Source: Nocardioidaceae bacterium
Lineage (GTDB): Bacteria > Actinomycetota > Actinomycetes > Propionibacteriales > Nocardioidaceae
Direction of reading: 5' to 3'
Assembly (NCBI GenBank): GCA_035456965.1
Contig: DATICF010000004.1
Coordinates: 918-24,917 of the forward strand
DNA: 24,000 nt
Shown: piece by piece, positions 1 through 24,000 of the stretch
Position numbering within the stretch: the stretch's first letter is position 1
Layout: each line of letters begins with the position of its first letter
The notes under the pieces: model-generated
What the model saw: only the letters and a program-made list of their open reading frames with translations
Database searches by the model: none
What the model was told of the DNA's origin: nothing
Made by a program: the position numbers and the translations under genes

Positions 1-503
1 TCGGTGCGCACGCCCTTGAGGAAGACCGGGGCGGCGGGATTGCTGATGTCGAAGACGCGGACGCCCTCGAAGGCGCCCTCGGTCTTCGCGGTCACGTTGC
101 GAGAGCCCTCACAGCCCTCCGTGCTCTGCGGGGTGTCCACCGAGAGGAACAGCAGGTCGCCGTAGACCGTCACGTCACCCTGGGGGCCGTTGCAGTGGAC
201 GTCGGCGAGCACGACCGGTTCCCCGGGCTCGGAAAGGTCGACCACCCTGAAGCCGCCGTAATGTCCGGCGAAGGCGAGGTCGCCCTTGAACGCGAGGTCG
301 GAGTTCACCCCGCCCCGGTGCTCGGAGGTGCTCAGCAGGTGCATGTTCTTGCTGATCCCGTCGGCCGGGCTCGCTGCGGGCGGCGGCGGGATGCTGTCGC
401 TGTTGTCGTCGGGATCCCACGGCTCGTGGGCCGAGGCGGGTAGAGCGGCCGAAGCGGCGAAGGCGACGGCGGTGAGACCGACGAGGGCACGAGACAGGCG
501 CAT
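1..503 (-). CDS. Secreted LVIVD-repeat (beta-propeller) family protein, N-terminal part; the 3' end lies beyond the window start
   Basis: Absent from the ORF track because it runs off the edge. Reverse-strand translation from ATG 503..501 (GGAGG 4 nt upstream) gives MRLSRALVGLTAVAFAASAALPASA-HEPWDPDD, a Sec-type signal peptide. It continues NSDLAFKGDLAFAGHYGGFRVVDLSEPGEPVVLADVHCNGPQGDVTVYGDLLFLSVD...FEGVRVFDISNPAAPV, which matches my recollection of LVIVD-repeat proteins. Third codon positions are GC-rich throughout. Confidence 0.6.
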   Translation of the reverse strand, partial: MRLSRALVGLTAVAFAASAALPASAHEPWDPDDNSDSIPPPPAASPADGISKNMHLLSTSEHRGGVNSDLAFKGDLAFAGHYGGFRVVDLSEPGEPVVLADVHCNGPQGDVTVYGDLLFLSVDTPQSTEGCEGSRNVTAKTEGAFEGVRVFDISNPAAPVFLKGVRT

Positions 504-592
504 GAGACCTCCGGGTGCGAGCGCTCCAGGGTCAGGAGCGAACCGATGAGACCCGAGGCCGATCGACCTCGGCTCCGGCATCGTGGCACGAA

Positions 593-609
593 AGTGACGT
601 CTCGTTACT
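593..609. promoter_or_regulatory. Imperfect 17-bp palindrome AGTGACG-tct-CGTTACT in the hypA upstream region (candidate operator)
   Basis: Read directly: 7-bp arms with one G/T mismatch around a 3-nt centre. It sits at the edge of the only low-GC patch (about 590-660) of the 276-bp divergent intergenic region. Confidence 0.2.
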
Positions 610-722
610 TCATGGACAAGTGCGGGAAACTGCATTGCAAATTCCTGCACAGCGGCGATACCGGACAAGTCGGGCGCTGCCCGATTGACGATCCAGCCCT
701 GGCCGATCGCTGTGCGAGTCCG

Positions 723-751
723 TTGTCGGCCCCAGCGAGTCGGCCTATCGT
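723..751 (+). promoter_or_regulatory. Candidate housekeeping-type promoter for hypA: TTGTCG-N17-TATCGT
   Basis: TTGTCG (723-728), a 17-nt spacer, then TATCGT (746-751), which fits the actinobacterial TANNNT -10. The implied TSS near 758 leaves a short G-rich leader before ATG 780. Pattern match only. Confidence 0.25.
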
Positions 752-779
752 GACCGGAAGGATGGATGCGGGGGTCACG

Positions 780-1109
780 ATGCACGAGCTAGCGATCACC
801 CAGAGCGTCGTCGAGACGGTGCTCCGGCACACGGGCACGCAGCGCGTCACCCTCGTGCGCCTCCAGGTCGGCCGCCTCACCGGAGTCGTCCCCGAGGCGA
901 TGGAGTTCTGCTTCGAGCTCGCCACCGAAGGCACCCCCCTGCACGGCGCCACGCTCGAGATAGAGCGGCCCGTCGGGCACGCCCGATGCCGGACGTGTCA
1001 GGACGACTTCGACCTCCCGGACCTGATCGCGTTGTGTCCGTGCGGCAGCGCCGACGTGGAGATCGTCAACGGCCGCGAGCTCCAGGTCCTCTCCGTGGAT
1101 GTGGCCTGA
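780..1109 (+). CDS. hypA: [NiFe]-hydrogenase nickel-insertion metallochaperone HypA
   Basis: Track ORF 546..1109 trimmed to ATG 780. The 109-aa product starts with the conserved MHE nickel-binding N-terminus (MHELAITQSVVETV) and carries a C-terminal zinc motif, CRTC-x12-CPC. Its stop lies 2 nt before the hypB start. Confidence 0.9.
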   Translation: MHELAITQSVVETVLRHTGTQRVTLVRLQVGRLTGVVPEAMEFCFELATEGTPLHGATLEIERPVGHARCRTCQDDFDLPDLIALCPCGSADVEIVNGRELQVLSVDVA

Positions 1110-1111
1110 TC

Positions 1112-1957
1112 ATGTGTGCCACCTGTGGCTGCGGCCAGGACGAGGTCCGGATCTCCTCCGCGTCCGACGAGGGCGGTACGACGTACTCCCTCATCGACGG
1201 CCACCCGGACCACGCGCATGATCACCACCACGACCACGCGCATGGGCAGGAGCACGGCCACGACCACCACCCCCACAGCCACGCGGACGCAGATGGTCAT
1301 CGCCACGCGCGCGCCGACGGTCGCACCACCCTCGACATCGAGGAGGCCGTGCTCGCGCGCAACGACCACCTCGCCGAGCACAACCGGACCTGGCTGCAGC
1401 ACAACGGCATCCGCGCCGTGAACCTGATGAGCTCCCCCGGAGCCGGCAAGACCTCTTTGCTGGAGCGCACGATCCGCGAGCACGACGGCGAGATCTGCGT
1501 CATCGAGGGCGACCAGGAGACGCAGTTCGACGCCGACCGGATCCGCGACGCCGGAGCGCGCGCTGTGCAGGTGAACACCGGCGCCGGCTGCCACCTCGAC
1601 GCGACGATGGTGCGCCACGCACTCGACCAGCTCGTGCCCGATCCTGGAGCCCTGGTCTTCGTCGAGAACGTCGGCAACCTGGTCTGTCCGGCGATGTTCG
1701 ACCTGGGCGAGGACCGCCGGGTCGTGATCATCTCGGTGACCGAGGGTGATGACAAGCCGTTGAAGTACCCGCACATGTTCACCGCCGCCGACCTCGTGGT
1801 CGTCAACAAGATCGACCTGCTCCCCTACGTGGCCTTCGATCTGGCGCGGTGCGAGAGCGATGCCCGCAAGCTCAACCCGCGCCTCGAGATGATCCCGCTC
1901 TCCGTCACGAGCGGGGAGAATCTGGCTGCCTGGTACGCCTGGCTCGGTGACCTCTGA
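1112..1957 (+). CDS. hypB: Hydrogenase nickel-incorporation GTPase HypB with a His-rich nickel-storage stretch
   Basis: Track ORF 986..1957 trimmed to ATG 1112. The N-terminus MCATCGC is the CxxCGC high-affinity metal site. By my count there are 16 His in 36 residues (HPDHAHDHHHDHAHGQEHGHDHHPHSHADADGHRHA, nt 1202-1309). P-loop SSPGAGKTSLL; NKIDL G4 motif; ENVGNLVCP. Confidence 0.93.
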   Translation: MCATCGCGQDEVRISSASDEGGTTYSLIDGHPDHAHDHHHDHAHGQEHGHDHHPHSHADADGHRHARADGRTTLDIEEAVLARNDHLAEHNRTWLQHNGIRAVNLMSSPGAGKTSLLERTIREHDGEICVIEGDQETQFDADRIRDAGARAVQVNTGAGCHLDATMVRHALDQLVPDPGALVFVENVGNLVCPAMFDLGEDRRVVIISVTEGDDKPLKYPHMFTAADLVVVNKIDLLPYVAFDLARCESDARKLNPRLEMIPLSVTSGENLAAWYAWLGDL

Positions 1958-2012
1958 GTCTGACTGACCGGTAGTTCACGGAACCGCTGTGAAGCCTCGG
2001 GATCGCCCCGGC

Positions 2013-2029
2013 GAGCCTTGACAAGGCTC
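2013..2029. promoter_or_regulatory. Perfect 17-bp palindrome GAGCCTT-gac-AAGGCTC embedding a TTGACA hexamer, in the hypB-hhyS gap
   Basis: Read directly. TTGACA sits at 2018-2023, and TACGCA follows after 18 nt (a weak -10 lacking the final T). GGATCG / CGATCC outer repeats flank it asymmetrically. It could be an internal promoter/operator or an RNA hairpin. Confidence 0.25.
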
Positions 2030-2135
2030 TCGATCCGGGCGTACGCATGAGAGCAACGTCTGCGTAAGTGGGTCGTGCTGGGCGGCCCCAGCAGCGCGAG
2101 GGGGACGGCTCTCGCCCCCTGGATTGGTGGCGGCG

Positions 2136-3194
2136 ATGCCCACAGCGGAAGCAGTCAAGGCCGAAGAGACACTGATCCACGTTCTCTGGATCAATGCCGG
2201 ACTCAGCTGCGACGGCGACTCGGTCGCCCTCACGGCCGCCACACAGCCCAGCATCGAGGAGATCGCACTGGGTGCCCTCCCCGGCCTCCCCAAGATCGCG
2301 GTGCACTGGCCCCTCATCGACTTCGAGTCCGGGCCCACCGGAGGTGCTGACGACTTCCTCGAGTGGTTCTTCAAGGCCGACCGTGGCGAGCTGGAACCCT
2401 TCGTGCTCGTCGTCGAGGGGTCGATCCCCAACGAGAAGCTCAAGGACGAGGGCTACTGGTGCGGGTTCGGCAACAACCCCGACACCGGCCAGCCGATGAC
2501 CACGAGCGAGTGGCTCGACCGGCTTGCGCCCAAGGCGACTGCCATCGTCGCGGCCGGCACGTGTGCGACGTACGGTGGCATCCACGCGATGGCCGGCAAC
2601 CCCACCGGCGCCATGGGCGTCCCCGACTATCTCGGCTGGGACTGGAAGTCCAAGGCGGGCATCCCGATCGTCTGCGTCCCGGGCTGTCCCATCCAGCCGG
2701 ACAACCTGTCCGAGACGCTGACCTACCTGCTCTACATGGCCACCGAGCAGGCACCGATGATCCCGCTCGACGACGCCCTTCGCCCGACCTGGCTGTTCGG
2801 CCAGACGGTCCACGAGGGCTGTGACCGCGCGGGGTACTACGAGCAGGCCGACTTCGCGACCGAGTACGGCTCCCCGAAATGCATCGTCAAGCTCGGCTGC
2901 TGGGGACCGGTCGTGAAGTGCAACGTCCCCAAGCGGGGCTGGATGAACGGCGTGGGCGGCTGTCCGAACGTCGGAGGTATCTGCATCGGCTGCACCATGC
3001 CCGGCTTCCCCGACAAGTTCATGCCCTTCATGGACGAACCTCCCGGCGGAAAGATGTCCACGACCGCTGTCGGTCTCTACGGCACGGCCATCAAGCGCTT
3101 ACGCGGCGTAACCACCCACACCCTCGACAAAGAGCCCAAGTGGCGTACACGGGGGACCAAACTCCTGACCGGAGCCGACCGCACCTGGTCGTGA
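2136..3194 (+). CDS. hhyS: Group 1h [NiFe]-hydrogenase small subunit (no Tat signal peptide)
   Basis: The track ORF starts at TTG 2124; I prefer ATG 2136 (GGTGG 5 nt upstream). FeS ligand motifs: SCDGD, GTCATYGG, PGCPIQP, HEGCD, KLGCWGPVVKCN, GGCPNVGGICIGCTMPGFPD. The N-terminus MPTAEAVKAEETLIHVLW has no RRxF twin-arginine motif. Confidence 0.92.
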   Translation: MPTAEAVKAEETLIHVLWINAGLSCDGDSVALTAATQPSIEEIALGALPGLPKIAVHWPLIDFESGPTGGADDFLEWFFKADRGELEPFVLVVEGSIPNEKLKDEGYWCGFGNNPDTGQPMTTSEWLDRLAPKATAIVAAGTCATYGGIHAMAGNPTGAMGVPDYLGWDWKSKAGIPIVCVPGCPIQPDNLSETLTYLLYMATEQAPMIPLDDALRPTWLFGQTVHEGCDRAGYYEQADFATEYGSPKCIVKLGCWGPVVKCNVPKRGWMNGVGGCPNVGGICIGCTMPGFPDKFMPFMDEPPGGKMSTTAVGLYGTAIKRLRGVTTHTLDKEPKWRTRGTKLLTGADRTWS

Positions 3195-3210
3195 GCCACA
3201 GAGAGGCGGC

Positions 3211-5007
3211 GTGATGACGTCGACCATGCCTCGACCCTCCAAGATCGCTGAGGACTCAAAAGGCCTCACCGAGATGGCCTGGGACCCGATCACCCGGATC
3301 GTGGGCAGCCTCGGCATCTACACCAAGATCGACTTCGGAAACATGCAGGTTGCCGAGTGCCACAGCACGAGCTCGATCTTCCGTGGCTACTCGATCTTCA
3401 TGAAGGGCAAGGACCCGCGCGACGCCCACTTCATCACCAGTCGCATCTGCGGCATCTGCGGGGACAACCACGCGACGTGCTCCTGCTACTGCCAGAACAT
3501 GGCCTACGGCGTGAAGCCGCCCCACATCGGCGAGTGGATCGTCAACCTCGGCGAGGCCGCGGAGTACATGTTCGACCACAACATCTACCAGGAGAACCTG
3601 CTCGGCGTTGACTACTGCGAGCGGATGGTCGCGGAGACCAACCCGGGCGTGCTCGAGCAGGCCAACCGCACCGAGGCGCCCAACGCCGAGGCGCACGGCT
3701 ACAAGACGATCGGCGACATCATGCGGTCGCTGAACCCGTTCTCGGGCGAGTTCTACCGCGAGGCGCTGCAGGTCAGCCGCTACACGCGCGAGATGTTCTG
3801 CCTGATGGAGGGACGCCACGTCCACCCGTCCACGCTCTACCCGGGCGGGGTCGGGACCGTCGCGACGATCCAGCTGATGACCGACTACATGAGCCGGTTG
3901 ATGCGCTACGTCGAGTTCATGAAGAAGGTCGTGCCGATGCACGACGACCTCTTCGACTTCTTCTACGAGGCCATGCCCGGCTACGAGGAGGTCGGCCGGC
4001 GCCGGATCCTCCTGGGCTGCTGGGGCTCCTTCCAGGACCCGGAGGTGTGCAACTTCGAGTACCGCGACATGACCGACTGGGGCCGCAAGATGTTCGTCAC
4101 CCCTGGCGTCGTCGTGGACGGCAAGCTCGTCACCAACGACCTGGTCGACATCAACCTCGGCATCCGCATCCTGCTCGGGTCGTCGTACTACGACGACTGG
4201 GAGGACCAGGAGATGTTCGTGCGGCAGGATCCGCTCGGCAACCCGGTCGACCGCCGGCACCCCTGGAACCAGCACACGAACCCGCACCCCCAGAAGCGCG
4301 ACCTGGACGACAAGTACTCCTGGGTCATGTCGCCACGCTGGTACGACGGCACCGACCACCTGGCCCTGGACACCGGCGGCGGACCGATCGCACGACTCTG
4401 GTCGACGGCGCTGTCCGGCCTGGTCGACGTCGGCTACGTGAAGGCGACCGGCCACAGCGTGCAGATCAACCTGCCGAAGACCGCGCTGAAGGGGCCGGTG
4501 AGCTTCGAGTGGAAGATCCCGCAGTGGTCGAACACGATCGAGCGTGGCCGCGCCCGGACCTACTTCCAGGCCTACGCGGCTGCGTGCGCCCTCCACTTCG
4601 CCGAGCAGGCACTCGCCGAGATCAGGGCCGGACGGACGAAGACCTGGGAGAAGTTCGACGTCCCGGAGGAGGGCATCGGCTGCGGCTTCACCGAGGCCGT
4701 CCGCGGCGTGCTGAGCCACCACATGGTGATCCGCGACGGGAAGATCGCCAACTACCACCCCTACCCGCCGACGCCGTGGAACGCGAACCCGCGCGACTCC
4801 TTCGGGACGCCTGGCCCCTACGAGGACGCGGTCCAGGGGCAGCCGATCTTCGAGGAGAACGACCGCGACAACTTCAAGGGCATCGACATCATGCGCACGG
4901 TGCGCAGCTTCGATCCCTGTCTGCCGTGCGGGGTGCACATGTACCTCGGCAACGGCAAGGAGCTCGAGGTCATGCACACCCCGACCCAGTCGGCCGGCAG
5001 CGAGTAG
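3211..5007 (+). CDS. hhyL: Group 1h (group 5) [NiFe]-hydrogenase large subunit
   Basis: 598-aa ORF starting at GTG 3211 or ATG 3214, with GAGAGG upstream. L1 motif TSRICGICGDNH (3436-3471) and L2 motif SFDPCLPCGVH (4906-4938) match the signatures I recall for group 5/1h enzymes. A 22-aa extension (MYLGNGKELEVMHTPTQSAGSE) follows the C-terminal His, consistent with protease processing. Confidence 0.95.
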   Translation: MMTSTMPRPSKIAEDSKGLTEMAWDPITRIVGSLGIYTKIDFGNMQVAECHSTSSIFRGYSIFMKGKDPRDAHFITSRICGICGDNHATCSCYCQNMAYGVKPPHIGEWIVNLGEAAEYMFDHNIYQENLLGVDYCERMVAETNPGVLEQANRTEAPNAEAHGYKTIGDIMRSLNPFSGEFYREALQVSRYTREMFCLMEGRHVHPSTLYPGGVGTVATIQLMTDYMSRLMRYVEFMKKVVPMHDDLFDFFYEAMPGYEEVGRRRILLGCWGSFQDPEVCNFEYRDMTDWGRKMFVTPGVVVDGKLVTNDLVDINLGIRILLGSSYYDDWEDQEMFVRQDPLGNPVDRRHPWNQHTNPHPQKRDLDDKYSWVMSPRWYDGTDHLALDTGGGPIARLWSTALSGLVDVGYVKATGHSVQINLPKTALKGPVSFEWKIPQWSNTIERGRARTYFQAYAAACALHFAEQALAEIRAGRTKTWEKFDVPEEGIGCGFTEAVRGVLSHHMVIRDGKIANYHPYPPTPWNANPRDSFGTPGPYEDAVQGQPIFEENDRDNFKGIDIMRTVRSFDPCLPCGVHMYLGNGKELEVMHTPTQSAGSE

Positions 5008-5016
5008 CGGCAGGAC

Positions 5017-5952
5017 ATGGCAGGCACGCCGCAGGCAGGAGCGAGCCCCGAGGCCGGGCCGCCGGACCTGCGCGCGGTCGGCGACCGCATCGACGCCCTG
5101 CTGGACGCGAGTGCGTCGGGCGGGGTCGTCGCGCGTGAACGGTCCGAGGAGCTCGTGCGGCTGGTCGCCGACCTGTACGGCGCCGGAATCGAACGCATCC
5201 TCGAGATCCTCCACGACGCGGGGCGCCTCGACGAGGACGTGCTCGCGCAGCTCGCCGACGACGACCTGGTGGCCAGCATCCTGATCGTGCATGGCCTGCA
5301 CCCCTACGGCGTCGAGCAGCGGGTCGAGGACGCCCTGGAGAAGGTGCGTCCCTACCTCGGCTCCCACGGCGGTGACGTGGAGCTGCTCGAGGTCACCAAC
5401 CGGGGCGTCGTCCGGCTGCGGCTGCTCGGAAGCTGTGACGGCTGCCCGTCCTCGTCGGTCACCCTCAACCTCGCCGTGGAGGGCGCCATCGAGGCTGCCG
5501 CCCCGGAGGTCACGACGATCGAGGTCGAGACCCGCGGCGAGGAGCCGAGGTCTCCTCTGATCCCGGCCGAGTCCCTCATGTCCCACCTGCGCGAGAAGGA
5601 CCCGGGAGGTTCGTGGGAGGCCGTGCCTGAACTCTCGCTCCTGAACCCAGGCGGGGTGGTCGCGGCGGAGGTCCAGCAGACCTCCGTCATGGGCTGTCGC
5701 GTCGGCGACGACCTGTACGCCTTCTCGAGCCGGTGCCCGCGCTGCGAGTCGGACCTGGCCTCGGCAAGGCTGGCTCGAAGGCTCGGCGGCGACCGCCACG
5801 ACGCGCTGCTGACCTGTCCCTCGTGCCAGGCCCACTTCGACGTACGACGTGCCGGCGCGTGTCTCGACGACCCCGAGCTCCACCTCGACCCGCTGCCCCT
5901 GCTCAGCAACGACGGTGTCGTGTCCGTGGCGGTGCCGAGGCCGGTGGCGTGA
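5017..5952 (+). CDS. hhyE: NifU-like / Rieske-like putative iron-sulfur protein of the hydrogenase locus (HhyE-type)
   Basis: 311 aa. The central NifU C-terminal-type domain reads VRPYLGSHGGDVELLEV...LLGSCDGCPSSSVTL. The C-terminal Rieske-fold-like region has CPRC (5734-5745) and CPSC (5815-5826) where Rieske proteins have CxH...CxxH. Its position directly after the large subunit matches the HucE/HhyE proteins described in Mycobacterium smegmatis (recollection). Confidence 0.75.
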   Translation: MAGTPQAGASPEAGPPDLRAVGDRIDALLDASASGGVVARERSEELVRLVADLYGAGIERILEILHDAGRLDEDVLAQLADDDLVASILIVHGLHPYGVEQRVEDALEKVRPYLGSHGGDVELLEVTNRGVVRLRLLGSCDGCPSSSVTLNLAVEGAIEAAAPEVTTIEVETRGEEPRSPLIPAESLMSHLREKDPGGSWEAVPELSLLNPGGVVAAEVQQTSVMGCRVGDDLYAFSSRCPRCESDLASARLARRLGGDRHDALLTCPSCQAHFDVRRAGACLDDPELHLDPLPLLSNDGVVSVAVPRPVA

Positions 5953-6581
5953 TGACCACCGGGCCGCTGTCCTCCCTGCGTCGGATCACCTCGACGCGGC
6001 CCCCTCCGGTGACCGGCGAGCGCTGCGACATGTGCGCGGAGCCGATCGCCGACGAGCACTCCCACGTGGTGGACCTCGAGAGCAGGGCCTTGATGTGCAC
6101 CTGCCGCGGCTGCTACCTGCTGTTCACCGACCAGCAGGCCCAGCTGCGCTACCGGGCGGTGCCGGACCGCTACCTCTCCTTCCCCGGCTTCACCACGGGG
6201 GCGCAGGAGTGGGAGAACCTGCAGATCCCGGTGGGGCTGGCTTTCCTCTTCCGCAACTCCGTACAGGGGAGAACGGTCGCGTTCTACCCCAGCCCGGCCG
6301 GAGCCACCGAGTCCGAGCTCCCGCTCGAGGCGTGGGACCGGATCCTCGAGGCCGACCCGGAGCTCGGGGTGCTCCTGCCCGACGTCGAGGCGCTGCTCAT
6401 CCGCAGCGACGACGGCGCGCTGCGGTGCAACCTGGTGCCCATCGACGCGTGCTACGAGCTCGTCGGCCGGCTCCGCGTGCTGTGGCGCGGCTTCGACGGC
6501 GGTCGCGAGGCGCACGACGCGATGGACGCCTTCTTCGCCAAGGTCGACGCTCGCAGCAAGGTCGTGGAGCGCGGGTCATGA
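5952..6581 (+). CDS. Conserved hydrogenase-cluster protein of unknown function with an N-terminal Cys cluster (DUF5947-like, from memory)
   Basis: Track ORF 5733..6581 trimmed to ATG 5952, which overlaps the hhyE stop by 1 nt. 209 aa. CDMC (6024-6035) and CTCRGC (6096-6113) form a CxxC-x20-CxCxxC putative metal site. Codon bias is good. Confidence 0.7.
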   Translation: MTTGPLSSLRRITSTRPPPVTGERCDMCAEPIADEHSHVVDLESRALMCTCRGCYLLFTDQQAQLRYRAVPDRYLSFPGFTTGAQEWENLQIPVGLAFLFRNSVQGRTVAFYPSPAGATESELPLEAWDRILEADPELGVLLPDVEALLIRSDDGALRCNLVPIDACYELVGRLRVLWRGFDGGREAHDAMDAFFAKVDARSKVVERGS

Positions 6582-7264
6582 GCAGCTACAGGTTCACCGT
6601 GCTCGACGTCTTCGCCGAGCCCTACGCCGCCGCCCCCCAGCTCACGGCGCGGCTGCGGGTCGAGGAGTCGACGGGGCAGGCCGTGCATGCCGTGGCATTG
6701 CGGTGTCAGGTCCGTATCGAGCCGCAGCGACGGGGCTACGACAGCGACGAGGCGGCAGGCCTGGCCTCGATCTTCGGGGATCGCTCACGCTGGGCGCAGA
6801 CGCTCAAGCCGTTCTTGTGGATGCAGTCCAACACCACCGTCCAGGGGTTCACCGGCGTCACCGAGGTCGACCTTGCCCTGCCCTGCACCTACGACTTCGA
6901 CGTGACGGCGTCGCGCTACCTGCACTCCCTCGGCGAGGGGACGGTGCCGGTGAGCTTCCTGTTCTCCGGAACGGTGTTCACGCGGGGCACGACCGGGTTC
7001 GGAGTGGAGCAGGTGCCGTGGGACTGCGACGCGACCTACCGGCTCCCGGTGGCTGTGTGGCACCAGATGATGGAGAACTACTTCCCGGGCACCGGCTGGA
7101 TCCGCCTGGACCGTGAGGTGCTGGACAGGTTGGCCGAGCACCGGACGGCCCACGGGTTCACGACCTGGGAGGAGACGATCTCCCACCTGCTGTCCACGCG
7201 GTCCGAGCCGGGCCGCCCGCTGACACAGGCGGCCTCTCCCGACAACGTCGGAGGTGGCGCATGA
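6578..7264 (+). CDS. Conserved hydrogenase-cluster protein of unknown function (DUF6084-like, from memory)
   Basis: Track ORF 5849..7264 trimmed to ATG 6578 (ATGA stop/start overlap with the upstream gene). The 228-aa product MSSYRFTVLDVFAEPYAAAPQL has a non-repetitive, globular composition, whereas the 5' extension is Arg/Pro/Gly junk. Confidence 0.7.
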   Translation: MSSYRFTVLDVFAEPYAAAPQLTARLRVEESTGQAVHAVALRCQVRIEPQRRGYDSDEAAGLASIFGDRSRWAQTLKPFLWMQSNTTVQGFTGVTEVDLALPCTYDFDVTASRYLHSLGEGTVPVSFLFSGTVFTRGTTGFGVEQVPWDCDATYRLPVAVWHQMMENYFPGTGWIRLDREVLDRLAEHRTAHGFTTWEETISHLLSTRSEPGRPLTQAASPDNVGGGA

Positions 7265-8739
7265 GCCTGGACCAGGTACGCGCCGTCGCCGACGCAGTGC
7301 TCTACGAGGGCTACCTCCTCTACCCCTACCGCGCCACCGCTCGCAAGAACCAGGCGCGCTGGCAGTTCGGTGTGCTCGGGCCTCCCGGGGCTGCGGAACG
7401 AGGTGCGGGCGAGGAGCCGGAGATGGCCGTCCAGTGCCTGCTCGCAGCGGCCGGCGACTCGGACAACCCGGCGGGCTACTCGCTGCGGATCCACGTGCGC
7501 TTCCTGCAGCTCCAGGTCCGCACCGTGGAGAGGTACGACGACCGGGGCGAGCGTTTCGTGCCGGTGGACGTCCTCACGGCCGGCGGCGAGCAGTGGCTGT
7601 CGTGGGACGAGGCCGTGGAGCAGGAAGTCGTCCTCGACTGCTCCGCCGACGACCTGCGGGAGGGGGTCTCCCACGACAGCGTCGTCGAGGGGCACGAGGA
7701 GGTCGAGGAGATCCCGTCGGCCGGGGGCCGGATCGTCCGGCGGCGCTGGCCGATGCAGGCCCGGGTGACCGCGACCGCGACGCAGGACGGTGAACTCGTC
7801 AGGCTCGAGGTGCGGGTCGCGAACGTCTCAGGGGAACGCCCAACGGATCCGGACTCCGGCTCCCCTGAGGCAGCGATCCGCACCTCGCTCATCGGCACCC
7901 ACCTGATCCTGGTCGCCGAAGGCGCGCGCTTCCTCTCGGTCGTCGACCCGCCGTTGCCTGCGGCGGCCGCCTCCAGGCGATGCACCCAGCACCGCTGCTG
8001 GCCCGTGCTGGCGGGGCCTCGACCCGAGACGAGCGGGTCGGCCGAGGAGGGAGACCAGGAGCGGGCAAGCAGTGCAGTCGTGCTCGCGTCGCCGATCATC
8101 CTCTACGACTTCCCCGAGGTCGCCGAAGAGAGCGCCGGTGCGCTCTTCGACGCCACGGAGATCGACGAGATCCTCACGCTGCGGGTCATGACGATGACCG
8201 ATGAGGAGAAGGCCGAGGCGCGAGCAACCGACCCGCGGGCCCGCGAGATCATCGACCGCTGCGACAACCTGCCGGCTTCGGCGCTGCAGGAGCTGCACGG
8301 AATCTGGCGCAACCCCCACGCCGACCCGAGCGCCGACCCGCACGGCGCACGCGACGTCCGCGAGGTGGAGCCGCCCACCTTCGGCGAACCGGAGGTGCCC
8401 TGGTGGGACCCGGCTGCGGACGAAGCGGTGCGTCCCGAGCTCGACGTCGTGACCATCGACGGCGTACCGGTGTCCAAGGGCAGCCTGGTGCGCGTGCATC
8501 CTTCCCGGCGCGCCGACGCCCAGGACCTGTTCTTCGCCGACCAGGTGGCGCGGGTCACCGCGGTGCTCTCCGACGTCGACGGCGGGGTGCACGTCGCCCT
8601 CGTACTGGCCGACGACCCGGGCGCCGACCTGCACGACTGGTACGGCCGCTACTGGTACTTCGCCCCGGACGAGCTGGAACCCCTGACCGGCCACGACGCG
8701 GAGCCGACATCACCCGAGCACCGGTCGAGCAGCCACTGA
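7261..8739 (+). CDS. Conserved hydrogenase-cluster protein of unknown function, 492 aa
   Basis: ATG 7261 in an ATGA overlap with the upstream gene, GGAGG 6 nt upstream. Clean ORF with strong GC3 bias. I recognise no catalytic motif. The C-terminal ~90 aa (VVTIDGVPVSKGSLVRVHP...VHVALVL...WYGRYWYFAPDELE) looks like a small beta-barrel. Confidence 0.7.
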   Translation: MSLDQVRAVADAVLYEGYLLYPYRATARKNQARWQFGVLGPPGAAERGAGEEPEMAVQCLLAAAGDSDNPAGYSLRIHVRFLQLQVRTVERYDDRGERFVPVDVLTAGGEQWLSWDEAVEQEVVLDCSADDLREGVSHDSVVEGHEEVEEIPSAGGRIVRRRWPMQARVTATATQDGELVRLEVRVANVSGERPTDPDSGSPEAAIRTSLIGTHLILVAEGARFLSVVDPPLPAAAASRRCTQHRCWPVLAGPRPETSGSAEEGDQERASSAVVLASPIILYDFPEVAEESAGALFDATEIDEILTLRVMTMTDEEKAEARATDPRAREIIDRCDNLPASALQELHGIWRNPHADPSADPHGARDVREVEPPTFGEPEVPWWDPAADEAVRPELDVVTIDGVPVSKGSLVRVHPSRRADAQDLFFADQVARVTAVLSDVDGGVHVALVLADDPGADLHDWYGRYWYFAPDELEPLTGHDAEPTSPEHRSSSH

Positions 8740-8764
8740 CCGAACAACGAGAGGAGAGTCGATC

Positions 8765-8884
8765 GTGAGGAAAGTCGGAAAGGTGACCACGTTCGTGGTC
8801 CTCGCCGCCGTCTGCGCGGCCGCTGTCGTCGGCGTCCGGTCGATCCCGGACATCAAGCGGTACCGCCACATGCGGCAGATGTGA
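8765..8884 (+). CDS. 39-aa single-pass membrane micro-protein in the hydrogenase locus
   Basis: Below the track's size cut-off. GTG 8765 has GAGGAG 8 nt upstream. Product: VRKVGKVTTFVVLAAVCAAAVVGVRSIPDIKRYRHMRQM, one hydrophobic helix followed by a basic tail. It fills the only sizeable gap in the operon. It resembles ~40-aa actinobacterial small proteins (DUF6893-like, from memory, unverified). Confidence 0.5.
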   Translation: MRKVGKVTTFVVLAAVCAAAVVGVRSIPDIKRYRHMRQM

Positions 8885-8912
8885 CGGAGCCGTGTGAAGG
8901 CGGGGTGACGCG

Positions 8913-11837
8913 GTGACTCAGGGCCGGAGCAGGTCGAACCCACGGGTCCTGGTGGCGGGGGTCGGCAACCTCTTCCTGAGCGACGACGGCTTCGGGTCCG
9001 AGGTCGCTCGGAGGCTGCTGGCCGAAGGCGACCTGCCCGGGAACGCGCTCGTCGTCGACTACGGGATCCGGGGGATGCACCTGGCGTACGACCTGCTGGA
9101 CGGCTACGACGGCCTGGTCATCCTCGACGCCGTTCCCGGGGAGGGTGTGCCCGGCGACGTCAGTGTGCTGGAGGTGGGCCGGGACGATCTCGGCTCGGGG
9201 GAGCTCGACGCCCATGGCATGAACCCCGTCGCCGTGCTCGCGAACCTCGAGCGGCTCGGGGGCACCCTGCCGCCGACGTACGTCGTGGGGTGTCGCCCCG
9301 CCACCGTCGAGGACGGCATCGGCCTGTCCCCGGCGGTCGAGGCGGCTGTGCCGGTAGCGGTCGAAACCGTGAGGCGGCTGCTCGGCAACCATCTCTCCGG
9401 CGACCACGCCCCTGCCGCGTCGATACCGGACGGGTCGGCGGCGGTCGGGTCGGCGGACGTTACGAGGCCGGCCGACCACACCGACGGCACGAGCCGCATC
9501 CGACGCAGGTACGAGATCTCCGGGGTGGTGCAGGGCGTGGGCTTCCGGCCCTTCGTCTACGTCACCGCCTCCGAGCTCGCGCTCACCGGCTCGGTCGCCA
9601 ACGACGTGGCAGGGGTGGTGGTCGAGGTCGAGGGCGAGCCCGGGGCGGTAGCTGAGCTCGGCCGGCGTCTGGCCGACGACGCGCCGCCGCTGTCGGTGGT
9701 GGAGAGCATCCACGAGACCGAGCTCGAGCCTCTGGGGGGCACCGGGTTCACCATCGAGGAGTCCACCGGCACGGGAGACAAACGCACCCTCGCCTCCCCC
9801 GACGTGTCGCTGTGCTCGGACTGCCTGCGAGAGATGTGCGACCCGGAGAACCGGCGGTACCGACATCCATTCATCACCTGCACGAACTGCGGCCCCCGCT
9901 TCACGATCATCACGGACCTGCCCTACGACCGGGCGACCACGACGATGGCCGCCTTCGAGATGTGCCCCGCGTGCCGTCGGGAGTACGACGACCCTGCCGA
10001 CCGTCGCTTCCACGCGCAGCCCATCGCCTGTCCAGACTGCGGTCCGCGCCTGGAACTGGTGACGAAGGACGCCACCGCACCCCTCGTGGACGGGGACGCG
10101 CTCGCCGCCGCGCGCGTGCGCCTGGCCAACGGAGGGATCATCGCGGTCAAGGGCCTCGGGGGCTACCACCTGGCCTGTGATGCCGGCAACGAGAAGGCAG
10201 TGGCCGAGCTGCGACGGCGCAAGCAGCGCGGCGACAAGCCGTTCGCGGTGATGGTGCGCGACCTCGAGACCGCGCACCGGATCGTCGACCTCGCCCCGGA
10301 GGAGGGGCAGTTGCTGGGTGGTGTCCGAAGGCCGATCATGCTCACCGGGCGCGTCGCCGCGGACGGCGCGGACGAGGGTCTCGTCGCCCCGTCGGTGGCC
10401 CCGGGCAACCCCGACCTCGGTGTCCTGCTCCCCTACACCCCCCTGCACGTCCTGCTGTTCGGACTCCCTGGCGACGAACCCGGTCCGCCCGTGCTCGTGA
10501 TGACCTCCGGCAACCTGTCGGGAGAGCCGATCGTCACCGACGACGCGGAGGCACGGACACGACTCAATCCTCTCGTCGACGCGTGGCTGATGCACGACCG
10601 GCCCATCCACGTGCCCTGCGACGACTCCGTCGCGCGGGTCGTCGCCGGCGCCGAGCTGCCGATTCGCAGATCGCGCGGCTACGCCCCATTGCCGATCGCG
10701 CTTCCCTTCGAGGTCGACCCGACCCTTGCCGTGGGCGCTGACCTGAAGAACACCTGCGCTCTCGCGAGCGGCCGGTACGCCTGGGTCAGCCAGCACATCG
10801 GCGACATGGACGACCTCGCCACCCTCGACGCGTTCTCCGCGACCGAGCAACACCTCGAGCGCCTGACCGGTGTGGCGCCCGGGCTGCTCGTCTCGGACCA
10901 GCACCCCGGCTACCGGTCCACCGCCTGGGCCACCTCCCATGCACAGGGTCGCCCCGTCCGAACCGTGCAGCACCACCACGCCCACGTCGCCTCGGTCATG
11001 GGCGAGCACGGCCTCGGCCACGACGAGCCGGTGATCGGCTTCGCCTTCGACGGCACGGGGTTCGGCACCGACCAGGCGGTGTGGGGCGGCGAGGTCCTCG
11101 TCGCCGACTACAAGGGATTCCGCCGCGCGGCCCACCTCGCCTACGTCGCGCTCGCCGGCGGCGACACCAGCGTGCACCGGCCTTACCGGATGGCGCTCTC
11201 GCACCTGCGCACCGCGGGGCTCGACTGGGACGACGACATCCCCGCTGTTGCCGTCTGCCCGGCCGCGGAGCGCCGCGTGCTCGCCCACCAGCTCGAGACC
11301 GGCTTCGGCTGCGTCCCGACCTCGAGCATGGGACGGCTCTTCGACGCCGTCGCCTCTCTGGCCGGGGTGCGGCATGTCGTGGACTACGAGGCCGAGGCAG
11401 CCATGGAGTTCGAGGGCCTGGCCCGCTCTGCGCGCCCGCTGGCGGACGGCGGATCGCCGCGCCGCTCCCCCGGCACGCCCTACGCCTTCGCCGTCACCCC
11501 TGGTACGACGGACGGGCGACCCGCCACAGCGGAGGCCGGCCCCCTCATCCGGGCCGTCGTCGACGACGTCCGGGCAGGCGTGCCGGCGAGCACGATCTCG
11601 GCGCGCTTCCACCACGCCGTCACCCGGCTGATCGTCGACCTCGCCGATCTGGCCCGCACCGAGACGGGGCTGACTACCGTCGTACTCAGTGGTGGTGTGT
11701 TCCAGAACGCGTTGCTGCTCCACGCATCCTCCGACGCGCTGAGTGAGCGCGGCTTCACAGTCCTGCGGCCCAGACTCCTGCCGCCCAACGACGGCGGCAT
11801 CGCCCTCGGTCAGATTTTGGTCGGCGCGTCCGGCTGA
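8913..11837 (+). CDS. hypF: In-frame fusion of hydrogenase maturation endopeptidase (HupD/HybD family) with carbamoyltransferase HypF
   Basis: 974-aa ORF from GTG 8913. Residues 1-160 are the endopeptidase: VLVAGVGNLFLSDDGFG, ILDAV, DAHG (the Asp/Asp/His metal triad). A ~33-aa linker (9393-9491) has no stop and no in-frame ATG/GTG/TTG. HypF follows: acylphosphatase ISGVVQGVGFRPFVY; zinc fingers CSDC...CTNCGPRF and CPAC...CPDCGPR; YrdC-like KGLGGYHLACDA; C-terminal PNDGGIALGQ. Confidence 0.88.
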   Translation: MTQGRSRSNPRVLVAGVGNLFLSDDGFGSEVARRLLAEGDLPGNALVVDYGIRGMHLAYDLLDGYDGLVILDAVPGEGVPGDVSVLEVGRDDLGSGELDAHGMNPVAVLANLERLGGTLPPTYVVGCRPATVEDGIGLSPAVEAAVPVAVETVRRLLGNHLSGDHAPAASIPDGSAAVGSADVTRPADHTDGTSRIRRRYEISGVVQGVGFRPFVYVTASELALTGSVANDVAGVVVEVEGEPGAVAELGRRLADDAPPLSVVESIHETELEPLGGTGFTIEESTGTGDKRTLASPDVSLCSDCLREMCDPENRRYRHPFITCTNCGPRFTIITDLPYDRATTTMAAFEMCPACRREYDDPADRRFHAQPIACPDCGPRLELVTKDATAPLVDGDALAAARVRLANGGIIAVKGLGGYHLACDAGNEKAVAELRRRKQRGDKPFAVMVRDLETAHRIVDLAPEEGQLLGGVRRPIMLTGRVAADGADEGLVAPSVAPGNPDLGVLLPYTPLHVLLFGLPGDEPGPPVLVMTSGNLSGEPIVTDDAEARTRLNPLVDAWLMHDRPIHVPCDDSVARVVAGAELPIRRSRGYAPLPIALPFEVDPTLAVGADLKNTCALASGRYAWVSQHIGDMDDLATLDAFSATEQHLERLTGVAPGLLVSDQHPGYRSTAWATSHAQGRPVRTVQHHHAHVASVMGEHGLGHDEPVIGFAFDGTGFGTDQAVWGGEVLVADYKGFRRAAHLAYVALAGGDTSVHRPYRMALSHLRTAGLDWDDDIPAVAVCPAAERRVLAHQLETGFGCVPTSSMGRLFDAVASLAGVRHVVDYEAEAAMEFEGLARSARPLADGGSPRRSPGTPYAFAVTPGTTDGRPATAEAGPLIRAVVDDVRAGVPASTISARFHHAVTRLIVDLADLARTETGLTTVVLSGGVFQNALLLHASSDALSERGFTVLRPRLLPPNDGGIALGQILVGASG

Positions 11838-11859
11838 TGGCCAGATAGGAGGAAAGCCC

Positions 11860-12168
11860 ATGTGTCTCGCGGTTCCGGGACGAGTTCTCTCGGTCGAGGA
11901 ACGAGACGACACCCTGATGGCCGAGGTCGACTTCGGCGGGGTGCGCAAGGACGTCTGCTTGGAGTACATCCCGGACGTCGAGGTCGGTGAGTACGTGGTG
12001 GTCCACGTCGGGTTCGCCATCCAGCGGCTCGACGAGAAGTCCGCCATGGAGACACTGTCCAACTTCGAGAAGCTCGGGATCCTCGAGGAGGAGTTCGGCG
12101 ATGGTTTCGAGCTGGCCGCAAAGCAGGCCGGCGAGCACACCGTTGCGCAGGAGGGAGCCTCGTCATGA
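11860..12168 (+). CDS. hypC: HypC/HupF-family hydrogenase assembly chaperone (copy 1, extended C-terminus)
   Basis: Track ORF 11743..12168 trimmed to ATG 11860 (GGAGGAAAG upstream). N-terminus MCLAVPGRV has the essential Cys2. [12 protein letters not shown] motif. At 102 aa it is about 20-25 residues longer than copy 2. Confidence 0.88.
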
Positions 12169-13268
12169 AGTACCTGGACGAGTTCAGCAACCCCGAGCTG
12201 GCCAAGCGGCTGCTCGACCAGATCCACGCGGTCACCACCCAGCAATGGGCGATGATGGAGGTCTGCGGCGGCCAGACCCACTCGATCATCCGGCACGGCA
12301 TCGACCAGCTGCTCCCCGAGGGCGTCGAGATGATCCACGGTCCCGGCTGCCCGGTGTGCGTCACGCCGTTGGAGATCATCGACAAGGCGCTCGAGATCGC
12401 CAAGCGGCCCGACGTCGTCTTCTGCTCGTTCGGGGACATGCTCCGGGTACCCGGCAGCAGCCAGGACCTGTTCCAGATCAAGAGCGAGGGCGGTGACGTC
12501 CGCGTCGTCTACTCACCCCTCGACGCCCTGAAGCTGGCCCGGGCAAACCCCGACAAGCAAGTCGTGTTCTTCGGCATCGGCTTCGAGACCACCGCCCCCG
12601 CCAACGCCATGACCGTGTACCAGGCAGAGCGCCTGGGCGTGAAGAACTTCTCCCTGCTCGTCTCGCACGTGCTCGTGCCACCCGCCATCGCGGCGATCAT
12701 GGAGTCACCGACCTGTCGGGTGCAGGCTTTCCTTGCAGCAGGCCACGTCTGCAGCGTCATGGGCACTCAGGAGTACCCACCGCTGGCGGAGAAGTACAAG
12801 GTCCCGATCGTGGTCACCGGCTTCGAGCCGCTCGACATCCTCGAGGGGATCCGCCGCACCGTCGTCCAGCTCGAGGAGGGCAGGCACGAGCTCGAGAACG
12901 CCTACCCGCGGGCAGTGCGCGAGGAGGGGAACCTCCCGGCGAAGCAGATGCTCCTCGACGTGTTCGAGCCGACCGACCGGACCTGGCGGGGCATCGGGAT
13001 GATCCCCCAGAGCGGCTGGAAGCTCTCGCCGAAGTACCGCGAGTTCGACGCCGAGGAGCGCTTCGCGGTCGGCGACATCCGCACCGACGAGTCACCCCTG
13101 TGCCGGTCCGGCGAGGTCTTGCAGGGCCTGATCAAGCCGCACGAGTGCGCGGCGTTCGGCAAGCAGTGCACGCCGCGCAACCCGCTCGGGGCGACCATGG
13201 TCTCCTCCGAGGGCGCTTGTGCCGCCTACTACGCCTACCGCCGCCTGGAGCTGGTGGACGCGACATGA
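12165..13268 (+). CDS. hypD: Hydrogenase maturation Fe-S protein HypD
   Basis: ATGA overlap with hypC. Motifs [35 protein letters not shown]. 367 aa. Confidence 0.95.
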
Positions 13269-14365
13269 CCGACTCGATGGAACGGACCGAGATCATGGAA
13301 GGCACAGAGCCCCTCGACTTCGAGGGCTGGGTCTGCCCCATGCCTCTGCGCGACTCCCCCACGATCGTCATGGGTCATGGCGGTGGTGGCGCGATGTCGG
13401 GAGAGCTGATCGAGCAGCTTTTCCTGCCCGCGTTCGGTGAGGCCGCCTCAGCGGCGGATCTGGGCGACGCGGCCGTGGTGAGCGTCAACGGCGGGACCCG
13501 GCTGGCGTTCTCCACCGACTCGTTCGTGGTGAAGCCGATGTTCTTCCCCGGCGGGTCGGTAGGCGACCTCGCGGTCAACGGGACCGTCAACGACCTCGCG
13601 ATGGTGGGCGCCACCCCGCTGTACCTCTCCACTGCGTTCATCGTCTCCGAGGGCACCCCGATGAGCGACCTCGGCCGGGTCGCGAACGCCGTGGGCGCCG
13701 CTGCCAGAGCCGCCGGCGTCGGACTGGTCACCGGTGACACCAAGGTCGTCGACAGCGGCAGCGGCGACGGCGTCTACATCAACACCGCAGGCATTGGCGT
13801 GCTCCCCGACGGCGTCGACATCCGGCCGAACCGTGCCGCGGTCGGCGACGCCGTGATCATCAGCGGCGACATCGGCGTGCACGGCGTGGCAGTGATGAGC
13901 TGCCGCGAAGGCCTCGAGTTCGGTACGACGGTCGAGAGCGACACCGCCGCGCTGCACGGGCTGGTGGCTGCGATGGTCGACACGGGCGCCGACATCCACG
14001 CATTGCGCGACCCGACGCGTGGCGGCGTGTCCGCGACGCTGAACGAGATCGCCCGCGCCTCGGGGGTCGGCATCGATCTGGTCGAGCAGCACCTGCCGAT
14101 CCCCCAGATGGTCAAGGACGCCTGCGGCCTGCTCGGGCTGGACCCGCTGCAGGTGGCCAACGAGGGCAAGCTGCTGGCGATCGTCCCCGCCGAGTCGGCC
14201 GACGAGGTGCTCGAGGCGATGCGACGCCACCCCCTCGGTGCAGGAGCGCAGCGGATCGGCACGTGCACCGACGAGCACCGGCGCATGGTCGTGGCCAGGA
14301 CCGGCCTCGGCGGCACCAGGGTGATCGACCTGCCCATCGGCGAGCAGCTGCCGCGGATCTGCTGA
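13265..14365 (+). CDS. hypE: Hydrogenase maturation carbamoyl dehydratase HypE
   Basis: Track ORF 13100..14365 trimmed to ATG 13265 (ATGA overlap with hypD). AIR-synthase-like fold motifs ([22 protein letters not shown]) and the diagnostic C-terminal PRIC. Confidence 0.93.
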
Positions 14366-14395
14366 ACAGCTCGCTCGAAAAGGAAGGAGAAGCCC

Positions 14396-14644
14396 ATGTG
14401 CCTCGGCATCCCGGGTCAGGTGGTGCAGATCCTCGACGAGCACGACGGCCAGCTCGCGCTCGTCGACGTACAGGGAGCGCGGCGGAAGGTGAACCTCGGG
14501 ATCCTCGACGCACCGCCGACCAGCGGCGACTGGATCCTGATCCACATGGGCTTCGCCATGGAGGTCATCGACCTGCCCCGCGCCGAGCAGGCGCTCTCCG
14601 GACTGGAGACGATGGGGCGCTCCCGGGAGGCGGCCGATGGCTGA
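14396..14644 (+). CDS. hypC: HypC-family hydrogenase assembly chaperone (copy 2)
   Basis: ATG 14396 with AAGGAAGGAG upstream. MCLGIPGQVV N-terminus, GDWILIHMGFAM motif, 82 aa. Confidence 0.9.
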   Translation: MCLGIPGQVVQILDEHDGQLALVDVQGARRKVNLGILDAPPTSGDWILIHMGFAMEVIDLPRAEQALSGLETMGRSREAADG

Positions 14645-15455
14645 GCGACAAGCCCACGCTGCGGGTGCTCCCCGACCGGCCACGCTGGACGCGGCCCCCG
14701 GCCCGCTGCTGTTCGCGCGCTACGCGTTCCCCCCGAACTCCCACGGCTACTGCGGCCCCGGCGACCACGAGGCGTTCTTCGCCTACGGGGTCTCCGGGAT
14801 CGACGACGGGCTGCGTGCGCTTGCGCGGCAGTTCGAGGGCGCCTGGCCCTACCTCGAGCTGATCGCGGCCTCGACCGCGATCGACGACCCGCTGGACCGT
14901 CGCGTCGTCGAGGCCTACTGGGTGGGCAGCCCGCGACTCGAGCTCGTGGGCACTCGCGCCGTCGGTGACTCCGTCGACGAGCGGTTCCGGAAGATGGCCG
15001 GGGCCTCCTTCGCCACCTTGACCCAGAGCGTCCTGGCCGGCGGGGTCCCCCACCACAGCTTCGCGGTGTTCTGCATCTACCCGTGGACCGGGCTGCTCCA
15101 GTCGGGTCGCGGCGGCGAGCACGCCTTGCACGTGCTCGATCGTTGCCGGATCCGGTGGGGCAAGGTCCTCGCCGTCCAGGGCGACCAGGTCGTCGTGGAG
15201 AGCCAGCCGCTGACCTGGGACGGTCGCCGGCTCGGTCTCGGCGAGACATGCACCGAGACGGTCGTCCGTTCTGTCGACGGGGTCGGCATGGTCACCGACC
15301 TGCATGAAGGCGACCTGGTCTCGCTGCACTGGGAGTGGGTCTGCGACCGCCTCACGGCTCGGCAGGTGCGACTGCTGAAGGAGTACACGCAGCGACACCT
15401 GCGGATCGTCAACGAGGACCTCCATCCTGGACCGGCTCGCCTGCTCGACGGCTGA
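14637..15455 (+). CDS. Conserved hydrogenase-cluster protein of unknown function (DUF6390-like, from memory) with a HypC-like C-terminal region
   Basis: ATG 14637 overlaps the hypC2 stop by 8 nt, with GGGAGG upstream. 272 aa. C-terminal DRCRIRWGKVLAVQGDQVVVES...GDLVSLHWEWVCDRLTARQ parallels HypC's MCLGIPGQVVQI...GDWILIHMGFAMEVIDLPRAEQ (alignment by eye). Confidence 0.7.
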   Translation: MAERQAHAAGAPRPATLDAAPGPLLFARYAFPPNSHGYCGPGDHEAFFAYGVSGIDDGLRALARQFEGAWPYLELIAASTAIDDPLDRRVVEAYWVGSPRLELVGTRAVGDSVDERFRKMAGASFATLTQSVLAGGVPHHSFAVFCIYPWTGLLQSGRGGEHALHVLDRCRIRWGKVLAVQGDQVVVESQPLTWDGRRLGLGETCTETVVRSVDGVGMVTDLHEGDLVSLHWEWVCDRLTARQVRLLKEYTQRHLRIVNEDLHPGPARLLDG

Positions 15456-15474
15456 GCCCCGACTCTCGGGGTCA
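15453..15474. terminator. Short hairpin spanning both convergent stop codons (possible bidirectional terminator)
   Basis: TGAgCCCCGA-ctc-TCGGGGTCA: a 6-bp GC stem, extendable to 9 bp with one bulge. It includes the TGA of the + gene and the TCA (reverse TGA) of the - gene. There is no U-tract. Confidence 0.3.
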
Positions 15475-16593
15475 GAGCACCTTGGAGACACCAGGCAGTC
15501 GGGTCAGTCCGTAGCCGACCGCGAAGCACACCGGCACGGACACCGCCGAGACGAGCACGAACTTGGCCAACGCCCCGAGGGCCACGGGCGCGAACGTGAG
15601 CATGATCGCCGTGATGACCAGCGGGTGGATGAAGTACGTCGCGTAGGACGCACGTGCTGCCTTGGCGACGGTCGACCCGTGTCGGGGCCAGCGCCCGCGG
15701 AACCAGAGCACGAACCAGACCGTGAACGTGACCGCGATGAGGCCGTCGAGCACGGCCACGACCATCGTCGGCCAGCTCGTCGGCGGCCCGAAGTCCTCCT
15801 GTCCCCGAGCCACACCGAGGGCGAGCACGCCCACGAAGGCAACCGAGCCTGCGAGGGCGAGCCAGCCGAGCGGGCGTACCTGGTGCAGGGCCGGCGGGTC
15901 GTCGACCCATCCCACCTCCGCGGCCAGCGCCCCCAGGGCGAAGAGAACCGCGCCCTGCGGCCACTCGGCGACCCTGACGTTCAAGGGTGCCTCTTCGGTG
16001 AGCGGCGAGAACAGCCAGACCGGCCACGAGGCGACCGCGATGGTGAGCATGGACAGCGGCAGAACGACCCGGGCACGCGGGCGCCGATCGGCCGGGGCGG
16101 GGTGCAGCCGCCGCAACCCGGCGTACGCGACCGAGAAGACGAGCAGGGCGGCGACGAACCACATGGCGCCCGACTCGGTCCCCCTCAGGTAGAAGGCGAA
16201 GCTGCCGCGCTCGTCGTGGATGTTCCCCAGATAGTCCGTGAACGGCTGGACGAGGAGCACGAAGACGACCAGGGGTCCGCCGAGCCGGAGCAGCCTGCTG
16301 CGCGCGAATCCACCCGGTCCCCTGCGCTCCAACGAGCGGGCCGAGAACCAGCCGGCGACGAGGAAGAGCGGGCCCAGCCAGAACAGAGCGCCGAGGAGCC
16401 CTGGCACGGTCAGCACCGCCGACCACGGTCCCGAGGCGTCGAGCTCGTCGTCGTAGTACCAGCCCGCGAAGTCGACCACATAGCCGGTGGCCGTGTGCAG
16501 GACGATGACGCCCGCGATCAGCACAACCCGCAGGTTGTCCACCCACGGCTCGCGGGTCACGGGGCTAACGGTCTGCGCTGACGAGGTCACCAC
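15472..16593 (-). CDS. Integral-membrane acyltransferase family 3 protein
   Basis: 373 aa from GTG 16593 (GGGGAGG just upstream). The N-terminus REPWVDNLRVVLIAGVIVLHTA is typical of acyltransferase_3 / OpgC-like proteins. About 10 hydrophobic segments. The overlapping same-strand 489-aa ORF in another frame is Arg/Gly/Pro junk. Confidence 0.8.
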   Translation of the reverse strand: MVTSSAQTVSPVTREPWVDNLRVVLIAGVIVLHTATGYVVDFAGWYYDDELDASGPWSAVLTVPGLLGALFWLGPLFLVAGWFSARSLERRGPGGFARSRLLRLGGPLVVFVLLVQPFTDYLGNIHDERGSFAFYLRGTESGAMWFVAALLVFSVAYAGLRRLHPAPADRRPRARVVLPLSMLTIAVASWPVWLFSPLTEEAPLNVRVAEWPQGAVLFALGALAAEVGWVDDPPALHQVRPLGWLALAGSVAFVGVLALGVARGQEDFGPPTSWPTMVVAVLDGLIAVTFTVWFVLWFRGRWPRHGSTVAKAARASYATYFIHPLVITAIMLTFAPVALGALAKFVLVSAVSVPVCFAVGYGLTRLPGVSKVL

Positions 16594-16822
16594 GCACCTC
16601 CCCGAACACTCTCAGCGTGGGTGGGCGTTCGGGACGGATCCAGGGGCGGACGTCCCGCTCAGCAGGAGGAACAGCCCCACCTCGAACTGTCACTGGGTGT
16701 GTCCACCTGTCTACGACCGTCGTTGGTGTCGATGTCCCACAGGAGCCAGCCGCTGACGTAGCCCTGCACGGCTCGCGATCCTGTCGGTCAGGACTGTCCC
16801 CGACATCGGTGATGATGGAGCG

Positions 16823-17554
16823 ATGACGACCTATTCCGGCACGAAGGAGTTCGAAGGCGCGACCTTCGTCAAGGCCAGCTTCAAGGGCGCCACCCTGCGA
16901 TTCTCAGATGTCAGCGGTGTGACGATGCGCAGCGTCGATGTGGACGGACTCGACATCGACAGCCACGACCTGTTCTTCGGCAGCCTCTTCGTCAACGGGG
17001 TCGACGTGGTGCCGCTCGTGGATGCCGAGCTCAACCGGCAGTTCCCGGGCCGCGAGCTGCAGAAGGCGCAGACGCCCGAAGGCCTGCGCGAGGGCTGGGT
17101 CGCGGTGCAGTCCGCGTGGCAGACGACGGTAGCGGGCACGCCGCCGGACCTTGTGGACGCCCACGTCGAAGGCGAGTGGTCCTTGGCCCAGACCCTGCGG
17201 CACCTCATCCTGGCGACCGACGCCTGGCTTCGCGGCGGGATCCTGCGGGTGCAGCAGCCGTTCCACGAGATCGGCCAGATCTTCACCGGCGCCGACGAGA
17301 TGGGCTTCGACATGTCGATCTTCCGCGTGGACCCGCCGGTCTACGAGGAGATTCTCGCGGTGCGCGCAGAGCGACAACAGCTGGTGACCGACTTCCTGGC
17401 CACGGCCACGGCGGAGCTGCTCGCGGAGGAACGCGAGGACCCGTGGGGCGGCGGTGACTGGCGTCCGAGCGTCGGTGACTGCATTCGCGTGATCTTGGAG
17501 GAGGAGTGGGCGCACCTGCGCTACATCCGACGAGATCTCGCTCGTATGCGTTGA
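16823..17554 (+). CDS. DinB-family protein with N-terminal pentapeptide repeats
   Basis: 243 aa. Residues ~10-45 form 5-residue repeats (GATFV KASFK GATLR FSDVS GVTMR SVDVD GLDID). The remainder has DinB-like helices with conserved His (EWSLAQTLRHLILATD ... EEEWAHLRYIRRD). Confidence 0.7.
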   Translation: MTTYSGTKEFEGATFVKASFKGATLRFSDVSGVTMRSVDVDGLDIDSHDLFFGSLFVNGVDVVPLVDAELNRQFPGRELQKAQTPEGLREGWVAVQSAWQTTVAGTPPDLVDAHVEGEWSLAQTLRHLILATDAWLRGGILRVQQPFHEIGQIFTGADEMGFDMSIFRVDPPVYEEILAVRAERQQLVTDFLATATAELLAEEREDPWGGGDWRPSVGDCIRVILEEEWAHLRYIRRDLARMR

Positions 17555-17638
17555 ACCAGAAGGAGCCAGCCAAGGCGTCCTGTCGAGGAGCGGCGCCATC
17601 CTTCCTGACCTAGGCTGCCGGGATGAAGGACCAAGAAG

Positions 17639-17818
17639 ATGGTCACGGCCGAGGGCGTCGAGGACTTCACCGACCCCAAGGTGGGATACGCCATCGTGGA
17701 GGCCCGCACCCACGAAGAGGCTGCCCGGATCTTCTCTGAGCACCCGCATGTCAGGCTCCTGGCCGGCAACTCCATCGAGGTCTTGGAGTGTCCACCGCCG
17801 CCGGGTCGGCCAGGCTGA
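17639..17818 (+). pseudogene. Remnant of the C-terminal half of a YCII/DGPF-superfamily protein
   Basis: 59-codon ORF: MVTAEGVEDFTDPKVGYAIVEARTHEEAARIFSEHPHVRLLAGNSIEVLECPPPPGRPG. The G[YF]xIVEA...EA...P...G.SIEV pattern is the typical C-terminal end of YCII-like proteins; the N-terminal half is absent upstream. It could instead be an intact mini-protein. Confidence 0.3.
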
Positions 17819-18249
17819 AGCGCTCGCTCATGCCACCGAGGCTCCGGGCGAATCCGCAGCTGTTGACGTCACCCTGCGCTGGCCCCGTGGACCCGTCGAG
17901 AGACCGCCACACCTGAGTCGCCTCCTCGCCACAGGCCCGTCGAGGAAGTCCACGCGATCCCTCAGCACTTCCTGTCCGGGCGGTCACCTTCTCCTGTTCG
18001 CTCCCGACCATGCCGTCGCGGGGGGTGACCCTGCTTCCCAGCTGCTCGCCGTACTCACGGAGCCGCGCACGCACGGACATGTCGCAGACGGTGAAGCTGC
18101 TCGGTCGTGCCGATGAGCGCGTGCCTCCGCGCGGTCTTCCGGTCCGTCACGACCGGTTGTCCTCCTTGATCTGCCGGGTCGTGCAACCCCCGACGGGGAG
18201 TTCGCGTCTTGCAGGCGAACACAACAGATCGAATCCTTGGAGAACCACC

Positions 18250-18837
18250 ATGAACACCACCTCTCGCCTCCGCGCGCTCGTCGTCTCCGCGGTCCTCGCG
18301 GCAGGCCTCGGCACCGCATCTGCCGCCTTCGCGCAGGACACCGCTGCCCCGCCGGCCCCGAGCGTCACCTCGAGCGCCACCAGCACCTCGGTCCAGCGAA
18401 CGCCGACCTCGGTCGAGCACCAAGGCGGCCTCGTGATCGAGGGCTACGGCCAGTACGCCGGGTCGCCGGTCGCCGTCTACCTGTACGAGAACAGCCTCTA
18501 CGGCAACTCCCTGCAGGTGGTCCTCGACCCGGAGCAGGACGTCATCGGATACGTCGAGCAGCAGACGCCGTTCGTCGTAGACGGCGCGGTCGACGTCAAT
18601 GTCGACGTGCAGGGACGCAGCGTCCGACTCAGCGGCACCGTCACCGATTCCGGCGAGGTCGCGAAGAGCGTCGATCCTTTCCAGGACGCCGGCGAGCAGA
18701 TCGTCACCAAGGGCTCCCAGACCCGGCTTCTGGCGAACCTGTCACTGACGGTCGATGGCACCACCGTCCCGCTCGAGGCGGCTCCGGCCTTCGCCTACGA
18801 CCTCGACGTCCGCAAGGTCACCCTCTACGGCAACTGA
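18250..18837 (+). CDS. Secreted protein of unknown function
   Basis: Track ORF 18010..18837 trimmed to ATG 18250 (GGAG 8 nt upstream). Signal peptide MNTTSRLRALVVSAVLAAGLGTASAAFA-QD. Ser/Thr/Pro-rich linker, then a beta-rich, Cys-free domain. 195 aa. Confidence 0.7.
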   Translation: MNTTSRLRALVVSAVLAAGLGTASAAFAQDTAAPPAPSVTSSATSTSVQRTPTSVEHQGGLVIEGYGQYAGSPVAVYLYENSLYGNSLQVVLDPEQDVIGYVEQQTPFVVDGAVDVNVDVQGRSVRLSGTVTDSGEVAKSVDPFQDAGEQIVTKGSQTRLLANLSLTVDGTTVPLEAAPAFAYDLDVRKVTLYGN

Positions 18838-18844
18838 CCTCGGG

Positions 18845-18875
18845 CGAGCCCCCGGCCACACCGGCCGGGGGCTCG
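18845..18875. terminator. Strong GC hairpin between convergent genes (intrinsic-terminator-like)
   Basis: CGAGCCCCCGGCC-acacc-GGCCGGGGGCTCG: a perfect 13-bp stem with a 5-nt loop, 8 nt after the stop at 18837. There is no clear U-tract, as is common in high-GC actinobacteria. Confidence 0.55.
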
Positions 18876-18954
18876 TGCGTGGCGTCCACTGCCGAACTCC
18901 TCCGTGCCCAGAGCCAGGCATGAGGGTCCACAGATCGCAACCAGGCCGCGCCGG

Positions 18955-19524
18955 TCAGACGGAGGCGATGAACGCGCGCACCCGCTCGATGAGCAGCGCG
19001 GACGCCTCCGGGTCGTACGCGTCGAGCGAGGAGTCGGCGAAGAGGTGCTGGTCGCCGGGATAGACGAACAGCTCGGCGGATGCTGTGGAGCCGGTGAGCT
19101 CGCGTGCGGCCGGTAGGTCCTCGTCGAAGAGCTCGTCACCCTCCTTGCCGTGGATCTGCACCGGCACCCCCGCCGGCCACGCCTCCCCGAACTCCGTGAC
19201 AGGAATGCAGGAGTGCATGAGCAGTGCCCCGCGGGCCCCGGGCCTGGTTTGCGCGAGCCGCTGGGCGATCGTCACGCCGAAGGAGAATCCGGCGTAGACG
19301 AGGTCGGGGCCGAGCTCGTCGGCCGCGGCGGCGCCACGCTGCCGGATCGCGTCGAACCCTTCATCACGCGCGAACCCGAAACCCTCCTCGATGCTGCCGA
19401 ACGTGCGGCCGGCGAACAGGTCGGGCGTGTGCCCGGTGTGCCCGGCCTGTCGCAGGTCGTCGGCGAAGGCCCGCACTCCGTCGGTCAGGCCCTGGATGTG
19501 GTGGTACAGCAGCACTTCGGCCAT
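18955..19524 (-). CDS. Dienelactone hydrolase family protein
   Basis: Track ORF 18955..19602 trimmed to the internal ATG 19524, giving MAEVLLYHHIQGLTDGV, the usual N-terminus of this family. The nucleophile-elbow region reads LVYAGFSFGV (G-x-S-x-G-like, Phe at the first position) and a C-terminal His lies in PGDQHLF. The 26-codon extension would cover the divergent promoter region. Confidence 0.75.
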   Translation of the reverse strand: MAEVLLYHHIQGLTDGVRAFADDLRQAGHTGHTPDLFAGRTFGSIEEGFGFARDEGFDAIRQRGAAAADELGPDLVYAGFSFGVTIAQRLAQTRPGARGALLMHSCIPVTEFGEAWPAGVPVQIHGKEGDELFDEDLPAARELTGSTASAELFVYPGDQHLFADSSLDAYDPEASALLIERVRAFIASV

Positions 19525-19560
19525 GTCAGCGATGTCCCCCGCACATTGATCGAATACTTT

Positions 19561-19588
19561 GGAACATTCCGTGATGCTAGTCTGTTCC
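19561..19588. promoter_or_regulatory. Inverted repeat GGAACA-N16-TGTTCC overlapping a TAGTCT -10-like hexamer; candidate ArsR operator/promoter
   Basis: Read directly in the low-GC divergent region between the hydrolase and ArsR genes. TAGTCT (19578-19583) lies 8 nt upstream of GTG 19592, which is compatible with a leaderless transcript. Confidence 0.25.
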
Positions 19589-19591
19589 ACC

Positions 19592-20155
19592 GTGGCCGAC
19601 AACCCCCCGGACTACGAGCTAGCCGATCAGATGGCGCTGACCAGGCCTGCCCAGGTGAAGGCCCTCGGCCACCCGCTCCGCACCACGATCCTGCAGCTCC
19701 TCCACGAGCGGGCCGCGACCGTCACCGAGCTCGCGGCCGCGGTCGAGCGTCCCAAGAGCACGGTCGCGCACCACGTCGACGTACTCACCCGGAACGGCCT
19801 GCTCCAGGTGGTGCGCACGCGAAAGGTGCGGGCGATCGAGGAGCGCTTCTACGGGCGCACGGCACGCATGTTCTACGTAGCAGCGGAGCCATCCCCTGCA
19901 GGCGAGGAGATGCCGCGCGACTTCAACGACTTCGAGGTGGCTGCGCGCGAGTCCGCGAAGGCGTTCGAGCAGGGAAAGCTCTGGGGCTTCATCCGGCATG
20001 CGCGCATCTCTGAGGACCAGGCCTCTGAGTTCTGGGAGCAGATGGCCGCACTAATTCATGAGTTCGACCGGATGCCGAGGTCCGGCGAGACCATGTACGG
20101 ATTCGCGATCGGCATCTACCCCACCGACCACCCGACCCTGCCGGCAGCGGAGTGA
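19592..20155 (+). CDS. ArsR/SmtB-family winged-helix transcriptional regulator with a C-terminal extension
   Basis: HTH region LGHPLRTTILQLLHERAATVTELAAAVERPKSTVAHHVDVLTRNGLL. The start is uncertain. The track uses TTG 19559 and ATG 19574 is possible. I prefer GTG 19592 (leaderless, 8 nt after TAGTCT) because no candidate has an SD and homologues begin near the PDYEL motif. Confidence 0.75.
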   Translation: MADNPPDYELADQMALTRPAQVKALGHPLRTTILQLLHERAATVTELAAAVERPKSTVAHHVDVLTRNGLLQVVRTRKVRAIEERFYGRTARMFYVAAEPSPAGEEMPRDFNDFEVAARESAKAFEQGKLWGFIRHARISEDQASEFWEQMAALIHEFDRMPRSGETMYGFAIGIYPTDHPTLPAAE

Positions 20156-20251
20156 CGCGCCCACTCGCGAATCGCGGGCGGCCCGTTCGTGCGCCGTGGC
20201 CGTGGTCGTCGCCTCCGCATTCCGTGAGCTGCGGAACAGGGACGCAGCCAC

Positions 20252-20863
20252 TCAGAAGTCGATCCGCATCACCACTCGACGCAGCGTCGGCTCGCTCACC
20301 ACGCTGAGGCCGGCGGCCGCGAACACGCCGACGGTGCCGACATGCAGCTCTTCGAGCATCGCGTTCGTCGTGGCGATCGGATACGCCTCGAGGGCACGGG
20401 CGCCGCGATCGCGGGCGAACGCGACGCTCGCCCGCGCCAGCGCACGGCTGACGCCTCGTCGTCGAAAGCCTTTCCGGGTCAAGAGGCACGTCACCGCCCA
20501 GACACTGTCGTCGGTCTTGTCCTCGTCCCGGCCTTCCCACGGAACGCGGAAGACGCGCGTCAAGCCCTCGTACGCCGACCGGGGCTCGACCGCACACCAG
20601 CCGACCGGCTCGCCGTCCAAGGAGGCGACGAGGCCACTGGTCGTCGTCGAGTCCGGCAGGCCGCAGGCGGTCTGCTCGCGTAGCCGCGAGGCACGCTCCT
20701 CGACCGGGAACGATCCGAAGGACTCCTTCGGCCGCAGCTTGTAGCGCTGGCACTGGCAGCGGGCCCCGGGCCCTCGTGACCCGAAGACCTTCTGCACATC
20801 CTCCCAGCTCACCTCGTTCGCAGGCACGACCGTGACCGTGGCATCGGAAGGCGTGAACGGCAT
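20252..20863 (-). CDS. GNAT-family N-acetyltransferase
   Basis: Track ORF 20252..21064 trimmed to ATG 20863 (MPFTPSDATVTVVPANEVSWEDV). Acetyl-CoA-binding core TRKGFRRRGVSRALARASVAFARDRGARALEAYP (the R/Q-x-x-G-x-G/A type motif). 203 aa. Confidence 0.75.
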   Translation of the reverse strand: MPFTPSDATVTVVPANEVSWEDVQKVFGSRGPGARCQCQRYKLRPKESFGSFPVEERASRLREQTACGLPDSTTTSGLVASLDGEPVGWCAVEPRSAYEGLTRVFRVPWEGRDEDKTDDSVWAVTCLLTRKGFRRRGVSRALARASVAFARDRGARALEAYPIATTNAMLEELHVGTVGVFAAAGLSVVSEPTLRRVVMRIDF

Positions 20864-20954
20864 GCCAAGGATTCTGCACCGTTCCTCGTCGCTCCCCGGT
20901 CTGTTCGCAAGGATGCGTCCGAGGCTCGTCTCCTTGAAAGAAACCGGGAGGGGG

Positions 20955-20983
20955 TGTCGGATCGGGGCAGAGGTGTTCGTAGC
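20955..20983 (+). promoter_or_regulatory. Candidate ECF-type promoter TGTCGG-N17-CGTAGC upstream of the DGPF/sigma operon
   Basis: Pattern only. A GTC-containing -35-like and a CGT-containing -10-like element lie 55-80 nt upstream of ATG 21038. ECF sigma factors are usually autoregulated. My recollection of the ECF42 target motif (TGTCGA-like -35) is imprecise. Confidence 0.2.
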
Positions 20984-21037
20984 AAGGGTGAGCGGCCGCC
21001 CAGGAAGGGCGCCTCCAACCACAGGAGATGAACCGAG

Positions 21038-21361
21038 ATGCAGTACCTGTTCTCCGTGATCCACGACCAGCCCGACCTGGCGACCTCGGACGAGATGGCC
21101 GCCATCGATGCGTACAACGAAGGGCTCCAGGCCGACGGCTACTGGGTCTTCGCCGGCGGCCTCGGGCCACCCACCACGGCCACGGTCATCGACAACCGGA
21201 GTGGCGAGGCACTGCTCACCGACGGACCCTTCGTGGAGTCCAAGGAGTACCTCGCCGGCTTCTGGATCATCGAGGCCCCGGACCTCGACGTGGCCCTCAA
21301 GCTGGCCGCCGAGGGCTCGAAGGCCTGCAACCGGAAGGTCGAGGTGCGACCGTTCCTGTGA
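21038..21361 (+). CDS. YCII-related (DGPF-domain) protein
   Basis: 107 aa. GGAG upstream. Motif TDGPFVESKEYLAGFWIIEAPDLDVALKLAAE...VEVRPF. Its stop overlaps the sigma factor start (GTGA). Confidence 0.85.
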   Translation: MQYLFSVIHDQPDLATSDEMAAIDAYNEGLQADGYWVFAGGLGPPTTATVIDNRSGEALLTDGPFVESKEYLAGFWIIEAPDLDVALKLAAEGSKACNRKVEVRPFL

Positions 21362-22590
21362 GCACGGAAGACGTCTCAGCGGCGATCACCCGGGCCCATC
21401 ACGAGGAGTGGGCGCTGGTGGTCGCCGCCCTGACCAGACGTTTCGGTGACCTCGACATCGCCGAGGAGGCGGCGGCCGAGGCGTTCACGACCGCCGTCGA
21501 GCGGTGGCCGGTCGACGGCGTACCCCCCAATCCCGGTGCCTGGCTGACCACCACCGCCAAGCGCAAGGCCATCGACCGGATCCGACGCGAGAACAAGCGC
21601 GACGACAAAGAGGCGGAGGCTCAGTTGTTGTACGACGACGACTTGCCCGAGCCCTCAGGGGCCATCGGCGACGAGCGGCTCCGGCTGATCTTCACGTGCT
21701 GTCACCCCGCACTCGCGATGGAGACCCGCGTGGCGCTCACGCTGCGCATGGTCGGCGGGCTGACCGTGCCCGAGATCGCCCGTGCCTTCCTGGTGCAGGA
21801 GTCCACCATGGGCAAGCGGATCACCCGCGCCAAGGCGAAGATCAAGGCAGCTCACATCCCCTATCGGGTGCCGTCCTCTGAGGATCTCCCCGCACGTGTC
21901 TCCGGCGTGCTCGCCGTCCTCTTCCTCGTGTTCAACGAAGGCTACCTGGCCAGCGGCCCCGACACCGATCCCGTTCGTCGCGACCTGACCGCCGAGGCGA
22001 TCCGGCTCACTCGCCTGGTCCACGCCCTCCTGCCCGAGGACGGCGAGGTGGCCGGCCTGCTGGCACTGATGCTCCTCACCGAGGCTCGCCGCACCGCCCG
22101 GGTCGCAGCGAGCGGCGAGCTGATCACCCTCGGCGAGCAGGACCGCGGGGCCTGGGACGCAGCGCTGGTCGCCGAGGGGCATCGGCTTGTGCGTGAGCGC
22201 CTGGTCTCCGGGGTGGCTCCGGGTCGCTACCAGATCCTCGCCGCGATCAACGCCGTTCACACCTCCGCGCGCGACGTACGCGACACCGACTGGACGCAGG
22301 TCGTCGCCCTCTACGACCAGCTCGTCCGTCTCGACCCCTCCCCGGTCGTCGCCCTCAACCGGGCCGTCGCGGTCGCCGAGCTCGACGGCCCGGAGGTGGC
22401 ACTGGCGGCCGTCGACGGTCTCGAGGACCAGCTGTCCGGGTACCACGCCTACCATGCGACCCGTGCCGACCTGCTGCGCCGACTGGGCCTGAGCCAGAAC
22501 GCGCGAGCGGCCTACGACAGGGCGATCGAGCTGGCCGGCAACACCGCCGAGACCGCCTACCTGACACGCCGCCGCGACCAGCTGGGGTAG
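21358..22590 (+). CDS. ECF sigma factor with a long C-terminal TPR-like extension (ECF42-type)
   Basis: Track ORF 21028..22590 trimmed to GTG 21358 (the upstream part is out-of-frame overlap with the DGPF gene). Sigma2 region: AEEAAAEAFTTAVERWP...PGAWLTTTAKRKAIDRIRRE. Sigma4 region: ALTLRMVGGLTVPEIARAFLVQESTMGKRITRAKAKI. A ~240-aa extension follows (FNEGY...RYQILAAINAVH...YHAYHATRADLLRRLG). 410 aa. Confidence 0.85.
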   Translation: MSTEDVSAAITRAHHEEWALVVAALTRRFGDLDIAEEAAAEAFTTAVERWPVDGVPPNPGAWLTTTAKRKAIDRIRRENKRDDKEAEAQLLYDDDLPEPSGAIGDERLRLIFTCCHPALAMETRVALTLRMVGGLTVPEIARAFLVQESTMGKRITRAKAKIKAAHIPYRVPSSEDLPARVSGVLAVLFLVFNEGYLASGPDTDPVRRDLTAEAIRLTRLVHALLPEDGEVAGLLALMLLTEARRTARVAASGELITLGEQDRGAWDAALVAEGHRLVRERLVSGVAPGRYQILAAINAVHTSARDVRDTDWTQVVALYDQLVRLDPSPVVALNRAVAVAELDGPEVALAAVDGLEDQLSGYHAYHATRADLLRRLGLSQNARAAYDRAIELAGNTAETAYLTRRRDQLG

Positions 22591-22762
22591 TGCCCGCACG
22601 CCCGCGCGAGCCTGGTCATTGGCCCACAGGGGCGTGGCGCCGGGGCGACCCGGCACCGTCCGCCTACCCTGCGCACATGGACACCAGTGCCGAGGCCCGC
22701 GTCATCGCTGGCAGCGTCATGGCTGCGAATGTCTCCGCCCGCTGGGGCATACGGTGGCCCTC

Positions 22763-23482
22763 ATGTACTTGGAGAACCTCGTCTTCGACGCCGTCGAACC
22801 GCAGCACCTGGGCCGTTTCTGGGAGGCGGTGGTGGGCGGCGAGCGGCTCACGGACGAACCTGAGGGCTTCGAGACCAGACTCGCCGTCGAGGGCGGACCG
22901 GTGCTCGACCTGTGCTTCCAGCGCGTCCCCGCTCAGCCGTCCGAGTCCCCACGGCTCCACCTCGACCTTCTCGGCGGGACCCGCCAGACAGCAGTCGTCG
23001 ACCGGCTGCTCGAGCTGGGCGCTCGGCACGTGGACATCGGTCAGGGCGATGTCCCCTGGGTTGTGCTCGCCGACCCGGCGGGCAATCCCTTCTGCGTGAT
23101 GGAGGAGCGGGCGGCGTACGTCGACACCGGACCGATCGCGGCGCTCCCGCTCGACTCCGCCGACCCTGACGGTGACGCGGAGTTCTGGTCCTGGCTGACC
23201 GGTTGGACCGACGCACCCGGGATCGCGTCTCGCAACCTCCGTCACCCGTCGATGCGAGGCCCCCTCCTCGAGCTGTGTCCGGAGCCGGCCCGCAAGGGCA
23301 CGGCGAAGAACCGGCTTCACCTCGACCTGCGGCTCGAGGAAGACGATGATCCCGACGAAGTCGCTGCAGGCATCGCCTTCCGCGGCGGCCGCGAGCTCCA
23401 CCCCGACTGGGGCGATCTGCCGTGGCGGCACTACGCAGACCCTTCGGGCAACGAGTTCTGCGTGCTGCCTGCACGGTCGTAA
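22763..23482 (+). CDS. VOC (glyoxalase/bleomycin-resistance/dioxygenase) family protein, two tandem domains
   Basis: Track ORF 22619..23482 trimmed to ATG 22763 (MYLENLVFDAVEPQHLGRFWEAV). Both halves end in the family-typical pattern (VVLADPAGNPFCV and RHYADPSGNEFCV). TACGGT lies 7 nt upstream of the ATG, suggesting a leaderless mRNA. Confidence 0.75.
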   Translation: MYLENLVFDAVEPQHLGRFWEAVVGGERLTDEPEGFETRLAVEGGPVLDLCFQRVPAQPSESPRLHLDLLGGTRQTAVVDRLLELGARHVDIGQGDVPWVVLADPAGNPFCVMEERAAYVDTGPIAALPLDSADPDGDAEFWSWLTGWTDAPGIASRNLRHPSMRGPLLELCPEPARKGTAKNRLHLDLRLEEDDDPDEVAAGIAFRGGRELHPDWGDLPWRHYADPSGNEFCVLPARS

Positions 23483-23820
23483 GGCGCACGTCACCTTGCG
23501 TCACTTTGTGGTCGTGCGAACGGTCATGGCAGAGGTGGACTGCAGCAAGTTCTCAGAGGAGCGGGACAGCCCCCGGTGTGGGGAGGGAACACTTGCTGCC
23601 GTGGGAGTCCTGACACTCCTCTGCGGCTTCGGCGGATCACCTTCGCCAACAGGCCGAACAGCCAGCCAGAAGCGATCGCGAGGAGAACGAGCTGAGCCGG
23701 CTATCAGCAGCACGCCGGCACGCGGGTATTCGGCGAGAGTGCCGAGCCATGGCCGTCGACCTGGGTGCACTCGCCGGAGGTTGACGGCACCCGTCCCCGG
23801 CCGCCCACGCTAGCGGGCGG

Positions 23821-24000
23821 CTAACTGCCTGAGTCGGCGAAGCGTCTGGCGTCCCGTCGCAGTCGAAGCTTGGTCACTTCCCAGGCTGCAGCGGCGGTCA
23901 AGACGCCGGCGAAGAAGTACCAGTCGACCTGACGAAACAGGCTGACGATGGCGAGCAGCGCGACCGCCAGGACGTAGAGCGCGACGTCGGACGGCCGCAT
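23821..24000 (-). CDS. Small membrane protein (59 aa if ATG 24000..23998 is the true start; may extend beyond the window)
   Basis: The reverse strand reads MRPSDVALYVLAVALLAIVSLFRQVDWYFFAGVLTAAAAWEVTKLRLRRDARRFADSGS then TAG (23823..23821): two hydrophobic helices and a basic tail, with high GC3. Not in the track because it touches the edge. Confidence 0.4.
   Translation of the reverse strand: MRPSDVALYVLAVALLAIVSLFRQVDWYFFAGVLTAAAAWEVTKLRLRRDARRFADSGS

Follow-up and report, generated by a model that had tools for sequence, protein, structure and literature searches.

The group 1h hydrogenase Hhy, which enables soil bacteria to live on atmospheric hydrogen, is encoded together with three proteins described as conserved, hypothetical and specific to group 1h (PMC4377017, PMC5900883, PMC6776052). 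These already-known companions are named hhaABC in Thermomicrobium roseum and hold the positions of PHG067, PHG068 and PHG069 in the actinobacterial-type cluster on pHG1 of Cupriavidus necator (R. eutropha) H16 and of MSMEG_2717, 2716 and 2715 at the M. smegmatis Hhy locus; the locus tags and hha names were mapped to the ORF1, ORF2 and ORF3 described here by gene order, not by a sequence test. In agreement with an earlier note on this DNA, the literature assigns them no function (PMC4377017, PMC5900883, PMC6883350). HhyE, which like HucE is a NifU-like putative iron-sulfur protein of the Hhy/Huc systems, is encoded directly upstream of the trio but has no sequence relationship to it. HhyE is required for Hhy activity in M. 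smegmatis, where the artificial acceptor NBT could not compensate for its loss; assembly or a scaffold function is among the roles that the authors consider possible (PMC6883350). An exception is M. fumariolicum SolV, which has an active, high-affinity 1h enzyme and is reported to lack homologues of the trio (PMC7174314). Group 1d hydrogenases likewise have extra hydrogenase-specific factors encoded between structural and hyp genes (HoxL/O/Q/R/T/V and HupF/G/H/I/J/K), among them the rubredoxin HoxR/HupI, a small Cys-rich module that is a precedent for ORF1. These accessory proteins of O2-tolerant hydrogenases are needed for maturation in air (Fritsch 2014, as cited in PMC6883350). The systems differ in that group 1h lacks the Tat signal, the target of HoxO/HoxQ.

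We analysed the corresponding region of a Nocardioidaceae MAG within a stretch of 24,000 nt (the window), where the sequence and its ORF tables give the order hhyS-hhyL-hhyE followed by ORF1, ORF2 and ORF3:

5017..5952, + strand: HhyE, the upstream partner to which ORF1 is translationally coupled; stop codon TGA at 5950-5952
5952..6581, + strand: ORF1, 209 aa, DUF5947; Cys/His-rich module at the N-terminus, conserved domain at the C-terminus
6578..7264, + strand: ORF2, 228 aa, DUF6084; a predicted Ig-like beta-sandwich, then helices, without a metal motif
7261..8739, + strand: ORF3, 492 aa, without a Pfam, NCBIfam or PHROGs family; a multi-domain scaffold
8765..8884, + strand: DUF6893 mini-gene, 39 aa (PF21833, E = 3e-14); a single hydrophobic helix, with a Shine-Dalgarno sequence of its own
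8913..11837, + strand: HupD/HycI-type maturation endopeptidase in frame with HypF, 974 aa (Pfam HycI and HypF domains; NCBIfam hypF, E = 1e-217)

As the earlier note had described, the three ORFs are coupled to hhyE and to each other, through a 1-nt TGATG overlap between HhyE and ORF1 (ATG at 5952) and 4-nt ATGA overlaps at ORF1/ORF2 (ATG at 6578) and ORF2/ORF3 (ATG at 7261). ORF2 and ORF3 each have a Shine-Dalgarno-like GGAG or GGAGG ~8-13 nt 5' of the start codon; the GGTGG in front of ORF1 is weaker. These stop-start overlaps are conserved: across 82-84 loci they measured 4 nt in 61 and 1 nt in 12 at HhyE/ORF1, 4 nt in 69 and 1 nt in 5 at ORF1/ORF2, and 4 nt in 71 and 1 nt in 3 at ORF2/ORF3. 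Given the overlapping frames, the three proteins are presumably synthesised in a fixed ratio. ORF length by itself is no proof of coding, because the window has a G+C content of 70% and its antisense frames also contain long ORFs (387, 288, 875 and 1161 aa). Each ORF has thousands of homologues, among them database entries of the same length (209, 228 and 492 aa) and 100% identity, and these homologues together with the Pfam matches identify ORF1, ORF2 and ORF3 as real genes.

The earlier note had proposed equivalents at other group 1h loci, the pHG1 cluster among them, and these were recovered by tblastn and locus comparison. The pHG1 and mycobacterial loci share the arrangement hhyS-hhyL-(NifU-like)-DUF5947-DUF6084-hypothetical-protease with overlapping junctions and differ in nothing essential. 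Over 87-103% of their length, ORF1, ORF2 and ORF3 were 64%, 50% and 49% identical to their counterparts on an M. intracellulare plasmid and 43%, 39% and 36% identical to those on pHG1. For the other pHG1 proteins, identity was 40% for the protease, 43% for HypF, 77% for HhyL and 68% for HhyS, so that the divergence of the trio matches that of maturation proteins, not of subunits.

All three ORFs were present in the same order in 78 of 78 HhyL-centred genomic loci with sufficient flank, and presence checks on ORF3-centred metagenomic loci with sufficient flank gave 62/62, 53/53 and 30/30. The trio is not found in all group 1h organisms, despite its universality in the sampled loci: the SolV enzyme is reported to be active without these genes (PMC7174314), so that 1h maturation does not depend on them in every organism.

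In most metagenomic loci the order hhyL/hhyE, trio, endopeptidase was kept. HhyE adjoined ORF1 at nearly every locus examined. Downstream of ORF3, no neighbour was more constant than the protease, which was present in 56/56 metagenomic loci whose flank was long enough. DUF6893 follows ORF3 or HycI in distant lineages, travelling with the block. A YceI gene (isoprenoid-binding family) accompanies the block in some lineages. The gene fusions and rearrangements of the trio are new here. ORF3 was fused to the HycI protease in 7 of 150 among the ORF3-family representatives listed; several of these fusions recur in different members and contigs, and they probably arose more than once, because the fused proteins resemble unfused members at least as closely as they resemble one another. 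A DUF6084-ORF3 fusion occurred on two independent contigs, and a degenerate HhyE was fused to DUF5947 in one lineage. In 7 metagenomic loci ORF1-ORF2-ORF3-protease lay as a unit upstream of hhyS-hhyL, with hhyE elsewhere. One lineage carried a hypA-hypB-X-DUF5947-ORF3-HycI-DUF6893 operon on the strand opposite a hypC-hypD-hypE-hhyS-hhyL operon, pSCAT had a HycI-hypB-ORF3 arrangement, and DUF6084 was missing in three lineages. The tight coupling claimed by the earlier note therefore stands, whereas its 'obligatory co-expression' with the hydrogenase overstates the case: the block is relocated upstream of hhyS or into an opposite-strand hypA-hypB operon in some lineages, DUF6084 can be missing, and SolV does without all three genes.

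This comparative evidence suggests that the trio helps to assemble the enzyme rather than to carry electrons; of the three roles previously left open (maturation, oligomerisation and electron transfer), the fusions favour maturation or assembly. Our leading reading, to which we give somewhat less than an even chance, is that the trio is non-catalytic, soluble and specific to group 1h, most likely an enzyme-specific assembly or maturation module that works in air with HhyE and with HupD, the endopeptidase that acts on the large-subunit C-terminus. The ORF3-HycI, DUF6084-ORF3 and HhyE-DUF5947 fusions argue for it, as do the movement of the block with the protease or its placement with hypA-hypB, the failure of NBT to compensate for HhyE loss (PMC6883350), and pHG1 identities (36-43%) that match the level of the protease and HypF and lie below HhyL and HhyS. 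ORF3, aided by ORF2, would hold the HhyL and/or HhyS precursor and, once nickel has been inserted, position the protease; the small subunit would rely on ORF1 and HhyE for docking or for the handling of metal or clusters; and the factors would depart once the HhyS2L2 enzyme had formed. Against assembly, HypA, B, C, D, E, F and HycI are all separately encoded in the window, and with the full HypABCDEF set and the protease in place there is no obvious gap among the known maturation steps.

A different proposal is that the trio relays electrons or tethers the enzyme to the membrane. It would supply the physiological acceptor module that Hhy is missing, to which HhyE, DUF6893 and, in some lineages, YceI may also belong. 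A redox centre in ORF1 (FeS or other) would take electrons from the distal HhyS cluster, and docking of the enzyme to the membrane or respiratory chain, with access to menaquinone, would fall to ORF2 and ORF3. Hhy has no known acceptor, and other group 1 operons encode cytochrome b at the place where the block lies in these loci, which counts against assembly. So does SolV, where the trio is missing and the operon encodes other membrane proteins, a pattern that suits a swappable electron-transfer partner at least equally well. The single-TM DUF6893 peptide and the YceI gene travel with the block, T. roseum hhaABC share the operon of the structural genes and show 5.5-fold induction, and PHG067/MSMEG_2717 has been proposed as an electron acceptor (PMC6883350). 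It speaks against a relay that ORF3 recurs in fusion with a maturation protease not known to do more than cleave the precursor once, that the block is placed with hypA-hypB or moves with that protease, and that DUF6084 is dispensable in three lineages. ORF1-3 also contain no transmembrane segment, and no quinone-binding or cofactor family was found in them. We consider this relay unlikely.

ORF1 matched PF19372 (DUF5947) over profile positions 1-176 of 177 (E = 6.4e-76, 254 bits against a cut-off of 25). The following features within ORF1 and ORF3 are relevant:

6024..6113, + strand: ORF1 metal-ligand cluster, C25-x2-C28-x7-H36-x-H38-x10-C49-x-C51-x2-C54
7420..8100, + strand: ORF3 beta-rich core with long strands, residues ~54-280; pLDDT mostly >90
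8083..8265, + strand: most conserved stretch of ORF3, residues ~275-335; invariant alignment columns, pLDDT low to medium
8449..8682, + strand: C-terminal SH3-like beta-barrel of ORF3, residues ~397-474, from AlphaFold2 strands and Foldseek; pLDDT ~66-87

The cluster runs from C25 (6024-6026) to C54 (6111-6113) and contains the C-x2-C-x20-C-x-C-x2-C pattern, suited to a metal site, that had been noticed at 6024-6113. The invariant H36, H38 and C167 (nt 6450-6452) were overlooked at that time. In alignments, all eight ligands (six Cys and two His) were invariant from Actinomycetota to Alpha- and Betaproteobacteria, which favours a relay; they suffice for two four-ligand metal sites and, against assembly, might form a redox centre. 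By contrast, pHG1, Methylocystis and a number of metagenomic lineages lack the NifU CxxC motif and Rieske-like domain of HhyE (in the window, a NifU-like domain with Pfam E = 2.6e-22 and a Rieske_2-like C-terminal domain with E = 4.3e-07 and two CxxC motifs). ORF1-3 had no match to FeS or rubredoxin families (ferredoxin, Rieske, NifU/Nfu, rubredoxin) in Pfam and NCBIfam, and a PDB profile search with ORF1 returned a TFIIIA zinc finger at E = 0.96 and nothing else. To our knowledge, the spacing CxxC-x7-HxH-x10-CxCxxC is none of the classical FeS or rubredoxin signatures, which weighs against a relay.

Searches of Pfam, NCBIfam, PHROGs and PDB sequences gave only DUF families, consistent with the earlier view that the trio has no known catalytic motif. 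Its label of 'DUF-only families' holds for ORF1 (DUF5947) and ORF2 (DUF6084) and fails for ORF3, which belongs to no DUF or Pfam family and had no match in Pfam, NCBIfam or PHROGs. No match to the HupH, HybE, HyaE, HypC or rubredoxin families was found in Pfam and NCBIfam; membership of ORF1-3 in HypA-F, HupD/HycI or HupF/G/H/I/J/K was rejected, with no sequence match. The only PDB entry matching HhyL was 5AA5, the only solved group 1h enzyme, and no PDB chain resembling ORF1, ORF2 or ORF3 was found, so the trio is in no solved complex. This fits assembly factors and counts against a relay.

ORF2 matched PF19562 (DUF6084) over profile positions 1-210 of 213 (E = 1.9e-94, 316 bits against a cut-off of 25). 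With the model of a natural DUF6084-ORF3 fusion, Foldseek returned a Kir cytoplasmic domain, ApaG (DUF525; 1xq4) and a GH3 domain over ~165 columns (E ~5e-4); DUF6084, not the ORF3 core, is probably the matched region, because the ApaG and Kir matches were missing from an ORF3-only search. The likeness to the ApaG and Kir Ig-like beta-sandwich had a probability of 0.99-1.0, but with only 10-18% identity and an RMSD of 5-9 A it describes a generic E-set or Ig-like sandwich. ORF2 is thus a predicted Ig-like beta-sandwich that can be fused to ORF3. For ORF3 itself (AlphaFold2 model, mean pLDDT 74), the core had no structural match at E<=1e-3 in Foldseek searches of PDB and BFVD. The small beta-barrel anticipated at its C-terminus was present in the model: the last ~75 residues superpose on PetP, an SH3-fold subunit of cyanobacterial cytochrome b6f (7r0w_V, TMt 0.75; 2n5u, TMt 0.65; probability 1.00), and small viral SH3-like domains also matched. 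A subunit that docks on a membrane complex would suit a relay, but the likeness is of fold only (18-26% identity over ~73 columns), and SH3-like barrels are so common that no safe functional inference follows. A more specific form, in which DUF5947, DUF6084 and ORF3 with HhyE and DUF6893 pass Hhy electrons to menaquinone, DUF5947 carrying a previously undescribed Cys6His2 metal or FeS centre and the ORF3 core being a new fold, we regard as more doubtful still; if true, it would be the long-sought physiological electron outlet of this atmospheric-H2 hydrogenase.

Non-catalytic sandwich and SH3-like interaction folds would equally suit a role after assembly, in which the trio neither builds the enzyme nor takes its electrons but stabilises, oligomerises, O2-protects or repairs it, or controls its activity in dormancy. 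The trio is strictly tied to an enzyme that must survive long in air, the SolV enzyme becomes less stable and has lower affinity once isolated from the membrane, and a hemerythrin gene adjoins ORF3 in pSCAT. Such a role is improbable: the structure of the R. eutropha enzyme contains no partner of this kind, fusion to the protease suggests action before cleavage, and ORF1-3 contain no HTH, kinase or nucleotide-binding regulatory domain.

An assembly role is also consistent with the models in that, with no catalytic or cofactor family and no transmembrane segment, the invariant motifs fall in low-confidence regions, as is typical of binding partners. The conserved stretch of ORF3, SPIILYDxPxVAxxSxGxLFDxTEIDEILTLRVMTxTxxEKxEARATDP, is acidic and modelled as flexible or helical, which makes residues ~275-335 a likely partner-binding motif. 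The ORF3 family comprises 4,394 cluster representatives at E<=1e-3, and one homologue is labelled 'Uncharacterized protein MSMEG_2715' by its source.

Group 1h [NiFe]-hydrogenases (Hhy) are a main biological sink of atmospheric H2 and sustain dormant soil bacteria. Two puzzles surround them, namely their maturation in air and their electron hand-over to the respiratory chain, and in nearly all Hhy loci three consecutive ORFs (hereafter the trio) stand out as the components in need of explanation. In the window, whose sequence is the same as that of a contig from a Nocardioidaceae metagenome-assembled genome (MAG), the trio encodes proteins of 209 aa (ORF1), 228 aa (ORF2) and 492 aa (ORF3) and lies within the following genes:

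546-1109, plus strand, hypA
986-1957, plus strand, hypB, as the listed ORF
2124-3194, plus strand, hhyS (small subunit)
3211-5007, plus strand, hhyL (large subunit)
5017-5952, plus strand, hhyE (NifU plus Rieske_2-like)
5952-6581, plus strand, ORF1 (DUF5947, Pfam E 6e-76)
6578-7264, plus strand, ORF2 (DUF6084, Pfam E 2e-94)
7261-8739, plus strand, ORF3
8765-8884, plus strand, 39-aa DUF6893 gene
8913-11837, plus strand, HycI-type maturation endopeptidase (protease) in frame with hypF
3' of protease/hypF, plus strand, hypC, hypD, hypE and DUF6390

The overlaps reported to link hhyE and the trio are present in the window sequence, with TGATG, ATGA and ATGA at the successive junctions. Several antisense ORFs (288-1161 aa) overlap the trio region. 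Because long ORFs are frequent by chance at the G+C of the window (~70%), the gene status of the trio rests on homology, and searches returned thousands of relatives for each of ORF1, ORF2 and ORF3; the 209-, 228- and 492-aa products were identical in independent gene calls.

Elsewhere in the window, the listed hypB ORF overlaps hypA by ~120 nt. The true hypB start is probably ATG 1112, since the canonical MCATCGC N-terminus of HypB, which also carries a long His-rich stretch, begins there, just past the hypA stop at 1109. Protease and HypF share one stop-free frame (974-aa product) and are separate ORFs in the two nearest relatives (loci L005 and L006), the in-frame arrangement reflecting a real fusion or else an assembly indel of the MAG. 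The DUF6390 gene (14637-15455, E 1e-94) adjoins the hypE 3' end and represents an uncharacterised family within the hydrogenase cluster.

The C. necator H16 plasmid pHG1 again shows the order hhyS-hhyL-(NifU-like)-DUF5947-DUF6084-ORF3-protease, and the same hhyS-to-protease order is found on plasmids of Mycobacterium intracellulare and Methylocystis parvus. An HhyL-centred genome scan returned 80 actinobacterial loci, 78 of which had enough downstream DNA, and the trio was complete and in unchanged order in 78/78. Hits of an ORF3-centred metagenome scan were ordered by their resemblance to PHG069, the proteobacterial protein from pHG1; wherever the flank sufficed, ORF3 was accompanied by DUF6084 (62/62), DUF5947 (53/53), HhyL (30/30) and the protease (56/56). 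Stop-start overlaps of the block were kept in about 85-90% of loci. Both scans and the conserved order thus show that the trio is not absent from most other group 1h loci, an absence that would have refuted the earlier note.

The equivalents mentioned there are indeed on record, among PHG066-69, listed for the AH cluster as four unknown-function ORFs (PMC4377017), and as the T. roseum genes named hhaABC (PMC6776052). MSMEG_2717 has been described as resembling PHG067, 'the proposed electron acceptor' (PMC6883350), and the Cordero 2019 preprint supplement holds no data on MSMEG_2715-2717. The earlier note was accurate, yet the window adds one more member of a recorded but uncharacterised trio and no new element type; the value of the finding lies in the function of the trio as a question.

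Departures from the common layout are informative about which components belong together. DUF6084 is missing in three lineages. Seven metagenomic loci carry an ORF1-ORF2-ORF3-protease unit 5' of hhyS-hhyL, with hhyE elsewhere, and one lineage has hypA-hypB-X-DUF5947-ORF3-HycI-DUF6893 on the strand opposite its hypC-hypD-hypE-hhyS-hhyL operon. ORF3 is fused to the HycI protease in 7 of the 150 listed ORF3-family representatives. Several of these fusions recur across different members and contigs and, based on identities among fused and unfused proteins, they are no closer to one another than to unfused ORF3 members. A DUF6084-ORF3 fusion was found on two independent contigs, from a lineage that also has a Cys-less NifU-like HhyE fused to DUF5947. 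From these fusions, rearrangements and DUF6084 losses, three stable pairings follow: ORF3 goes with the protease, ORF1 goes with HhyE, and ORF2, which can be lost, goes with ORF3.

Three further observations concern individual loci. The S. cattleyicolor plasmid pSCAT (L004, 200-12546) carries an atypical 1h locus, HycI-hypB-ORF3-hemerythrin-hhyS-hhyL-short hhyE-DUF5947, without DUF6084 and with a cytochrome oxidase subunit I gene just 3'. At comparison locus L087 (1-8092), DUF6084 is absent and DUF5947 is directly followed by an ORF3-HycI fusion and, further 3', by a hydrogenase small-subunit-like gene and then a PAS histidine kinase/response-regulator gene. Several distant 1h loci have a conserved 74-76-aa gene without a Pfam match between hypC and hypD (L088 12938-13162; L090 13258-13488; L091 12959-13189).

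The proposed profile searches placed the trio in no family beyond DUF5947 and DUF6084. ORF3 matched no model in Pfam, NCBIfam or PHROGs, and the hits of ORF3 and its pieces to Pfam at E up to 10 (T2SSI, Phage_TAC_7, DUF2625 and OB_POT1A) were chance matches. PDB sequence and profile searches with all three proteins gave nothing below E 0.1, and profile-profile comparison revealed no common ancestry among the three families (probability below 1%). The ORF2 alignment contains no ligand motif; in a model of the natural DUF6084-ORF3 fusion, the ORF2 part is a beta-sandwich matching the Kir cytoplasmic domain, ApaG and a GH3 domain (E ~5e-4).

The ORF3 family comprises 4,394 cluster representatives at E<=1e-3. 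In the ORF3 model (mean pLDDT 74), an N-terminal helix precedes a beta-rich core that is predicted with confidence (residues 54-280); an acidic, helical region is also present, and the C-terminus forms an SH3-like barrel. Foldseek found no significant match for the core in PDB and BFVD; the tail alone matched, resembling PetP, which agrees with the beta-barrel-like ending suspected from sequence. Weak beta-sheet matches (glycoprotein B, aerolysin, TNF, arrestin and injectisome) were dismissed for poor RMSD and probability, and the two ORF3 cysteines, C241 and C246, were ruled out as a metal site because C246 is unconserved in distant members. The most conserved motifs, an N-terminal YPYR...KNxxRWxFG, the SPIILYDxP...EIDEILTLR stretch and PWWDP, fall in low-confidence regions of the model, as would be expected of partner-binding segments.

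The Cys cluster noticed in ORF1 holds across phyla: six Cys and two His of the protein (C25, C28, H36, H38, C49, C51, C54 and C167) are invariant in alignments from Actinomycetota to Alpha- and Betaproteobacteria. These eight ligand-type residues would be enough for two four-ligand sites, Zn and Fe/Ni not being separable from sequence; to our knowledge, their spacing fits no classical FeS signature. In HhyE, the NifU CxxC and C-terminal Rieske-like domain are present in the window (5017-5952) and Mycobacterium but absent from PHG066 (the HhyE of pHG1), Methylocystis and several metagenomic lineages (loci compared: L001 8327-8905; L003 8443-8967; L086, L088 and L091), so the label 'iron-sulfur protein' is not general for HhyE. 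The putative FeS motif of HhyE is thus not conserved, whereas the eight DUF5947 Cys/His residues are. The pairings make trio function more directly testable and, taken together with this contrast in conservation, sharpen the question and make specific, cheap experiments worthwhile.

Our tentative preference, at a little short of an even chance, is for a module dedicated to the assembly or maturation of this enzyme. The endopeptidase is known only for cutting the Ni-loaded precursor of the large subunit once, and recurrent fusion of ORF3 to the protease is hard to square with a permanent electron-transfer subunit. An assembly role is also favoured by the divergence of the trio, which keeps pace with protease and HypF and not with the hydrogenase subunits; by its absence from all solved structures, 5AA5 being the only 1h entry; and by the failure of an artificial acceptor to rescue HhyE loss (PMC6883350). 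Against it, every Hyp protein is already encoded in the window, and the 1h enzyme of M. fumariolicum SolV is active without the trio (PMC7174314). These two points, and the redox centre that the invariant ORF1 ligands could form, leave an electron relay or tether as an unlikely but serious alternative. That the trio instead stabilises or protects the enzyme after assembly seems improbable.

The DUF6893 gene next to ORF3 encodes one hydrophobic helix behind a strong Shine-Dalgarno sequence, also occurs 3' of ORF3 or HycI in distant lineages, and its peptide could be a membrane anchor. Right after DUF6893, Acidimicrobiia-like 1h loci carry a gene of the polyisoprenoid/quinone-binding YceI family (L085 4361-4873; L088 11764-12279; L090 12044-12565), which may bear on quinone access; L090 has a second PadR-YceI gene nearby.

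Follow-up and report, generated by a model that had tools for sequence, protein, structure and literature searches.

A hydrogenase maturation endopeptidase and a complete HypF are encoded by one open reading frame, 8913..11837 on the + strand of the window (the whole 24,000-nucleotide stretch of DNA that was analyzed). The frame opens with a GTG codon, has no internal stop between 8913 and 11837, and predicts a protein of 974 aa and 102.4 kDa. HypF is the enzyme that starts cyanide-ligand synthesis, and the maturation protease finishes the hydrogenase. Our results indicate that the protein is probably a genuine bifunctional enzyme, produced by fusion of two neighboring genes, whose modules most likely act independently; it most likely amounts to two known enzymes on either side of a flexible linker. 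The first-pass annotation had described a complete protease, a linker free of starts and stops, and a complete HypF in a single 974-aa frame, and the ORF with its Pfam and NCBIfam matches confirms this description. On the Pfam level, the protein matched the HycI protease family (residues 30-153), acylphosphatase (199-281), two zf-HYPF fingers, Sua5/YrdC (404-586), HypF_C (602-698), and HypF_C_2 (709-967).

The N-terminal part, a peptidase A31 (HybD/HycI-like) domain (8943..9389, + strand, residues ~11-159), scored well above the cut-offs of both the hydrogenase maturation protease model TIGR00072 (110.8 against 47.45 bits, residues 13-156) and PF01750 (53.8 against 23 bits). The HyaD/HybD subfamily models gave scores far below their thresholds (TIGR00140, 60.7 against 151.8 bits; NF007777, 53.9 against 190 bits), suggesting that the domain is a superfamily member outside that subfamily, and its place is instead among the proteases encoded in group-1h operons of actinobacteria. 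It nevertheless belongs to the same fold family as HybD and HycI of E. coli and their kin (peptidase A31; PDB 1CFZ, 2KML, 5TTX) and has the same three metal ligands: in the alignment to 1CFZ and 5TTX, D25, D72, and H101 correspond to E16, D62, and H93 of E. coli HybD (1CFZ), and their equivalents are invariant in the fused homologues. As in the HybD/HycI systems, the gene lies next to that of a large subunit with a DPCxxCxxH motif followed by a cleavable extension. HybD and HycI are stand-alone proteins of ~160 aa, whereas here the C-terminal helix runs on into the linker and HypF. The AF2 model shows the protease as a folded alpha/beta domain with its C-terminal helix at 140-159, and the whole protein as two folded parts with an unstructured linker; the model is of moderate quality (mean pLDDT 66, 11-row alignment), and contacts between the domains are outside its reach.

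The remainder of the protein scored 724.7 bits with the NCBIfam equivalog TIGR00143 (hypF; cut-off 466.1), and residues 202-970 cover profile positions 3-739 of 741. All four HypF modules are present above cut-off on the + strand, namely the acylphosphatase domain (9495..9767, residues ~195-285, PF00708), two CxxC-x18-CxxC zinc fingers (9810..10061, PF07503 in two stretches, C301/304/323/326 and C351/354/373/376), the YrdC/Sua5-like domain (10122..10670, residues 404-586, PF01300), and the Kae1-like carbamoyltransferase domain (10716..11813, residues 602-967, PF17788 and PF22521). In the alignment of fused homologues, the acylphosphatase domain opens with a conserved RxRRR[YF]xxxGxVQGVGFRP segment, and the eight Cys residues, KGxGGYHL, HHHAH, and DGTG are invariant across 11 fused homologues. 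The modules and invariant motifs of canonical HypF (E. coli HypF; TIGR00143) are thus all found here; unlike canonical HypF, the protein is extended at its N-terminus by a protease domain, and the HypF part lacks a separate translation start.

Between the two enzymes lies a linker of ~35 aa (9390..9494, + strand, residues ~160-194, HLSGDHAPAASIPDGSAAVGSADVTRPADHTDGTS), in which no stop, no in-frame ATG, GTG, or TTG, and no Shine-Dalgarno (SD) sequence was found. A stretch spanning the junction reads ...LLGNHLSGDHAPAASIPDGSAAVGSADVTR/PADHTDGTSR. The linker is predicted to be disordered, with pLDDT <50 and no secondary structure over residues 163-193 (AF2). The nearest start-type codon upstream of it is a GTG in the C-terminal helix of the protease, and the nearest ones downstream are the GTGs of GVVQGVG (V205/V206), inside the acylphosphatase domain. 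These GTG codons, together with an exposed, disordered linker accessible to proteases in the AF2 model, would permit the two activities to be separated after all, either by internal initiation of HypF or by cutting of the polypeptide in the linker, so that the fusion would exist only at the level of DNA or precursor. We regard this as very improbable, since no SD-like sequence precedes V205/V206 and a start there would cost the acylphosphatase domain its strand 1 and remove the conserved RxRRR[YF] segment. In addition, the linkers of the fused homologues have no cleavage motif in common, and some extend only a few residues past the protease helix. A self-cleavage site resembling that of the large subunit was also considered for the linker and rejected, as the alignment of fused homologues revealed no conserved motif in it. 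More likely, translation of HypF would begin only at the start codon of the protease: upstream of the HypF module, neither an internal start-type codon nor an SD was found, whereas the next gene, hypC (copy 1, 11861..12168, + strand), has its own ATG with an AGGAGG SD 8 nt upstream. The start of this hypC copy serves as an example of a true gene junction in the operon.

The operon surrounding the fusion, all on the + strand, comprises hypA (546-1109) and hypB (986-1957), both with provisional starts, the small subunit (2124..3194) and group-1h-type large subunit (3211..5007) of a [NiFe]-hydrogenase, hypD (12165..13268), hypE (13265..14365, in ATGA overlap with the hypD stop), and a second hypC/hupF-like copy (14396..14644, MCLGIPGQVV...), the paralogue that relatives have either between protease and hypF or as a fusion partner of HypF. 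The closest solved relative of the large subunit is HofG (5AA5, 1086 bits; runner-up 166 bits), and the accessory genes NifU-Rieske, DUF5947/DUF6084, and PHG067-069-like are present. Judging from the large subunit nearest HofG/HhyL and from these accessory genes, the operon appears to encode a group 1h (actinobacterial-type, high-affinity) [NiFe]-hydrogenase. The large subunit, presumed substrate of the protease domain, ends in DPCLPCGVH plus 22 residues (nt 4939-5004), in agreement with the cleavable extension noted earlier. Cleavage is predicted after H576, and the deposited chain of the group-1h HofG (5AA5) stops exactly at the His aligned with H576. The N-terminal module is probably the large-subunit-specific endopeptidase of this group-1h (Hhy-type) enzyme and would remove the 22-residue extension once nickel is in place. 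The host is an uncultured soil-type actinobacterium. Its genome (98% complete) contains zf-HYPF only in the fusion ORF and has two [NiFe] large subunits, the second with its own stand-alone protease. As this is the single HypF in the genome, the fusion must work. The C-terminal module would carbamoylate HypE and so supply CN ligands to the cell's two hydrogenases. The disordered linker joins the two modules, which most likely act independently.

The same architecture recurs in some 12 protein clusters of independent assemblies (P0003-P0008, P0123-P0125, P0131, and P0148), drawn from NCBI, ENA, JGI, and Logan and including short-read MEGAHIT contigs as well as contigs of up to 1.1 Mb. Three genomes of other species of the genus (G003, G012, G020) and a Jatrophihabitans MAG also carry it. 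The spacing from GIGLS of the protease to GxVQG of HypF takes nine lengths, from 36 to 69 residues, every one of them in frame, and the linker of the window is the longest; the in-frame argument is partly circular, as the fused homologues came from protein searches, which miss frameshifted copies. Such copies do occur in long-read assemblies. In metagenome locus L002 the linker is frameshifted, with the protease upstream in another frame, and the G020 fusion has one base too many within the conserved YEVSGVVQG block. They lend some plausibility to the concern of the first-pass annotation that a sequencing or assembly frameshift had merged two genes in this MAG; they are themselves best read as broken fusions, because the 70 codons upstream in their HypF frame include no start codon. 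For two separate genes, a stop, an SD, and a start would be required, none of which exists in any frame-consistent position, and a dozen independent assemblies share the identical architecture with differing linkers. Since the in-frame fusion is conserved across many independent assemblies and species, as the recommended check of orthologous loci revealed, an artefact is effectively excluded and retains next to no probability. The HypF calls P0010 and P0012 start partway into the acylphosphatase domain and are therefore truncated, the former because of the L002 frameshift. P0010 was accordingly rejected as an unfused HypF, its locus being a broken fusion, while HypF truly stands alone in P0009, P0011, and P0014. 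Upstream of P0011, locus L003 shows a possible protease relic (PTIGCRPGE against PTYVVGCRPAT) that is too weak to use.

Despite its recurrence, the fusion is rare and patchy. It was present in 1 of 80 GTDB loci and in 2 of the 79 matching genomes of the family sample, and within the genus only some species have it. A search of a 50%-identity protein library with residues 1-296, which informs on rarity and not on breadth, returned, besides one truncated fusion (P0148), almost exclusively stand-alone proteases. The usual and presumed ancestral gene order, protease, hypC, hypF, was seen in 38/80 GTDB loci and also in genus mates, and HypC is in the HypF frame at 21 of 43 adjacent loci. The stop/start junction that had been envisaged for orthologous loci is too simple a picture, as a hypC gene or HypC domain normally separates protease and HypF there. 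Open frames of >1000 aa had suggested triple protease-HypC-HypF fusions, which were rejected after inspection of ten loci: a stop lies between protease and HypF module wherever both could be located. In the HypF tree, the stand-alone P0009, P0011, and P0014 nest inside the fused clade, which suggests that the fusion is readily lost. According to the HypF phylogeny and an AU test (p 0.0006), the protease-HypF fusion probably originated at least twice; these were used for the count, since the resolution of the protease-domain tree was too low (12 of 97 branches starred).

Gene orders suggest a route to such a fusion. In Mycobacterium smegmatis, MSMEG_2713 (peptidase), MSMEG_2712 (hypC), and MSMEG_2711 (hypF) follow one another (PMC2799521). 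The Hhy (group 1h) genes of this species, and likewise Mycobacterium locus L035, represent the same operon type and neighborhood, but there the three genes are separate, whereas here hypC is absent from between and the outer two are joined. A similar event is seen in the HypC-HypF fusions of Streptomyces, Actinoplanes, and Nocardioidaceae (~850 aa, annotated 'carbamoyltransferase HypF'), in which the immediately upstream gene is joined at the same position, onto the RxRRR[YF] start of HypF; their partner, a HypC/HupF chaperone, is common, whereas the protease partner is rare. The fusion probably arose because the hhy operons of actinobacteria have protease and hypF as neighbors (protease, hypC, hypF), where the genes are often tightly coupled or HypC and HypF are already fused. 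Loss of the intervening hypC segment and of the stop codon would have joined the two frames. From the gene orders, the mutation could have been a hypC deletion from a protease-stop-HypC-HypF ancestor or an insertion of hypFCDE behind the protease. Protease-HypF fusions would then be tolerated, recurrent, and occasionally lost. Binding of a maturation protease to its large subunit survives the addition of C-terminal tags or of T18 at the C-terminus (PMC5299533). A literature search of incomplete coverage found no published description of a natural protease-HypF fusion.

It is possible, though unlikely, that the fusion has a function of its own, placing the protease on the HypF-containing complex (HypF-HypE-HypCD bound to the large-subunit precursor), with cofactor synthesis, insertion, and final cleavage all on one scaffold. 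In Salmonella, maturation proteases and the large subunit associate in stable complexes that depend on hypF (PMC5299533), the HypF N-terminus of sister lineages is fused to HypC/HupF, another precursor-binding protein, and the fusion originated at least twice. A related and similarly doubtful reading takes the N-terminal fusions as 'Rosetta stone' evidence that HypF is part of a complex on the large-subunit precursor rather than a free early enzyme. The HypF N-terminus would then lie beside a needed precursor-binding partner, HypC/HupF in most actinobacteria and the endopeptidase here, and a HypF-precursor-protease complex would take part in the biogenesis of an O2-exposed, high-affinity hydrogenase. 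However, the fusion is found in few loci and genomes and in only some species of its genus, stand-alone HypFs within the fused clade point to ready loss, and the length and sequence of the linker are unconstrained. Both fusion partners are also the upstream neighbors of hypF, which fusion of adjacent genes predicts even without selection. A tolerated neighbor-gene fusion would fit the rarity, the repeated origin, and the long, variable, disordered linker at least as well as an organized maturation assembly, an idea that gained no support from the analysis. On the present evidence, the fusion leaves the picture of how maturation works unchanged.

If both halves are active, the protein naturally unites the first and the last dedicated step of [NiFe]-cofactor maturation in a single chain, and one tag on one protein would provide a handle to pull down maturation intermediates of the group-1h, atmospheric-H2-oxidizing hydrogenases, the assembly of which is poorly studied. 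The architecture indicates that large fusions are tolerated at the N-terminus of HypF and at the C-terminus of the protease, a useful property when minimal maturation operons are to be engineered. It also affects annotation. Frameshifted long-read copies give truncated HypF calls, and where the product is labeled only 'carbamoyltransferase HypF', the protease seems to be missing from the genome.

The protease-HypF fusion lies in a complete hydrogenase operon on the + strand of the window, which has a GC content of about 69%. The operon begins at its 5' end with hypA and hypB, followed by the genes for the small subunit (2124-3194) and the large subunit (3211-5007). Directly 3' of the latter is a CDS for a fusion of NifU-like and Rieske-like [2Fe-2S] domains (5017-5952); a 'Rieske family' protein, MSMEG_2718, is listed beside the hhy structural genes in M. 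smegmatis. Genes for DUF5947/DUF6084-type proteins and for a 492-aa protein with no Pfam match (7261-8739) separate it from that of a DUF6893-like microprotein of 39 aa (8765-8884), just 5' of the fusion ORF. This microprotein is single-pass (MRKVGKVTTFVVLAAVCAAAVVGVRSIPDIKRYRHMRQM) and falls below the minimum size of the ORF list; DUF6893 genes were called at the matching position, just upstream of the protease, in loci L001 and L098. The fusion ORF (8913-11837) is followed by hypC copy 1 (MCLAVPG..., 11861-12168), hypD, hypE (13265-14365), and a second hypC-like gene (MCLGIPG..., 14396-14644) that overlaps the start of a DUF6390 gene (14637-15455), all on the + strand. The two hypC genes are different paralogues, and in relatives the MCLGIPG type is found beside the protease or fused to HypF. 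A gene at 21028-22590 (+ strand) for an ECF-type sigma factor (Sigma70_r2/r4_2) extended at its C-terminus by DUF6596 appears to be unrelated to the hydrogenase cluster.

The fusion ORF comprises 974 codons with no internal stop, as the first-pass annotation had stated, and its description as a complete HupD/HybD-type protease joined to a complete HypF was borne out. By Pfam, residues 30-153 match a HycI-type protease, and the full set of HypF modules falls within 199-967. The NCBIfam models TIGR00072 (maturation protease) and TIGR00143 (hypF equivalog) score 110.8 and 724.7 bits against cut-offs of 47.45 and 466.1, respectively, and the HyaD/HybD subfamily models of NCBIfam stay below cut-off. 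D25, D72, and H101 align with the Cd/Ni ligands E16, D62, and H93 of E. coli HybD (1CFZ). Codon by codon, no stop, ATG, GTG, or TTG occurs between the last protease helix and GVVQGVGFRP, in agreement with the earlier reading of the linker; the hypC gene that follows, on the other hand, has its own start signal, AGGAGG-N8-ATG. In the AF2 model (mean pLDDT 66), the protease domain (residues 12-159) is a folded alpha/beta domain with a long terminal helix, the linker (163-193) is unstructured with a pLDDT of about 28, and acylphosphatase strand 1 begins at residue 196.

It had been proposed that a frameshift or assembly error might have merged two genes. This is contradicted by the same architecture, always in frame, in independent assemblies. 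In a collection of 5.8 billion proteins, the PF01750+HypF architecture was found in P0003-P0008 (70-77% identity). A second search, with the protease region as query and proteins limited to 536-1704 aa, added the fused P0123, P0124, P0125 (a Jatrophihabitans MAG at NCBI), and P0131, and P0148 is a fragment of a further fusion at a contig end. The sources are ENA, JGI, NCBI, and Logan assemblies, including MEGAHIT contigs from short reads and contigs 0.4-1.1 Mb long. Both modules are conserved in the alignment of fused homologues, with invariant ligands and catalytic motifs, and the linker is freely variable, that of the window being the longest. The spacing from protease GIGLS to HypF GxVQG takes nine values from 36 to 69 residues, always in frame, an argument that is partly biased because protein searches miss frameshifted copies. 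Two such copies turned up (L002; G020/L017), and neither has a plausible start in the HypF frame. G020 carries one extra G within the conserved YEVSGVVQG block. P0010 (from L002) and P0012, both called unfused, start inside the acylphosphatase domain (MGFRPF... and MQGVGFRPF...), and the assembly series of L002 also holds L001, with its split large subunit. We read L002 and G020 as probably broken or mis-sequenced fusions; judged from these sequences, the protease-HypF fusion is real. Frameshifts affect conserved genes in long-contig metagenome assemblies of close relatives (L001:2567-4035 and 1509-2207; L002:7391-8266; L017 near 2020), giving a large subunit split into 396 and 94 aa, a short small subunit, broken protease-HypF junctions, and truncated gene calls such as P0010.

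As to whether orthologous loci share the fusion or show a stop/start junction, the fusion recurs, and where protease and hypF lie close together, a hypC gene or HypC domain is normally found between them. Among 24 species genomes of the window's genus, the junction is spanned in G000 (the window's genome), G003, and G012, and also in G020 with its frameshift. Five species have protease/hypC/DUF6390 with no hypF within about 1.5 kb downstream, two have protease/hypC/hypF, and one has protease/HypC-HypF. Of 200 genomes sampled from the family, 79 gave matches, and the junction is spanned in G000 and G003 only. In a GTDB scan with one genome per species, the fusion occurs in 1 of the best 80 loci (L018, Jatrophihabitans sp.); protease and hypF are about 230-400 nt apart in 38, and in the other 41 no hypF lies within 3 kb. 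The intervening segment is hypC/hupF-like (MCLGIPG...) and is in frame with HypF at 21 of the 43 adjacent loci, including an 850-aa Streptomyces 'HypF'. In M. smegmatis, MSMEG_2713, MSMEG_2712, and MSMEG_2711 are three separate genes for protease, HypC, and HypF (PMC2799521), whereas in the window protease and HypF are joined with no hypC between. The window's clade likewise lacks this segment at that position, and its hypC of that type follows hypE. These gene orders, together with M. smegmatis, indicate that protease/hypC/hypF is the ancestral layout.

The HypF N-terminus is often fused to its upstream neighbour, whatever that is. HypC/HupF-HypF fusions are very common (about 840-860 aa; MCLGIPG... 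then RxRRRF-GVVQGVGF), are annotated just as 'carbamoyltransferase HypF', and lie directly 3' of the group-1h protease gene. They occur at L030:3507-6059 (Streptomyces sp. NBC_00984), at L013 in the window's genus, and at L022, L029, L032, L040, L050-L054, L058-L064, L068, L074, L076, L081, L083, L084, and L087. Open frames of >1000 aa without internal stops hinted at triple fusions of protease, HypC, and HypF; among the loci retrieved, each one with both modules locatable has a stop between protease and HypC-HypF, which in L108-L110 is a single in-frame one.

In the HypF-core tree, the window's clade (SH-aLRT 100%) contains eight fused rows and three genuine stand-alone HypFs, P0009, P0011, and P0014. 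Fusions of the Jatrophihabitans type (P0123-5) are placed elsewhere, as is P0131, with starred branches between. Constraining all fusions to one clade, a group named after the tree was seen, lowers the log-likelihood by 78.6 units (p-AU 0.0006). The protease tree is poorly resolved and does not conflict with this. From the HypF-tree placement and the AU test, the fusion was gained at least two times within Actinomycetota and lost at least occasionally. The nested P0011 (L003:7740-10367; contig also G156:C1) sits in a hyp cluster whose neighbouring hydrogenase is of another, group-3-like kind, and the 8-kb flank upstream contains no hhy operon. An in-frame 'PTIGCRPGE' upstream of it, faintly like protease 'PTYVVGCRPAT', may be a protease relic.

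The large subunit ends in DPCLPCGVH plus 22 residues, which upholds the cleavable extension proposed earlier. Its best solved relative is group-1h HofG (5AA5, 1086 bits), whose deposited chain terminates at the His aligned with the motif His. The genome (98% complete) has zf-HYPF in the fusion ORF only and two [NiFe] large subunits, the second (contig C140) with its own stand-alone protease. If either hydrogenase works, the fusion, as the sole HypF, has to work as well. In our working model, one chain of 102.4 kDa would be translated from GTG 8913; its HypF part would serve both hydrogenases, and its protease part would process the neighbouring Hhy-type large subunit once nickel has been inserted, activities that we attribute to both parts from family knowledge. 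Binding to the large subunit is retained by maturation proteases that carry a His tag or a T18 domain at the C-terminus (PMC5299533), so a C-terminal extension is compatible with substrate binding. The fusion might instead have been selected as a tethering scaffold, as the parallel HypC-HypF fusions could suggest. However, a tolerated fusion of neighbouring genes better accounts for how rare and patchy the architecture is, for its repeated gain and loss, and for a linker under no constraint, and we give tethering a low probability. The mechanistic significance of the fusion is probably modest.

No description of a natural protease-HypF fusion was found in the literature searched, and databases label such proteins just HypF. 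Both halves are recognized as members of their families; the novelty is in the architecture only. Other multi-domain maturation proteins were observed. The metagenomic P0145 (613 aa) combines HypA, HypB, and protease domains, and the metagenomic P0144 (1526 aa) combines HypF and HypD domains and also matches the protease query; both may be real or run-on calls. Proteins of 560-670 aa called 'hydrogenase maturation protease' include P0189, P0204, P0135, P0281, and P0126-P0143, among them P0136 of Pseudonocardia thermophila (623 aa). In the first four the protease domain is C-terminal, at about residues 440-640. The size of these proteins fits a fusion, real or from run-on gene calls, with the upstream protein of about 450-490 aa, the homologue of window 7261-8739.
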